This document shows, piece after piece, positions 1 through 7,276 of a stretch of DNA of 7,276 nucleotides (within the stretch, counting starts at the first letter, position 1; each line of letters starts with the position of its first letter). The stretch lies in IMG/VR virus record IMGVR_UViG_2547132272_000004, positions 1 to 7,276 of that record. One strand, given 5' to 3'. The DNA comes from a virus. Lineage: Duplodnaviria; Heunggongvirae; Uroviricota; Caudoviricetes. Both the position numbers and the translations under genes were made by a program. The notes below the pieces were generated by a model. The model had not been told where the DNA came from. It saw only the letters and a program-made list of their open reading frames with translations, and made no database searches.

Positions 1-10
1 AAAATTCACT

Positions 11-66
11 TTAAAAAGGGCGGACATCAGCCAGCAATGAAACTGATGCCGCCAAAAGGTAATCAA
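11..66 (-). ncRNA. dicF: DicF-like small RNA (3' end is an intrinsic terminator); 5' boundary approximate
   Basis: Minus strand reads ...GATTACCTTTTGGCGGCATCAGTTTCATTGCTGGCTGATGTCCGCCCTTTTTAAAG. The GGCGG-ATCAG ... CCGCCC-UUUUU part matches my recollection of the E. coli Qin DicF 3' half. It lies downstream of the dicA-side leftward operon, as in Qin. The 5' part differs from the K-12 sequence as I remember it. Confidence 0.4.
13..53 (-). terminator. Rho-independent terminator of the leftward early operon
   Basis: On the minus strand, stem GGCGGCATCAG / CTGATG(T)CCGCC (forward 19..30 pairs with 43..53, one bulged base), 12-nt loop, followed by a U5 run (forward A-run 13..17). Confidence 0.65.
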
Positions 67-393
67 CATGGGTTGTTGCAGCGGGGTTGTCACTCAGGCG
101 TATGGTCAACCTGACAACCCGGTGTTATCTCGAGGAAAAGATAGCCTCGCCATACTTACCGCCGCGCCATTTCGCGGATTGCCACAACCGGAAGCGCACG
201 GTCGAAGATGCCGGTGGCACGCAACAGAGGGAGAAATAACTTCGCCGTGCGCTTTCGCGTTATGCCCTGACTTTTCAGGGATATATCCTTTCAGTAAACT
301 GTCAGTGCCGGATTCTTATCCGTGTCCGGCGCACGACAACACGCTGTCACGTGTGGTCTCCATTCTCAACCAGTAACCTCAATGGAGGATAAA

Positions 394-636
394 ATGCCAA
401 CAAAACTATGCCCAGCCTGTAATTCTTCGTCTGATTTCTCAGAGAAGAATGGTTATTATATTTTTGATTGCCCGAAACACGGTGTATTCCATATATCAAA
501 ACTTGATGGGATATTTGTGAAACCAAGTCAGTATCAGGCTGACAAGTTAAATAAAATTCTCAATGCCAAAAGAGCGCCAGGCTATACGGGACCTATAGAG
601 GTTTTACCGCGTCCTCGTCTTGTGGAACTGGATTAA
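394..636 (+). CDS. hypothetical small zinc-ribbon-like protein (80 aa), antisense to the leftward operon
   Basis: ATG at 394 with GGAGG at 384..388 (5-nt spacer). CxxC (C6,C9) ... CxxH (C26,H29) pattern. Region visibly AT-rich. The 3' end overlaps the convergent 186-aa gene by 44 bp. An in-frame ATG at 382 has no SD. Confidence 0.5.
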   Translation: MPTKLCPACNSSSDFSEKNGYYIFDCPKHGVFHISKLDGIFVKPSQYQADKLNKILNAKRAPGYTGPIEVLPRPRLVELD

Positions 637-1153
637 ACCAGTGCTCCTGAATCGCTCGTATTTTTACCCTCGGATGATTGCCGGGGGTGATTATTAATTC
701 TGGCGGACATGGTTCTCCATTATGACAAATTGCGCTATAAGTGAAATCAGCCAGAGCAGTGCCGGTCATTATTATTCCGAACTTATCAAGCAGCGAGAGC
801 AAATCACGCAAACAGGAGTTATCAGTTTTTTCGTTATAAAATGAATCCCCTGATGCAGAGAGCATTTCACCTCGCTCTGCGATGCGTTTGACCATTTTCC
901 AGAATTCTTTTTTTGAATACTTTTCCTCGACATAAAAACCCATCGCCGAGGCAATCCGCTTTGCAGCTTCTTCAGTATCCTGGTTGTTTGTTACCGAAAC
1001 AGAGTACAATCCGATAAACGCATCGCGCACATTACGAGCCATATTATCAGTGTCTTTTTTCGTTACCGATTCCAATGCAAGTTCGTTCAGGTGTTGACGG
1101 AGTGTCTGTGCTGCAATCTCCTGGATTGATAGTGGTAAATCTTTAAATTCCAT
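593..1153 (-). CDS. hypothetical protein (186 aa), unknown function, in the early-left operon downstream of the ydfA/ydfB-like genes
   Basis: Long clean ORF. ATG at 1153..1151 with GGGG 6 nt upstream, 11 nt after the stop of the preceding small gene. Protein-like composition. No family recognised from the sequence. Confidence 0.7.
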   Translation of the reverse strand: MEFKDLPLSIQEIAAQTLRQHLNELALESVTKKDTDNMARNVRDAFIGLYSVSVTNNQDTEEAAKRIASAMGFYVEEKYSKKEFWKMVKRIAERGEMLSASGDSFYNEKTDNSCLRDLLSLLDKFGIIMTGTALADFTYSAICHNGEPCPPELIITPGNHPRVKIRAIQEHWFNPVPQDEDAVKPL

Positions 1154-1164
1154 CTTTAACCCCG

Positions 1165-1293
1165 TTAGCCGTTAGATTTTGCCGAACTGGAAAGCGCCTG
1201 TTTAAACTCACTGAAGCTGAGAGCTTCTTCGCCTTCGGCAAGGCCTTCGAAGTATTCTTCGTAAGCCTTTTCCATGATTGTGTCGAAATCCAT
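1165..1293 (-). CDS. small acidic protein (42 aa), YdfB-like by position and size
   Basis: MDFDTIMEKAYEEYFEGLAEGEEALSFSEFKQALSSSAKSNG. ATG 1293..1291 preceded by AGGTGA. Starts 1 nt after the stop of the upstream small gene. Same length and position as ydfB in Qin. An alternative in-frame ATG at 1335 would give 57 aa. Confidence 0.5.
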   Translation of the reverse strand: MDFDTIMEKAYEEYFEGLAEGEEALSFSEFKQALSSSAKSNG

Positions 1294-1294
1294 A

Positions 1295-1450
1295 TCACTC
1301 ACCTGAGTTTCTTTCCAGCCAGCGACGGGCACCATTTTCGGTTTTAAACGTTTTGCTTTTGGTATACGTCATCGCGGTGAACGTACCGTCCTGGTTGGGG
1401 AACACGCCACATACCAGAGATTCGCTGTTGCCAAGATCGATAGTATCCAT
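1295..1450 (-). CDS. small protein (51 aa), YdfA-like by position and size
   Basis: MDTIDLGNSESLVCGVFPNQDGTFTAMTYTKSKTFKTENGARRWLERNSGE. ATG 1450..1448 with GAGGT 4 nt upstream. First gene downstream of the leftward promoter. The ORF-track version extends to 1543, but that extension covers the promoter. Confidence 0.5.
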   Translation of the reverse strand: MDTIDLGNSESLVCGVFPNQDGTFTAMTYTKSKTFKTENGARRWLERNSGE

Positions 1451-1519
1451 GCTGACCTCATTTCCCCTTAACGCCGGGGTAGCGGAACTGTTTGCTGAGA
1501 ACACCGTGCGGTGTCTTGA

Positions 1520-1580
1520 TGGATGGTAATTTAGTTTTCTCATGAAAATTGGTCAAGTGTTTTTGATGAGAAAACTCAAT
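1520..1580 (-). promoter_or_regulatory. leftward early promoter (sigma70-like) with flanking operator inverted repeat
   Basis: On the minus strand: -35 TTGACC (forward 1551..1556), 17-bp spacer, -10 TAAATT (forward 1528..1533). An 11-bp inverted repeat, AGTTTTCTCAT (1533..1543) and ATGAGAAAACT (1566..1576), brackets the -35. The GAGAAAACT core recurs in the dicA/dicC intergenic palindrome. Confidence 0.5.
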
Positions 1581-1643
1581 ATTTAATGCAAAATAAAGCC
1601 AATACATTGAAATGTAAGGCTTTAAAATTAGTGAAGGGGGGGG

Positions 1644-2051
1644 TTATTGATGTTTGTTACGTTTGCGAGCTTCTAGTAGCTCGGTGAATAGGCGATTAAA
1701 ATTCTCAACGCGGGCACGGAGTTCGCTGATTTGTGCTTGCTGCTCTGATTTTGGAAGTGCGCGATACAATCGCAACATCTCCAACTCATCTTCCGATAAG
1801 TCTAAGGCGCTGTTGAGTGCAACTGGTGGATCTGGTGTTTTATCCTCGTCACCAAACAGTATCCAAGTTGGTGAACATTGCAATACCTCAGCCAGGCGAT
1901 GCAAATTTTGCCCGCGCGGGGCTGTATGGTCGCTTTCCCATAGTGAAATTGATGAGCCAGATACGCCAGCAGCTTTGCTTAAATCGTTTTGACTTAAACC
2001 AACCTGTTTGCGTCTTTCTCTAATTCGTTGGCCTAAAGTTTTCTCGTTCAT
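1644..2051 (-). CDS. dicA: DicA-like prophage repressor (XRE-family HTH, 135 aa, no peptidase domain)
   Basis: Translation MNEKTLGQRIRERRK...LQCSPTWILFGDEDK...RARVENFNRLFTELLEARKRNKHQ matches E. coli Qin DicA as I recall it, including LQCSPTWILFGDEDK and the C-terminal RARV.NFN.LF.ELL.AR motif. An upstream in-frame ATG at 2102 would add 17 aa but lies in the operator region. Confidence 0.85.
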   Translation of the reverse strand: MNEKTLGQRIRERRKQVGLSQNDLSKAAGVSGSSISLWESDHTAPRGQNLHRLAEVLQCSPTWILFGDEDKTPDPPVALNSALDLSEDELEMLRLYRALPKSEQQAQISELRARVENFNRLFTELLEARKRNKHQ

Positions 2052-2128
2052 ATTTAGATATCTTAATAACCCTTGACTTGAGATTCCTTGAGTGATTACC
2101 ATTGAGAAAACTCAACTTTGGAGGGGTG
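2052..2128. promoter_or_regulatory. divergent promoter/operator region between the DicA-like and DicC-like genes
   Basis: 77-bp intergenic region. Perfect 14-bp palindrome TTGAGAAAACTCAA at 2102..2115. Direct CTTGAG repeats at about 2078 and 2087. Plus-strand -35-like TTGACT at 2073..2078. 8-bp palindrome AGATATCT at 2056..2063. Exact -10 elements not confidently placed. Confidence 0.55.
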
Positions 2129-2356
2129 ATGTTTAAATCAGACGTAATTAATTTTTATGGGACGAAAGCCAAAGTAGCGAAAGCTGCTGGTGTTGATCCA
2201 TCTGCTGTTTCTCAATGGGGAGAACTGGTTCCTGAAGGTCGCGCGATGCGCCTGCAAGAGGCATCTGGCGGGGAACTTCAGTACGATCCCAAAGTTTATG
2301 ACGAATATCGTAAGGCAAAGCGTGCGGGGCGGTTGAACAATGAAAATCACCCCTGA
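2129..2356 (+). CDS. dicC: DicC/YdaS-like Cro-type HTH regulator (75 aa)
   Basis: ATG 2129 with GGAGG at 2120..2124. FYGTKAKVAKAAGVDPSAVSQWGELVPEGRAMRLQEASGG is the Cro/YdaS/DicC-type HTH signature. Divergent from the DicA-like gene. Confidence 0.75.
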   Translation: MFKSDVINFYGTKAKVAKAAGVDPSAVSQWGELVPEGRAMRLQEASGGELQYDPKVYDEYRKAKRAGRLNNENHP

Positions 2357-2891
2357 ACAGGTTTGTGAGGCTCTGGATGCCTGGGTATGCCGACCAGGAA
2401 TGACACAGGAGCAGGCGACGATATTAATCACAGAAGCCTTCTGGGCCCTGAAAGAACGCCCGAACATCGATGTTCAACGCGTCACGTTTGATGATGGCGC
2501 GGTTGATCAACGGGCGCTGGGCGTTAACCGGGTGAAGATATTCGAACGCTGGAAAGCTATCGACACCAGGGATAAGCGTGAAAAATTCACGGCGCTGATT
2601 CCGGCAATTATGGAGGCTATCCGGATCAGCGATTTCAGGTTGTATTGTGAAATTACTGACGGAAAAAGCATTACGTACATGATCGCCGGGTTAAACAAAG
2701 AATATGGCGATGTGGTGGAGTCCGGGCTGCTTTTTGCGGATCCAGCTGTTGTGGAACGTGAGACTGACGAGCTTATAGAAAAAGCTATTGCTTTCAAGCA
2801 CGCGTATCGTCAGCAATACCAATATTACTTTGCAGATAAACAAATATCTGTCTGGGGTTCGTATGAGTATCGATGCACTACGATGGGCTAA
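2340..2891 (+). CDS. CII-position protein, possibly YdaT-like (183 aa)
   Basis: ATG 2340 overlaps the DicC-like stop by 17 bp, and its 3' end overlaps the next gene (translational coupling). Position matches the RacR-YdaS-YdaT arrangement. The family name is assigned from position and length, not from a confirmed motif. Confidence 0.6.
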   Translation: MKITPEQVCEALDAWVCRPGMTQEQATILITEAFWALKERPNIDVQRVTFDDGAVDQRALGVNRVKIFERWKAIDTRDKREKFTALIPAIMEAIRISDFRLYCEITDGKSITYMIAGLNKEYGDVVESGLLFADPAVVERETDELIEKAIAFKHAYRQQYQYYFADKQISVWGSYEYRCTTMG

Positions 2892-3903
2892 AAAGGTGAA
2901 AACCGGCAGTTCATCCAGTAAGTCAGTATTGACCTGGCTTGCTGATATGTGCGGTGCCGATTTGTGTGCATACCCGTCTGTATCAGCCCTGGCAGAAGTA
3001 ACGGAACTGAACAAAAAGACTGTGCAGGACAGCTTACGACACCTGATGGAGATTGGGTTAATTGTTGATACCGGTGAGAGAAAAGGCAGAACAAAGCAAA
3101 TTGTGGTGTACCGACTTATCGGTGTAGAAGAAAGTGTTGCCGAGCCTGAATACACCCAAAAACGGGAGTCTTTAAAGGTGGGTAAAATTGGTGCTGTTAA
3201 TAAAAACAGTACCGAAAACGGTTATGTTTCAGCACAAAACAGACCCAAAAACGGAACTCTTAACTGCATGGAAAATAACCAAAGACACCCAAATTTTCCA
3301 TTAAAGACACCCAAAAACGGATCACGGAACCCAAAGGAACCCAAAGATCTAAACCCCACACATAACGCACGCGAGAGTGCTCCGACCAGTGAGCAGGATG
3401 TTTTGTCGTTACAGGCAACGCCCCCTGTATTCCTGGATGGCCTGAGCGAACCCATCGGAAAATTTCCGATGACCGATAGCTGGCATCCGTCGCGGGATTT
3501 TCGGCGACGGGCTGCGTTGTGGGGGATGGCTTTGCCGGAACCAGAATTTACACCTGCTGAACTTGCCGCCTTCCGGGACTACTGGGCAGCGGAGGGGAAA
3601 GTTTTCACGCAGGTTCAGTGGGAGCAGAAATTCGCCCGTCACGTAAATCACGTCAGGGCGCAGGCTAAACCAGTCAGCAAGGGGGTAAACCATGCAGCAG
3701 CACCAGGTGGCACCGCATCACGGGCAGTTCAGGAAATTCGGGCAGCACGTGAGCGGTGGGAGCGTGAAAACGGATTTATCAACGACGGAAACTGCCTGGA
3801 AGCTGTGGGAACTCATGGGGGAGGTTTATTCGAACCGCTGGACCCAGAAGAACGGGGCCGCACCTTCGAAGCTCTGGATTGCACAGATTGGCGCGATGAC
3901 TGA
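2863..3903 (+). CDS. replication initiator, lambda O-like organisation (N-terminal winged-HTH, iteron-encoding linker, C-terminal domain)
   Basis: ATG 2863 (MSIDALRWAKK...). The N-terminal 90 aa look like a wHTH DNA-binding domain. The central low-complexity stretch is encoded by iteron-like DNA repeats. A P-like gene follows. Confidence 0.7.
   Translation: MSIDALRWAKKVKTGSSSSKSVLTWLADMCGADLCAYPSVSALAEVTELNKKTVQDSLRHLMEIGLIVDTGERKGRTKQIVVYRLIGVEESVAEPEYTQKRESLKVGKIGAVNKNSTENGYVSAQNRPKNGTLNCMENNQRHPNFPLKTPKNGSRNPKEPKDLNPTHNARESAPTSEQDVLSLQATPPVFLDGLSEPIGKFPMTDSWHPSRDFRRRAALWGMALPEPEFTPAELAAFRDYWAAEGKVFTQVQWEQKFARHVNHVRAQAKPVSKGVNHAAAPGGTASRAVQEIRAARERWERENGFINDGNCLEAVGTHGGGLFEPLDPEERGRTFEALDCTDWRDD
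3152..3347. repeat. iteron-like direct repeats (putative prophage origin) inside the initiator gene
   Basis: Perfect 12-mer ACCCAAAAACGG at 3154..3165, 3243..3254 and 3309..3320. Degenerate copies at 3211..3221 (ACCGAAAACGG), 3288..3294, 3329..3337 and 3339..3347. AAAGACACCCAAA occurs at 3281..3293 and 3303..3315. Confidence 0.55.
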
Positions 3904-4357
3904 GCAGCAAATCCGGCAGGTCTGCCGCCAGTGCATGGACCGTTGCAGGGCAGGTGAAACATGGCCTCCGGACCTGGCTGAGTTTGTGGCGCTGATTTCG
4001 GAAAGCGGGGCCAATCCATTTGGTCTGACGGTGGATGCTGTGATGGAGGAGTACCGACGCTGGCGCAATGAGTCCTGGCGATACGACGGAAGCGATAAAT
4101 ATCCGTGGCCTCAGCCTGTGCTGTATCACATTTGCCTCGAGATGCGTTCAAAGGGGATTGAGCGCCAGATGACCGAAGGTGAGTTAAAACGACTTGCAGA
4201 ACGGCAACTGGCGAAATGGGCAAAGCATGTTGGTGACGGCTTCAGCGTTCCGCCCGTACGGCGGCAACTGGCAGCACCAAAACGCCCGTCGGGGCCAACA
4301 CCAATTGAGTTGCTGAAACAGGAGTATGAACGCCGGAAAGCGGCTGGTTTTGTATGA
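3692..4357 (+). CDS. lambda P-like replication protein (helicase loader); start uncertain
   Basis: The C-terminal half (..WPPDLAEFVAL..KYPWPQP..) resembles lambda P as I recall it. ATG 3692 has GGGGG 6 nt upstream but would overlap the O-like gene by 212 bp in another frame. Alternative starts are ATG 3815 and ATG 3896, the latter in an ATGACTGA coupling arrangement. Confidence 0.6.
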   Translation: MQQHQVAPHHGQFRKFGQHVSGGSVKTDLSTTETAWKLWELMGEVYSNRWTQKNGAAPSKLWIAQIGAMTEQQIRQVCRQCMDRCRAGETWPPDLAEFVALISESGANPFGLTVDAVMEEYRRWRNESWRYDGSDKYPWPQPVLYHICLEMRSKGIERQMTEGELKRLAERQLAKWAKHVGDGFSVPPVRRQLAAPKRPSGPTPIELLKQEYERRKAAGFV

Positions 4358-4387
4358 ATTGTGAAGGTGATTTTTTCAGGAGGATTT

Positions 4388-4615
4388 ATGGCGAAACCTT
4401 TTTCTCTCGAACAGCGGGAAGAGCTGAAGGCACGAATTATCGGATTGGTACGCAAAAATGGACGCATGACGATGTCACAGCTGGAGAGAGCGACGGGAGC
4501 AGGCTGGCATTCGGTTCGACGCTGCCTTGTGGATGTGCTGGCTTGTGGCGATTTATACATGTCCGGTAAATACGGTGTTTTTTGCATCAGAGCAGGCGTA
4601 TCGCGTATGGCGTAA
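4388..4615 (+). CDS. hypothetical small protein (75 aa), possible winged-helix DNA-binding fold
   Basis: ATG 4388 with AGGAGG at 4378..4383. The segment MTMSQLERATGAGWHSVRRCLVDVL is HTH-like. Contains the T6 run at 4578..4583. Confidence 0.6.
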   Translation: MAKPFSLEQREELKARIIGLVRKNGRMTMSQLERATGAGWHSVRRCLVDVLACGDLYMSGKYGVFCIRAGVSRMA

Positions 4616-4784
4616 GACACCGGAGAAAAGAACCGACCTGACACTGATTCGAAAGTTACCAGACGGAGAAATACGCCGCTACGACAGGCGTCAGAACATA
4701 ATCTGTAGCGAGTGCCGGAAGAGCGAAGCTATGCAGCGCGTACTGGCGTTTTATCAGGGTAATTTTCAGGAGGTGGTGCGGTGA
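4533..4784 (+). CDS. hypothetical ORF overlapping the preceding gene, possibly its frameshifted continuation
   Basis: No start codon or SD lies downstream of the 4615 stop in this frame. The 3' end is coupled to the next gene (GTGA at 4781..4784). A one-base change in the T6 run at 4578..4583 would fuse it in frame to the 4388 ORF. Confidence 0.35.
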   Translation: MCWLVAIYTCPVNTVFFASEQAYRVWRKTPEKRTDLTLIRKLPDGEIRRYDRRQNIICSECRKSEAMQRVLAFYQGNFQEVVR

Positions 4785-5047
4785 GTGAATCAAAATGCCA
4801 GGTTAAGGGCAACAAGATAGAACCATGTGCAGCACTGGCAAAGTCCCTTGAGCATGATGCTGAATACACGATGCGAAAAGGTCTGCTGATATACAAAGTC
4901 TGGAATGAGAATTTAACTCGCGCCCCTGATTTGGTGATGTTGCGTTCCGGTGAATTTTCTAAATCACCTATTCGAGTCTCATTTTGCCCGTTCTGTGGTG
5001 AAAGTCTGAAAACATGGAAAAAGGAGACAACCAGTGAGCAAGATTGA
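4781..5047 (+). CDS. hypothetical small protein (88 aa) with C-terminal CPFC motif
   Basis: GTG start at 4781 with AGGAGG at 4768..4773 (7-nt spacer). Cysteines at C6, C16 and C69-x2-C72. Confidence 0.6.
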   Translation: MSESKCQVKGNKIEPCAALAKSLEHDAEYTMRKGLLIYKVWNENLTRAPDLVMLRSGEFSKSPIRVSFCPFCGESLKTWKKETTSEQD

Positions 5048-5933
5048 CTATCAGGCACTGCGTGAGGCGGCGGAACGTGCAATTCCAGCAATGGAACGCC
5101 TGTTAATGTTGCCAGCTGATGATGATTTGTTAAGTGAACAGGAACTTAAAGATTACGGTGTGGATATTGATGCGCTCAACGCCTTCAAATTTCTGGCCGG
5201 ACCAGAAACCGTGCTGGCACTACTGGATGAACGGGAAAGAAACCAGCAATACATAAAACGCCGAGACCAGGAAAACGAAATGATGGTTGATGCCATGCAC
5301 GCGGCTATTGCCCTGACAAGTGTTGGAATAGACCTGGACGATTACGACGAATGCGTCTTGCGACTACATGAATGGGGCGCTTTACCTGACTATTGCATTG
5401 CGCTTTATGTGGATTTCGTTCACGGAATTGTATCGAAAAACAAACTTCTGGATTTTGGTTATATCAACGGTGCACCGGTATGGACGTTGCGTGATGAGCT
5501 GGAAGCCGCAGAGAACAACCTTATTGATAGTGAGTGCCATGTTGCTGAACTGGAAGAAGCGCTACGCGATAAGCAGGCGTTACTTGAAGCATCAGAGAAG
5601 CGCATAGCAGAACTGGAAACAAAAGCGAACCAGCAAACCAGAATAAGCGATAAGGGGCTGACAAAGCTGATTGCCGATGCTGACAAAATGCTGGGTATGC
5701 GTTCGCCGGTTATAGACAGCGAGTGGTGGACGCTTTTACGGCAGTTCCTGATTGAACTTCAGGATCGCCGCAGAAACAGCATTTCTGAATCTGGAATCCG
5801 TGCTGAAACCCTGAATGATTTAATCCGACATATTGACAGAAACCTGGATATTGACGCGATGAAATCGCCGTTTGAACTGTCATCTGAAATTGTGGATTAC
5901 GTTAATAGGCAACTGCACAAGGAGAATTCGTAA
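5034..5933 (+). CDS. hypothetical coiled-coil protein (299 aa); N-terminus reminiscent of Ead/Ea22-like prophage proteins
   Basis: GTG start at 5034 with AAGGAGA at 5021..5027. The N-terminal M.IDYQALREAAERA resembles Ead/Ea22-like N-termini from memory only. Central heptad-like acidic region (ELEAAENNLIDSECHVAELEEALRDKQALLEASEKRIAELE). Confidence 0.65.
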   Translation: MSKIDYQALREAAERAIPAMERLLMLPADDDLLSEQELKDYGVDIDALNAFKFLAGPETVLALLDERERNQQYIKRRDQENEMMVDAMHAAIALTSVGIDLDDYDECVLRLHEWGALPDYCIALYVDFVHGIVSKNKLLDFGYINGAPVWTLRDELEAAENNLIDSECHVAELEEALRDKQALLEASEKRIAELETKANQQTRISDKGLTKLIADADKMLGMRSPVIDSEWWTLLRQFLIELQDRRRNSISESGIRAETLNDLIRHIDRNLDIDAMKSPFELSSEIVDYVNRQLHKENS

Positions 5934-6109
5934 TGCAGGTGGCATTTGTTGGCTTGTTACCGCATCCGATCCGCCTTTGGGCGGATATGTCACTCATAAA
6001 AACGCATTTTTTTACTACTGATGGCGGCATTCCGGCACCAAAGCGCCGCCATACCGGTATTGCAGCGGCACGACGAGCAGCAAAGAGACGCAGGAGAGCA
6101 AAACGATGA
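5933..6109 (+). CDS. hypothetical small protein (58 aa), hydrophobic N-terminus and Arg/Lys-rich tail
   Basis: ATG 5933 overlaps the upstream stop (TAATG), with AAGGAGAA 6 nt upstream. Below the ORF-track size cutoff. Two GC-rich hairpins lie within it, so coding status is uncertain. Confidence 0.35.
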   Translation: MQVAFVGLLPHPIRLWADMSLIKTHFFTTDGGIPAPKRRHTGIAAARRAAKRRRRAKR

Positions 6110-6294
6110 AAAACCGTAAAGCAAAGATTCTGTTAGCTCGCAGAAACGGTGTTGGGGTCTGGCGATGGTTGAGGATTAGTAACAGACGAGTGAGGTTGAC
6201 GGGGTGTTGCGGGGTGATGGGTCACAGCTGTTGCAAAAAGCCCAGCGCGGCGCAAAACCGCTGGAAAAACCACTTGCGCACTAAAGGAGAGTGA
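6106..6294 (+). CDS. hypothetical small basic protein (62 aa), Arg- and Cys-rich
   Basis: ATG 6106 overlaps the previous stop (ATGA), with AGGAG 9 nt upstream. Stop is 1 nt before the HNH gene start. Unusual composition. Confidence 0.35.
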   Translation: MKNRKAKILLARRNGVGVWRWLRISNRRVRLTGCCGVMGHSCCKKPSAAQNRWKNHLRTKGE

Positions 6295-6295
6295 T

Positions 6296-6661
6296 ATGGC
6301 ACTGACGAAAAAACAACGTGCAGAACTGCGCATGAAGTTCGGCGGTCGCTGCGCTTATTGCGGCTGCGAACTTGGCGAAAAGTGGCATGCAGACCATGTA
6401 AAACCGGTCATTCGTTTTGATGGAAATATGCTTCACCAGGAACGTGACGATATATCCAACATGGTTCCGGCATGCCACCCATGCAATCTGCACAAGCATT
6501 GCAGTAGCCTGGAAGATTATCGGCGAATTATCAGTGATGGTCGTCGTGAATTCCTTGCGTCCGGGAAAGGCAAAGCGCTGGTTCGTATGGGATTGGTTGA
6601 AATGAAACCTGACCCGGTTGTGTTCTGGTTTGAAAAATATCAAGAAGGGGCTACAGCATGA
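6296..6661 (+). CDS. HNH endonuclease (121 aa)
   Basis: AAGGAGA at 6283..6289 before ATG 6296. Canonical HNH/zinc-finger pattern: CAYCGC ... HADHVKP ... [14 protein letters not shown]. Confidence 0.85.
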
Positions 6662-7002
6662 CGACTTTTACCAGAGAGCAGTTAATAGCTCACGCAGAGG
6701 AGACTATTGAAGCACAGAGACTGTGCATACCGGGCACAATCGACCATGACATCATCCGCACATATAAGATGGATATTGCTGTTCTGGAAATCGCACTGGT
6801 ATCGCTGGCAGCAGAGCCAGCCGGTAAATTGCATGAATACAAACCAGTGGGATATCAGCGTCTGGTTGATGAGTTAATCATGCTGGTAAAGCAGTTAACC
6901 TGGCAACTGAGGAAAGCGAAGCCAGACTGCAAATTACCGGATAAGGCGATGAGTTATCTGGAGCGGAACGGACTGATAAGCGTGGAGGATATTTTACGAT
7001 GA
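6658..7002 (+). CDS. hypothetical protein (114 aa)
   Basis: ATG 6658 overlaps the HNH stop (ATGA), consistent with translational coupling. Protein-like composition. No family recognised. Confidence 0.6.
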
Positions 7003-7235
7003 CTGGCCTGAAGCATTCACAACGGTAGGAATTGCGATGGCAGTGGCGCTGGTGGTGTATTCGATTTGCCGCTGGGGATAAAAACGGTTTGCGGGAAAAA
7101 GGGAGTTAAGTAAAATTGCTGCGGGTGCTTGAGGCTATCTGTCTCAGGCATGAACACCAAAAGGCAGATAGAGAAAAGCCCCAGTTAACATTACGCGTCC
7201 TGCAAGACGCTTAACATTAATCTGAGGCCCAATCT

Positions 7236-7276
7236 ATGTCTCACAAATGTAGGTTAGCCTCTTACGTGCCGAAAGG
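7236..7276 (+). CDS. possible 5' end of a CDS running off the window (MSHKCRLASYVPK...)
   Basis: ATG 7236 with GAGG at 7224..7227. Open to the window end. Only 13 codons are visible. Confidence 0.25.
   Translation, partial: MSHKCRLASYVPK

Follow-up and report, generated by a model that had tools for sequence, protein, structure and literature searches.

DicF is a textbook prophage small RNA (sRNA) and is usually treated as a single ftsZ-blocking sequence. The DicF family has been known for a long time, and multiple dicF copies as well as dicF-like prophage sequences have been reported. In Escherichia coli K-12, RNase III generates a 190-nt precursor from which RNase E cuts the 53-nt DicF, and both a terminated (ydfABC-dicF) and a read-through transcript (to dicB-ydfD) exist (PMC10448788). 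The 5' end of K-12 DicF pairs with xylR and pykA and its 3' region with the ribosome-binding site of ftsZ, as demonstrated with compensatory mutations (PMC5069750). KilS (b4833) is an annotated sRNA of the K-12 Rac prophage located upstream of kilR. It was found via Hfq RIL-seq with yncL as partner and confirmed by northern blot; its annotated length is 98 nt, a promoter of its own is possible, and a link to DicF is absent from that paper (Bar et al. 2021, PMC8175672). PasA/PasC and PasD/STnc100 are likewise horizontally spread Escherichia prophage sRNAs with a shared scaffold, whose variants differ in part of the RNA and which occur in several copies per genome, as in the dicF-type locus (Zhu, Shabalina & Storz 2026 preprint). 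They are other RNAs at other positions, none of them matches the sequence analysed here, and DicF is mentioned 0 times in the full text of that preprint. The concept of seed-varying prophage sRNA families is already current. What appears to be new is the allele described below, the two-module combinatorial structure of its locus, the relationship between DicF and KilS, and the predicted loss of four K-12 targets.

The window, that is the whole stretch of 7,276 nt that was analysed, carries the element at its left edge. The preliminary description had placed a DicF-like element at 11-66 and left its strand unstated. The element is present there and lies on the minus strand, from approximately 68 to 13; UGAUUACCUUUU is the reverse complement of plus-strand positions 55-66. 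Read 5' to 3' on the minus strand, window 68 to 11 is UGUUGAUUACCUUUU-GGCGGCAUCAGUUUCAUUGCUGGCUGAUGUCCGCC-C-UUUUU-AA. The features of the element and of its operon are the following.

13..68, minus strand: predicted DicF-family sRNA, approximately 56 nt if its 5' end is that of the Rfam alignment; from the Rfam alignment, the fold and the alignment to K-12 dicF.
54..68, minus strand: unpaired 5' module UGUUGAUUACCUUUU, candidate seed, unpaired in both the minimum free energy (MFE) and the centroid structure; it replaces the xylR/pykA-pairing segment of K-12.
19..53, minus strand: terminator hairpin GGCGGCAUCAG-UUUCAUUGCUGG-CUGAUG-U-CCGCC, with a conserved stem base and an allele-specific loop and upper 3' arm.
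31..42, minus strand: loop region UUUCAUUGCUGG, candidate second seed, in place of the K-12 anti-SD loop UUUUACUCCGUGA.
13..17, minus strand: U-tract of the intrinsic terminator, from the sequence and a terminator scan; likely the 3' end and likely the Hfq-binding tail.
69..194, minus strand: precursor region upstream of the sRNA, which alignment to K-12 shows to be homologous to the 5' portion of the 190-nt precursor there; it includes the conserved hairpin 120..83.
593-1153, minus strand: 186-aa ORF of no known family, in place of ydfC in the window operon.
1295..1543, minus strand: ydfA-like gene (DUF1391; Pfam PF07151, E 3.5e-27) with an uncertain start codon, first in the operon that would carry the sRNA.
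1528..1556, minus strand: promoter-like site TTGACC-17-TAAATT from a consensus scan only, where a dicBp-type early-left promoter is expected.
1644..2102, minus strand: gene of a DicA/CI-like HTH repressor (Pfam HTH_3, E 1.3e-16), the expected repressor of the operon.

The covariance-model search proposed in the preliminary description returned a significant match, with Rfam RF00039 (DicF) aligning end to end with 68..18 of the minus strand (34.1 bits, E 7.4e-6, in a 400-nt search of window 1-400), although the score does not reach the DicF gathering score of 48 bits. At the Rfam gathering thresholds, the whole window yielded no DicF and a single match, sok at 7123-7276. The DicF score drops with distance from the K-12 allele: 76.7 bits for K-12, 60.6 for Salmonella, 42.8 for the KilS-type allele, 43-38 for KilS-type and other alleles, and 34.1 for the window allele. 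The L193 allele and the G-loop alleles, described below, gave no Rfam DicF match. The window element consists of a 15-nt unpaired 5' tail, a 35-nt hairpin and a U-tract, and thereby has the unpaired 5' region, the one GC-based Rho-independent hairpin and the U-tract of the DicF architecture. The hairpin comprises 13 pairs with one bulged U and an 8-nt apical loop. Its MFE is -21 kcal/mol as compared with -10.4 +/- 2.4 kcal/mol for dinucleotide shuffles (z -4.46; 0 of 200 as good), the MFE and centroid structures are the same, and a simple terminator scan picks the hairpin up too. All 8 alleles that were folded have an unpaired 5' tail followed by a terminator hairpin.

The window element and K-12 dicF of the Qin prophage (b1574; L002 2883-2935) belong to the same locus type, in the early-left operon downstream of ydfA/ydfB and just upstream of dicB. 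Homology extends into both flanks. The downstream spacer CCGCCCUUUUUAAAGUGAAUUUU is identical in the window (23/23, window 23..1), and the upstream sequence, which includes the region of the K-12 cleavage sites, is conserved, being 81% identical over window 330..82 and near-identical across the hairpin 120..83. Both RNAs have an unpaired 5' tail of approximately 15 nt, UUUGGCGG, a GGCGG/CCGCC-based hairpin with AUCAG and a U-tract, and UUUGGCGG-N-AUCAGUUU is common to both. Of the 59 aligned positions 44 are identical, and the differences are concentrated in two blocks. The first block (window 81..54), comprising the 5' module and the junction just upstream, shows 47% identity to K-12 with a 10-nt gap. 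In the second, comprising the loop and the 3' arm, 1 of 14 aligned positions is identical. Of the K-12 sRNA, the window allele retains only the stem base, AUCAG and the U-tract. The stem of the window allele is a continuous 13-bp helix with one bulge, whereas that of K-12 is made of two short helices, and the window hairpin is approximately 5 kcal/mol more stable (-21 vs. -15.9 kcal/mol). The earlier observation of a 5' region unlike that of K-12 thus holds (UUUCUGGUGACGUUU in K-12, UGUUGAUUACCUUUU in the window, the module being approximately 10 nt shorter). The terminator half, which had been described as conserved, is so in its GGCGG/CCGCC base, AUCAGUUU, the U-tract and the downstream AAAGUGAAUUUU, but not in the loop and the 3' arm. 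The identification of the window element as a homologue of dicF is supported, because the significant although sub-threshold Rfam match, the fold, the conserved flanks and the operon position agree.

The order of the DicF operon (dicA, ydfA, ydfB ... dicF, dicB) is found at this locus, its upstream half inside the window and its downstream half from relatives; as had been pointed out before, the window ends before the dicB side is reached. The window repressor and ydfA-like genes have the arrangement of dicA-ydfA in K-12, and ydfA/ydfB are annotated in relatives. Promoter-like sites are no more numerous in the window than in shuffles, so that the site at 1528..1556 is weak evidence for a promoter. 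The genes on the other strand of the window are cro-like, YdaT, DnaT-like O, P and ead, and sok/hokD lies at the opposite end of the window. A small plus-strand ORF, 394-603, which has a terminator-like site of its own at 664-690, is located between the sRNA and the operon genes. A further plus-strand ORF, 68-376, preceded by an SD-like AAGG, was judged spurious: K-12 has no ATG at the matching position of the opposite strand, the peptide looks non-coding, and the conservation was assigned to the RNA precursor. The locus of ETEC1732 (L001) is 99.8% identical over window 1-400 and has dicB 190 nt downstream, followed by a ydfD-like gene, an exonuclease gene, xis and int, adjoining ompW. In the 23 loci with exactly the window allele, the next gene is dicB (18/23) or kil (5/23), and a division inhibitor gene, dicB or kil, lies downstream in most loci of the family. 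STnc100-like sequence was seen directly downstream of dicF-type elements in relatives.

The capacity of the window allele to pair with the known targets was assessed by ensemble binding, calculated with the RNAcofold partition function on targets from -80 to +60, with 60 dinucleotide-shuffled targets as the null. For K-12 DicF and the window allele, respectively, the binding values were -14.8 and -3.9 kcal/mol with xylR, -14.9 and -6.5 kcal/mol with manX, -12.8 and -4.9 kcal/mol with pykA, and -9.6 and -0.1 kcal/mol with ftsZ. K-12 DicF was above the null for xylR, manX and pykA (0-1 of 60 shuffles reached the observed value), and the intragenic manX site in its 3' region was recovered by the pairing calculations. 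The K-12 DicF-ftsZ pair is validated, yet was inseparable from the null (9/60 shuffles). No above-background pairing in silico was obtained for the window allele with ftsZ, xylR, pykA or manX (60 shuffles each): its values lay inside or below the null distributions, those for xylR and pykA being equal to the null, and its binding to ftsZ was weaker than that to 60 of the 60 shuffled targets. Hybrids restricted to the validated sites were 9-12 kcal/mol weaker for the window allele than for K-12 DicF (K-12 vs. window: ftsZ -27.9 vs. -18.9, xylR -20.3 vs. -11.7, manX -35.1 vs. -23.0 kcal/mol).

In place of the K-12 5' seed GGUGACGUUU, whose pairing with xylR extends over 13 contiguous pairs (-20.3 kcal/mol), the window allele has a different sequence and no xylR/pykA seed of this kind. 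The K-12 loop/3' arm ACUCCGUGACUGCUCUGCC, used for ftsZ and manX, is replaced as well, and CUCCG, the block complementary to the ftsZ Shine-Dalgarno sequence CGGAG, is absent. The in silico analysis, low-powered for ftsZ, thus did not identify the window allele as an ftsZ antisense RNA, the property on which the division-inhibitor function of DicF is based. The leftover complementarity to ftsZ consists of CAGUUU with AAACU(A) and CCGCC with GGCG, giving the hybrid of -18.9 kcal/mol over ftsZ -29..+3. The binding method is a filter and not a proof, given that 2 of 80 K-12 start regions, those of the unrelated genes ilvH and ftsA, match the scores of validated targets; K-12 DicF scores -19.3 on ilvH and -18.3 on ftsA in structures that implausibly open the entire terminator. 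With long targets, plain RNAduplex produced meaningless long looped duplexes, and ensemble binding and site-restricted hybrids were applied instead.

A scan of approximately 125 kb of K-12 sequence and of prophage sequence revealed no convincing alternative target of the window allele. The gene ompF, considered as a target of the 5' module on account of a likeness to its translation start region, reached -5.3 kcal/mol and rank 4 of the 40 genes there, and was rejected. Pairing of the loop with window 5085-5096 (CCAGCAAUGGAA, 12 bp) falls inside an ead/Ea22-like CDS; the site is present in 2 of 29 loci with this loop, and the match was ascribed to chance. Nothing stood out as a target elsewhere in prophage L001. 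In the dcw cluster, ftsA was best for the window allele (-10.1), but the duplex corresponds to the whole terminator unfolded into 38 intermolecular pairs and was regarded as a cofold artefact.

The K-12 genome itself contains a second member of this locus family, directly upstream of the division inhibitor gene kilR in the Rac prophage. The 3' 63 nt of KilS are GCUGUGUGUAGUCCUGGCGGCAUCAGUUUUUUUCUUGAAGUUCGGCUGAUGUCCGCCCUUUUU, followed by AAAGUGAAUUUUGUGAUG, and represent what is here called the 'class B' allele. It shares with the window allele an identical stem, with the arms GGCGGCAUCAG...CUGAUGUCCGCC, as well as the U-tract and the downstream AAAGUGAAUUUUGUGAUG. The 5' module GCUGUGUGUAGUC and the loop UUUUUUUCUUGAAGUUCGG of KilS are unrelated to those of the window, and with 48 of 67 aligned columns identical the two are not the same RNA throughout. 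The window hairpin is, however, joined to a KilS-type 5' module in 12 IMG/VR contigs. The variable 5' module of KilS, UGUGUGUAGU, has a 10-bp complementarity to the yncL 5' UTR at -36..-27, for which the chance of a match is approximately 0.02 by a rough estimate allowing at most one G-U pair. The window allele showed no notable pairing with yncL (-3.9 kcal/mol). Judged by their sequences, KilS (Rac) and DicF (Qin) are alleles of one locus type. These two alleles function as Hfq-dependent sRNAs or resemble such RNAs in their behaviour, their partners differ, and for each of them the variable 5' module has been demonstrated to be a seed or is plausible as one.

The distribution of the modules was followed by pattern scans of IMG/VR and of species-representative genomes, in which elements were extracted upstream of the T-run/AAAGUGAAUUU anchor. 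In total, 254 elements in approximately 50 combinations were obtained. The 5' module of the window allele, GUUGAUUACCUUUU, was found in 83 IMG/VR contigs; the hairpin that follows is that of the window (26 contigs) or an unrelated 'G-loop' hairpin, GGCGGGUAUCCG...GAUACCCGCC (58 contigs). Conversely, the window hairpin is found in 71 contigs with at least 7 different 5' modules. Thus, 5' modules and hairpin-loop modules assort independently across IMG/VR prophages, a property that sets the dicF-type locus apart from PasA/PasC and PasD/STnc100. The helix of the dicF-type hairpin is under selection, because stem pairs change on both sides with pairing kept: GGCGG-CAUC../..GAUG-CCGCC in the window allele stands against GGCGG-GUAU../..AUAC-CCGCC in the G-loop allele (C-G/A-U/U-A/C-G vs. 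G-C/U-A/A-U/U-A), and other alleles have U-G, C-G, A-U or U-A as their sixth stem pair. The complete genome that best matches the whole window (L187, 95% identity) carries a K-12-type allele; the allele has been exchanged on one backbone. Conserved anchors, GACAACCCCGC ... AAAGUGAAUUUU, bound the element, and Rac-type flanks occur besides. Candidate places for recombination breakpoints are UUUGGCGG and CCGCCCUUUUU. In RefSeq, the K-12-type dicF of L187 is unannotated, so that a missing ncRNA annotation was uninformative as evidence.

By pattern scan, the element was found in Escherichia, Shigella, Salmonella and Citrobacter only, apart from two MAGs, labelled Veillonella and Collinsella, which have the K-12-length form and in which contamination is probable. 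At least 33 complete E. coli genomes from varied hosts match the 90 nt surrounding the window element with 100% identity. A query coverage of at least 80% was found in 214 of 5,426 genomes (approximately 4%), and 1,611 of the 5,426 (approximately 30%) share one module or flank. The carriers include SE11 (NC_011415.1, near 1,781,388-1,781,477), UMNF18, and ETEC and STEC isolates from pigs, goats, chickens, mice and humans. Over 19 distinct backbones with the window allele, the sRNA has only 2 variable sites, a figure to be read with part of the sRNA fixed by the search pattern, whereas more than 100 nt upstream vary heavily. Recent spread instead of selection could account for the low diversity within the allele. 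The variant is no oddity of the window; it is one combination in a modular, recombining family that includes the K-12 Rac sRNA KilS. The suggestion of a shifted target set was a reasonable one, since the 5' segment for xylR and pykA is replaced and the pairing calculations agree, but it had left out the loop and 3' arm, which are replaced too. Targeting of ftsZ, implicit in the supposedly conserved 3' half, is not supported, the ftsZ/manX-pairing loop and 3' arm being replaced and the hairpin more stable.

The explanation favoured here, and considered somewhat more probable than its negation, is that window 68..13 on the minus strand is a DicF/KilS-family sRNA allele, processed and of the Hfq type, with a regulon different from that of K-12 DicF. 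The element would end the first transcription unit of the early-left operon in a Qin/Rac-like lambdoid prophage, in the order DicA-like repressor, promoter, ydfA-type gene, 186-aa ORF and sRNA, with dicB or kil just past the window edge. By analogy to K-12 DicF, the polycistronic transcript would either end at the GC-rich hairpin and U-tract or read through into the division-inhibitor gene. Termination at the hairpin of the sRNA itself, together with cleavage of the early-left transcript by RNase III/E as predicted from the conserved precursor, would then yield the sRNA. The presumed product is an Hfq-type RNA of approximately 45-56 nt with a U-rich single-stranded 5' tail and the terminator hairpin. 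With both recognition elements of K-12 DicF replaced and with a more stable hairpin, the RNA would most likely base-pair with a different set of mRNAs, via its own 5' module and/or its loop, with the terminator still setting the amount of transcription that reaches dicB/kil. We infer transcription, processing, Hfq dependence, action in trans and the identity of the targets, whereas the sequence, the fold, the homology, the synteny, the modular structure of the alleles and the in silico loss of complementarity are direct results. The mature 5' end is the largest uncertainty: if RNase E cuts at the position aligned with that of K-12, a 5' tail of approximately 5 nt results, the 5' seed is lost, and only the loop could be a seed.

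The main rival to an sRNA with its own regulon is a purely cis role, in which a leaky terminator and RNA-processing site gates early-left transcription into dicB/kil, the RNA is a by-product and the modules hitch-hike unselected. Besides the flanks, every allele conserves what a terminator needs, namely the GC stem base and the U-tract, a division-inhibitor gene comes next in all 23 loci with the same allele, and K-12 has the terminated and read-through transcripts described above. Also, the loops of the G-loop hairpin alleles are variable and U-rich, and the conserved blocks flanking each module could by recombination alone make a mosaic. A cis role as the main function is nonetheless regarded as rather unlikely. 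The modules are discrete and internally conserved over different backbones, with no continuous drift, and two alleles of the locus have been documented as sRNAs that act in trans or are bound by Hfq, each with its own partners. The usual Hfq-binding layout comprises a U-rich stretch ahead of the hairpin plus a U-tail. The window element fits this layout. A cis and a trans role are, moreover, not mutually exclusive and can coexist.

Less likely than the cis role are retained control of ftsZ and a silent relic. The element might have the same function as K-12 DicF, repressing ftsZ and perhaps manX via leftover complementarity, with neutral differences in sequence. The locus and the downstream partner dicB are alike, the AUCAGUUU and CCGCC blocks that form the -18.9 kcal/mol hybrid with ftsZ are kept, and even the validated K-12 DicF-ftsZ pairing was not clearly detected by the method. 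This is judged improbable, however, in view of the missing CUCCG block, the loss of the xylR seed, an ftsZ hybrid that is 9 kcal/mol weaker and would have to open a hairpin approximately 5 kcal/mol stronger, and an ensemble binding to ftsZ of -0.1 kcal/mol, below that of all 60 shuffled targets. That the element is a silent copy, decaying within a defective prophage, from which a stable RNA is no longer made by transcription and processing, is likewise considered improbable. An operon of this kind is normally under a DicA-like repressor, the gene upstream in ETEC1732 is annotated as a pseudogene, and the opposite small ORF 394-603 with its terminator-like site could interfere. On the other hand, the hairpin is intact and stronger than that of K-12, conservation extends to the precursor region, and the replication and immunity genes nearby in the window are intact as well. 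The allele is, moreover, identical over 90 nt in the at least 33 complete genomes from varied hosts, and present in 214 of 5,426 genomes and in IMG/VR prophages.

Beyond the preferred reading of the single allele as an sRNA with a different regulon, a wider model is put forward tentatively, with less confidence than that reading. The dicF/kilS locus might be a two-cassette scaffold, in which processing signals and the terminator base are fixed and exchangeable 5' and loop seeds are reshuffled by phage recombination, so that each prophage would deliver its own host-regulon RNA beside a division inhibitor. The window allele would, in that case, be functional, with a regulon excluding ftsZ, xylR, pykA and manX. 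If such alleles are expressed, many E. coli strains would carry DicF-family RNAs below the standard Rfam thresholds, and these RNAs would probably act on other genes than K-12 DicF. Statements of the type 'strain X has n copies of dicF' would in that case mask differences in function, and the natural module swaps would provide a ready system for the study of sRNA seed evolution by recombination.

The sRNA KilS, which is annotated in the Rac prophage of K-12, has a stem, a U-tract and a downstream flank identical to those of the window sRNA.

K-12 Rac locus (L322) 2406-2503, minus strand: kilS, annotated K-12 sRNA

KilS and DicF are alleles of one locus type; DicF goes unmentioned in the paper naming KilS (PMC8175672). 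Over 10 bp, the KilS 5' module is complementary to the 5' UTR of yncL, its RIL-seq partner. The complete genome best matching the whole window is NZ_LR882057.1, with 95% identity at 72% coverage. Around positions 2516-2570 of its locus (L187), the window allele is replaced by dicF of the K-12 type. The dicF allele has been exchanged on an otherwise similar prophage backbone.

Two candidates related to the sRNA were judged unlikely to be real. The sRNA loop could pair with CCAGCAAUGGAA (window 5085-5096, plus strand) inside an ead/Ea22-like gene over 12 bp with one G-U pair, but because only 2 of the 29 prophages with the same loop carry this site, the match is most likely due to chance. The second candidate was an ORF antisense to the sRNA precursor.

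68-376, plus strand: 102-aa ORF with an ATG start, on the strand opposite the sRNA precursor

Its ATG is preceded by AAGG, complementary to the sRNA 5' module. K-12 has no ATG at the matching position, and the predicted peptide does not look like a coding product. This ORF is probably spurious.

Three further features lie in the stretch that runs from the sRNA precursor through the ydfC place of the early-left operon.

394-603, plus strand: small ORF of 69 aa with a CxxC...CPKH motif
664-690, plus strand: terminator-like site belonging with the 69-aa ORF
593-1153, minus strand: 186-aa ORF, standing where ydfC sits in the operon

Neither ORF matched a Pfam family. The 186-aa ORF is intact in L187 (WP_191536306.1), whereas the annotation of the near-identical ETEC1732 locus treats it as a truncated pseudogene. 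Its 3' end overlaps that of the 69-aa ORF by 11 nt. The latter, which runs opposite to the operon and separates the sRNA precursor from the 186-aa ORF, is annotated in ETEC1732 as a hypothetical protein (WP_033813301.1). Its cysteine motif is possibly a zinc ribbon and the gene could be a moron, whose transcription would collide with that of the dicF precursor.

Structured RNAs are also found elsewhere. The right window end truncates a sok element, which in L187 is directly followed by hokD.

7123-7276, plus strand: sok antitoxin RNA (Rfam RF01794, 101.2 bits)

Just beyond the window edge next to the sRNA, matches to STnc100 (RF02076) of 32-41 bits, below the gathering score of 47, span the dicF-type terminator to dicB/kil spacer in every relative checked. 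In some relatives, isrK and C4 antisense RNA also score above threshold less than about 400 nt after the dicF-type element.

STnc100-like matches, directly downstream of each dicF-type element: K-12 Qin (L002) 2933-3142; L192 1587-1741; L193 1574-1772; also in L035, L061, L098 and L145
isrK / C4 antisense RNA matches: L035 5482-5670; L061 4732-4920; L098 1171-1359

The STnc100 matches suggest a possible homology between the dicB/kil leader and the STnc100/PasD sRNA family, and the isrK and C4 matches near the dicF-type element indicate that several structured RNAs cluster in this phage early region.

Follow-up and report, generated by a model that had tools for sequence, protein, structure and literature searches.

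Positions 336..1166 of the window (the whole 7,276-nt stretch of Caudoviricetes DNA analysed here) very probably form an exchangeable cassette that occupies a polymorphic two-gene slot in an early-left operon of the dicBF type. Sequence comparison indicates that this cassette is one of at least 11 alternatives at a variable early-operon slot of E. coli/Salmonella lambdoid prophages, that its real unit is the C-terminal domain of the large gene together with a small convergent gene, and that it is flanked by two conserved anchors, namely the coding sequence of the N-terminal domain of the large gene and the leader of the small one. An earlier, sequence-only reading of this DNA had treated the complete 186-aa cargo gene plus an antisense ORF as the unit; both genes turn out to be real, and the unit itself has to be redrawn as the C-domain and the small gene between the anchors. 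The best overall explanation that we can offer is a polymorphic slot cassette acting as a defence/self-immunity pair, to which we give a probability of about 0.4.

Position and limits of the cassette

Homology to the Qin prophage of E. coli K-12 ends at position 335 on one side and at 1167 on the other: window positions 1521..1167 are 97% identical to ydfA-ydfB and positions 335..1 are 79% identical to the untranslated region and dicF. The segment in between (336..1166, with genes on both strands) stands exactly in place of the Qin ydfC segment, with ydfB on one side and the dicF leader on the other. This bears out the ydfC slot between ydfB and DicF proposed in the sequence-only reading, and its idea of an acquired insert as well, the segment being exchangeable. 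The same reading had described the segment as more AT-rich than its surroundings, and the bias is genuine yet modest: its GC content is 42.5%, compared with 48.3% for the whole window and 52.5% and 44.9% for the two flanks. It is the lowest stretch of the window, a value as low being reached in just 0.8% of 831-bp windows.

Directly upstream of the cassette lies a ydfB-like gene (1165..1293, minus strand; part of the segment 97% identical to Qin ydfA-ydfB), the RefSeq homologues of which are annotated as ydfB. Downstream in the early-left transcript is a DicF-like sRNA (18..68, minus strand), which matches Rfam RF00039 with 34.1 bits (E 3.2e-5), a score below the Rfam gathering score of 48; a terminator-like hairpin is found at 50..23, within the DicF-like region. 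A DicA-like HTH repressor is encoded at 1644..2051 (minus strand; Pfam HTH_3, E 1e-16; RefSeq homologues annotated as dicA or HTH), and knowledge of Qin (PMC5069750) is the basis for the view that a DicA-type repressor controls the leftward operon containing the 186-aa gene. Among 5,426 complete E. coli genomes, 410 (about 7.6%) have at least 80% of the cassette covered, this number including the cassette or close variants; in further genomes the slot is filled by other cassettes. A metagenome scan with a 17-mer returned 120 matches, 118 of which are attributable to chance.

The two convergent genes

The small gene (394..636, plus strand) codes for a basic 80-aa protein (pI 8.8) with a zinc-ribbon-like N-terminus (CPxC...CPxH), a helix at residues 46-59 and a tail of low confidence. 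Its ATG is contained in a longer GTG ORF of 104 aa (322..636, plus strand). It appears that ATG 394 is the conserved start, since all homologues are called at 80 aa and upstream indels of 1-2 nt break the longer frame; the Shine-Dalgarno (SD) sequence GGAGG (384..388) is located 5 nt ahead of it and is conserved in the leader alignment. The gene pair, the overlap of 44 bp and the strong SD, all present in the sequence-only reading, are thus confirmed.

Across homologues of 64-96% identity, the length of the small ORF remains constant at 80 codons and its dN/dS in its own frame ranges from 0.07 to 0.24 (Nei-Gojobori), so that the conservation sought by the sequence-only reading is found, under purifying selection. 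When the window is compared with the divergent locus L004, dN/dS is 0.13 in frame versus 0.96, 1.25, 1.29, 1.18 and 0.41 in the remaining five frames. Gene calls for both ORFs are present in all related contigs, and the small protein matches PHROG family phrog_10133 (E 1e-27). That the 80-aa ORF arose antisense by chance, or is an artefact of annotation, might be argued from RefSeq, where it is missing from the closest record and lengthened to 135-136 aa in others, and from the lack of a Pfam family above threshold. Such an origin is hardly credible: the substitution pattern (dN/dS of about 0.1 in the ORF's own frame only) refutes it, and the 80 codons kept over the full range of identity, the conserved SD, the existence of a PHROG family and a homologue of 44% identity in the same arrangement in a distant prophage all speak against it. 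Because of its fixed length and of the low dN/dS restricted to one frame, the small ORF must be considered as more than chance, and both genes, small and large, are real.

The zinc-ribbon call of the sequence-only reading holds in part. Residues C6, C9, C26 and H29 are invariant among homologues (CPAC at 6-9, CPxH at 26-29) and the AF2 model (pLDDT 69) shows four N-terminal strands followed by a helix, whereas the Pfam model Zn_ribbon_TFIIB gives only 14.7 bits, under its cut-off of 22; 'zinc-ribbon-like' is therefore a plausible description. The top fold match, ZifS, is weak (E 0.1). No match to the small protein was found by tblastn in 50,697 deposited phage genomes, nor by a profile scan of genome contigs with the small-protein alignment.

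The large gene (593..1153, minus strand) is an ATG ORF of 186 codons starting 11 nt past the ydfB stop. Its product consists of an N-terminal domain (residues 1 to about 60; 974..1153), which is widespread and widely matched in PHROGs and in an exhaustive profile search, and of a rare C-terminal domain (about residues 79-186; 596..919), which is found in close relatives and in P0106 only. By tblastn against the 50,697 phage genomes, only the N-domain was matched (in E. coli, Shigella and Stx phages). In RefSeq, the homologues figure as hypothetical proteins; the label 'RNA-binding protein', carried by one RefSeq record, is supported by no Pfam or NCBIfam model and was discarded, other sources having the protein as hypothetical. 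AF2 predicts a helical structure with poor confidence (pLDDT 57). Searches of Pfam, NCBIfam, PADLOC and PDB (by sequence and by profile) with both proteins, and with the pair of another cassette termed type A, led to sub-threshold matches only, for example S100-A4 (E 0.05) and Cas11a (E 0.003). The 186-aa protein thus matches nothing characterised in these collections, a housekeeping phage protein included. Foldseek comparison of the AF2 models, a check proposed with the sequence-only reading, gave nothing at E <= 0.001 in PDB or BFVD; the sole match with a probability of 1.0, a protein of Escherichia phage phi191 (E 0.09), is a 52-aa homologue of the N-domain. By composition, both proteins are soluble and cytoplasmic.

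The coding sequences overlap at their 3' ends by 44 bp (593..636), i.e. the last 14 codons and the stop of each gene, and the protein tails encoded there are of low confidence in AF2. The size of the overlap is variable: 44 bp in the window, 20 bp in loci L004 and L005, 71 bp in L011 and 0 bp (abutting stops) in the type-A cassette. The conserved feature is the tail-to-tail layout without spacer, and not the length of the overlap. With 44 bp of common coding sequence and no terminator between the genes, the two transcripts would have to overlap, as in a convergent excludon. A terminator-like hairpin does exist on the plus strand at 664..690, 28 nt past the stop of the small gene and inside the coding sequence of the large one; it is kept in the divergent L004 and absent from L011 and type A. 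The evidence for a terminator role is weak, because the hairpin overlaps invariant codons (ITPGNHPRV).

Leader and putative promoter of the small gene

The small gene is preceded by a conserved leader (305..393, plus strand) comprising hairpin 1 (305..334), hairpin 2 (335..358) and the SD. Its mean column identity is 90% over a set of loci with two unrelated small genes behind it and unrelated DNA ahead of it. Both hairpins form in the predicted plus-strand RNA fold (z = -2.4); hairpin 1, which is present in Qin too, shows one compensatory change, G-C to A-U, in locus L032. An anti-SD hairpin (CTCCATT/AATGGAG) was also considered and dropped, as it is not part of the plus-strand minimum free energy structure.

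A putative sigma-70 promoter can be read at 272..300 (plus strand; TTTTCA, 17 nt, TAAACT). It matches the consensus at 8 of 12 positions and is below the threshold of our consensus scan, which at 9/12 detected no site for the small gene. The argument for it is one of position: its predicted start coincides with the first bases of hairpin 1, and a -10-like hexamer is found 3-4 nt ahead of the hairpin in four unrelated upstream contexts (TAAACT, TAAAAT, TGGTATAAC and TATTAT). We infer from this that 272..300 is a candidate promoter of the small gene.

The variable slot and the pairing of its genes

In other prophages, the same leader starts at least 11 unrelated small genes, each convergent on an early-left gene and each beginning about 55 nt past hairpin 1; the comparison of the slot across related prophages advocated in the sequence-only reading thus yielded at least 11 alternative cassettes. 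All 13 type-B small genes are found with a C_B domain and all 74 type-A small genes with a C_A domain, always in convergent orientation. Such pairing within E. coli is expected from linkage between recombination anchors, so that the independent evidence for coupling is limited to locus L011 and to the e14 prophage of K-12. In L011, a distant prophage, the C-domain (37% identity) stands alone, without N-domain and with a different leader, and a zinc-ribbon homologue (44% identity) is still convergent on it with a 71-bp overlap. In e14, YmfI is 56% identical to the 100-aa small-protein family of the slot, and residues 61-94 of YmfJ are 47% identical to the C-terminus of the N-domain partner of that family, while the N-termini differ. 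Since the L011 pair persists under these changed conditions and YmfI/YmfJ provide a second case, the coupling of small gene and C-domain appears to exceed mere linkage.

The degree of identity to the window points in the same direction: values for the small protein are closely correlated with those for the C-domain (r = 0.99) and much less so with those for the N-domain (r = 0.57). Small proteins at least 95% identical co-occur with repressors that are only 4-27% identical, and contexts without dicB/dicF are encountered in L007 and L011, and for a type-A pair in L032. The small gene tracks the C-domain, and neither the N-domain nor the repressor, and the comparisons show a small gene/C-domain unit that moves among N-terminal contexts, leaders, repressors and prophage types. 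Charge is complementary in 3 of 3 pairs, the small proteins having a pI of 8.1-8.8 and the C-domains a pI of 4.7-5.9.

The pattern of decay was also analysed. In type A, a small gene truncated to 17 aa accompanies an intact 212-aa large gene at 6-7 loci and the reverse is seen at 1-2 loci, these counts being small and not phylogenetically independent. Neither type-B gene is intact in the O157:H7 lineage. We did not retain co-decay as evidence, given that it is confined to this one type-B lineage and that in type A the small gene is lost while the large one stays intact.

Proposed role and rival explanations

We propose that, in the lysogen, a promoter of its own would drive the small gene while the early-left operon, encoded on the other strand, is repressed, and that the 80-aa protein thereby made would act on incoming phages or other competitors. 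Once the DicA-type repressor is lifted, leftward transcription would run antisense through the small gene and damp its expression, as in excludons or noncontiguous operons. The same transcription would yield the 186-aa protein, whose acidic C-domain may, as cognate partner, bind the basic small protein and neutralise it, sparing the prophage's own lytic programme. The shared N-domain could have a common function or could merely be a recombination anchor. The assignment to defence and self-immunity, together with its direction, is drawn by analogy and is tentative, somewhat short of even odds. The type-A decay, where the small gene is more often lost and the large gene kept, supports the small gene as defence and the large one as neutraliser, and the complementary charges are also in favour of this assignment. 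Many carriers are defective Qin-like prophages, which would have no use for self-immunity in a lytic cycle.

The polarity could be reversed: the variable C-domain would then be a harmful effector, made on derepression for host take-over or against competitors, and the small gene a constitutive cognate neutraliser, an organisation seen in pore-forming colicin operons and in polymorphic toxin-CT/immunity cassettes. The combination of a conserved N-terminal region, a variable C-terminal one and a cognate small downstream gene is a hallmark of polymorphic toxins; the pairs combine a basic small partner with an acidic C-domain, both genes were lost together in the O157:H7 lineage, and toxic products are encoded by the dicBF operon (PMC5069750). 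We nevertheless consider this polarity unlikely, given that an essential antidote predicts the opposite of the decay observed in type A, that toxin, toxin-antitoxin and nuclease domains went undetected in any C-domain and that a secretion or translocation module is absent. It is equally unlikely, in our opinion, that there is no protein-protein coupling at all and that these are independent accessory genes, linked in a purely regulatory way by an excludon through which lysogenic expression would exclude lytic expression and vice versa, and co-inherited from their position between anchors. The persistence of the small gene/C-domain pair at 37-44% identity with another leader and without the N-domain, the same pattern in YmfI and the YmfJ C-terminus, and the closely matched divergence of the partners are not anticipated by this account; what it does predict is the pairing within E. 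coli, by linkage, and it agrees with the tail-to-tail layout, which has no spacer and no bidirectional terminator, and with the sieB-ydaF excludon of Rac, where binding between the products is not known.

Quite improbable is a regulatory role of the small protein, directed at the prophage switch or at the dicBF transcript, either as a smORF-type antirepressor, for which TF-smORF modules offer a model (PMC10432266), or as a nucleic-acid-binding zinc ribbon acting on DicF processing. The protein is indeed small, basic and zinc-ribbon-like, its gene adjoins the immunity region and the dicF leader, and inactivation of cI by small phage proteins is documented. The antirepressor idea was rejected, however, as the small protein is independent of repressor type, near-identical copies being found with very different repressors. 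Its occurrence in contexts without dicB/dicF also argues against regulation, no HTH transcription factor is paired divergently with it, and the presence of at least 11 unrelated small proteins in the slot fits partner-specific over switch-specific roles.

The defence/self-immunity reading can be extended, though the extension is on balance doubtful. The early-left operon (of the Qin/dicBF type, and e14 with its own leader) may be a promoter-anchored hypervariable slot for unrelated small anti-phage proteins expressed in lysogeny, each tied to a cognate neutraliser that would be made only on induction and would often be a C-domain on a common N-domain. If this is true, a slot now annotated as hypothetical proteins, or left unannotated, holds very small defence/self-immunity pairs and represents a large unexplored reservoir of them; the pairs would share a chassis (leader plus N-domain). 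The noncontiguous-operon principle of TERi, Tai and Tha would extend to the classic dicBF operon, the K-12 y-genes ymfI and ymfJ would acquire a testable role and serve as a ready model, and a mining rule for small anti-phage proteins and their natural inhibitors would follow: locate the leader and take the next ORF. Whatever the function, anchored cassette exchange accounts for the mosaicism of the region.

Comparison with known systems

Like polymorphic toxin-CT/immunity systems, the cassette combines an N-terminal region that is conserved with a C-terminal domain that varies and with a cognate small gene directly downstream, and the whole variable unit is swapped by recombination in conserved flanks. 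The cassette differs from them and from colicins by the absence of toxin, translocation and receptor-binding domains (domain searches found neither a toxin domain nor a delivery module, and there was no structural match) and by a decay pattern that argues against the small gene as an indispensable antidote. In pore-forming colicin operons, the immunity gene is on the opposite strand with its own promoter. A type II toxin-antitoxin system is not indicated, as the genes are convergent and no toxin-antitoxin match was obtained in Pfam, NCBIfam or PADLOC. The ydfC gene of Qin occupies the identical place, from ydfB to the dicF leader; unlike the window, Qin has no convergent small gene there, and tblastn against the K-12 locus gave nothing better than E 2.4 with the small protein and E 8.8 with the large, which does not indicate homology to YdfC.

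The same slot, that of the first early-left genes after the repressor, is occupied by sieB-ydaF in Rac and by ymfI-ymfJ in e14, and both pairs overlap, the gene on the reverse strand running into the 3' end of the leftward one by 4 and 63 bp, respectively. The sieB-type position invoked in the sequence-only reading was thus apt, K-12 sieB lying in this slot on the opposite strand. To our knowledge, YmfI and YmfJ have no known function. YmfI is homologous (56%) to one alternative small gene of the slot; like SieB, it has no sequence relationship to the 80-aa protein. SieB, which carries a superinfection-exclusion annotation, has twice the size of the 80-aa protein; the latter is hydrophilic (GRAVY -0.41) and without a Pfam/NCBIfam match to SieB, so that position alone is common to the two. 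RNA-seq of MG1655 was reported to show both pairs, sieB-ydaF and ymfI-ymfJ, as convergent excludons, with overlapping transcripts in 50% or more of 58 data sets (PMC12288877); this would be indirect support for the proposed transcription of the small gene in the lysogen.

Noncontiguous operons that pair defence with counter-defence are known from phi80 (Tai/Ati) and from S. aureus prophages (Tha/Ith): the defence gene opposes a lytic operon that contains the adjacent cognate counter-defence gene, the products bind each other and expression of the defence gene is reduced by the lytic transcript (PMC11364771; PMC11087260). The opposed orientation and the adjacent partner gene in the lytic operon are found here too. 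Tai differs in its size (26 kDa) and in being encoded close to the packaging genes, in the late operon under Q control, and neither of our proteins matched phi80, which was part of the phage collection searched by tblastn. The TERi system (TerI, anti-TerI1 and anti-TerI2) of Listeria monocytogenes comK prophages has its 65-aa defence gene embedded in the early lytic module in reverse orientation; this gene overlaps the coding sequence of anti-TerI2, whose product binds TerI. The promoter of the defence gene is conserved in 96% of prophages and the small genes downstream of it alternate and are unrelated (bioRxiv 10.1101/2025.02.27.640495). No homology to TERi was detected, the small protein being unmatched by tblastn in the 50,697 phage records (Listeria phage A500 among them), and neither protein has sequence or fold similarity to TerI, anti-TerI, Tai, Ati or the PADLOC defence models. 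TerI inhibits DNA packaging in a Listeria host, whereas the present cassette belongs to Gram-negative lambdoid prophages and has as partner a variable C-terminal domain joined to a conserved N-domain. The likeness is in the layout: the small gene (394..636, plus strand) opposes the 593..1153 gene of a DicA-controlled leftward operon, and a conserved leader is followed by at least 11 alternating small genes, all convergent on early-left genes. By analogy, the known architecture that the cassette most resembles is that of the prophage defence/self-immunity noncontiguous operons exemplified by TERi, Tai/Ati and Tha/Ith.

Organization of the locus and comparison with Qin

The overall plan of the window is that of a lambdoid immunity region of the DicA/DicC type: an HTH repressor gene recognized by homology and annotation (1644..2102, minus strand) and a Cro-like gene (2102..2356, plus strand) are followed to the right by YdaT and replication genes, while on the left side ydfA-like (DUF1391) and ydfB-like genes form part of a leftward operon. 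The sequence-only reading had proposed two convergent genes in this operon, and both were recovered: a 186-aa ORF (593..1153, minus strand) and an 80-aa ORF (plus strand, ATG at 394, stop at 636) preceded by a strong SD (GGAGG, 384–388), their coding regions overlapping by 44 bp (593..636). It had placed them in the ydfC slot, between ydfB and a DicF-like RNA; alignment to K-12 Qin agrees, being collinear on either side of the pair, with 97% identity between ydfA-ydfB and window 1521..1167 and 79% between the long untranslated region with dicF and window 335..1. The DicF-like RNA itself (18..68, minus strand) is sub-threshold in Rfam (34 bits, E 3e-5; gathering score 48). The 310-bp Qin segment holding ydfC is swapped for window 336..1166, which has no similarity to it in the same alignment. 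At 42.5% (versus 48.3% for the whole window), the GC content of this segment is the lowest for its size; the description of an AT-rich insert holds, with a difference of only about 6 points. Among 5,426 complete E. coli genomes, 410 carry this cassette or a close variant at ≥80% query coverage.

Other features were recorded as well. Additional non-coding blocks with strong conservation lie on both strands between dicF and the small-gene promoter (78..120 and 150..200); they contain an inverted repeat (GGGTTGTCA...TGACAACCC) and presumably correspond to structure in the dicF precursor. A sok antitoxin RNA at 7123..7276 (plus strand; Rfam RF01794, 101 bits, E 1e-22) continues past the right end, implying a type I toxin-antitoxin locus of the hok/sok kind on the edge of the replication/nin region, and a 121-aa ORF (6296..6661, plus strand) has an HNH-like motif detected by eye only (CAYCG...HADH...HPCNLHKH). 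In some cassette-carrying prophages the gap between repressor and ydfA is a second variable slot of the same operon, holding an inserted toxin-antitoxin pair of the RelB/RelE type (PaaA2/ParE; contigs L027, 3881..4359, and L029, 1456..1937).

The small gene is conserved as a protein-coding gene

Homologous pairs were taken from E. coli and Salmonella contigs whose large protein is 66–98% identical. Every pair recovered has a small ORF of exactly 80 codons, with mainly synonymous substitutions (dN/dS 0.07–0.24 in its own frame; among the five other frames of the same DNA, 0.96–1.29 in four and 0.41 in one). On this comparative evidence both genes are real. Neither the 135-aa version in RefSeq nor a longer ORF with a GTG start finds support, given frame-breaking indels between loci upstream of ATG 394. 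Residues C6, C9, C26 and H29 are invariant in the homologue alignment; the AF2 model predicts four N-terminal strands followed by a helix (pLDDT 69), and the score against the Pfam zinc ribbon is sub-threshold.

Annotation of this family is systematically wrong or incomplete. RefSeq gives a 135–136-aa CDS with an unconserved upstream extension (UMNF18, L002 3230..3637; P0089), the gene is unannotated in the closest record (L001), and its homologue in a distant prophage (L011) was missed by the gene finder. One RefSeq entry labels the 186-aa protein 'RNA-binding protein' (L026 1757..2317, NZ_OZ547217.1, WP_432757426.1); this label was discarded, having no Pfam or NCBIfam model behind it, and every other source says hypothetical.

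The small gene follows the C-terminal domain of its partner

Three sources (PHROGs, a word-indexed search and a profile search run exhaustively over 1.84 billion representatives) agreed on the domain limits of the 186-aa protein. The stretch from residue 1 to about 60 is a domain shared by many prophage proteins, alone or joined to other C-termini, whereas residues 79–178 were found by these searches only in close relatives and in one distant stand-alone protein, P0106 (119 aa, 37% identity), encoded directly after the repressor of L011. Since P0106 still has a convergent 91-aa small-protein homologue on the opposite strand (44% identity, 71-bp overlap), the small gene travels with the C-domain, not the N-domain. 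Further support comes from identities to the window, where the small protein correlates with the C-domain at r = 0.99 versus 0.57 for the N-domain, and from small-protein copies ≥95% identical that adjoin repressors only 4–27% identical, so that this protein does not depend on the immunity type.

A leader-anchored slot with alternative gene pairs

Comparison of this slot across related prophages, as had been advised, revealed alternative small genes and C-termini at the same site. Relatives sharing only the N-domain are of a 212-aa 'Ybl81' type (including one Salmonella copy in a different element), also with a convergent small gene, the stops abutting; here the small gene's product is an unrelated protein of 69 aa (type A, the window's pair being type B). 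About 90 nt ahead of the two small-gene types are near-identical, comprising hairpin 1 (305..334, plus strand), hairpin 2 (335..358, plus strand), the SD and the first five codons, MP(T/N)K(P/L/K). Among 88 leader-carrying IMG/VR contigs, a type-A small gene always stands opposite a type-A C-domain (74/74) and a type-B small gene opposite a type-B C-domain (13/13). The loop of hairpin 2 is flipped between variants (ACACG-CTGTCA-CGTGT versus ACACG-TGACAG-CGTGT, exact reverse complements; window 339..354 and the equivalent site in L001–L007, L030 and L032), as if a 16-nt palindrome-flanked segment had inverted.

Scanning with hairpin 1 alone gave at least 69 distinct loci, in which an SD and ATG about 55 nt after the hairpin open small ORFs of 57–101 aa from at least 11 unrelated families. 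Among the matches listed, each converges on an early-left gene, with overlap in most types, and many partner genes start MEFKDLP and have yet another C-terminus. The pair is one variant of a polymorphic two-gene slot anchored by the leader, an anatomy that is well supported. The earlier picture, in which swappable cargo with antisense coupling occupies a site typical of defence genes, was reasonable but incomplete. One of the alternative small proteins (L251/L261, 94 aa, MAKFTVRIELRD...) reaches 21.2 bits with the GhoS Pfam model (cut-off 21) and weakly matches the YmfI family; GhoS is a type V antitoxin endoribonuclease.

One of the families is YmfI (NCBIfam E 5e-31). In K-12 e14 (L320), ymfI (plus strand) is convergent with ymfJ (minus strand) directly after the repressor gene ymfK, the two genes overlapping by 63 bp. 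Identity is 56% between YmfI and the slot family, and 47% between YmfJ residues 61–94 and the C-terminus of the partner in that family, the N-termini being different. The e14 leader resembles that of L011; YmfI and the Zn-ribbon homologue, themselves unrelated, share this second leader type (GTGC(G)CCTGTCTTTT..CCACTTCAGGCT.GGTG.TA..CTGGAGTTCTCACACA.CCAG.AAG). Were the pairing due to linkage alone, it would be hard to explain why two small-gene/C-terminus pairs each occur behind two different leaders.

Predicted expression of the convergent genes

The ORF map and terminator scan revealed neither a spacer nor a bidirectional terminator between the two genes, so full-length transcripts must overlap. 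A −10-like hexamer stands 3–4 nt before hairpin 1 in four unrelated upstream contexts (TAAACT, TAAAAT, TGGTATAAC and TATTAT), from which the mRNA would start at the hairpin; the putative promoter in the window (TTTTCA-17-TAAACT, 272..300, plus strand) matches at 8 of 12 positions, under the scan threshold. RNA-seq backing comes from analogues: the 165 convergent excludons detected in ≥50% of 58 MG1655 data sets include ymfI-ymfJ and sieB-ydaF (PMC12288877). The Rac pair sieB-ydaF occupies the same slot, with a 4-bp overlap. Strong induction of ymfJ late in the SOS response has been reported (PMC11002266).

Possible roles of the partners and similarity to known systems

The evidence, which is thin, leans towards the small protein being an agent made in the lysogen and the C-domain its induced neutralizer. 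In type A, the small gene is cut to 17 aa while the 212-aa partner is intact in 6–7 loci and the reverse holds in 1–2, though these counts are not phylogenetically independent. The truncation arises where an A-run directly after the MPNKK codons has changed in length by 1 nt, perhaps a hot spot of mutation or a phase-variable tract; truncated copies were seen in L113, L059, L099 and five further loci of IMG/VR. Neither type-B gene is intact in the O157:H7 lineage: a stop at codon 62 interrupts the small one, and a frameshift leaves the large one at 129 aa (L027 from E. coli O157:H7 ECP19-798, and L017–L024; both fragments are 'hypothetical protein' in RefSeq). The small proteins are basic and the C-domains acidic in all three pairs examined.

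PADLOC, Pfam, NCBIfam, PDB and fold searches gave no match for either protein, and by these searches both are unlike anything characterized. Listeria phage A500 and phi80 were both in the searched phage collection and neither protein matched them; membership of their systems by homology therefore fails. Polymorphic toxin/immunity loci likewise combine a conserved N-domain with a C-domain that varies and a small gene cognate to it, but neither a toxin nor a delivery domain is seen here. The architecture of the pair does match prophage defence/self-immunity modules transcribed from opposite strands, and we put the probability of such a mechanism here at little more than one in three. In Listeria comK prophages, the gene for the 65-aa TerI lies inside the early lytic module on the opposite strand and overlaps the ORF of anti-TerI2, whose product binds TerI; the TerI promoter is conserved in 96% of prophages, with unrelated small genes alternating downstream (bioRxiv 10.1101/2025.02.27.640495). 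The same 'noncontiguous operon' logic is found in Tai/Ati of phi80 and in Tha/Ith (PMC11364771).

Follow-up and report, generated by a model that had tools for sequence, protein, structure and literature searches.

The locus examined here raises the question whether a short motif, found between two divergent genes and again at a leftward promoter, marks the operators of a single phage repressor, and which sequence such a repressor would read. Judged by its open reading frames and Pfam and PHROGs matches, the window, by which we mean the whole 7.3-kb stretch analysed (7,276 nt), comes from a lambdoid prophage of E. coli and spans the part responsible for early control and replication; gene content and homology place it among the lambdoid immunity regions of the DicA/DicC (Qin) type.

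Genes and candidate sites of the immunity region

Four features of a DicA/DicC-type module were present, namely a short helix-turn-helix (HTH) repressor, a divergent P22-Cro-like gene, a dyad at the position of the K-12 Oc operator and a leftward promoter for ydfA-ydfB (Table 1). The repressor is 56% identical to K-12 DicA over 128 aa, and its first 72 residues match the N-terminal domain of the P22 c2 repressor (E 2e-15, PDB 1ADR and 2R1J), while Pfam returned only HTH families and no S24/LexA-type peptidase domain in its 135 aa. The Cro-like protein is 71% identical to DicC and belongs to the P22_Cro family (Pfam, E 1e-17). Further genes rightward of cro were assigned to a DnaT-domain O-like replication protein and to lambda-P-like, Ren-like and HNH endonuclease proteins, and leftward of the repressor there is, besides ydfA and ydfB, a 186-aa ORF to which no function was assigned. 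The repressor and cro genes are separated by a 77 bp intergenic control region (2052-2128), and no Rfam families were found in the control region. The hairpin and U-run behind the repressor gene were kept in loci of the same type, and probably end the repressor transcript just ahead of the leftward promoter, separating the two. The control region (1.3 kb) had a partial match in 3,881 of 5,426 complete E. coli genomes, with at least 80% of its length matched in 767; in the closest genome locus (97% identical) the leftward operon runs on into dicB, exo (exonuclease), xis and int.

Table 1. Genes, promoters and candidate operator positions in the window
Feature	Position	Strand	Sequence or description	Basis
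ydfB	1165-1293	-	second in leftward operon after ydfA	ORF, Pfam
ydfA	1295-1450	-	DUF1391, first gene of leftward operon	ORF, Pfam
Leftward early promoter (PL, dicBp equivalent)	1528-1556	-	-35 TTGACC 1556-1551, 17-nt spacer, -10 TAAATT 1533-1528	promoter scan
OL2, candidate operator	1530-1543	.	plus strand TTTAGTTTTCTCAT, minus strand ATGAG AAAA CTAAA	motif scan, alignment
OL1, candidate operator	1566-1579	.	ATGAG AAAA CTCAA, upstream of PL -35	motif scan, alignment
Putative intrinsic terminator of repressor gene	1594-1624	-	hairpin then U-run	-11.3 kcal/mol, z -3.5
Repressor gene, DicA-like	1644-2051	-	135 aa, HTH_3 domain only	ORF, Pfam, K-12 DicA identity, P22 c2 match
Oa position	2053-2066	.	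near-palindrome TTTAG ATAT CTTAA, adjoins repressor start codon	inverted-repeat scan, alignment
Rightward early promoter (PR, dicCp equivalent)	2073-2102	+	-35 TTGACT 2073-2078, 18-nt spacer, -10 TACCAT 2097-2102	promoter scan
Om position	2078-2091	.	TTGAG ATTC CTTGA, one perfect half-site	position comparison
OR1 (K-12 Oc equivalent), candidate main operator	2102-2115	.	TTGAG AAAA CTCAA	motif scan, K-12 Oc position
Cro/DicC-like gene	2129-2356	+	75 aa, divergent from repressor gene	P22_Cro Pfam, DicC identity
YdaT/CII-like gene	2340-2891		rightward of cro	ORFs, Pfam, PHROGs

The segment at OR1 reads TTGAGAAAACTCAA (reverse complement TTGAGTTTTCTCAA). The sequence-only reading had described it as a perfect 14-bp palindrome, and had both coordinates and sequence right, but the symmetry extends to 10/14 positions, these being the 5-bp arms TTGAG/CTCAA, and the AAAA centre is asymmetric. 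The 11-bp inverted repeat reported at 1533-1543 (AGTTTTCTCAT) and 1566-1576 (ATGAGAAAACT) is exact, and forms part of 20-nt arms (1529-1548 and 1561-1580) which are 90% complementary. The core said to be shared by both regions does recur, but the repeated unit is longer than the 9-bp GAGAAAACT, as the 13-mer TGAGAAAACTCAA is present exactly at 1567-1579 and 2103-2115, and a minus-strand copy at 1530-1542 differs from it at a single base. An operator consensus had been offered as well, but the functional unit would rather be a P22-type 14-bp core, TTGAG-N4-CTCAA, than the GAGAAAACT core. The repeats were also said to bracket the -35 of a sigma70-like leftward promoter, and this is where the promoter scan placed TTGACC/17 nt/TAAATT, with 9/12 consensus matches in the two hexamers. 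A fourth copy of GAGAAAACT (2037-2045, 13-mer frame 2034-2046) has three mismatches to the 13-mer, falls within the initial codons of the repressor gene and is missing in a related Buttiauxella prophage, and was set aside as incidental.

The repeats could have arisen by chance, from the AT-richness of intergenic DNA or from constraints on promoter sequence, as both regions are AT-rich, the outer arm of OL2 overlaps the -10 hexamer, and mononucleotide shuffling of the 130-nt PL region alone gave a 14-mer match with at most one mismatch in 6/300 shuffles. Window-wide, however, TGAGAAAACTCAA has three matches with at most one mismatch where 0.03 are expected, a number reached in 0/200 shuffles, and the sites are conserved while their flanks vary and are retained across genera (see below), which makes chance an extremely improbable explanation. 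Besides the operator motif, the inverted-repeat scan detected no other dyad repeated at both promoters.

The leftward promoter is located downstream of the repressor gene with ydfA and ydfB next, and by analogy is putatively repressor-controlled; its TTGAC and -10 were conserved over 53 distinct sequences, and also between immunity types. OL1 is identical to OR1 at 13/14 positions in direct orientation. OL2 has the opposite orientation to OL1 and overlaps both the PL -10 and the spacer; the two sites are spaced 36 bp, one on either side of the -35. At the cro-like promoter, OR1 takes in the final base of the -10 as well as the predicted start, and the K-12 dicC promoter, the start of which was mapped by 5' RACE, has a homologous layout (PMC3441716).

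Two further positions in the control region are spaced 24 bp (OR1 to Om) and 25 bp (Om to Oa). The Om position is conserved within the type, with only the xTGAG half retained in Buttiauxella, and is possibly a weak or cooperative site. A second TTGAG at 2088-2092 was considered as a direct-repeat half-site and rejected, as its last G is changed (TTGAA) in 5/24 distinct OR sequences and it lies outside the 14-bp Om frame. The Oa position is 13/14 identical to the P22 operator core and has 16 invariant columns in the same-type alignment; it may be a weak OR3-like site, part of the repressor promoter, or both. Compared with a lambda-like tripartite pattern, OR thus has one full site and two weak positions at 24/25-bp spacing, and OL has two sites 36 bp apart; a tripartite reading of OR is weak because in K-12 neither Om nor Oa on its own was bound by DicA (PMC3441716). 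Looping between OL and OR with helical phasing was also considered and rejected, with the distance from OR1 to OL1 being 533-536 bp within the type and 511-549 bp between types.

Conservation and exchange of the sites among relatives

With a profile search, 80 loci were recovered from IMG/VR (repressor identity 96-100%) and 21 from genomes (31-96%), and conservation within the type was assessed on 86 loci (repressor 96-100% identical) plus a 75%-identical one from Buttiauxella. All three 14-mers were identical to those of the window in 65/86 same-type loci, with the other 21 mostly having one substitution in one site. A single-base change in one site was present in about a quarter of these loci, which may represent decay in cryptic prophages, yet shows that the sites are not inviolable. 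Within 24 distinct OR sequences there were only 3 variant entries over the 14 columns of OR1. Among the 53 distinct sequences of PL, an average of 0.54 sequences deviated per site column (28 columns), versus 9.0 per column in 36 neighbouring columns outside the sites and the -35 (Mann-Whitney p ~1e-5, indicative only, as the sequences are related and not independent). The most variable bases of the whole PL region were those of the spacers on either side of the -35, and such variable spacers between constant blocks are the pattern expected if only protein-contacted blocks are constrained.

The sites were also retained at larger distance. The Buttiauxella gaviniae prophage (repressor 75% identical, recognition region S-D-SSISLWES) has TTGAGAAAACTCAG at OR1 and OL1 and TTGAGAAAACTAAA at OL2, and has kept all three sites in DNA that is otherwise diverged around them, including the -35. 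The temperate phages mEp460_ev081 and HannyBb have a 96% identical repressor and three 14-mers identical to those of the window, and are of the same immunity type; mEp460_ev081 is a functional phage with dicA/dicC/rem homologues (PMC10448788). The records of both phages contain only generic annotation, such as 'transcriptional repressor' or 'Phage repressor protein C2', and we found no description of their operators in the searchable literature, that on mEp460 being judged by titles.

In K-12 Qin, Oc is a 20-bp dyad, TTGTTAGTTATGACTAACAA, which overlaps the dicC -10; DicA binding in vivo is lost on single-base changes in Oc, DicA bound there represses dicC and activates dicA, and Om and Oa are further operators predicted from sequence (PMC3441716). 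The promoter upstream of ydfA, dicBp, is repressed by DicA (PMC10448788), and a Reg-Seq study gives the location of DicA binding at dicBp as unknown (PMC7567609). The DicA/DicC architecture has already been described for Qin, as cited in PMC10448788. The window resembles K-12 Qin in its gene order (ydfB-ydfA, promoter, terminator, repressor and divergent cro), in a repressor that is likewise 135 aa long without cleavage domain, in an operator overlapping the cro -10, in two operator-like dyads around a leftward TTGACC -35, and in equal site spacings. It differs in having a 186-aa ORF in place of ydfC after ydfB, and above all in specificity, as K-12 has half-sites TTAGT/TTAGC and helix SHVSVSQ, whereas the window has TTGAG and SGSSISL, so that K-12 DicA specificity is not shared. 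Since both half-site and recognition region differ from those of K-12 DicA, the window type should be heteroimmune to K-12.

Recognition regions and half-sites were listed for K-12 Qin (recognition region SHVSVSQ, half-sites TTAGT and TTAGC), loci L005 and L006 (AHVTISQ, TTAGG and TTAGA), the window (SGSSISL, TTGAG), Buttiauxella (SDSSISL, TTGAG and CTGAG), and Citrobacter L090 and Superficieibacter L091 ((H/Y)A(T/S)ISL, with TTGAG in one half or both of each site). In the five types compared by position, each had its own half-site at equal positions, with an Oa-Om-OR1 spacing of 24-26 bp and an OL2-OL1 spacing across the -35 of 35-36 bp. As the half-sites are type-specific and their positions constant, the motif tracks the DNA-binding proteins rather than the promoters. 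A test for a shared OR/PL 14-mer in 15 diverse loci, which has low power in AT-rich DNA, found the best pair equalled in 0-6/300 shuffles for nine loci and in 23-194/300 for six, and because of this low power we relied on the comparison of positions instead.

Phages are known to exchange lambdoid immunity modules with one another. With K-12 read in the orientation of the window, a base-for-base alignment is obtained for the leader and for both -35 hexamers, TTGACC and TTGACT, and K-12 has TTAGT-TATG-ACTAA (Oc), TTAGC-CATG-ACTAA and TATGC-TATA-GCTAA at the window's three site positions; judged from this alignment, the operators were exchanged together with the immunity genes and the promoter scaffolding was left in place. 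The comparison also bears on the sequence-only reading. Its OR/OL-like pattern, with one repressor controlling two early promoters, is supported by gene homology, by the K-12 Oc and dicBp positions and by conservation. The search for the motif in related prophages, which that reading had named as a way to disprove it, did not do so, as the three sites were conserved against variable flanks in the 86 same-type loci, with heteroimmune relatives having type-specific motifs in their place.

The 1529-1580 inverted repeat could alternatively form an RNA or DNA hairpin acting as attenuator, processing site or terminator, and not represent protein sites. The minus-strand RNA indeed folds at -12.1 kcal/mol (z -3.4), and the first OL1 base and the last OL2 base have changed jointly in Buttiauxella, but this double change also shifts both sites toward the TTGAG consensus. 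The copy at 2102-2115 lacks an inverted partner, the single-arm variants present in about 17 loci are never compensated by the other arm, and OL1 and OL2 of the L006 type match best in direct orientation (11/14 versus 8/14). With the promoter -35 located in the loop, most of the structure would furthermore lie upstream of the transcript start, and we find a hairpin function hardly credible. RNAalifold on a MAFFT alignment detected no consensus structure in the conserved PL leader.

If the repeats are protein-binding sites, they could be bound by a factor other than the immunity proteins, such as the downstream-encoded YdaT/CII-like protein or a host nucleoid protein (Fis, H-NS/Cnu or IHF). The CII-like YdaT gene does follow cro, and H-NS/Cnu and Fis/Hfq influence the K-12 dicA-dicB region (PMC3441716, PMC10448788). 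Host proteins would not need a motif that changes with the immunity type, however, and loci that differ in their operators encode YdaT-like proteins with high identity at the DNA level, with genome matches (H6-H9) covering the flanks and not the immunity core. The geometry of the sites moreover fits a dimer of the P22 c2 type, and another factor is a highly unlikely reader.

The remaining alternative lies within the immunity module itself, with the Cro/DicC-like protein as the main or sole reader of the sites and some other target for the repressor. Repressor and Cro are always inherited together with the operators, and hence such comparisons do not tell which of the two proteins reads the sites. 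The recognition region of Cro likewise varies from one immunity type to another. In two IMG/VR loci (L044 and L058), OR1 and OL1 show the same G-to-A change; these loci encode Cro E32K and a repressor identical to that of the window, and this covariation is a small hint that Cro matters. In lambdoid switches, repressor and Cro share their operators, which counts against sites reserved for Cro. The half-site also departs from that of P22 exactly where the repressor departs from the base-reading residues of c2, there is no other repeated dyad at both promoters for the repressor to use, and the homologous K-12 site Oc is bound by DicA (PMC3441716), all of which make recognition by Cro alone very unlikely.

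A candidate operator in the P22 frame and the proposed switch

The P22 c2 operator consensus ATTTAAGATATCTTAAAT consists of two TTAAG half-sites 4 bp apart (core TTAAG-ATAT-CTTAA), with V33 of c2 packed against the methyl groups of TTAA and Q37 near the adjacent T (PMC5175364). The P22 and window repressors have homologous N-terminal domains (PDB 2R1J), the Cro protein is of the P22_Cro family, and the operator frame of 5+4+5 bp is the same, with TTGAG-AAAA-CTCAA having one base changed per half-site. This frame is shared by TTGAG-AAAA-CTCAA, ATGAG-AAAA-CTCAA and ATGAG-AAAA-CTAAA, and accounts for the recurrence of a 14-bp unit with 5-bp arms. The TTAA read by Val33 is absent, as the strong sites of the window have TTGA, and the residues aligned to N32/V33/A34/Q37 of c2 are G/S/S/L in the window repressor (V33S and Q37L), with a recognition region SGSSISLWES compared to SHVSVSQWER in K-12 DicA. 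The latter keeps V and Q at the c2-aligned positions, with half-site TTAGT. These differences suggest which residues set specificity, and the window site would work like a P22 operator but without P22 immunity.

The P22 system differs further in its repressor, as c2 is 216 aa long with a RecA-cleavable C-terminal domain (PMC10448788) whereas that of the window has 135 aa and no such domain, and in having three good sites each at OR and OL, where the window has a single strong site with two weak positions at OR, and OL has two sites. The centre of the window sites also differs from P22 in being an A-tract. This asymmetric AAAA centre is perfectly conserved, which is not explained by a symmetric dimer that touches only the arms. 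Lambda shares with the window a divergent repressor and cro, one repressor for two early promoters, and OR candidate positions 24-25 bp apart, but the lambda operator sequence is unrelated with a 17 bp frame, and three functional sites or OL-OR looping find no support in the window.

Taken together, the motif is very probably the binding site of the DicA/P22-like repressor, and of its Cro partner, at both early promoters, and we consider it very likely that the three copies are the operators of a DicA/DicC-type lambdoid immunity switch. In such a switch, each TTGAG half-site of the 14-bp core would be occupied by one of the two P22 c2-like helix-turn-helix motifs of a repressor dimer. Repressor occupying OR1 would cover the -10 and start of PR and turn off the rightward early operon with cro, the YdaT/CII-like gene and the replication genes and, by analogy with K-12 DicA at Oc, would probably also stimulate a weak repressor promoter. 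At the leftward promoter, a dimer on OL2 would cover the -10 and spacer, and OL1, 36 bp away beyond the -35, would host a second, probably cooperative dimer, so that the two together would keep ydfA-ydfB and the genes beyond them silent, which in the closest genome include dicB, exo, xis and int. Once the switch flips, the same sites would most likely be occupied by the Cro-like protein. Since the repressor has no RecA-cleavable domain, induction should use an antirepressor (Rem in Qin) or bistability/stochastic switching, as in Qin (PMC10448788). A switch of this kind is ordinary and well understood in phages, and leaves the accepted lambdoid picture unchanged.

The comparison with K-12 suggests that the DicA sites at dicBp are the two dyads flanking its -35. 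We also tentatively propose, with somewhat less than even confidence, that DicA-like repressors represent a natural allelic series of domains of the P22 c2 type. Bases 3-5 of the half-site would then be re-specified by the residues at the equivalents of c2 positions 32-34 and 37, with the pairs NVA/Q and TTAAG, HVS/Q and TTAGT, HVT/Q and TTAGG, and GSS/L and TTGAG. If true, this would provide a directly testable recognition code. In a bolder version, the oriented A4 centre and the P22-like Oa palindrome would carry extra information, for instance for direction-dependent activation of the repressor promoter or for cross-talk with co-resident P22-type repressors.

New in this analysis are the probable operator sequence of a common immunity type, the exact motif being found in no paper of the searchable literature, the placement of the two leftward sites, and the comparison of the operator in the P22 frame. 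This immunity type is common in E. coli (the 767 genomes given above, at 80% or more of the control region) and is also present in viable temperate phages, and the operon of the leftward promoter includes the cell-division inhibitor gene dicB in the closest genome. Knowledge of the operator TTGAG-N4-CTCAA would make superinfection immunity groups predictable from sequence, would allow the design of reporters and derepression mutants, and would make the operator variants of cryptic prophages interpretable. Together with P22 and K-12 DicA, the window would provide a compact natural data set on how the specificity of a helix-turn-helix protein shifts by one or two bases.

A near-palindrome in the OR region

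The OR region, between the repressor and cro genes, contains a near-palindrome that adjoins the repressor start codon (see table), the core of which (TTTAG-ATAT-CTTAA) is identical to the operator core of P22 c2 at 13 of 14 positions. The leading 16 columns of this element did not vary in any of the 24 distinct OR sequences (24/24), and it is retained in relatives from Buttiauxella, Citrobacter and Superficieibacter, in which the main operators are not the same. The element may function as a weak OR3-like site, may form part of a leaderless promoter of the repressor, or may be the binding site of another protein.

Coordinates of features flanking and within the immunity region
Feature	Position	Strand	Remarks
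80-aa ORF	394-636	+	no Pfam match; PHROGs of unknown function only
186-aa ORF	593-1153	-	no Pfam match; PHROGs of unknown function only
PL-to-ydfA leader	1455-1520	-
Leader hairpin	about 1500-1516	-	AACACC-GCAC-GGTGTT
G-run	1636-1643		adjoins repressor stop codon
Near-palindrome	2051-2068		TATTTAGATATCTTAATA
O-like ORF	2863-3903
P-like ORF	3692-4357
sok antitoxin RNA match	7123-7276	+	Rfam, 101 bits; truncated by window end

Leftward leader and flanking early genes

The leader between the leftward early promoter PL and ydfA showed nearly no variation, even between immunity types and genera, and could represent a nut-like or RNA-processing element. It includes a small hairpin, the stem bases of which are changed in the Enterobacter and Citrobacter relatives (AATCAC...GTGATT), and RNAalifold gave no consensus structure for the leader from a quick alignment. 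Further leftward, the slot containing ydfC in the Qin prophage of K-12 is instead filled by two convergent, overlapping ORFs; PHROG family matches of the 186-aa protein are confined to the N-terminal ~60-100 residues, which suggests that its C-terminal part is variable.

On the rightward side, the O-like and P-like ORFs as listed share about 210 bp (3692-3903), and since the P gene of a related genome is annotated with a later start (462 bp), the real P start is probably downstream of position 3692. A hok/sok-type toxin-antitoxin locus follows the early-right genes, with hokD present in the 97%-identical genome locus L002.

Variation among related loci

The length of the G-run ranges from GGGGG to GGGGGGGG among otherwise near-identical loci of the same type, and the distance between the predicted operators OR1 and OL1 consequently varies from 533 to 536 bp. 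Three loci from genome_contigs lie on contigs assigned to MAGs that carry the names Bacillota, Veillonella parvula and Collinsella; two of these (L087 and L088) carry the E. coli-type immunity region of the window at 96% identity, and the third (L092) a K-12-type region, and these assignments most likely reflect binning contamination rather than real host range. Finally, two IMG/VR loci (L044 and L058) have an identical G-to-A change at both OR1 (TTAAG...) and OL1 (ATAAG...), with a repressor that does not differ from that of the window and a Cro protein carrying E32K, directly past the recognition helix. This pattern may represent co-variation of operator and Cro, or alternatively operator-down mutations originating from shared ancestry.

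Follow-up and report, generated by a model that had tools for sequence, protein, structure and literature searches.

The segment at 3152-3324 of the window (the whole stretch of 7,276 bases analysed here) is likely to serve a lambdoid E. coli prophage as its replication origin (ori), located inside the prophage's own initiator gene, and its repeats are almost certainly iterons, the binding sites of such an origin. Iterons within the initiator gene and a putative origin as in lambda had been proposed in a first-pass annotation of this DNA, and comparative sequence evidence was found to support that proposal. An iteron origin inside a gene is a known arrangement, and the initiator family involved here is common and so far unstudied. 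The features of the region are listed in Table 1.

Table 1. Predicted features of the window, with the reading or alignment of each iteron slot
Feature	Position	Strand	Remarks
cI-like repressor	1644-2102	-	
P22-Cro-like	2102-2356		
cII-like / YdaT-like	2340-2891		
Initiator gene, 346 aa	2863-3903	+	N-terminal winged helix, disordered linker, C-terminal DnaT-like domain
N-terminal winged-helix domain, aa 1-88	2863-3126	+	presumed iteron-binding domain
Iteron 1	3152-3169	+	ACACCCAAAAACGGGAGT; 17/18 to palindrome ACACCCAAAAACGGGTGT; read TQKR; slot kept in 7 genera
Candidate unwinding region	3170-3300		least stable, A-rich DNA of the gene (nearest-neighbour stability profile)
Relic of ancestral iteron slot 2	3178-3195	+	GTGGGTAAAATTGGTGCT; motif gone; aligns with ACACCCAAAAACGGTGCT (Edwardsiella, Plesiomonas, Serratia)
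Degenerate iteron	3208-3225	+	AGTACCGAAAACGGTTAT; read STENGY; 12/18; orthologous position is GTTACCGAAAACGGGTGT in relatives
Iteron	3241-3258	+	AGACCCAAAAACGGAACT; read RPKNGT; exact 12-mer; 14/18; conserved slot
Variant iteron	3285-3302	+	ACACCCAAATTTTCCATT; third frame, HPNF; left arm only; orthologous to CACCCAATTTTGG in relatives
Iteron	3307-3324	+	ACACCCAAAAACGGATCA; read TPKNGS; exact 12-mer; 15/18
10-bp tandem, 2.1 copies of GGAACCCAAA	3326-3346	+	found by TRF; equals copies 3329 and 3339; aligns to GGAATCTACCAGGAACCTAAAG in relatives
DnaT-like ssDNA-binding domain, aa 194-279	3442-3699	+	Pfam DnaT, NCBIfam DnaT, Foldseek
Lambda-P-like helicase-loader gene	3692-4357	+	start uncertain: 3692, 3815 or 3896
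Ren-like protein	4361-4615		

A single family of direct repeats lies in the middle of the initiator gene

The exact 12-mer ACCCAAAAACGG was found three times on the + strand, at 3154, 3243 and 3309, and was absent from the rest of the 7,276 bases. Degenerate copies were located at 3210 (TACCGAAAACGG), 3287 (ACCCAAATTTTC), 3329 (ACCCAAAGGAAC) and 3339 (ACCCAAAGATCT), in agreement with the three perfect and at least four degenerate copies within about 200 bp that had been reported for the middle of this gene. The start-to-start spacings of the seven copies were 56, 33, 44, 22, 20 and 10; the last two had been given correctly before, and the first four (as 57, 32, 45 and 21) were each off by one. 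When the whole window was shuffled with dinucleotide composition preserved, any 12-mer occurred three times exactly within 200 bp in 1 of 1000 shuffles, and the same criterion gave 1 in 2000 when the local A-rich segment was shuffled. A chance origin of the 12-mer repeats is excluded. The half-site A[AC]CCAAA occurred seven times on the + strand, every time inside 3154-3345, and once on the - strand, and the family was the sole local direct-repeat family of the whole window (seed 10, length of at least 14). The spacings of 56, 33, 44 and 22 bp all fall within 1 bp of multiples of 11. This apparent helical phasing was not counted as evidence because the period was picked post hoc and because relatives use 17, 18 and 24 bp.

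The full site was an 18-bp palindrome, ACACCC-AAAAAC-GGGTGT, which is an inverted repeat around an A-tract. Perfect copies of it were seen in phage EPP-1 and, within E. coli, in an allele of iteron 1. Five iterons derived from this palindrome, together with one decayed slot, make up the segment 3152-3324. A good right arm was present in iteron 1 only, and the other sites matched at 12-15 of 18 positions and retained the left arm together with the A-tract. The core CCCAAAAACGG (11 bases, at 3309) was invariant in 7/7 aligned genera and in 80/80 E. coli loci. Lineages with other outer arms retained a CC-A-tract-GG core; arms of this kind were AGTACC...GGTACT and AACAGTnCCAACAAyGG in Acinetobacter, CGCCCCCGAAC in Desulfovibrionaceae and GACCAGTAGGGAAAACA in a beta-proteobacterium. 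The iteron arms thus vary by lineage at a fixed position, a pattern in which arm variation and shared ancestry are not separated. Since the tandem that holds copies 3329 and 3339 aligns to non-iteron sequence in six other genera, these two copies are probably not iterons or binding sites. The last two degenerate copies of the first-pass annotation therefore stand as repeats and probably fall as iterons.

The initiator combines a winged helix, a disordered linker and a DnaT-like domain

The initiator matched the PHROG family phrog_1032, 'replication initiation protein' (1e-90), and shared 97% identity with the protein annotated 'phage replication protein' in the PPompW prophages of E. coli. For aa 1-88, AlphaFold2 (AF2) predicted an H-H-H-H topology followed by a beta-hairpin wing with moderate confidence (pLDDT 55-83), and Foldseek returned weak winged-helix matches to this domain (E about 0.01-0.05). 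Among these matches were RepA_N plasmid initiators in structures bound to their iterons (5kbj, 4pql and 4pt7, E 0.02-0.05). The wing motif DTGE(R/K)xG was nearly universal among homologues. The window protein matched Pfam HTH_36 (PF13730) weakly, at 20.7 bits, which is below the gathering threshold of 25, and homologues at 53-57% identity carried a precomputed PF13730 annotation. A profile of the N-terminal domain gave no significant match among PDB sequences, where the top hit was the winged-helix protein 2d1h (E 0.06).

The linker is predicted to be disordered, with pLDDT below 35 over aa 89-195 in the AlphaFold2 model. The repeat-bearing part spans aa ~97-162, with the iteron sites at aa 97-154 between the winged helix and the DnaT-like domain, and the peptides encoded by the repeats include ..YTQKRES.., ..RPKNGT.. 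and ..TPKNGSRNPKEPKDL... Translation and the low pLDDT confirmed that the repeats encode a low-complexity linker, as had been noted from the sequence at first sight. Such a linker would be able to carry an origin because its protein sequence is almost unconstrained.

In the C-terminal part of the protein, Pfam DnaT (PF17948) was matched at 8.6e-18 and 64.3 bits against a cut-off of 25, which places the protein in that family, and the NCBIfam DnaT match was 2e-27. AlphaFold2 modelled aa 200-268 as a confident domain, and the Foldseek matches of the C-terminal domain were structures of the ssDNA-binding domain of DnaT, a primosome protein of the host (6aeq and 4ou6; 58% identity, TM score 0.9, rmsd 1.0).

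The array follows the winged-helix domain in nearly all homologues of the initiator

Homologous loci were collected from five phages (Edwardsiella EPP-1, Burkholderia Bcep176, Acinetobacter AP22, Vibrio H20 and E. coli phiV10) and from 80 genomes of different species, and 82 diverse loci were usable. Arrays were scored by counting members of 9-mer families, defined de novo, over the 400 bp that follow the winged-helix domain. The initiator homologues were 26-77% identical, and nearly all had an array at the same position; array-bearing homologues came from Enterobacterales, Acinetobacter, Vibrio, Marinomonas, Pseudoalteromonas, Burkholderia and Desulfovibrionaceae. In all five phage genes (5/5), arrays of CCCAAAAACGG(G)-like repeats were found immediately 3' of the winged helix. 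At least four copies were present in 76 of the 82 diverse related loci compared to 59 of 939 control windows (6%), and the 400 bp after the domain were the richest window of the locus in 69 of 82, these loci being interrelated and their counts not independent events.

The DNA-binding domain and the iterons move together

The window is early-right DNA of a lambdoid prophage of E. coli and shared 97% identity with the PPompW prophages carried by EHEC strains. The protein encoded downstream of the initiator matched Pfam Phage_lambda_P (6e-16) and phrog_109 (2e-62), and BLASTP matched it to lambda P and to the P protein of phiV10. Its gene and the 3' end of the initiator gene overlap in different frames at a mosaic joint. 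Similarity to Rac-type ydaU begins at ~3342, directly after the array, and the position of this joint with ydaU sequence argues that the DNA-binding domain and the iterons are moved as one unit. The alignments indicate that the two travel as one module, and joint movement of a DNA-binding domain with its sites is expected of an initiator-origin pair. In relatives, the partner of the winged helix and iterons is either a DnaB-like helicase, as in AP22, or a P-like protein, as in phiV10. Of 5426 complete E. coli genomes, 908 carried the module at no less than 95% identity; O157:H7 and other EHEC strains belong to this set, and the initiator ORF was intact in most.

The candidate unwinding region had a GC content of 0.37-0.38 and an AT skew of up to 0.5. 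The stability profile of the window showed no lambda-like discrete AT-rich tract downstream of the array. Just downstream of the arrays the family average was a modest AT excess of +5-8%.

It is unlikely that the true origin lies in another part of the prophage and that the sites, though bound by the initiator, act in autoregulation, in copy control by handcuffing or titration, or in superinfection interference. Plasmid iterons do act in copy control too, ectopic copies of lambda ori inhibit phage growth (PMC4488673), and no clear DNA-unwinding element adjoins the array in the window. Against this, the 7.3-kb early region holds no second repeat array, the family as a whole is on average enriched in AT directly after the array, and the DNA-binding domain stays with its iterons while the helicase or loader partner differs. 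In-gene sites are moreover the origin in lambda and the Stx phages (PMC7466680) and in pSK41 (PMC5703833). The placement of the origin within the array is therefore preferred.

The window holds an eroded form of a more regular array

Seven sequences from 7 genera, among them orthologous regions from Edwardsiella, Kluyvera, Plesiomonas, Serratia and Scandinavium, were aligned slot by slot. The iteron slots were conserved position by position across the 7 genera, and the rest of the linker diverged. The gap of 56 bp arises because slot 2 (3178-3195) has lost its motif. No hidden iteron was found when the gap was scored on either strand, and the decayed slot was visible only by alignment. One slot of some relatives was missing from the window, and an insertion common to Kluyvera and Scandinavium parts 3241 from 3285. 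The irregular spacing that had been described as atypical is real, and it is accounted for by the lost ancestral slot and the insertion. By these alignments, the array of the window derives from a regular one with 6-7 iterons through some erosion, and five plausible sites remain.

Variation within the species was followed in 80 near-identical E. coli prophage loci, which represent 25 alleles. Array length was fixed across all of them, and copies 3154 and 3309 were unchanged in all 80 loci. Iteron 1 was found in 25/25 alleles with A/T at position 15 as its sole variation, T giving the perfect palindrome. Copies 3243 and 3210 were mutated in some alleles. Given its degenerate right arms, its lost slot and a spacing less tight than that of relatives, the present prophage lineage could have a weakened origin. 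It is quite improbable that the array is a remnant origin that no longer fires, in a defective prophage with decaying iterons. The ancestral slot without a motif, the degenerate right arms of four sites, the mutated copies 3243 and 3210 and the P-like gene that overlaps the initiator out of frame at a mosaic joint would fit such decay. However, array length and the two unchanged iterons (3154 and 3309) have been kept across the 80 loci and 25 alleles, the module is carried at 95% identity or more by those 908 genomes with a mostly intact initiator ORF, and the five sites that are left compare with four required by lambda (PMC7466680). A functional, if perhaps weakened, origin remains the favoured reading.

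Constraint on the repeats is placed on the DNA

Within the window, each of the three frames reads a copy of the repeat core, giving TQKR at 3154, PKNG at 3243 and 3309, and HPNF at 3287. More than one reading frame was used in 66 of 81 arrays of the family, and 158 of 311 neighbour spacings were not a multiple of 3, with modes at 17, 18, 22, 24 and 33 bp. Core copies were translated PKNG or PENG in 102 of 176 cases. Within these 102 P(K/E)NG peptides the proline codon was CCC in 102/102 compared to 12% elsewhere in the same genes. Lysine was AAA in 72/72 (65% elsewhere), glutamate was GAA in 30/30 (59% elsewhere) and asparagine was AAC in 94/102 (50% elsewhere), again compared to the same genes. 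The three frames, the spacings that are not multiples of 3 and the frozen synonymous codons place the constraint on the DNA and not on the protein. These comparisons indicate that selection on the repeats acts on DNA beyond what the protein requires. Comparison of DNA-level with protein-level conservation had been named in the first-pass annotation as a check on its proposal, and its outcome over the 82 loci and their codons was a clear DNA-level constraint.

It is very improbable that the repeats are a protein feature alone, a flexible low-complexity PKNG linker with no cis-acting DNA role, since, although the region does code for a disordered linker and PKNG/PENG is the commonest core translation, the identical DNA core in three frames in both window and family, the half of spacings that are not multiples of 3, the palindromic sites and above all the synonymous positions frozen against the genes' own codon usage largely refute it.

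Comparison with known replication modules

In lambda and the Stx phages, iterons within the gene are the origin (PMC7466680). The present arrangement resembles that of lambda and of the Stx phages 933W/P27, in which the origin is in the middle of the initiator gene, in the linker DNA between an N-terminal DNA-binding and a C-terminal partner-binding domain. In lambda, as here, 4-6 iterons of ~18 bp have the same orientation and each is an inverted repeat around an A-tract; the lambda site TCCCTC-AAAACG-AGGGAA has the same design as the palindrome described above. The annotated lambda iterons are TCCCTCAAAACGAGGGAA and three variants, at 39034-39118 inside O. The gene order cI, cro, cII-like, initiator, P-like and ren-like is also shared (PMC7466680). 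In contrast, the C-terminal domain of lambda O binds P, whereas that of the present initiator is a DnaT-like ssDNA-binding domain; lambda spacing is 20-24 bp compared to a looser 22-56 bp here; and lambda has a separate 40-bp AT-rich tract after the array, which is lacking here. The initiator gave no match to Pfam Phage_rep_O (E <= 0.01), and the hhalign probability of its N-domain profile against lambda O was 2%. The sole sequence link to lambda O was through PHROG families labelled 'O-like' (1e-11 to 1e-12). The earlier description of the gene as O-like is thus sound for architecture and function, and is not supported by sequence as membership of the lambda O family.

In the RepA_N initiators of staphylococcal plasmids (pSK41, pTZ2162), the N-terminal winged helix binds Rep boxes central in the rep gene, the ori-encoded central region serves as a linker and can be dispensed with, and the C-terminal domain brings in replisome proteins of the host (PMC5703833). 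The in-gene sites and the linker layout are alike in the present module, whose N-domain model weakly matched the RepA_N structures 5kbj, 4pql and 4pt7. These systems differ in belonging to plasmids of Firmicutes, in a C-terminal domain that binds DnaG primase and in having no detectable sequence similarity to the present initiator.

Among relatives, the closest with the same module is phage phiV10. Its module, of the phiV10/epsilon15 type (annotated 'DnaT family' and 'replication protein P'), has the same three-part initiator at 42% identity, six copies of CCCAAAAACGGG iterons after the winged helix with 18-24 bp spacing, and a P-like gene downstream. It differs in coming from a podovirus and not a lambdoid prophage, and in an array that is tighter, more regular and provided with full GGG right arms. 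phiV10 is a plaque-forming phage.

The C-terminal half of the initiator (~3342 to the stop) was 91% identical in DNA to ydaU of Rac-SA53, and the neighbours are also of Rac/Qin type, with dicA/dicC-type regulators (annotated in the PPompW record and in Rac-SA53) and a YdaT-like gene. Rac YdaU, in contrast, has another N-terminal domain and no such repeats, and ydaU is followed by ydaV, annotated only 'putative replication protein', in place of a P-like gene. An N-terminal DUF1376 (PF07120) was present in relatives whose C-terminal half is of the Rac type.

A literature search that included phiV10/epsilon15, non-lambdoid Stx replication regions and phage replication modules found no description of these iterons, which is weak evidence as most subscription journals lay outside coverage, and an exact-sequence literature search with CCCAAAAACGG returned unrelated primers only.

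Proposed mechanism and significance

By analogy with lambda O at ori-lambda and with the RepA_N plasmids, dimers of the N-terminal winged helix would bind the iterons, one arm per monomer. The A-tract sites, all in the same orientation, would bend the DNA into an O-some-like complex, and the bending would destabilise the A+T-rich spacers at 3170-3300 and lead to opening. The opened strand would then be held by the C-terminal DnaT-like ssDNA-binding domain, which together with the downstream lambda-P-like protein would recruit the host DnaB helicase. As in lambda, transcription that starts at the promoter on the Cro side and runs rightward would pass through the origin.

A wider reading is put forward tentatively, as a possibility that we consider less probable than its opposite. 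The array may be an instance of one deeply conserved initiator-iteron system, in which a DTGERKGxT wing reads palindromes centred on CC(C/G)AAAACGG in phages of gamma-, beta- and delta-proteobacteria. That system and lambda O with its iterons would perhaps have a common ancestor and a common logic of recognition, and the present branch would be fused to a copy of the host DnaT ssDNA-binding domain. If this were true, origin opening would be coupled to strand capture by a DnaT mimic and from there to a P-type loader, and this handover would be a helicase-loading route not described for lambda. With the motif, origins could also be predicted from sequence in roughly a sixth of E. coli genomes and in numerous further prophages.

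These findings leave the view of how such origins operate unchanged. They do provide a clean case of a DNA signal overlaid on a coding region, and the odd composition and codon usage of the linker are explained by the signal being written over the coding region. At the level of the family they suggest a rule, namely an array of A-tract palindromes directly after the winged-helix domain, which may be used for origin annotation in many temperate phages. For E. coli, they give a likely origin position for the replication module carried by 908 of 5426 complete genomes, including O157:H7 and other EHEC strains, in which prophage replication drives the spread of virulence genes.

Gene content and mosaic structure around the initiator gene

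The features are listed in the table below. The mosaic joint was found to lie exactly where the repeat array ends, with the module made up of the winged helix and the iterons (candidate initiator-binding repeats) upstream, and a segment with 91% identity to ydaU of Rac-type prophages downstream. The C-terminal domain of the initiator shared 58% identity with the ssDNA-binding domain of DnaT, a primosome protein of the host (6aeq, 4ou6), which is unusually close for a phage-borne copy of a host replication protein.

Coordinates of features in the window
Feature	Position	Remarks
cII-like gene	2340-2891	runs 29 nt over the initiator start codon
Plausible iterons	3154, 3210, 3243, 3287, 3309	spacings 56, 33, 44 and 22 bp
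Decayed iteron slot	3178-3195	
Mosaic joint	about 3342-3347	
DnaT-like C-terminal domain	3442-3699	
Lambda-P-like ORF	3692-4357	shares up to 212 nt, in a different frame, with the 3' end of the initiator (2863-3903)
Putative hok/sok-type locus	7123-7276	

The lambda-P-like ORF has possible starts at 3692, 3815 and 3896. Residue 45 of the ORF (nt 3824), where similarity to P of phiV10, a phage with the same replication module, already begins, precedes the stop codon of the initiator, so a stretch of about 80 nt or more of the overlap appears to be coding in two frames. A phrog_15931 match was found in both frames, and the P gene is annotated shorter in the record of PPompW, E. coli prophages 97% identical to the window. 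The cII-like gene matched phrog_163 and also Pfam YdaT_toxin. At the far right, the Rfam family for the sok antitoxin RNA scored 101 bits in a match that runs off the window end and indicates a putative hok/sok-type toxin-antitoxin locus, annotated as 'gef' in the PPompW record.

Arrangement and divergence of the iterons

Each of the four iteron spacings differed by no more than 1 bp from a multiple of 11, a period picked after the fact, and thus the five plausible sites may share one face of the helix. Spacings in relatives were 17, 18 and 24 bp. In the decayed slot, an ancestral iteron position kept in relatives, GTGGGT (reverse complement, ACCCAC) was found in place of the left arm ACACCC, and the right side, GGTGCTGTT, was retained.

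The distant homologous loci L159, L165 and L166 (Desulfovibrionaceae, Methylophilaceae and a beta-proteobacterium) carry quite different repeats, CGCCCCCGAAC, GACACCCCCCGTCCAGAATC and GACCAGTAGGGAAAACA, spaced 17-22 bp apart and located within the gene where the other homologues have their arrays. These divergent arrays would be useful material for deriving a recognition code.

Follow-up and report, generated by a model that had tools for sequence, protein, structure and literature searches.

We analysed a 7,276-nt stretch of DNA from a virus of the Caudoviricetes (IMG/VR record IMGVR_UViG_2547132272_000004, positions 1 to 7,276; hereafter the window) and find that it most likely carries a genuine and anciently conserved overlap in a lambdoid replication module, in which the end of a replication initiator gene and the start of the helicase loader gene that follows it are read from the same strand in different frames. 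On the sequence evidence we place the probability of this reading at about 85%. A sequence-only reading of the junction had listed three options without choosing among them: a genuine overlap, a later loader start (at 3815 or 3896), or a frameshift. The homologue alignment that it proposed as a check recovers the same overlap in 40 loci, with both frames open and carrying conserved residues, which supports the first option; the other two are contradicted by the evidence given below. No published description of the overlap was found in full-text literature searches.

The gene order in the window is dicA-like, dicC-like, YdaT-like, O-like and P-like, with the loader directly downstream of the initiator in the early-right operon; a neighbouring DUF977 gene carries a homopolymer frameshift. 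PPompW and RefSeq annotate the O-like coding sequence with the same extent. The P-like frame is open from 3689 to 4357 and stands in the O+1 frame, and its Shine-Dalgarno AGGGGG sits within the O codons Lys-Gly-Val. The coordinates first proposed for the overlap, with the P ATG at 3692 behind a Shine-Dalgarno, the O stop at 3903 and 212 nt open in both frames, are confirmed. The features referred to in the text are as follows.

2863..3903, + strand: O-like replication initiator gene, ATG 2863 to TGA 3901-3903, 346 aa
3148..3345, + strand: iteron-like direct repeats, 5 copies of AAAGACACCCAAA (repeat families D1-D3)
3680..3685, + strand: Shine-Dalgarno AGGGGG for the P-like gene, 6 nt before ATG 3692
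3692..4357, + strand: P-like predicted helicase loader gene, full length 221 aa (PF06992, phrog_109)
3692..3903, + strand: proposed dual-coding overlap, 212 nt; O residues 277-346 plus stop, P residues 1-70
3712..3774, + strand: O-dominant segment, conserved O-tail motif TASRAVQEIRAARERWERENG against P residues 8-28
3776..3892, + strand: P-dominant segment, first three predicted P domain II helices against the Gly/acidic O tail
3815..3817, + strand: in-frame P ATG (M42), internal Met of predicted helix 29-46
3896..3903, + strand: ATGACTGA, containing an in-frame P ATG (M69) and the O stop TGA 3901-3903

In this arrangement the initiator would be translated from 2863 to TGA 3903, while the loader frame, one base off, would be kept open from the Shine-Dalgarno at 3680-3685 and ATG 3692 to yield a 221-aa protein.

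Domain structure of the initiator and loader

Pfam and PHROG profile matches bear out the labels O-like and P-like that the two genes had been given. The O-like protein matches the DnaT family PF17948 over residues 201-268 (64.3 bits, cutoff 25), and an HTH_36 match at residues 36-67 scores 20.7 bits, under the cutoff of 25; among the PHROG replication-initiation families it matches phrog_1032 with 305 bits. It has the layout of a DnaT-subtype initiator, an N-terminal HTH with a C-terminal DnaT-type domain, and since its score against the NCBIfam DnaT model (95.9 bits) is below the equivalog cutoff of 201, it is not DnaT itself. The order along the protein is N-terminal HTH_36, iteron-bearing linker, DnaT domain and C-terminal tail. 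The five AAAGACACCCAAA repeats all lie in the linker, three of them extending to ~37 nt, and mark a probable origin within the initiator gene, as in lambda, whose ori iterons lie inside O. The tail had been described as less protein-like than the P frame, and the description is apt: of the final 70 residues, 9 each are Ala, Gly and Glu, 8 are Arg and 6 are Asp, and AlphaFold predicts it to be mostly disordered. A helix is predicted at 3721-3768, corresponding to residues 95-110 of a 154-aa O fragment modelled with AF2; the AF2 models are of moderate confidence only (pLDDT 66-67). A homologue search with these C-terminal 154 aa gave mainly incomplete sequences from E. coli and Klebsiella and contributed little beyond the AF2 alignment.

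The P-like protein is, by sequence, a member of the lambda P family of loaders (PF06992, 59.0 bits against a cutoff of 26, residues 56-188 against profile positions 28-161) and is predicted to load DnaB. Lengthening the protein from 153 to 221 aa gains only 2 bits against PF06992, so Pfam leaves its start undecided and PHROG, the alignment of diverged homologues and structure are needed. The phrog_109 family (P-like helicase loader) scores 212 bits for the 221-aa form against 185 for the 153-aa form (+27), and P homologues of 212-223 aa cover 96-100% of the 221-aa form at identities down to 50%. A phmmer alignment places query residues 71-194 against lambda P 82-203, and the best Foldseek matches of the P model are the lambda P chains 9oa1_Z/Y/V (probability 1.0, 200-225 aligned columns of 230); flexible linkage between the domains keeps the TM-scores low (0.35-0.42). 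Lambda P is divided into domains I (1-29), II (~30-119), III (120-192) and IV (193-233) (PMC12661323). In the AF2 model of the 221-aa protein, residues 1-27 are disordered (pLDDT below 50) and helices begin at residue 29, with the first helices of domain II at residues 29-46, 48-54 and 60-67. As judged from sequence and model, the 221-aa protein is collinear with full-length, four-domain lambda P. The P-dominant part of the overlap encodes the block AWxLWExMGEIYSNRWxxKNGxxPSxLWIAQIG, and W39, W50, K53, N54, G55, P58 and W62 are invariant among 37 sequences.

Conservation of the overlap and evidence for coding in both frames

The overlap is present in 40 loci, comprising the window, 33 of the 37 Enterobacterales species loci and six Vibrio-phage loci. 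It measures 149-230 nt (median 212), and P stands in the O+1 frame in all 40. The overlap region was found in 1,256 of 5,426 complete E. coli genomes, and the same junction architecture is present in 1,249 complete E. coli genomes, 80 IMG/VR contigs, 33 other species and 6 Vibrio phages; a second IMG/VR scan recovered mostly the same E. coli contigs. The P start, with its own Shine-Dalgarno and ATG, is conserved in sequence. The ATG lies 42-57 codons before the invariant KNG in every lineage and is preceded at 5-9 nt by GGAGG, GAGG or GGGGG in most; outside the window the homologous Shine-Dalgarno reads GGAGGT, GAGG or similar, usually as the O-frame Gly-Gly codons GGA GGT, although some Vibrio phages have only a weak one. 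The AT of the P start comes from an xAT codon of O in 25 of 25 lineages, a count that is partly circular, the start having been picked inside an open frame, and is used descriptively. The O stop falls +56 to +71 nt after the start of KNG in most Enterobacterales loci and +35 to +59 nt after it in the six Vibrio-phage loci.

Stop codons are avoided in each frame far beyond what synonymous-codon randomisation produces, and control regions show no such avoidance. When the O codons of the window were randomised synonymously, P stayed open over its first ~31 codons in about two thirds of trials, so the decision comes from the comparative data rather than from the window alone. Across 25 diverged lineages, no P-frame stop occurs at offsets -42 to -17 codons from KNG, against 7.8±2.4 expected, and zero stops were reached in 0 of 1000 simulations; three upstream controls gave 14, 22 and 19 stops against 15.8, 23.3 and 19.8 expected. 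These fixed offsets replace an initial test that was partly circular, the start having been chosen inside the open frame, and give the same result. In the O frame over P codons -18 to +8, there are 3 stops, all natural ones, against 27±4.3 expected (0 of 500 simulations), and downstream controls gave 61 against 42 and 33 against 36. An orphan P gene that has no initiator (L036) has 3 stops in the O frame.

Substitution patterns are consistent with this. Among 72 close sequences, changes per O third position fall from 2.37 in O-only sequence to 0.57 at 3692-3796, and changes per P third position from 3.21 in P-only sequence to 0.82 at 3797-3900 (Mann-Whitney p~1e-4); third-position variability drops likewise in the distant set (O, p=3e-4; P, 3.09 against 4.01, p=0.02). 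This reduction in synonymous-type variability is about 4-fold in the close sequences and 1.3-1.5-fold in the distant ones. In the close E. coli set, diversity is low at 3617-3676 too, before the overlap begins, so the 4-fold drop may partly reflect local genealogy rather than dual coding. O-frame identity is 0.357 against 0.289±0.008 expected from P constraint alone, an excess of 0.068 compared with 0.02-0.03 in controls. The two frames are conserved in turn: at 3712-3774 mean pairwise identity among the 25 lineages is 0.36 for O and 0.16 for P, with the O-tail motif TASRAVQxIxAARxxWE conserved where P is variable, and at 3776-3892 it is 0.38-0.58 for P and 0.21-0.35 for O. Codon-position periodicity flips from O to P at about 3775-3790.

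Alternative readings of the junction

The main alternatives concern where the loader begins. A conventional junction would start it at ATG 3896, giving 153 aa and an 8-nt overlap at ATGACTGA, with the P frame upstream left untranslated. RefSeq/PGAP and GenBank use this start for E. coli relatives, the cluster of 153-aa loaders is found on at least 1000 contigs, and lambda, phi80 and phiV10 all have ATGA-type junctions. We nevertheless regard it as very improbable: many lineages lack M69, the best-conserved block of the entire loader lies upstream of it, a start at 3896 would strip P of the equivalent of lambda domain I and about half of domain II, and the P frame upstream avoids stops while the far site keeps its Shine-Dalgarno and ATG. 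An intermediate start at ATG 3815 (M42; 180 aa, 89-nt overlap), or the making of both 221-aa and 180-aa isoforms, would agree with the conservation of M42 in at least 90% of sequences, with the variable and disordered P residues 1-27, and with NCBI-sourced entries of ~180 aa named replication protein P in Citrobacter, Klebsiella and Salmonella (81% query coverage). It is quite unlikely, however, given that two lineages (L023/L024) have Leu in place of M42, that AWxLWE, which contains the invariant W39, precedes M42 in a stretch where O varies, that M42 has no Shine-Dalgarno at usable spacing and would halve the predicted helix 29-46, and that the P frame is stop-free at -42 to -17 codons from KNG while M42 is at -11. 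We reject both later starts raised by the sequence-only reading, M69 being absent in many lineages and M42 in L023/L024, and AWxLWE lying upstream of M42; only the far-upstream ATG has a conserved Shine-Dalgarno.

A different doubt attaches to the O frame, of which only the part reaching the helix that ends near 3775 might be needed, the last ~40 codons being tolerated read-on whose conservation is imposed by P. Some of the O-tail conservation does follow from the P frame: the invariant Lys-Asn-Gly of P (AAR AAY GGN) forces EE[R/W] in O, where the R/W alternation arises from synonymous Asn codon choice in P. The distal O-tail residues are, moreover, weakly conserved (0.21-0.35) and predicted to be disordered, O stops 11 or more codons earlier in three Enterobacterales lineages (L021, L031 and L039), and distant comparisons show only a modest reduction in P third-position variability. 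Against this, the O frame has about 9-fold fewer stops than expected, a deficit not seen downstream in the same frame, O identity exceeds the P-imposed expectation by more than in controls, the O stop is held at the distances from KNG given above, and the O frame has decayed in the orphan gene L036. We consider such a half-functional overlap a minor possibility, although selection could be for translating through the distal tail rather than for its peptide. That an indel or a decayed prophage created the apparent overlap could be suspected from the frameshifted DUF977 neighbour and from database entries that are frameshifted O-P fusions (L037, P0108 and P0180), but the architecture is the same in the E. 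coli genomes, IMG/VR contigs, other species and Vibrio phages counted above, and one locus, L041, encodes a P protein that is 100% identical; the junction is unchanged in >100 independent assemblies, which disposes of the sequencing error or frameshift that had been entertained earlier and makes an artefact or pseudogene close to negligible. Programmed +1 frameshifting that joins O to P, as known from lambda G/GT or IS1 InsAB, was also considered, with P lying in the +1 frame of O, fused O-P ORFs present in databases and the phrog_15931 profile matching both proteins. It is exceedingly improbable and was rejected: there is no XXXYYYZ slippery heptamer in 3692-3903, no local RNA structure was found near the P start (z=+0.56), the O stop context is not conserved, P keeps an independent Shine-Dalgarno and ATG, and the fused entries switch frame at differing places and look like indels. 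A search for an internal promoter near the P start gave 0 promoter-like sites.

Proposed role of the overlap and relation to known systems

By sequence conservation and by the models, the overlap is partitioned, each protein having its ordered stretch where the other is predicted to be disordered. Its first ~85 nt carry a conserved, predicted amphipathic helix from the initiator tail, facing the variable, disordered N-terminus of the loader (the equivalent of lambda P domain I), and the other ~125 nt carry the first three predicted helices of the compact loader domain II, facing the disordered Gly/acidic initiator tail. By sequence, the same tail is borne by at least five unrelated initiator bodies and travels with P, the bodies upstream being Phage_rep_O, HTH_36/DnaD_N, DUF1376, HTH_36+DnaT and types without a Pfam match. 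In lambda, the COOH-terminal region of O is the proposed P-binding domain and N-terminal fragments of P abolish O complementation (PMC6022878). By analogy with lambda, where P is bound by the C-terminal end of O and N-terminal pieces of P interfere with O function, the shared bases here probably encode segments of O and P that contact each other. Binding of the cognate loader by the O tail is inferred from these lambda data (PMC6022878) and from the constant pairing of tail and P in five initiator types, and leans on a phage whose O C-terminus has no detectable homology to the tail in the window.

If the contacting segments share bases, recombination could not part the loader from the initiator tail that recognises it, and this linkage would explain the same tail on unrelated initiator bodies. 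We tentatively suggest that the overlap is an evolved linkage device, through which initiator bodies are exchanged by mosaic recombination while the loader is never parted from its recruiting tail; with similar reserve, the suggestion can be extended to swaps of the C-terminal helicase-binding half of the loader, as in the Vibrio type. Such linkage could likewise account for the domesticated dopC and dopE genes never being found apart. Ribosomes translating O would also cross the P ribosome-binding site, so that P synthesis is probably coupled or limited, and their passage over the embedded P start may also set the O:P ratio.

The overlap has mostly been missed by genome annotation. With a start at 3692, the loader annotated in the E. 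coli RefSeq records inspected would lack 68 residues. The ~180-aa entries of several other genera appear to lack 41 residues, and in some Vibrio phages the loader is truncated or unannotated; structural, phylogenetic and defence-system studies based on short entries would be using a protein that lacks domain I and half of domain II. The overlap would also be the exact mosaic boundary of the replication module, at which at least five initiator families are joined to one tail-plus-loader cassette, and it offers a physical explanation for the classical genetic observation that the O C-terminus is specific to the P type. It would provide a clean and testable long dual-coding region in a dsDNA temperate phage, conserved across phages of two bacterial orders, in which each product can be tested separately, since single-base changes can be silent in one frame and null in the other.

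Lambda has the same module as the window, with the ori inside the initiator gene and a PF06992 loader after it, and its interacting parts are likewise the O C-terminus and the P N-terminus (PMC6022878). The lambda overlap, however, is 4 nt (ATGA) with P in the O-1 frame, compared with 212 nt and O+1 here, and the lambda O C-terminus gave no significant alignment with the O tail of the window, a shared TDW near the end being possibly due to chance. Read-through of the lambda O UGA yields O', which ends inside the N-terminal coding region of P (Yates 1977, as cited in PMC3640518), so that some initiator-frame translation over the P start has a precedent, although O' is a minor suppression product and not the main protein, whereas the O frame in the window has no stop there. 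The domesticated pair DopC/DopE of Cellvibrionales and Oceanospirillales, whose genes are reported to be always adjacent, consists of a DopC with HTH_36 and a DnaT C-terminal domain and a P-like DopE, the same domain pair as in the window; PMC5509034 makes no mention of a gene overlap for them, and a homologue search with the Vibrio loader returned 19 relatives with no DopE among them. For the virus-derived VdhL-type loaders of Vibrionaceae, Vibrio-phage loaders are described that lie beside lambda-O-like genes and have weak (~30%) similarity to some PF06992 proteins (PMC11087808). The Vibrio-phage loaders found here, which may be VdhL homologues, share the N-terminal ~130 residues and the overlap with the P of the window, while their C-terminal halves are unrelated to P and have no Pfam domain recorded.

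Genes 15/14 of phi80 and their counterparts in phiV10 are, like the window genes, lambdoid initiator and P-family loader pairs, and the phiV10 initiator is also of the DnaT type; both phages have conventional 4-nt junctions, unlike the window. Loader similarity to the window P begins at query residue 93 in phi80 and 45 in phiV10, so that the N-termini do not match, and the long overlap is therefore specific to the loader clade with the AWxLW...KNG N-terminal domain. The overlapping genes of phiX174 and lambda Rz/Rz1 are long, same-strand, out-of-frame overlaps with internal Shine-Dalgarno sequences, in which an ordered stretch of one protein is encoded across from a disordered stretch of the second, as proposed for the window. 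The phiX174 overlaps are discussed in bioRxiv 10.1101/2020.06.10.143693. Compared with phiX174 and Rz/Rz1, the overlap in the window is terminal rather than embedded, its two products are expected to bind each other, it stands at a mosaic recombination boundary of a dsDNA temperate-phage module, and it is conserved between phages of different bacterial orders.

The initiator/loader junction and its annotation

The window is early-right DNA of a lambdoid prophage of the Rac/PPompW type, with ~96% identity to Enterobacteria phage PPompW, and contains, in order, a dicA-like repressor, a dicC-like gene, a YdaT-like gene, the O-like initiator and the P-like loader. The junction comprises the following features.

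2863-3903 (+), O-like initiator, ATG 2863 to TGA 3901-3903, 346 aa; N-terminal HTH_36, then a linker carrying the iterons, then a DnaT domain
3689-4357 (+), open P-like loader frame (PF06992, 59 bits); 221 aa from ATG 3692
3692-3903 (+), overlap of the initiator C-terminal tail and the loader N-terminus

The initiator DnaT domain was identified by profile search (PF17948, 64 bits). The loader ATG at 3692 lies 6 nt 3' of AGGGGG, with other in-frame ATGs at 3815 (M42) and 3896 (M69), and the loader is read in the initiator frame +1, so that 212 nt are common to both genes. The sequence-only reading had described this overlap accurately. The initiator ATG itself sits 29 nt within the 3' end of the YdaT-like gene (2340-2891), an overlap annotated identically in PPompW and E. 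coli A36. The initiator linker contains, at 3148-3345, five iteron-like direct repeats (AAAGACACCCAAA), three of which reach ~37 nt with AAAACGG; like the iterons inside lambda O, they probably form the origin of replication. In the DUF977 gene 3' of the loader (4361-4784), the coding sequence is broken into two ORFs that overlap (4361-4615 and 4527-4784); the T-run at 4578-4583 has six T in the window versus five in the otherwise near-identical E. coli A36, where the 131-aa gene is intact, and the split reflects either a sequencing error or a homopolymer frameshift that makes this copy a pseudogene.

The loader start is annotated without a consistent convention across records. The 3896-equivalent start, giving a 153-aa loader with the ATGACTGA junction, is used in GenBank phage records (Rac-SA53, pPE4) and by RefSeq/PGAP for E. 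coli; PPompW records carry a 140-aa form; ~180-aa NCBI-sourced entries of other genera span 81% of the query, which fits an M42 start; and further database entries have 212-223 aa. The loader is truncated to 108 aa in one Vibrio record (OZ195825) and unannotated in another (MG592575). Current annotation is at odds with the long overlap, and the present finding corrects a widespread annotation.

Conservation of the overlap and selection on the two frames

Comparison loci included 37 Enterobacterales species-level loci (loader identity 43-92%), 80 close IMG/VR contigs and several Vibrio-phage loci. An upstream initiator ORF runs into the loader frame in 33 of the 37 species loci, in 6 Vibrio-phage loci and in the window itself; the overlap spans 149-230 nt (median 212), and the loader is in frame +1 every time. 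An ATG is found 42-57 codons 5' of the invariant loader motif K53-N54-G55 (KNG) in every lineage, and in most this far-upstream ATG is preceded at 5-9 nt by GGAGGT, GAGG or GGGGG, usually supplied by the initiator Gly-Gly codons GGA GGT. The four species loci lacking the overlap are two orphan loaders (L028, L036) and two frameshifted or degenerate copies (L037, L040). The orphan P-like genes, from Erwinia spp. (L028, 2441-3067; L036, 2474-3043), have no upstream initiator and adjoin housekeeping genes (a TtcA-like gene, a PTS transporter); L036 has a short N-terminus, and three stops have arisen in what was once the initiator frame. Both may be domesticated or remnant loaders. Frame-fused O/P entries were also seen (L037, Leclercia adecarboxylata NCTC13032, 2438-2689; database proteins P0108 and P0180), in which P reads on into the O tail, or O into P, with a switch point that varies between entries; they are most simply explained as indels or assembly errors; because of them the phrog_15931 profile matches both proteins.

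Selection on the loader frame was assessed in 25 lineages by fixing each initiator protein and resampling synonymous codons. At offsets -42 to -17 codons from KNG, no loader-frame stops were observed versus 7.8±2.4 expected (matched in 0/1000 simulations), while three upstream control windows were at expectation (14 vs 15.8, 22 vs 23.3 and 19 vs 19.8). In the reciprocal test, with the loader protein fixed, loader codons -18 to +8 contained 3 initiator-frame stops, all natural early termini, versus 27±4.3 expected (0/500 simulations); 3' of the overlap the counts were 61 vs 42 and 33 vs 36 expected. The resampling indicates that both frames are held open by selection. Just 5' of the loader start (initiator codons -67 to -42 from KNG, window ~3650-3720), loader-frame stops are commoner than expected (24 vs 15.1±3.0, 25 lineages), and the frame typically closes right before the ATG, as in the window (TAA ACC ATG).

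Synonymous-type variation is suppressed inside the overlap. By parsimony over 72 close sequences, initiator third positions show 2.37 changes per site outside the overlap versus 0.57 within 3692-3796, and loader third positions 3.21 outside versus 0.82 within 3797-3900 (Mann-Whitney p about 1e-4); 15 distant sequences change in the same direction (initiator 3.95 vs 2.63, p=3e-4; loader 4.01 vs 3.09, p=0.02). Part of the drop in the close set may reflect local genealogy, since 3617-3676, 5' of the overlap, is also unusually uniform there. This stretch has 0.2-0.9 third-position changes per site versus 2-4 nearby in the 72 close E. coli-type sequences, which may be a recombination/haplotype effect or a constraint tied to the P ribosome-binding region.

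Partition of the overlap and the loader start

Mean pairwise identity over the 25 lineages differs by frame along the overlap, and at about 3775-3790 the codon-position periodicity changes from that of the initiator to that of the loader.

Table. Mean pairwise identity in overlap segments (segment: initiator frame; loader frame)
3712-3774: 0.36; 0.16
3776-3814: 0.21; 0.38
3815-3871: 0.35; 0.58
3872-3900: 0.23; 0.49

In the AlphaFold model of the initiator C-terminus, the DnaT domain is confidently predicted and is followed by a disordered linker, a single helix (RAVQEIRAARERWERE, nt 3721-3768) and a tail that is again disordered. The loader model (pLDDT 67) is disordered over residues 1-27, followed by helices 29-46, 48-54, 60-67, 71-86 and onward. 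Together with the segment identities, these models predict that the ordered element of each protein is encoded opposite a disordered element of the other. The EE[R/W] of the initiator tail is the -1 reading of the loader Lys-Asn-Gly, with R or W set by the Asn codon, and some of the tail's apparent conservation is loader-imposed; initiator-frame identity is nonetheless 0.068 above the loader-imposed expectation, versus 0.02-0.03 in control regions. The tail ends ...LDCTDWRDD (VDCPDWIDE in Klebsiella; window 3872-3900), and lambda O (L121, 87-986) ends ...LDLTNTDWIYGVDL; the two gave no significant alignment, and the endings may represent a common terminal acidic/Trp motif or chance.

Loader homologues with as little as about 45-50% identity still align with the full 221 aa. 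Residues 37-67 (nt 3800-3892), the block AWxLWExMGEIYSNRWxxKNGxxPSxLWIAQIG, rank among the best-conserved parts of the protein, with W39, W50, K53, N54, G55, P58 and W62 invariant in 37 sequences, and phrog_109 ("P-like helicase loader") scores 212 bits for the long form versus 185 for the short. Residue 71 aligns with lambda P residue 82, making the 221-aa form collinear with the 233-aa lambda P. The best structural matches of the model are the lambda P chains of 9oa1 (200-225 aligned columns, probability 1.0), and its architecture agrees with the published layout of a disordered N-terminal "lasso" domain I (1-29), a compact domain II (~30-119) and domains III and IV (PMC12661323).

The sequence-only reading had also entertained loader translation from 3815 or 3896. 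These starts are disfavoured: the M42 ATG is absent in L023/L024 and M69 in many lineages; initiation at 3896 would delete domain I together with roughly half of domain II, and at 3815 would cut the first domain II helix; and stop avoidance, the conserved block and the far-upstream ATG with its Shine-Dalgarno sequence all lie 5' of, or are broken by, them. A minor short isoform may still accompany the long form. An artefact and a programmed frameshift are effectively excluded, the former by the comparative loci sharing the architecture and the latter by the conserved far-upstream ATG with its own ribosome-binding sequence. The strongest remaining doubt is that the last 40 codons of the initiator might be tolerated read-on; initiator-frame stop avoidance counts against this, although selection could be acting on translation across these codons and not on the peptide. 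At the level of sequence, the genuine overlap has two ORFs kept open, each with its own conserved residues, and the loader has its ribosome-binding site and start codon within the initiator gene. Each frame can be altered alone by one base: T3693C removes the P start without changing the O protein, and G3820T introduces a stop into O while leaving the P protein unchanged.

The tail-loader cassette and comparison with other phages

The common tail follows initiator bodies of several families, including Phage_rep_O (L019), HTH_36/DnaD_N (L020), DUF1376 (L022, L023), HTH_36+DnaT (the window, L025, L033) and others without a Pfam match. Vibrio-phage loaders (L124, L125, L127, L128, L203-L205) have only the N-terminal ~130 residues in common with the P family, the C-terminal half being unrelated and without a Pfam match; these phages keep the overlap (191-230 nt), frame relation and tail pattern (...AAR.ER...EEW.G..ID.D), and their loaders may be relatives of the VdhL loaders described in PMC11087808. 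The overlap junction marks a module boundary. By analogy with lambda, in which P is proposed to bind the O COOH-terminal region and O complementation is lost in the presence of N-terminal P fragments (PMC6022878), the initiator tail and loader N-terminal part may form mutual contact surfaces. With both encoded on the same bases, recombination would be unable to part such surfaces, in keeping with the mosaic boundary observed. Initiator-translating ribosomes would have to cross the loader start, making coupling or occlusion likely; no special RNA structure or promoter was found around this start.

Phages are known to have long out-of-frame overlaps, and the O/P module is a classical one; no description of the O/P overlap junction was found in the literature searched, the DopCE and VdhL papers included. 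Lambda O', described in PMC3640518 after Yates 1977 as a product of UGA read-through whose end falls within the sequence coding for the P N-terminus, is a partial precedent that differs in its frame relation and in being a minor product. Unlike the 212 nt shared in the window, lambda, phi80 and phiV10, which belong to other P clades, have ordinary 4-nt junctions.

Follow-up and report, generated by a model that had tools for sequence, protein, structure and literature searches.

The DNA analyzed here (hereafter the window, 7,276 nucleotides) is the whole of a short draft contig, AEJW01000078.1 (NCBI GCA_000208465.2), and its genes are those of the early region of a Qin/Rac-type lambdoid prophage from E. 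coli. Its gene order starts with a DicA-like repressor (1644-2102, minus strand), a Cro/DicC-like gene, YdaT and a DnaT-domain replication initiator, and continues with the replication gene P, the split gene studied here, a small gene of unknown function, an Ead/Ea22-like gene and a gene for an HNH protein. The longest homopolymer of the window, a G8 run (1636-1643), adjoins the stop of the repressor gene. Features of the region around the split gene are listed in Table 1.

Table 1. Features of the P to Ren-like region of the window (positions on the window).
Feature	Position	Strand	Evidence
Replication protein P gene	3896..4357	+	Pfam Phage_lambda_P, E 6e-16; gene call; A36 annotation 'replication protein P'
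Upstream T6 (4371-4376), then SD CAGGAGGA of the Ren-like gene	4371..4384	+	SD pairing; T6/T5 polymorphism in relatives
ORF1, truncated 75-aa product	4388..4615	+	DUF977 profile positions 1-66
T6 homopolymer, mutation site; intact alleles have T5 (GTT TTT, Val-Phe)	4578..4583	+	Alignments, surveys
C-terminal half of the Ren-like gene, shifted to the +1 frame	4584..4784	+	DUF977 profile positions 64-134
Next gene, 88 aa, PHROG 4030, function unknown, GTG start	4781..5047	+	GTGA overlap with the Ren-like stop

The split gene consists of two overlapping open reading frames. ORF1 runs from an ATG at 4388 to a TAA at 4613-4615, and ORF2, in the +1 frame, from an ATG at 4533 (or a TTG at 4527) to a TGA at 4782-4784. 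These coordinates agree with those of an earlier, sequence-only reading of the window, the overlap being 83 bp (4533-4615) where about 85 bp had been given. The T6 run lies inside the overlap, at the frame switch, and deletion of one T from it yields, as that reading had predicted, a single ORF of 396 nt (131 aa) with the junction ...GKYGVF-ASEQAYRVWRK... Because the window contains six T runs of at least six nucleotides, a T6 by itself is nothing unusual, and what goes beyond chance at this locus is the homology of both halves, described below, rather than the run itself.

Translation signals differ between the two frames. Pairing of the SD sequence amounts to -10.3 kcal/mol at the 4388 start, against -2.2 and -2.4 kcal/mol at the candidate starts of ORF2, which have essentially no SD. 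At its other end ORF2 is coupled to the next gene, whose GTG overlaps the ORF2 stop (GTGA, 4781-4784) and is preceded by a strong SD (CAGGAGGUG, -11.6 kcal/mol); the same 4-base overlap of the Ren-like stop with the next gene is annotated in relatives. An ORF2 without SD whose 3' end is nevertheless coupled to its neighbour had been noted from the sequence, and is what we find.

Some variation is also seen at the 5' side of the gene. The stop of P overlaps an ATG at 4354 (ATGA), an arrangement that resembles λ P/ren, and the T run that follows at 4371-4376 (within 4354-4390) varies in length among relatives. In relatives, a T5 at this upstream run puts the ATG at 4354 in frame, which gives 142-aa forms. 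In the window and in E. coli A36, both with an upstream T6, this ATG falls out of frame, and the start of the gene is the ATG at 4388, behind its own SD.

We then asked to which family the two frames belong. The repaired ORF matches the Pfam family DUF977 (PF06163) over positions 1-134 of 134, with an E-value of 5e-64 and 214.7 bits for a gathering cut-off of 22.1 bits. ORF1 matches profile positions 1-66 (E 2e-32, 112.4 bits), and ORF2 positions 64-134 (E 2e-26, 93.2 bits). As each matches its own half of the profile, ORF1 and ORF2 are the two halves of one gene. Once repaired, the ORF is a full-length member of the family, like YdaW of prophage Rac or LygF in phage records, and its relatives are annotated either 'DUF977 family protein' or 'LygF'. 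Members of the family are single ORFs of about 129-142 aa, whereas the window copy consists of a 75-aa ORF and a remainder that is probably untranslated.

A relationship with the Ren protein of phage λ was also found. The gene matches PHROG 142, 'Ren-like exclusion protein' (E 6e-45), and alignment with hhalign of a 25-member family profile with λ Ren gave a probability of 96.2% (E 2.2e-9, 89 columns), over a match that takes in the C-terminal motif N-x-x-x-x-E-C-R-x-S-x-x-M-x-R-V-L-A-x-Y. Genomic position agrees: in λ, ren (40280-40570) comes directly after the replication gene P (39582-40283), and the split gene occupies the same place in the window. On these sequence comparisons, the split gene is a long-form homologue of λ ren (DUF977, also annotated YdaW or LygF), and DUF977 proteins in general appear to be long-form homologues of Ren that share the core ECRxSxxMxRVLAxY. 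The intact form of the protein studied here differs from λ Ren (96 aa) in being longer (131 aa) and in containing an inserted linker, to which the window copy adds its frameshift. The escape from Rex exclusion described for λ Ren is only a putative role for DUF977 proteins.

To see what the truncation removes, we used the AlphaFold2 model of a 95%-identical homologue. In it, residues 7-65 form a winged helix-turn-helix modelled with confidence (helices 7-24, 29-36 and 40-53, strands 57-59 and 63-65, pLDDT about 90), and the C-terminal part that follows is less confident. The top Foldseek matches are mostly winged-helix DNA-binding domains (MntR, AraR/GntR, IclR, Z-alpha); their E-values are weak (~4e-3), so that the assignment rests on the topology of the fold and on the consistency of the top hits. 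A sequence search of the PDB with the repaired protein returned chance-level matches only (E 0.1 or worse). As the frameshift comes directly behind the last wing strand (G-V-F), the 75-aa product retains the entire winged-helix domain, residues 1-65 of ORF1 being the N-terminal half of a Ren-like DUF977 protein, and ends with 10 foreign residues (CIRAGVSRMA) read out of frame. Absent from it is the C-terminal module LPDGEIRRYDRRxNIICxECRKSExMQRVLAFY, which is nearly invariant and the most conserved part of the family; the normal function of the gene would be lost in the T6 allele.

The state of the gene in relatives was then examined. The prophage of E. coli A36 is 99.8% identical to that of the window, and between 4110 and 5064 the sole difference is a T5 in place of the T6; A36 carries an annotated, intact DUF977 protein of 131 aa (WP_001585824.1). 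Seven diverse alleles from E. coli were compared, and each of them has T5 and a single ORF. The survey was extended to 95 relatives outside the lineage of the window, taken from complete E. coli genomes, GTDB species representatives and IMG/VR contigs. The protein is in a single frame in 94 of them. At the homologous Gly-Val/Leu-Phe codons, 48 of the 95 have GTT TTT (T5) and 47 have GTA TTT or TTA TTC, without any T run; a T6 at this site was found in none. The uninterrupted ORF that was to be sought in related prophages thus exists, and the earlier suggestion that a 1-bp indel had produced a pseudogene proves right. Since one T must be removed to obtain the ORF of about 130-140 aa expected of a family member, while 94 of the 95 relatives have it uninterrupted, the window holds a disrupted copy of a DUF977 gene.

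The one exception among these relatives, L062 (IMGVR_UViG_3300028991_000027, 1590-1625), carries near codon 37 a 1-bp deletion unrelated to the T6, which turns GGGAGCAGG into GGGACAGG; this frameshift is independent, and does not lie in a homopolymer. Four DUF977 alleles of odd length (P0035, P0037, P0039 and P0086) are broken at yet other places.

Larger collections were searched for the T6 allele itself. It was not found in 5,426 complete E. coli genomes, with queries of 34 nt and 88 nt. The search was repeated with 88 nt since the absence of a match with the 34-nt T6 query might have reflected the low-complexity filter; the 88-nt T6 query gave no record at 99% identity or more, and the full-length matches among those listed all span 87 nt. 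Among 241 million metagenome records, a degenerate T6 pattern retrieved one contig and its IMG/VR twin, both from the lineage of the window. An exact-pattern scan (T5 or T5+N) of the species-representative genomes found nothing, the representative E. coli genome being evidently without this allele, and a protein-guided scan of the same genomes found only eight distant copies. Contigs encoding exactly the repaired protein numbered 36, and those with the truncated form about 5.

These rare truncated forms come from different sources. The exact 75-aa product and the T6 are present on five contigs, namely the window, ENA ERZ27241745, JGI 3300026224, and Logan ERR273781 and SRR5487539. Leaving the window aside, three of the remaining four contigs show no difference from it (100% identity) along the sequence they have in common. 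The fourth, ERR273781, has 58 differences from the window over 3343-4109 and is then identical to it from 4110 to the end of the contig (6073 in the window), so that every copy of the T6 sits in one and the same stretch of sequence, 1.9 kb or more in length. Because five independent assemblies contain it, one of them diverging upstream of 4110 yet identical downstream, the T6 allele is real and has a single origin. As judged from these alignments, it arose once, on a background otherwise base-identical to A36 over 4110-5064, and it now resides in prophages, at least two, that differ upstream of 4110. The sequence-only reading had regarded relatives with the same two ORFs and the T6 as an argument against a disrupted gene. 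Such relatives do exist, but the identical block of about 2 kb common to all of them brings them back to a single event.

The switch of identity near 4110 lies inside the P gene, and the ERR273781 prophage also differs in its YdaT and in its repressor, which has 214 aa and a Peptidase_S24 domain.

The same comparison bears on the possibility that the extra T arose erroneously in sequencing or assembly, from a strain that truly has T5 and an intact gene. Homopolymer length errors are common on some sequencing platforms, the window is a short draft contig, and the intact allele is otherwise identical, all of which would suit a miscall. This option, which had been left beside the pseudogene in the sequence-only reading, is nonetheless very unlikely, given that the same T6 recurs in four other assemblies from different projects, including one prophage that is unlike the window upstream of 4110.

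Could the frame switch be used on purpose? Under programmed recoding, the ribosome would slip by +1 on GUU UUU U, or RNA polymerase would drop one U, and the 75-aa and 131-aa products would both be made by design. The locus resembles prfB-type programmed +1 frameshifting in that the P-site tRNA is able to re-pair after a +1 shift, and indeed tRNA-Phe would do so perfectly (UUU U). A weak SD-like GGUG is also found 2 nt upstream, and beyond the run the +1 frame stays open and keeps its coupling to the next gene. Resemblance ends there, as the stop or hungry codon and the conserved SD stimulator of prfB are missing, and the site is not conserved in homologues: the T6 is limited to one lineage, the other relatives have one frame (except L062, with its unrelated frameshift), and about half of the family (47/95) has no T run at all. 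The 4-nt GGUG codes at the same time for the conserved Gly-Val. In the A site stands UGC, an ordinary Cys codon that is neither a stop nor notably rare, and no downstream structure was detected, the 97 nt folding no better than shuffled sequences (z -0.45). Neither a conserved two-frame site nor a slow or stop A-site codon with its stimulator is thus present. Regarding slippage of RNA polymerase, tracts known to give it efficiently have about 9 or more A/T, and the run here has six Ts that are not conserved in homologues. As for the open downstream frame, it is explained by recency: no other difference from the A36 allele exists within the gene, the mutation being too recent for a second change to have occurred there. 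A low spontaneous +1 read-through at UUU-U is physically possible, and nothing suggests that it has been selected. We consider recoding highly improbable, and the slip site proposed from the sequence is not supported.

Another way of giving the two frames a role would be a functional split gene, in which the winged-helix half and the C-terminal half are expressed separately, the second from ATG 4533, GTG 4575 or some other internal start. Ahead of the conserved module, ORF2 does offer in-frame ATG, TTG and GTG codons. Moreover, truncated YdaW-type proteins can be active if over-expressed: in an over-expression screen, E. coli K-12 ydaW was a hit for blocking RcaT, the toxin of retron-Sen2 (bioRxiv 10.1101/2020.06.22.160242). 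However, the starts in the ORF2 frame are without SD (about -2 kcal/mol), and gene callers called ORF2 in none of the five T6 contigs (0/5). Homologues of ORF2 with a start of their own, which the sequence-only reading had also counted against a disrupted gene, did not appear either: the short or atypical members inspected (120 of 638 matches listed) are contig-end partials or decayed alleles, with no own-start C-terminal halves. Separate expression of the two halves is accordingly a poor candidate, to which we give very little credit.

T5 and T6 alleles both exist on an otherwise identical background, and slippage between them might be thought to switch the gene on and off, as in a phase-variable contingency tract. 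Such a locus undergoes recurrent independent changes of tract length across lineages, and this is not observed here: a single origin of T6 is detectable, and no T6 is present on any other allele background. Typical contingency tracts are longer than six Ts, and the T run is absent from about half of the family. Phase variation is extremely unlikely.

We thus favour, with a probability of about 0.9, an ordinary inactivating mutation, namely a 1-bp insertion that has made of this Ren-like DUF977 gene a recent frameshift pseudogene of single origin. Replication slippage would have added one T to the T5 run (GTT TTT, Val64-Phe65), giving T6. Translation from ATG 4388 then leaves the frame after Phe65, adds 10 foreign residues and stops at 4613-4615, releasing the 75-aa protein. 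ORF2 is the rest of the gene in the +1 frame, lacks a ribosome-binding site and most likely goes untranslated. As for the gene downstream (4781), it can probably still be expressed, since it has kept its own strong SD. Such a 1-bp gain in a short mononucleotide run of an accessory gene is found among the homopolymer-indel pseudogenes of cryptic or resident prophages; we see no essential difference from them, and the window gene belongs there. The T6 frameshift is therefore of a known category and not a new kind of feature. The other decayed DUF977 alleles, L062 and the four of odd length, fit with an accessory gene that a resident prophage can do without.

Inactivation is not the only conceivable outcome of the insertion. 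The 75-aa protein might be functional, for example as a dominant-negative or as an altered DNA-binding regulator, or slippage might restore some full-length protein, in which case re-pairing of tRNA-Phe by +1 on UUU-U, or slippage of RNA polymerase, may provide a small useful amount. If true, either version would explain the persistence of T6 in two prophages differing upstream of 4110. The presence of the allele in at least two prophages shows that it is tolerated, and leaves room for a residual or new function of the winged-helix-only product. We nevertheless regard a living T6 allele as unlikely, and retain the inactivating frameshift.

For annotation, this means that 4388-4784 should be described as one frameshifted Ren-like (DUF977) pseudogene, and neither as two hypothetical proteins nor as a recoding site. 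Labelling it in this way prevents a false positive from entering catalogues of programmed frameshifts.

A side benefit of the analysis concerns the family itself. DUF977 is still listed in Pfam as of unknown function, and in the literature on DUF977, LygF and YdaW we found no functional study, just a transcription-factor survey and the one over-expression screen hit mentioned above. The profile-profile match links these uncharacterised proteins to λ Ren, with the C-terminal motif as their conserved core. Two minor observations may be added. First, ydaW of E. coli K-12 (4753-5313 of the sequence used here, L101) is annotated as an ORF of 186 aa, which exceeds the usual 129-142 aa of family members. 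Second, DUF977 genes of enterobacterial type (48-55% identity) are present on two scaffolds of about 3 kb (L017 and L020) of an actinobacterial metagenome-assembled genome, 'Collinsella sp.' B663_006; these scaffolds are probably mis-binned E. coli prophage DNA.

Follow-up and report, generated by a model that had tools for sequence, protein, structure and literature searches.

The closest known systems to the locus analyzed here are the Ea22 proteins of lambda and the Stx phages, the ea region of P22, the exo-xis region of 933W, and the nin genes of lambda. Members of the Ea22 family from lambda and Stx phages are tetrameric and favor lysogeny (PMC7093339, PMC10834534). This pro-lysogenic role is known for the lambda and Stx members only (PMC7093339, PMC10834534), and the lambda Ea22 C-terminal domain on its own is inactive. 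Published descriptions of the family give a mosaic architecture, in which an N-terminal leader, a conserved core motif, and a central coiled coil are followed by a swappable C-terminal domain, and the gene lies between exo and xis in the leftward (pL) operon. The P22 ea region (eaD-eaI-eaA) and the 933W exo-xis region (L0069-L0068-L0067-L0066-L0065), which are likewise in pL, run from an EaD/Ea22-like gene through small genes to an EaA-like gene. The lambda nin genes (NinB, NinE, NinG/Rap, and others) occupy the interval between the replication genes and Q and are non-essential, tightly packed, and translationally coupled.

Here we analyze a block of five genes at positions 5034 to 7002 of a 7,276-nucleotide window, the window being the whole stretch of DNA examined. 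The five packed genes are real but ordinary: they are a patchwork of known "ea/nin"-type accessory genes and not a dedicated five-gene system. With a probability of roughly three in four, we read the block as an ea-type (exo-xis-like) accessory cassette of exchangeable modules that occupies the nin-equivalent region in a lambdoid prophage of the Qin/Rac type. The initial annotation of this DNA had allowed for all members being well-known nin-region families with established functions; the families proved to be known ones, but their functions are not established.

Genomic setting and gene organization

The window is the entire contig AEJW01000078.1 of Escherichia sp. TW09231; it holds a Qin/Rac-type lambdoid prophage over its immunity and replication region. 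O, P, and DUF977 flank the block on one side and hok/sok, DUF968, RusA, and Q on the other. The full prophage layout could be taken from locus L003 and consists of int, a YdfE-like exonuclease, and DicB; then cI, cro, YdaT, O, P, DUF977, p88, and the block; then hok, DUF968, RusA, and Q. PGAP annotation of related E. coli prophages is consistent with this layout, and together they bear out the earlier placement of the block in the rightward delayed-early operon of a lambdoid prophage. The position corresponds to that of the lambda nin genes. The features considered are as follows.

4781-5047, + strand: p88, an 88-aa gene and upstream member of the packed run (phrog_4030, E = 3.7e-40; pN/pS 0.29; C-terminal CPFCG motif)
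5034-5933, + strand: 299-aa ORF with a GTG start
5933-6109, + strand: 58-aa ORF (p58)
6106-6294, + strand: 62-aa ORF (p62)
6296-6661, + strand: 121-aa ORF (HNH)
6658-7002, + strand: 114-aa ORF (p114)
6283-6679, no strand assigned: HNH-carrying DNA module, in which homology begins 12-13 nt 5' of the ATG and in many loci ends 5-18 nt after the stop
6999-7084, + strand: conserved segment after the block, recurrent in many loci at 92-96% identity

The initial annotation described five tightly packed plus-strand ORFs that overlap start to stop and end in the HNH gene. The packing stands, but the overlap is not continuous and the HNH gene is the fourth, with the 114-aa gene last. Three of the four junctions overlap, by 1 nt between the 299-aa gene and p58 (TAATG) and by 4 nt both between p58 and p62 and between HNH and p114 (ATGA in each case), whereas p62 and HNH are separated by a 1-nt gap (TGAtATG). 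An AGGAG-like Shine-Dalgarno (SD) sequence is found 7-10 nt 5' of each of the five ORFs, within the final codons of the preceding gene. The packing also extends upstream into p88, so the boundary at 5034 is arbitrary. The 3' end of p88 overlaps the start of the 299-aa gene by 14 nt, an overlap seen again in other prophages, where p88 also precedes Ea22-like genes.

All five ORFs match PHROG families (E from 1e-24 to 1e-57) and are therefore beyond chance. An excess of variation at third codon positions and a pN/pS below 1 are seen in the annotated frame only, for HNH (0.09, denoting strong purifying selection), p114 (0.29), and p62 (0.37). No sigma-70-like promoter and no intrinsic terminator are predicted on the + strand between 4300 and 7276, and tRNA and Rfam scans returned no match inside the block. 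The sequence suggests that the block is read from pR within one long delayed-early transcript running rightward, in which the replication genes come before it and hok/sok, DUF968, RusA, and Q come behind it. Each cistron has an SD of its own within the final part of the gene before it and would be translationally coupled to its neighbor through the stop/start overlaps. The DUF977 gene upstream of p88 is frameshifted, so that ribosome coupling from the replication genes would be broken before p88.

The 299-aa protein belongs to the Ead/Ea22-like family

The initial annotation had left the 299-aa protein unassigned and treated the HNH nuclease as the sole recognizable member of the block. This cannot be maintained, as aa 2-91 of the 299-aa protein match PF13935 (Ead/Ea22-like) with E = 4.1e-25 and a score of 89.4 bits, the cut-off being 27. 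It has more than 7900 relatives, and an identical protein is named ead/Ea22-like by NCBI. The protein is acidic (pI 4.6), and its different segments, listed here, match different PHROGs.

aa 1-14: leader
aa 15-56: variable segment
aa 57-82: conserved core (LALLDERERNQQYIKRRDQENE)
aa 83-155: optional insert
aa 156-198: coiled coil
aa 199-299: C-terminal domain

Within the core motif, L63, L64, E66, E80, N81, and E82 are invariant in an alignment of 36 relatives. Pfam coiled-coil families match aa 150-211, and the AF2 monomer model, which is poor (pLDDT 61.7), is all helical with a continuous long helix at 150-201. This mosaic architecture agrees with that published for Ea22, from the leader and core motif through the coiled coil to the swappable C-terminal domain. 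At 299 aa the protein is longer than lambda Ea22 (182 aa), and an additional segment of ~63-73 aa, known from the Stx Ea22 variants, is present in it. The C-terminal domain (aa 199-299), on the other hand, is unlike the solved lambda Ea22 C-terminal domain and is without DUF551; a sequence search of the PDB with the 299-aa protein gave no match to the lambda domain, and a fold search against the PDB gave nothing below E = 1. The lysogeny-promoting Ea22 proteins of lambda and Stx phages have C-terminal domains that differ from the one present here. In keeping with the initial annotation, structure prediction and fold search yielded no biochemical function for the C-terminal part of this protein or for p114.

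We take the 299-aa protein to be an Ead/Ea22-like scaffold, in which a conserved N terminus and a coiled coil are combined with a C-terminal domain that can be swapped. On the model of the lambda and Stx members, it would most likely oligomerize through its coiled coil and bias the lysis/lysogeny decision toward lysogeny through some partner. Its gene differs from theirs in location, as it lies downstream of O, P, and DUF977 in the rightward operon, whereas theirs belong to the leftward early operon and its exo-xis region. Such pR-side placement of Ea22-like genes is common in E. coli prophages.

The small basic proteins and the EaA-like gene

The two genes that follow encode very basic proteins. 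p58 has a pI of 12.0 and an Arg/Lys-rich tail, RRAAKRRRRAKR, and matches phrog_13831 over its full length (E = 1.6e-24); p62 has a pI of 11.8 and matches phrog_1380 (E = 1.3e-32), and its final codons (KGE, stop) carry the SD of the HNH gene. That p62 might be a spurious junction ORF can be ruled out by its frame, which is open in 29 of 29 distinct variants, and by the third-position bias of its variable sites (19, 19, and 32 by codon position). In 60 of the 80 best-scoring p62 loci, a p58 homolog (49-100% identical, with the basic tail conserved) lies directly 5' of p62; as in each of our scans, the 80 loci are the best-scoring and phylogenetically close ones, and counts over them are not counts of independent events. 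A spurious origin is unlikely for p58 as well, given identity conserved at ~50-60% in these 60 loci, but it has few close variants, and its selection test, based on 2 sequences only, is weak. An Ea22-like gene is upstream of p62 in 47 of the same 80 loci, and HNH is present in only 3 of them. The question of spurious ORFs arose because the DNA at 6087-6119, read in a different frame, is where Ea22 variants have their 3' end (...DAGEQNDEKP). We conclude that p58 and p62 form a conserved pair of very basic small proteins, which, going by their composition only, probably bind nucleic acid.

The last gene of the block, p114, matches phrog_660 (E = 2.6e-42). Its product consists of an N-terminal helical hairpin, a short linker, and a portable C-terminal module of ~45 aa (ELIMLVKQL...) that is also present in N15 gp45, ST64B sb32, and Rac. 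The relatives of p114 are modular, and some are named Eaa or DUF551; an N-terminal consensus, MTTxTKExL..., and the 45-aa module are clearly common to p114 and proteins so named. With EaA and L0065 themselves, BLASTP gave only weak matches at the N terminus (E = 0.03 and 0.013, respectively). Compared with P22 EaA and 933W L0065, p114 is a minimal form without DUF551 (PF04448). It has no Pfam match, and DUF551 is found in only 2 of 32 aligned relatives. The AF2 model is all helical (pLDDT 78), and Foldseek searches with it against the PDB and BFVD gave generic helical-hairpin matches only (best E = 0.65 and 0.04). In the loci examined from E. coli, Salmonella, and Klebsiella, HNH is normally followed by a hypervariable EaA-like gene, of which p114 is the shortest version. 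The conserved segment behind it includes a 14-codon hydrophobic ORF at 7037-7081 (MAVALVVYSICRWG), and in loci L024, L035, and L043 the p114 homolog ends in a fusion to the MAVALVVYSICRWG peptide.

The HNH nuclease is a resident of nin regions

The 121-aa protein matches PF01844 (28.2 bits against a cut-off of 21.4) and phrog_2118 (E = 1e-56) and is a small, stand-alone, zinc-ribbon HNH (His-Me finger) protein in which no additional Pfam domain was found. C19, C22, H31, D33, H34, N55, C60, C63, and N64 do not vary among 37 homologs, the most distant of which are ~50% identical, and the D-H...N...N/H catalytic motif and the four zinc-binding Cys are both present. The protein is accordingly predicted here to be an active-looking, metal-dependent enzyme that nicks or cuts DNA. 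The closest solved structure is the HNH protein 4H9D of Geobacter metallireducens (112 aa), with which the CxxC...DH...N...CxxCN motifs align; the similarity is weak (profile E = 7e-5) and limited to a core of ~55 residues, and the conserved C-terminal 50 residues of the family (R76, F110, E113) have no counterpart in 4H9D. Membership in NinG/Rap (PF05766) was rejected at 18.1 bits against a cut-off of 25.4, the likeness being confined to the HNH-like core, and all five block proteins stay below the Pfam threshold for any named Nin family. PADLOC and NCBIfam gave weak matches to PtuB, IscB, and retron HNH, again in the HNH core only, and a Septu/retron PtuB-type defense role, which calls for an ABC ATPase (PtuA) or retron components beside the gene, was discarded, since neither the window nor L003 has an ATPase or reverse transcriptase gene.

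The HNH gene of L003 lies between the replication genes and hok/RusA/Q, and the homologs examined lie in early or nin regions. In prophages of Klebsiella, Yersinia, Pantoea, and Providencia, they are found among NinB, NinE, NinG, and Q, such homologs from other genera directly adjoining NinB, NinE, and NinG. The HNH protein thus turns up regularly in the nin regions of Enterobacterales prophages, and it most likely acts on phage or host DNA in replication or recombination rather than in packaging. One E. coli relative is found ~2 kb upstream of a terminase gene, with six genes between.

Probable assembly of the block from exchangeable modules

A search of 5426 complete E. coli genomes and 50,697 phage records found none with at least 80% of the block in one place. 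When 80 loci whose HNH is 94-100% identical were compared, all five genes were together only in L008, which is the same phage. The high variability of gene content that the initial annotation expected at this position is thus evident across the genomes and loci compared, while its notion of one five-gene functional unit is not sustained, as the combination is confined to copies of the same phage and the genes assort as independent sub-blocks. The recombining sub-blocks are Ea22-p58-p62 and HNH-EaA-like, joined at conserved junctions. For the HNH module, the left boundary is at 6283/6284 in 65 loci, and the right boundary is at 6666-6679 in ~45 loci and at 7082 in 19. The slot after DUF4014 (80 loci) holds HNH in 23, an unrelated 87-aa gene in 26, a 95-aa gene like 933W L0066 in 12, and nothing in 17, and HNH is therefore one of at least three unrelated cassettes that occupy a single slot. 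The possibility that the 87-aa cassette is a decayed HNH was dismissed, as its likeness to HNH is limited to the first 10 residues.

Both the genes and their order recur in the ea region of P22 and in the exo-xis regions of the phages 933W and ArgO145, and the block follows the P22 and 933W order of an EaD/Ea22-like gene, small genes, and an EaA-like gene, in pR instead of pL. Positions 5476-5612 and 6028-6300 of the window are 87-90% identical to 933W DNA, and the style of junction, with the SD borne by the gene end, is common to the block, the P22 ea region, and the 933W exo-xis region. HNH fills the slot where 933W has L0066, and P22 is without HNH at the corresponding position. On our reading, the five genes are modules that can each be exchanged on their own within a conserved order (EaD/Ea22, small genes, optional cassette, EaA), and exchange takes place at short conserved junctions, namely SD-containing gene ends such as ...KGE-stop and the conserved first 7-14 codons.

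Alternative readings of the HNH gene

The sharp and recurrent boundaries of the HNH module could also be expected of a selfish, free-standing homing endonuclease, which would cut HNH-less genomes near the slot, be copied in with its flanks by recombinational repair, and so drive the mosaicism. The protein is 94-100% identical across many different flanks, presence/absence polymorphism is seen in the 17 of 80 loci with an EaA-like gene directly after DUF4014, and it has been remarked, in the manner of a review, that some lambdoid HNH genes appear mobile (PMC12315714). However, the same slot and junctions serve, equally often, two unrelated non-nuclease cassettes (87 and 95 aa), so that junction-mediated exchange is possible without a nuclease. 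The HNH protein, at only 121 aa, has no extra DNA-recognition domain that was detected, and degenerate copies were not seen among the 80 slot loci. Across genera the family diverges in a graded manner, from 98% to 46% identity, at the same nin-region position and under strong purifying selection, which looks like a retained phage function and not like a cycle of gain, decay, and loss. We therefore regard homing as unlikely.

A second alternative, which we consider less probable again, arises from the gene that follows HNH. In 74 of the 80 best-scoring loci, the HNH stop lies within a 4-nt overlap with the start of an MTTxT... gene. The same ATGA coupling recurs in a prophage of Klebsiella, where the HNH is 61% identical and the partner is a DUF551 protein, and in an element of Salmonella with a 49% identical HNH. 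This repeated coupling could mean that the two are a functional pair, a point that a reading of independent modules underweights. It could be speculated that the EaA N-terminal hairpin docks on the nuclease, while the variable body or C-terminal module redirects or regulates it, p114 being the minimal form. A hypervariable partner beside a nearly invariant HNH is a pattern typical of arms-race interfaces, and lambdoid early-region hotspots hold anti-defense genes (bioRxiv 10.64898/2026.07.10.737580). If true, such a module would be a cassette-diversified phage nuclease system for exclusion of rival phages, host takeover, counter-defense, or initiation of recombination. Yet the homologs from Yersinia, Pantoea, Providencia, and Comamonas lack this pairing, and an EaA-like gene can equally be found behind either of the unrelated cassettes (87 and 95 aa) or immediately behind DUF4014, so that EaA is not dependent on HNH. 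Support from PADLOC or other families, similarity to EaE, and an informative fold match were all wanting. Nor is the anti-defense role raised in the initial annotation favored by these searches, as PADLOC gave generic HNH similarity only and no window protein resembles P22 EaE, a reported relative of the anti-OLD protein Oad2 (no significant BLASTP match, best E = 9.9).

Finally, it is highly improbable that HNH assists terminase in cos/pac cleavage in the way of HK97 gp74 while encoded far from the packaging genes, for although its 121 aa and zinc-ribbon HNH architecture resemble gp74-type proteins and its closest solved structure is the small HNH 4H9D, similarity to gp74 is not detectable (no BLASTP alignment; hhalign probability 0.3%, E = 0.18) and the gene is in the early or nin region in all contexts examined, never adjoining terminase. 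On these two grounds, the lack of gp74 similarity and the early-region position, the earlier view that this HNH is not of the terminase-associated kind is upheld.

Implications

Read as a cassette of exchangeable modules, the block occurs in pieces across thousands of E. coli prophages and Stx phages and comprises lambdoid accessory genes that are already cataloged. The analysis mainly clears a false lead, and no long-standing question is opened by the block alone. Three points are of residual value, the first being a widespread nin-region HNH family under strong purifying selection. Second, the conserved junctions, with their SD-bearing gene ends and common first codons, show a route by which single-gene cassettes are swapped. 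Third, Ea-type genes are usually discussed as the pL "exo-xis region," and the pR nin region is an equally common home for them.

Genomic context of the block

The window corresponds to the entire 7276-bp contig AEJW01000078.1 (GCA_000208465.2), and Escherichia sp. TW09231 has a protein identical to its 299-aa product. The full prophage context is provided by L003, a 95-kb metagenome contig of the same sequence, in which an integrase, a YdfE-like exonuclease, DUF1482, and DicB are followed by a CI-like repressor, Cro, a YdaT-family protein, a DnaT-like replication protein, P, and DUF977, and then by p88 (an 88-aa protein), the five block genes, hok, DUF968, RusA, and antiterminator Q. PGAP annotations of the nearest E. 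coli prophages are in agreement. Together with the Rfam matches, these contexts identify the window as a Qin/Rac-type lambdoid prophage and place the block in the rightward delayed-early operon, where lambda has its nin region.

Several features surround the block. A DicF-like RNA (18-68, minus strand) scores 34.1 bits in Rfam, under the gathering score of 48, at the expected site between ydfA/B/C-like ORFs and dicB, the latter seen in L003. Between this RNA and the ydfA/B-like genes lie a convergent 80-104-aa ORF with a CxxC...C motif (322-636, plus strand) and a 186-aa ORF without family assignment (593-1153, minus strand), both gene-called in all three assemblies. A sok/hok type I toxin-antitoxin locus (7123-7276, plus strand; RF01794, 101 bits) is interrupted by the window end; a hok gene (PF01848) comes next in L003, and E. 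coli (L001) has an annotated hokD at the equivalent place. The DUF977 gene (Ren-like, phrog_142; 4361-4784) carries one additional T, which divides it between two reading frames: the run at 4573-4578 is T6, versus T5 in five intact homologs, including one that is 99.8% identical. This frameshift, common to three separate assemblies (L003, L004, and L005), interrupts ribosome coupling upstream of the block, and the split gene may represent either a pseudogene or a site prone to slippage.

Gene layout and coding evidence

Genes of the block.
5034-5933, plus strand: 299-aa Ead/Ea22-like ORF, GTG start
5933-6109, plus strand: p58, 58-aa ORF
6106-6294, plus strand: p62, 62-aa ORF
6296-6661, plus strand: HNH nuclease-like ORF, 121 aa
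6658-7002, plus strand: p114, 114-aa ORF

The initial annotation described five consecutive overlapping ORFs ending in the HNH gene. The observation is real but slightly misdescribed: the ORFs are genuine and tightly packed, with junctions TAATG, ATGA, TGAtATG, and ATGA, of which the third leaves a 1-nt gap and the others overlap by 1, 4, and 4 nt, and the HNH gene occupies the fourth position, with p114 last. The run also starts upstream of 5034, since the p88 gene (4781-5047) shares 14 nt with the 299-aa gene, an arrangement also annotated in related prophages. An AGGAG-like Shine-Dalgarno sequence precedes every start within the final codons of the preceding gene, and prediction over 4300-7276 gave no sigma-70-like promoter and no intrinsic terminator for this strand (plus). 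Transcription would probably proceed from pR, with the genes translationally coupled.

Each of the five proteins has a PHROG family match, with E between 1.6e-24 and 1.1e-56. In homologous DNA drawn from 80-160 viral contigs, variable sites in the HNH gene fall 16/10/76 at codon positions 1/2/3 and pN/pS is 0.09; the ratio is 0.29 for p114 and 0.37 for p62, whose frame is open in all 29 distinct variants, with stops in the other two frames in every one. Close variants of p58 are too few for pN/pS or the codon-position test; 60 of 80 loci have a 49-100% identical homolog, likewise ending in the Arg/Lys tail, immediately 5' of p62. Both p58 and p62 are very basic (pI 12.0 and 11.8) and probably bind nucleic acid.

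The Ead/Ea22-like and p114 proteins

The HNH nuclease had been considered the only recognizable member, yet the 299-aa protein is clearly Ead/Ea22-like (PF13935, 89.4 bits versus a cut-off of 27), with more than 7900 relatives. Alignment of 36 of these reveals a combinatorial mosaic.

Segments of the 299-aa protein.
aa 1-14: conserved leader
aa 15-56: variable stretch
aa 57-82: nearly invariant core, LALLDERERNQQYIKRRDQENE
aa 83-155: optional insert
aa 156-198: coiled coil
aa 199-299: C-terminal domain

This agrees with the published Ea22 of lambda and Stx phages, in which an N-terminal segment and coiled coil precede unrelated C-terminal domains, and Stx variants carry an additional 63-aa segment; these proteins are tetrameric, and gene deletion reveals a lysogeny-favoring role (PMC10834534, PMC7093339). 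The protein described here probably likewise oligomerizes through its coiled coil and favors lysogeny via some partner. Its C-terminal domain has no PDB match, and Foldseek with the poor, all-helical AF2 monomer (pLDDT 61.7) found nothing. In a Salmonella element (L173, 4801-5811), a 336-aa protein joins an Ead/Ea22-like N terminus to an exonuclease domain of the RNase T/DnaQ type, and a 49% identical HNH homolog lies two genes downstream; the Ea22 scaffold can therefore carry an enzymatic C-terminal domain.

p114 has no match in Pfam, NCBIfam, or PADLOC. It is a modular member of phrog_660: its N terminus and C-terminal 45 residues reappear in longer proteins named Eaa or DUF551-containing, and the C-terminal module occurs by itself in N15 gp45, ST64B sb32, Rac, and others. 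Its AF2 model (pLDDT 78), a helical hairpin plus three helices, has no informative neighbor in PDB or BFVD. The functions of p114 and the 299-aa protein stay unassigned, as first annotated.

Exchange of modules

Searches of 5426 complete E. coli genomes and 50,697 phage records turned up no entry with at least 80% of the block in one place; parts of it are found in 2641 genomes. In a comparison of 80 viral contigs whose HNH is 94-100% identical, all five genes were present only in the copy of this same phage, and just 3 of 80 p62 loci have HNH. A single five-gene unit is therefore not upheld. Two sub-blocks recur instead: Ea22-like, p58, and p62; and HNH followed, in 74 of 80 loci, by an ATGA-overlapping gene starting MTTxT..., whose product ranges from 114 to 364 aa, often with DUF551 at its end.

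The HNH module has sharp DNA edges: its left edge falls at 6283/6284, its right edge at 6666-6679 or 7082. Downstream of its usual upstream gene, DUF4014 (loci L175-L254), the slot is filled by HNH at 23 loci, by an unrelated gene of 87 aa at 26, and by a 933W L0066-type gene of 95 aa at 12, and is empty at 17. The three occupants are alike only over their first ~10 codons, MA(T)LTKK(Q/E)RA, and many gene ends in the region (...KGE-stop or ...KES-stop) form the next gene's Shine-Dalgarno sequence. Modules are exchanged at such short conserved junctions, namely SD-bearing gene ends and shared first codons.

Two further features were observed. Read in another frame, 6087-6119 encodes ...DAGEQNDEKP-stop, the C-terminal end of several other phages' Ea22-like variants; the p58 3' end and p62 start thus reuse a junction that closes the Ea22 gene elsewhere. 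An ~85-bp segment 3' of the last gene (6999-7084) is 92-96% conserved in many otherwise differing loci and contains a 14-codon hydrophobic ORF (7037-7081, MAVALVVYSICRWG); three loci have this peptide joined to the end of the p114 homolog.

The HNH family and the nature of the block

The HNH protein scores above the Pfam threshold, and 37 homologs, with identities as low as ~50%, all keep C19, C22, H31, D33, H34, N55, C60, C63, and N64; its closest counterpart of known structure is the small HNH 4H9D (profile E=7e-5). Identity with NinG was considered and rejected, the score falling under threshold. Among more distant homologs, a 61% identical protein is encoded in a Klebsiella prophage between DnaB and NinE, NinG, and Q, its gene being followed by that of a DUF551 protein; the Yersinia homolog adjoins NinB, that of Pantoea lies between NinE and NinG, and that of Providencia is near NinB and NinG. 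From these contexts, the HNH family is a regular resident of the nin region. The protein would probably nick or cut DNA during replication or recombination.

A homing-type selfish element would be an unlikely explanation for the HNH gene, as unrelated cassettes occupy the same slot and divergence in the family is graded and under purifying selection. It is more doubtful still that HNH forms a two-component module with the EaA-like protein, which is absent beside the homologs in Yersinia, Pantoea, Providencia, and Comamonas. A terminase helper is highly improbable: a relationship with HK97 gp74 is not detectable, in line with the original view of a non-terminase HNH.

According to a recent preprint, early-region hotspots of lambdoid phages encode the anti-OLD protein Oad2, a relative of P22 EaE (bioRxiv 10.64898/2026.07.10.737580). 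None of the window proteins resembles P22 EaE, and no evidence was found for the anti-defense role once suggested. Of the initial annotation, then, the variable region, the unassigned functions, and the non-terminase HNH stand; the single unit and the sole recognizable HNH do not.

The same genes are found in 933W, Sakai, and ArgO145 in the exo-xis (pL) region, and P22 has the same order, eaD-eaI-eaA. On this basis, the block is a cassette of the ea type located in the pR operon, and as such a lambdoid accessory mosaic of an already known kind.

Follow-up and report, generated by a model that had tools for sequence, protein, structure and literature searches.

The accessory block beside ea22 in Stx phages influences lysogeny and induction and, through them, toxin release (PMC8614690, PMC7093339). 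The papers on this exo-xis region make no mention of the pair of small, strongly basic open reading frames considered here, ORF1 (58 aa) and ORF2 (62 aa), which lie in the 7,276-nt stretch of prophage DNA that was analysed as a whole (the window). The small exo-xis genes resemble ORF1 and ORF2 in being early-transcribed and accessory and in following directly on an Ea22-type gene. Ea8.5 and Orf55 have neither sequence nor fold similarity to ORF1 or ORF2, and the module in the window sits on the pR side after replication genes, whereas the exo-xis genes sit between exo and xis. Lambda itself is not known to carry ORF1 or ORF2, and no lambda record appears among the megablast matches listed.

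The RefSeq members of two PHROG families, phrog_13831 for ORF1 and phrog_1380 for ORF2, match the window copies in size, in their place after an Ead/Ea22-like gene and in coupling, and show no material difference from them. Identity between the window copies and database members is 95-100%, and neither family has a function attached to it. Because both genes are already catalogued, in PHROG and in RefSeq (for example WP_176235054.1 and WP_077526884.1), they are nothing new in kind and no novelty is claimed for them. We consider it likely that the segment holds two genuine small protein genes, coupled to one another and encoding dispensable basic accessory factors, and that it is not an RNA element.

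Layout and coupling of the two frames

Annotation of the whole window identifies it as the early region of a lambdoid prophage. The features that surround and make up the two frames, with their Shine-Dalgarno (SD) sequences, are as follows.

1644-2102, minus strand: HTH repressor
Plus strand: P22-Cro-like, YdaT-like, DnaT-domain replication and lambda-P-like genes, and a DUF977 gene split in two
5034..5933, plus strand: Ead/Ea22-like gene, 299 aa, the upstream neighbour of ORF1 (Pfam PF13935 Ead_Ea22, E=4.1e-25)
5919..5925, plus strand: SD AAGGAGA for ORF1, inside the last codons of the 299-aa gene
5933..6109, plus strand: ORF1, 58-aa basic protein (phrog_13831, E=1.6e-24, full length, residues 1-58 to 1-58/58)
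6092..6097, plus strand: SD AGGAGA for ORF2, invariant in homologue alignment A3
6106..6294, plus strand: ORF2, 62-aa basic protein (phrog_1380, E=1.3e-32, residues 1-62 to profile 1-62/62)
6283..6291, plus strand: SD AAAGGAGAG for the HNH gene, within the C-terminal codons of ORF2 (TKGE) and conserved in alignment A3
6296..6661, plus strand: HNH endonuclease, 121 aa (Pfam PF01844, E=2.2e-6; phrog_2118, E=1.1e-56)
After the HNH gene, plus strand: phrog_660 gene

RefSeq homologues of the 299-aa gene carry the name ead/Ea22-like family protein. From position 4361 onwards the plus-strand genes all abut or overlap. The first-pass annotation, made from the DNA letters, had described two overlapping frames of 58 and 62 aa, each with an SD and each coupled to its neighbours through start and stop codons, and this arrangement was confirmed in the sequence. 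ORF1 begins with an ATG that shares bases with the TAA of the 299-aa gene (TAATG, 5931-5935), ORF2 with an ATG that shares bases with the TGA of ORF1 (ATGA, 6106-6109), and the HNH gene follows from 6296, one base past the ORF2 stop. A scan of 5600-6700 found no promoter-like or terminator-like sites on either strand, which argues against an independent transcription unit or attenuator. Both frames would then be transcribed within a rightward early operon that has the Cro-, DnaT-domain- and lambda-P-like replication genes upstream of them, together with the Ead/Ea22-like gene. Translation would proceed by coupling, with the SD of each next gene placed within the last codons of the preceding gene and with stops and starts overlapping. 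At the loci inspected, homologous genes are without exception in early accessory regions of phages.

Since each of these SDs falls within the final codons of the gene before it, part of the C-terminal Arg, Gly and Glu content of the proteins is explained. The tail codons AGG AGA of ORF1, both for Arg, are at the same time the SD of ORF2, and some of the Arg richness of the tail is present because this embedded SD imposes it. Nearly every one of the 45 unique ORF1 variants has an ATG or GTG start with an SD of the AAGGAG or AGGAGGTGA type before it, even where the upstream genes differ.

Both products are extremely basic, as had been noted from the letters, and the basic peptides quoted at that stage are present. 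ORF1 has a pI of 12.0 and 14 Arg+Lys residues; the corresponding values for ORF2 are 11.8 and 17. The two had also been called Cys-rich, a description that fits ORF2 with its four Cys residues, which are not conserved in the family, and does not fit ORF1, which has none. A zinc- or metal-binding Cys-rich microprotein was rejected on the same grounds, the four Cys of ORF2 being replaced in other clades (KYYGMMDCGFC, FTNTADIVMCSL, YLYSGIAREGIK). Comparison by hhalign ruled out that ORF1 and ORF2 are paralogues of each other.

Coding constraint in ORF1 and ORF2

Coding constraint was assessed over about 85 homologous loci, with 80 IMG/VR loci retrieved with ORF2 and dN/dS pooled by the Nei-Gojobori method. 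One IMG/VR locus is identical to the window across the whole segment. The frames of ORF1 and ORF2 are open at every one of the approximately 85 loci, the indels within them are all multiples of 3 (3, 6 or 12 nt), and third codon positions change most. Overall dN/dS is 0.40 for ORF1 and 0.32 for ORF2, compared with 0.73-1.16 for the shifted sense frames. The contrast between amino-acid and nucleotide conservation had been set beforehand as a test, and it reveals coding constraint across the homologues; on this comparison both frames are conserved as coding sequence far beyond chance.

ORF1 is built of a variable N-terminal half and a conserved Arg-rich C-terminal tail, PAPKRRHTGIAAARRAAKRRRRAKR. 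The tail has a dN/dS of 0.15 and the N-terminal half one of 0.53, so that constraint on the latter is moderate, not strong. The tail also matches phrog_8108 and phrog_21931, families with other N-termini. When near-matches to the motif DNA were scanned for without bias, 11 DNA variants proved to encode one identical peptide, TGIAAARRAAK, with switches between the Arg codons CGA and AGA among their differences, which points to selection on the ORF1 peptide. Furthermore, the basic character of the tail is preserved through in-frame indels, as in KKRKRRRTKR, and stop avoidance in ORF1 gives P=0.04. A word-indexed search placed the relatives of ORF1 in 34 clusters, from Escherichia and Salmonella only, all of them named hypothetical.

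The core of ORF2 consists of three Asn/Arg/Gln-rich motifs, MKNRKAKxLL, [RK][IV]SN[RH][RK] and SAAQNRWKNH, around a middle that is variable in sequence and length. All three are present in the window copy and are kept in relatives down to about 35% identity, and phrog_1380 is matched by every one of the 34 aligned relatives. The middle has a dN/dS of 0.37, which suggests moderate rather than strong constraint. In the first ten codons the changes fall 0/0/5 by codon position, and the motif-DNA scan likewise found variation in the first seven codons to be almost purely synonymous. At least 144 substitution events were counted in ORF2; neutrality would lead one to expect 7.6 stops among them, and no stop that truncates the family was found (P=5e-4). 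Relatives from the word-indexed search form 52 clusters, confined to Escherichia or Salmonella and all labelled 'hypothetical protein'. An exhaustive profile search of 1.84 billion representative proteins returned only 44 relatives, with the motifs retained. Tandem paralogues coupled through ATGA exist among the ORF2-family genes.

An antisense frame opposite ORF1 that shares its wobble positions has a dN/dS of 0.39, and 28 of 29 variants keep it open. With coincident wobble positions these statistics mirror those of the sense frame, and the strand call for ORF1 therefore rests on its SD, its start codon, the ATGA coupling and the synonymous Arg switches. Stops appear in the antisense frame of 3 of the 45 variants, and one of these stops arises from a substitution that leaves the sense-frame amino acid as it was. 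An antisense gene was rejected on account of these stops, the lack of a conserved start or SD, and the Arg switches, which are synonymous only sense-wise. Opposite ORF2, stops occur in 37 of the 45 best antisense frames, and the sense frame is accordingly unambiguous. We also considered an ORF1-ORF2 frameshift fusion. Upstream of its start the ORF2 frame continues open for about 28 codons, but dN/dS in that frame is 1.16, and inspection by eye found no slippery heptamer before the ORF1 stop; this candidate was discarded.

Hairpins, mosaicism and rival explanations

Two stable hairpins had been reported in the segment, and with them the suggestion that it might be a structured RNA or regulatory element instead of encoding small peptides. 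The hairpins are located as follows.

5969-5975/5980-5986, plus strand: hairpin 1, ATCCGCC-TTTG-GGCGGAT, 7 bp with a loop of 4, inside ORF1 codons
6021-6028/6045-6052, plus strand: hairpin 2, ATGGCGGC ... GCCGCCAT, 8 bp with a loop of 16

Both inverted repeats exist; the claim of stability fared less well. Against 2000 dinucleotide shuffles, P is 0.04 for perfect stems of at least 7 bp in the region and 0.09 for the 8-bp stem; across the whole window such stems occur at 2.2 per kb. The hairpin count is barely above chance, and the minimum free energy is not better than that of shuffles (z = +0.70 on the plus strand and -0.52 on the minus strand). The left arm of hairpin 2 falls within the variable stretch of ORF1, and the codons of its right arm read KRRH. 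Just 4 of 19 distinct homologues, which are the window's own clade, have both stems intact, and the central pairs of hairpin 1 are intact in 4-5 of the 19. An explicit count over the 19 homologues found no compensatory changes, with 0 of 15 stem pairs changed on both sides, and stem cells are paired in 59.7% of cases against 58.7% in shuffles. RNAalifold, run on 19 collinear homologues, gave a covariation term of only -2.1 kcal/mol and a consensus that lacks both stems, so that structure prediction and covariation, which had been proposed as a check, did not recover a conserved structure. As the stems are limited to one clade and show no compensation, they would be incidental features of one lineage's codons, and we read the hairpins as lineage-specific accidents. 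A search of the whole window with Rfam 15 at E<=1 gave no match in 5933-6294; elsewhere in the window Rfam matches were obtained for sok (7123-7276) and a DicF-like element (18-68).

Part of the segment belongs to a unit that is shared between otherwise differing phages.

6028..6300, plus strand: shared mosaic block comprising the ORF1 tail, ORF2 and the SD of the next gene

Megablast detects this block at 80-98% identity in 895 of the 5426 complete E. coli genomes and also in 84 phage records, among them 933W, VT2-Sakai, Min27 and phiV10. The two genes are thus common in lambdoid phages of E. coli and Salmonella, Shiga-toxin phages included. A species-level genome scan gave one short contig only, probably a contaminant. 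ORF2 is found after replication genes or between recombination genes and the integrase. About three quarters of the places that hold an ORF2-family gene have ORF1 in front of it, and some phages carry ORF2 without ORF1 (loci L086 and L090).

It seems most improbable that the segment acts through a structured RNA or cis-regulatory element around the two hairpins (an sRNA, an attenuator or a processing site) with the frames merely incidental. The two perfect stems, whose number is marginally above that in shuffles, would speak for such an element, as would the phage RNAs matched elsewhere in the window and the fact that some annotations leave the stretch empty. Set against these are the missing Rfam match, the folding energies and covariation term given above, stems that are broken in 15 of the 19 homologues without one compensatory pair, the lack of promoters and terminators on both strands, and substitutions that show three-base periodicity; the structured-RNA reading is already largely refuted. 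A very unlikely explanation, too, is that the block is a linker for recombination at the DNA level, in which the conserved ends would supply homology for exchanging modules between mosaic lambdoid genomes and the frames would owe their openness solely to the youth and horizontal spread of the block. The block has sharp edges at 6028 and 6300 with flanks that vary between phages, and it is found in the operon on the pL side or in that on the pR side. Junction sequences are present in duplicate at insertions of extra units, and tandem paralogues have ends in common; all of this would suit a linker. The conserved ends, however, vary synonymously with their amino acids fixed, contrary to what constraint on the DNA would give. 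Relatives of less than 40% identity, whose DNA is too diverged for recombination homology, also keep the motifs, and stop avoidance in ORF2 is significant.

Somewhat more has to be weighed where ORF1 is concerned. It could be, though we regard this as unlikely, that only ORF2 is functional and that the ORF1 peptide does nothing by itself, with ORF1 serving as a leader or coupling frame that passes ribosomes from the Ea22-like gene on to ORF2, or conserved through the embedded SD and an antisense frame. The phages with ORF2 and no ORF1 are consistent with this, and so are the weak constraint on the N-terminal half, the wobble-sharing antisense frame that mirrors the statistics of ORF1, and the part of the ORF1 tail that encodes the SD of ORF2; gene callers, moreover, skip ORF1 on some contigs (L089). 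Yet the peptide TGIAAARRAAK lies upstream of that SD and is fixed across its 11 DNA variants at the low dN/dS of the tail, and the basic tail survives in-frame indels. Stops in the antisense frame, one of them arising without change to the sense peptide, and the presence of ORF1 before most ORF2-family genes also argue for two functional proteins, the reading that we prefer.

Possible function and annotation

The translated-protein part of the earlier suggestion of small nucleic-acid-binding peptides is supported by open frames, in-frame indels, purifying selection, conserved SDs and starts, and the PHROG families. As for the binding, it is plausible in that the composition, with a pI of about 12 and an Arg-rich tail at a dN/dS of 0.15, is compatible with it; neither homology nor fold lends it support. 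Single-sequence and profile searches of Pfam, NCBIfam, PADLOC and PDB sequences found no relative of ORF1 or ORF2; the PADLOC anti-phage defence HMMs gave no match to either at E<=0.1, and a literature search with the peptide returned nothing.

A first AF2 model of ORF2 (pLDDT 61) was too poor for use. With a deeper alignment the predicted order of elements is alpha-beta-beta-beta-alpha (pLDDT 76, pTM 0.46). Foldseek found nothing significant for this model in the PDB (best E=1.5) or in BFVD, where the top, non-significant match is a HicA-like toxin (E=0.23, TM 0.25). HicA and dsRBD proteins share with the ORF2 model the order of elements, the size and the basic character. A link between them and ORF2 was rejected, as none of 34 family members matches Pfam HicA even at E<=10 and hhalign gives a probability of 0.2% against E. 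coli HicA. Unlike HicA systems, this locus has no adjacent HicB-like antitoxin.

The likeness of ORF1 to the ARM RNA-binding peptides, such as the N proteins of lambda and P22 and HIV Rev and Tat, is compositional only. Its tail, AAARRAAKRRRRAKR, is short, Ala/Arg-rich, presumably helical, basic and under purifying selection, as ARM peptides are. The Arg motif is C-terminal in ORF1, whereas it is N-terminal in ARM peptides, and there is no homology, boxB-like target or antitermination context.

Composition, constraint and context together suggest that the products are dispensable early accessory ('ea/nin-type') microproteins. Their basic surfaces would most likely bind nucleic acid, RNA rather than DNA, or else an acidic host surface, and such binding would modulate early phage development or host physiology. 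A more specific and tentative idea, to which we give a rather low probability, is that ORF1 and ORF2 form a coupled ultra-basic pair that jointly binds RNA and tunes early expression or the decision between lysis and lysogeny or induction. ORF1 would then contribute an ARM-like tail and ORF2 a small fold with no detectable structural relative, and diversification of targets would account for the variable middle of ORF2 and for its tandem paralogues. As two conserved, strongly basic microproteins encoded in roughly 16% of complete E. coli genomes, ORF1 and ORF2 are reasonable candidates for functional tests, and the pair would suit functional studies of the exo-xis region in Stx phages (PMC8614690).

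The two frames deserve annotation as genes, which would be a correction to some reference phage records. PGAP annotation is inconsistent, with both frames called 'hypothetical protein' in some genomes and the stretch left empty in others. The 933W copy of the block is situated in the leftward exo-xis region, between L0069 (Ea22-like) and L0068; the original record leaves it unannotated, and L0068 there is probably over-extended into ORF2.

Placement of the accessory module between early operons

The placement of the accessory module comprising the Ead/Ea22-like gene, the micro-ORFs and the HNH/DUF551 gene was compared between the window (Ead/Ea22-like gene at 5034-5933) and the homologous loci L001, L003 (phage 933W) and L004. 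In the window and in L086 it lies in the pR-side operon, in a post-replication, nin-like position, whereas in 933W and many prophages the site is the pL-side exo-xis region. The large phage-plasmids pNJS001-1 and RCS47 also carry it. These placements mean that the same module has been transferred from operon to operon.

Arrays and fusions of the ORF2 family

ORF2, the downstream 62-aa basic protein gene, belongs to a family whose members also form tandem arrays, each with two or three diverged paralogues (loci L038-L044, L054, L067, L077-L084 and L087/L088), with ATGA coupling between successive genes. The array paralogues have in common an MKNRKAK start and a QNR[WR]K end, and in L067 the whole cassette is present twice, at separate places. 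The homologous protein search also found, in some genomes, proteins of ~100 aa that are in-frame fusions of a shortened Ead/Ea22 N-terminus with a complete ORF2-family sequence (P0006, P0036, P0023 and loci with 'ERVRSKMKNRKAK'). These are annotated as 'ead/Ea22-like family protein', and are the product either of a deletion or of wrongly chosen start codons.

Gene calls in 933W and a Xanthomonas contig

The reference 933W record (AF125520) carries no annotation for its homologues of ORF2 and of the upstream 58-aa ORF1.

Features in phage 933W (AF125520)
2427-2582, ORF1 homologue
2579-2767, ORF2 homologue
2697-2984, L0068 CDS

The annotated start of L0068 falls within ORF2, in a different frame. 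Its real start is probably the ATG directly 3' of the ORF2 stop (MAIAASYTMHLYCDC...); a start just past this stop is used for the L0068 counterpart in the gene calls of other genomes. At the 3' end of ORF2, a 427-nt contig assigned to 'Xanthomonas pisi' (L085, NZ_JPLE01000252.1) shows 98% identity to the E. coli phage sequence; most likely this reflects a contaminated assembly, not a homologue from Xanthomonas.

A split DUF977 gene and small RNA matches

Features in the window
4361-4615, +, Pfam DUF977, N-terminal half (1-66/134)
4527-4784, +, Pfam DUF977, C-terminal half (64-134/134)
7123-7276, +, sok antitoxin RNA (Rfam RF01794), cut by the window end
18-68, -, DicF-like sRNA (Rfam RF00039)

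The DUF977 halves lie in two overlapping ORFs in different frames; the gene is frameshifted, and could be a pseudogene, contain a sequencing error or undergo programmed frameshifting. The Rfam match to sok, the RNA antitoxin in type I toxin-antitoxin systems of the hok/sok kind, is strong (101 bits, with the gathering score at 59; E=1e-22), which places a hok/sok-like module where the early-right region of this prophage ends. The DicF-like match scored 34.1 bits (E=1.4e-4), short of the 48 bits set as gathering score. It shares its strand with the leftward early operon, a position compatible with a diverged homologue of DicF like those in Qin-type prophages.
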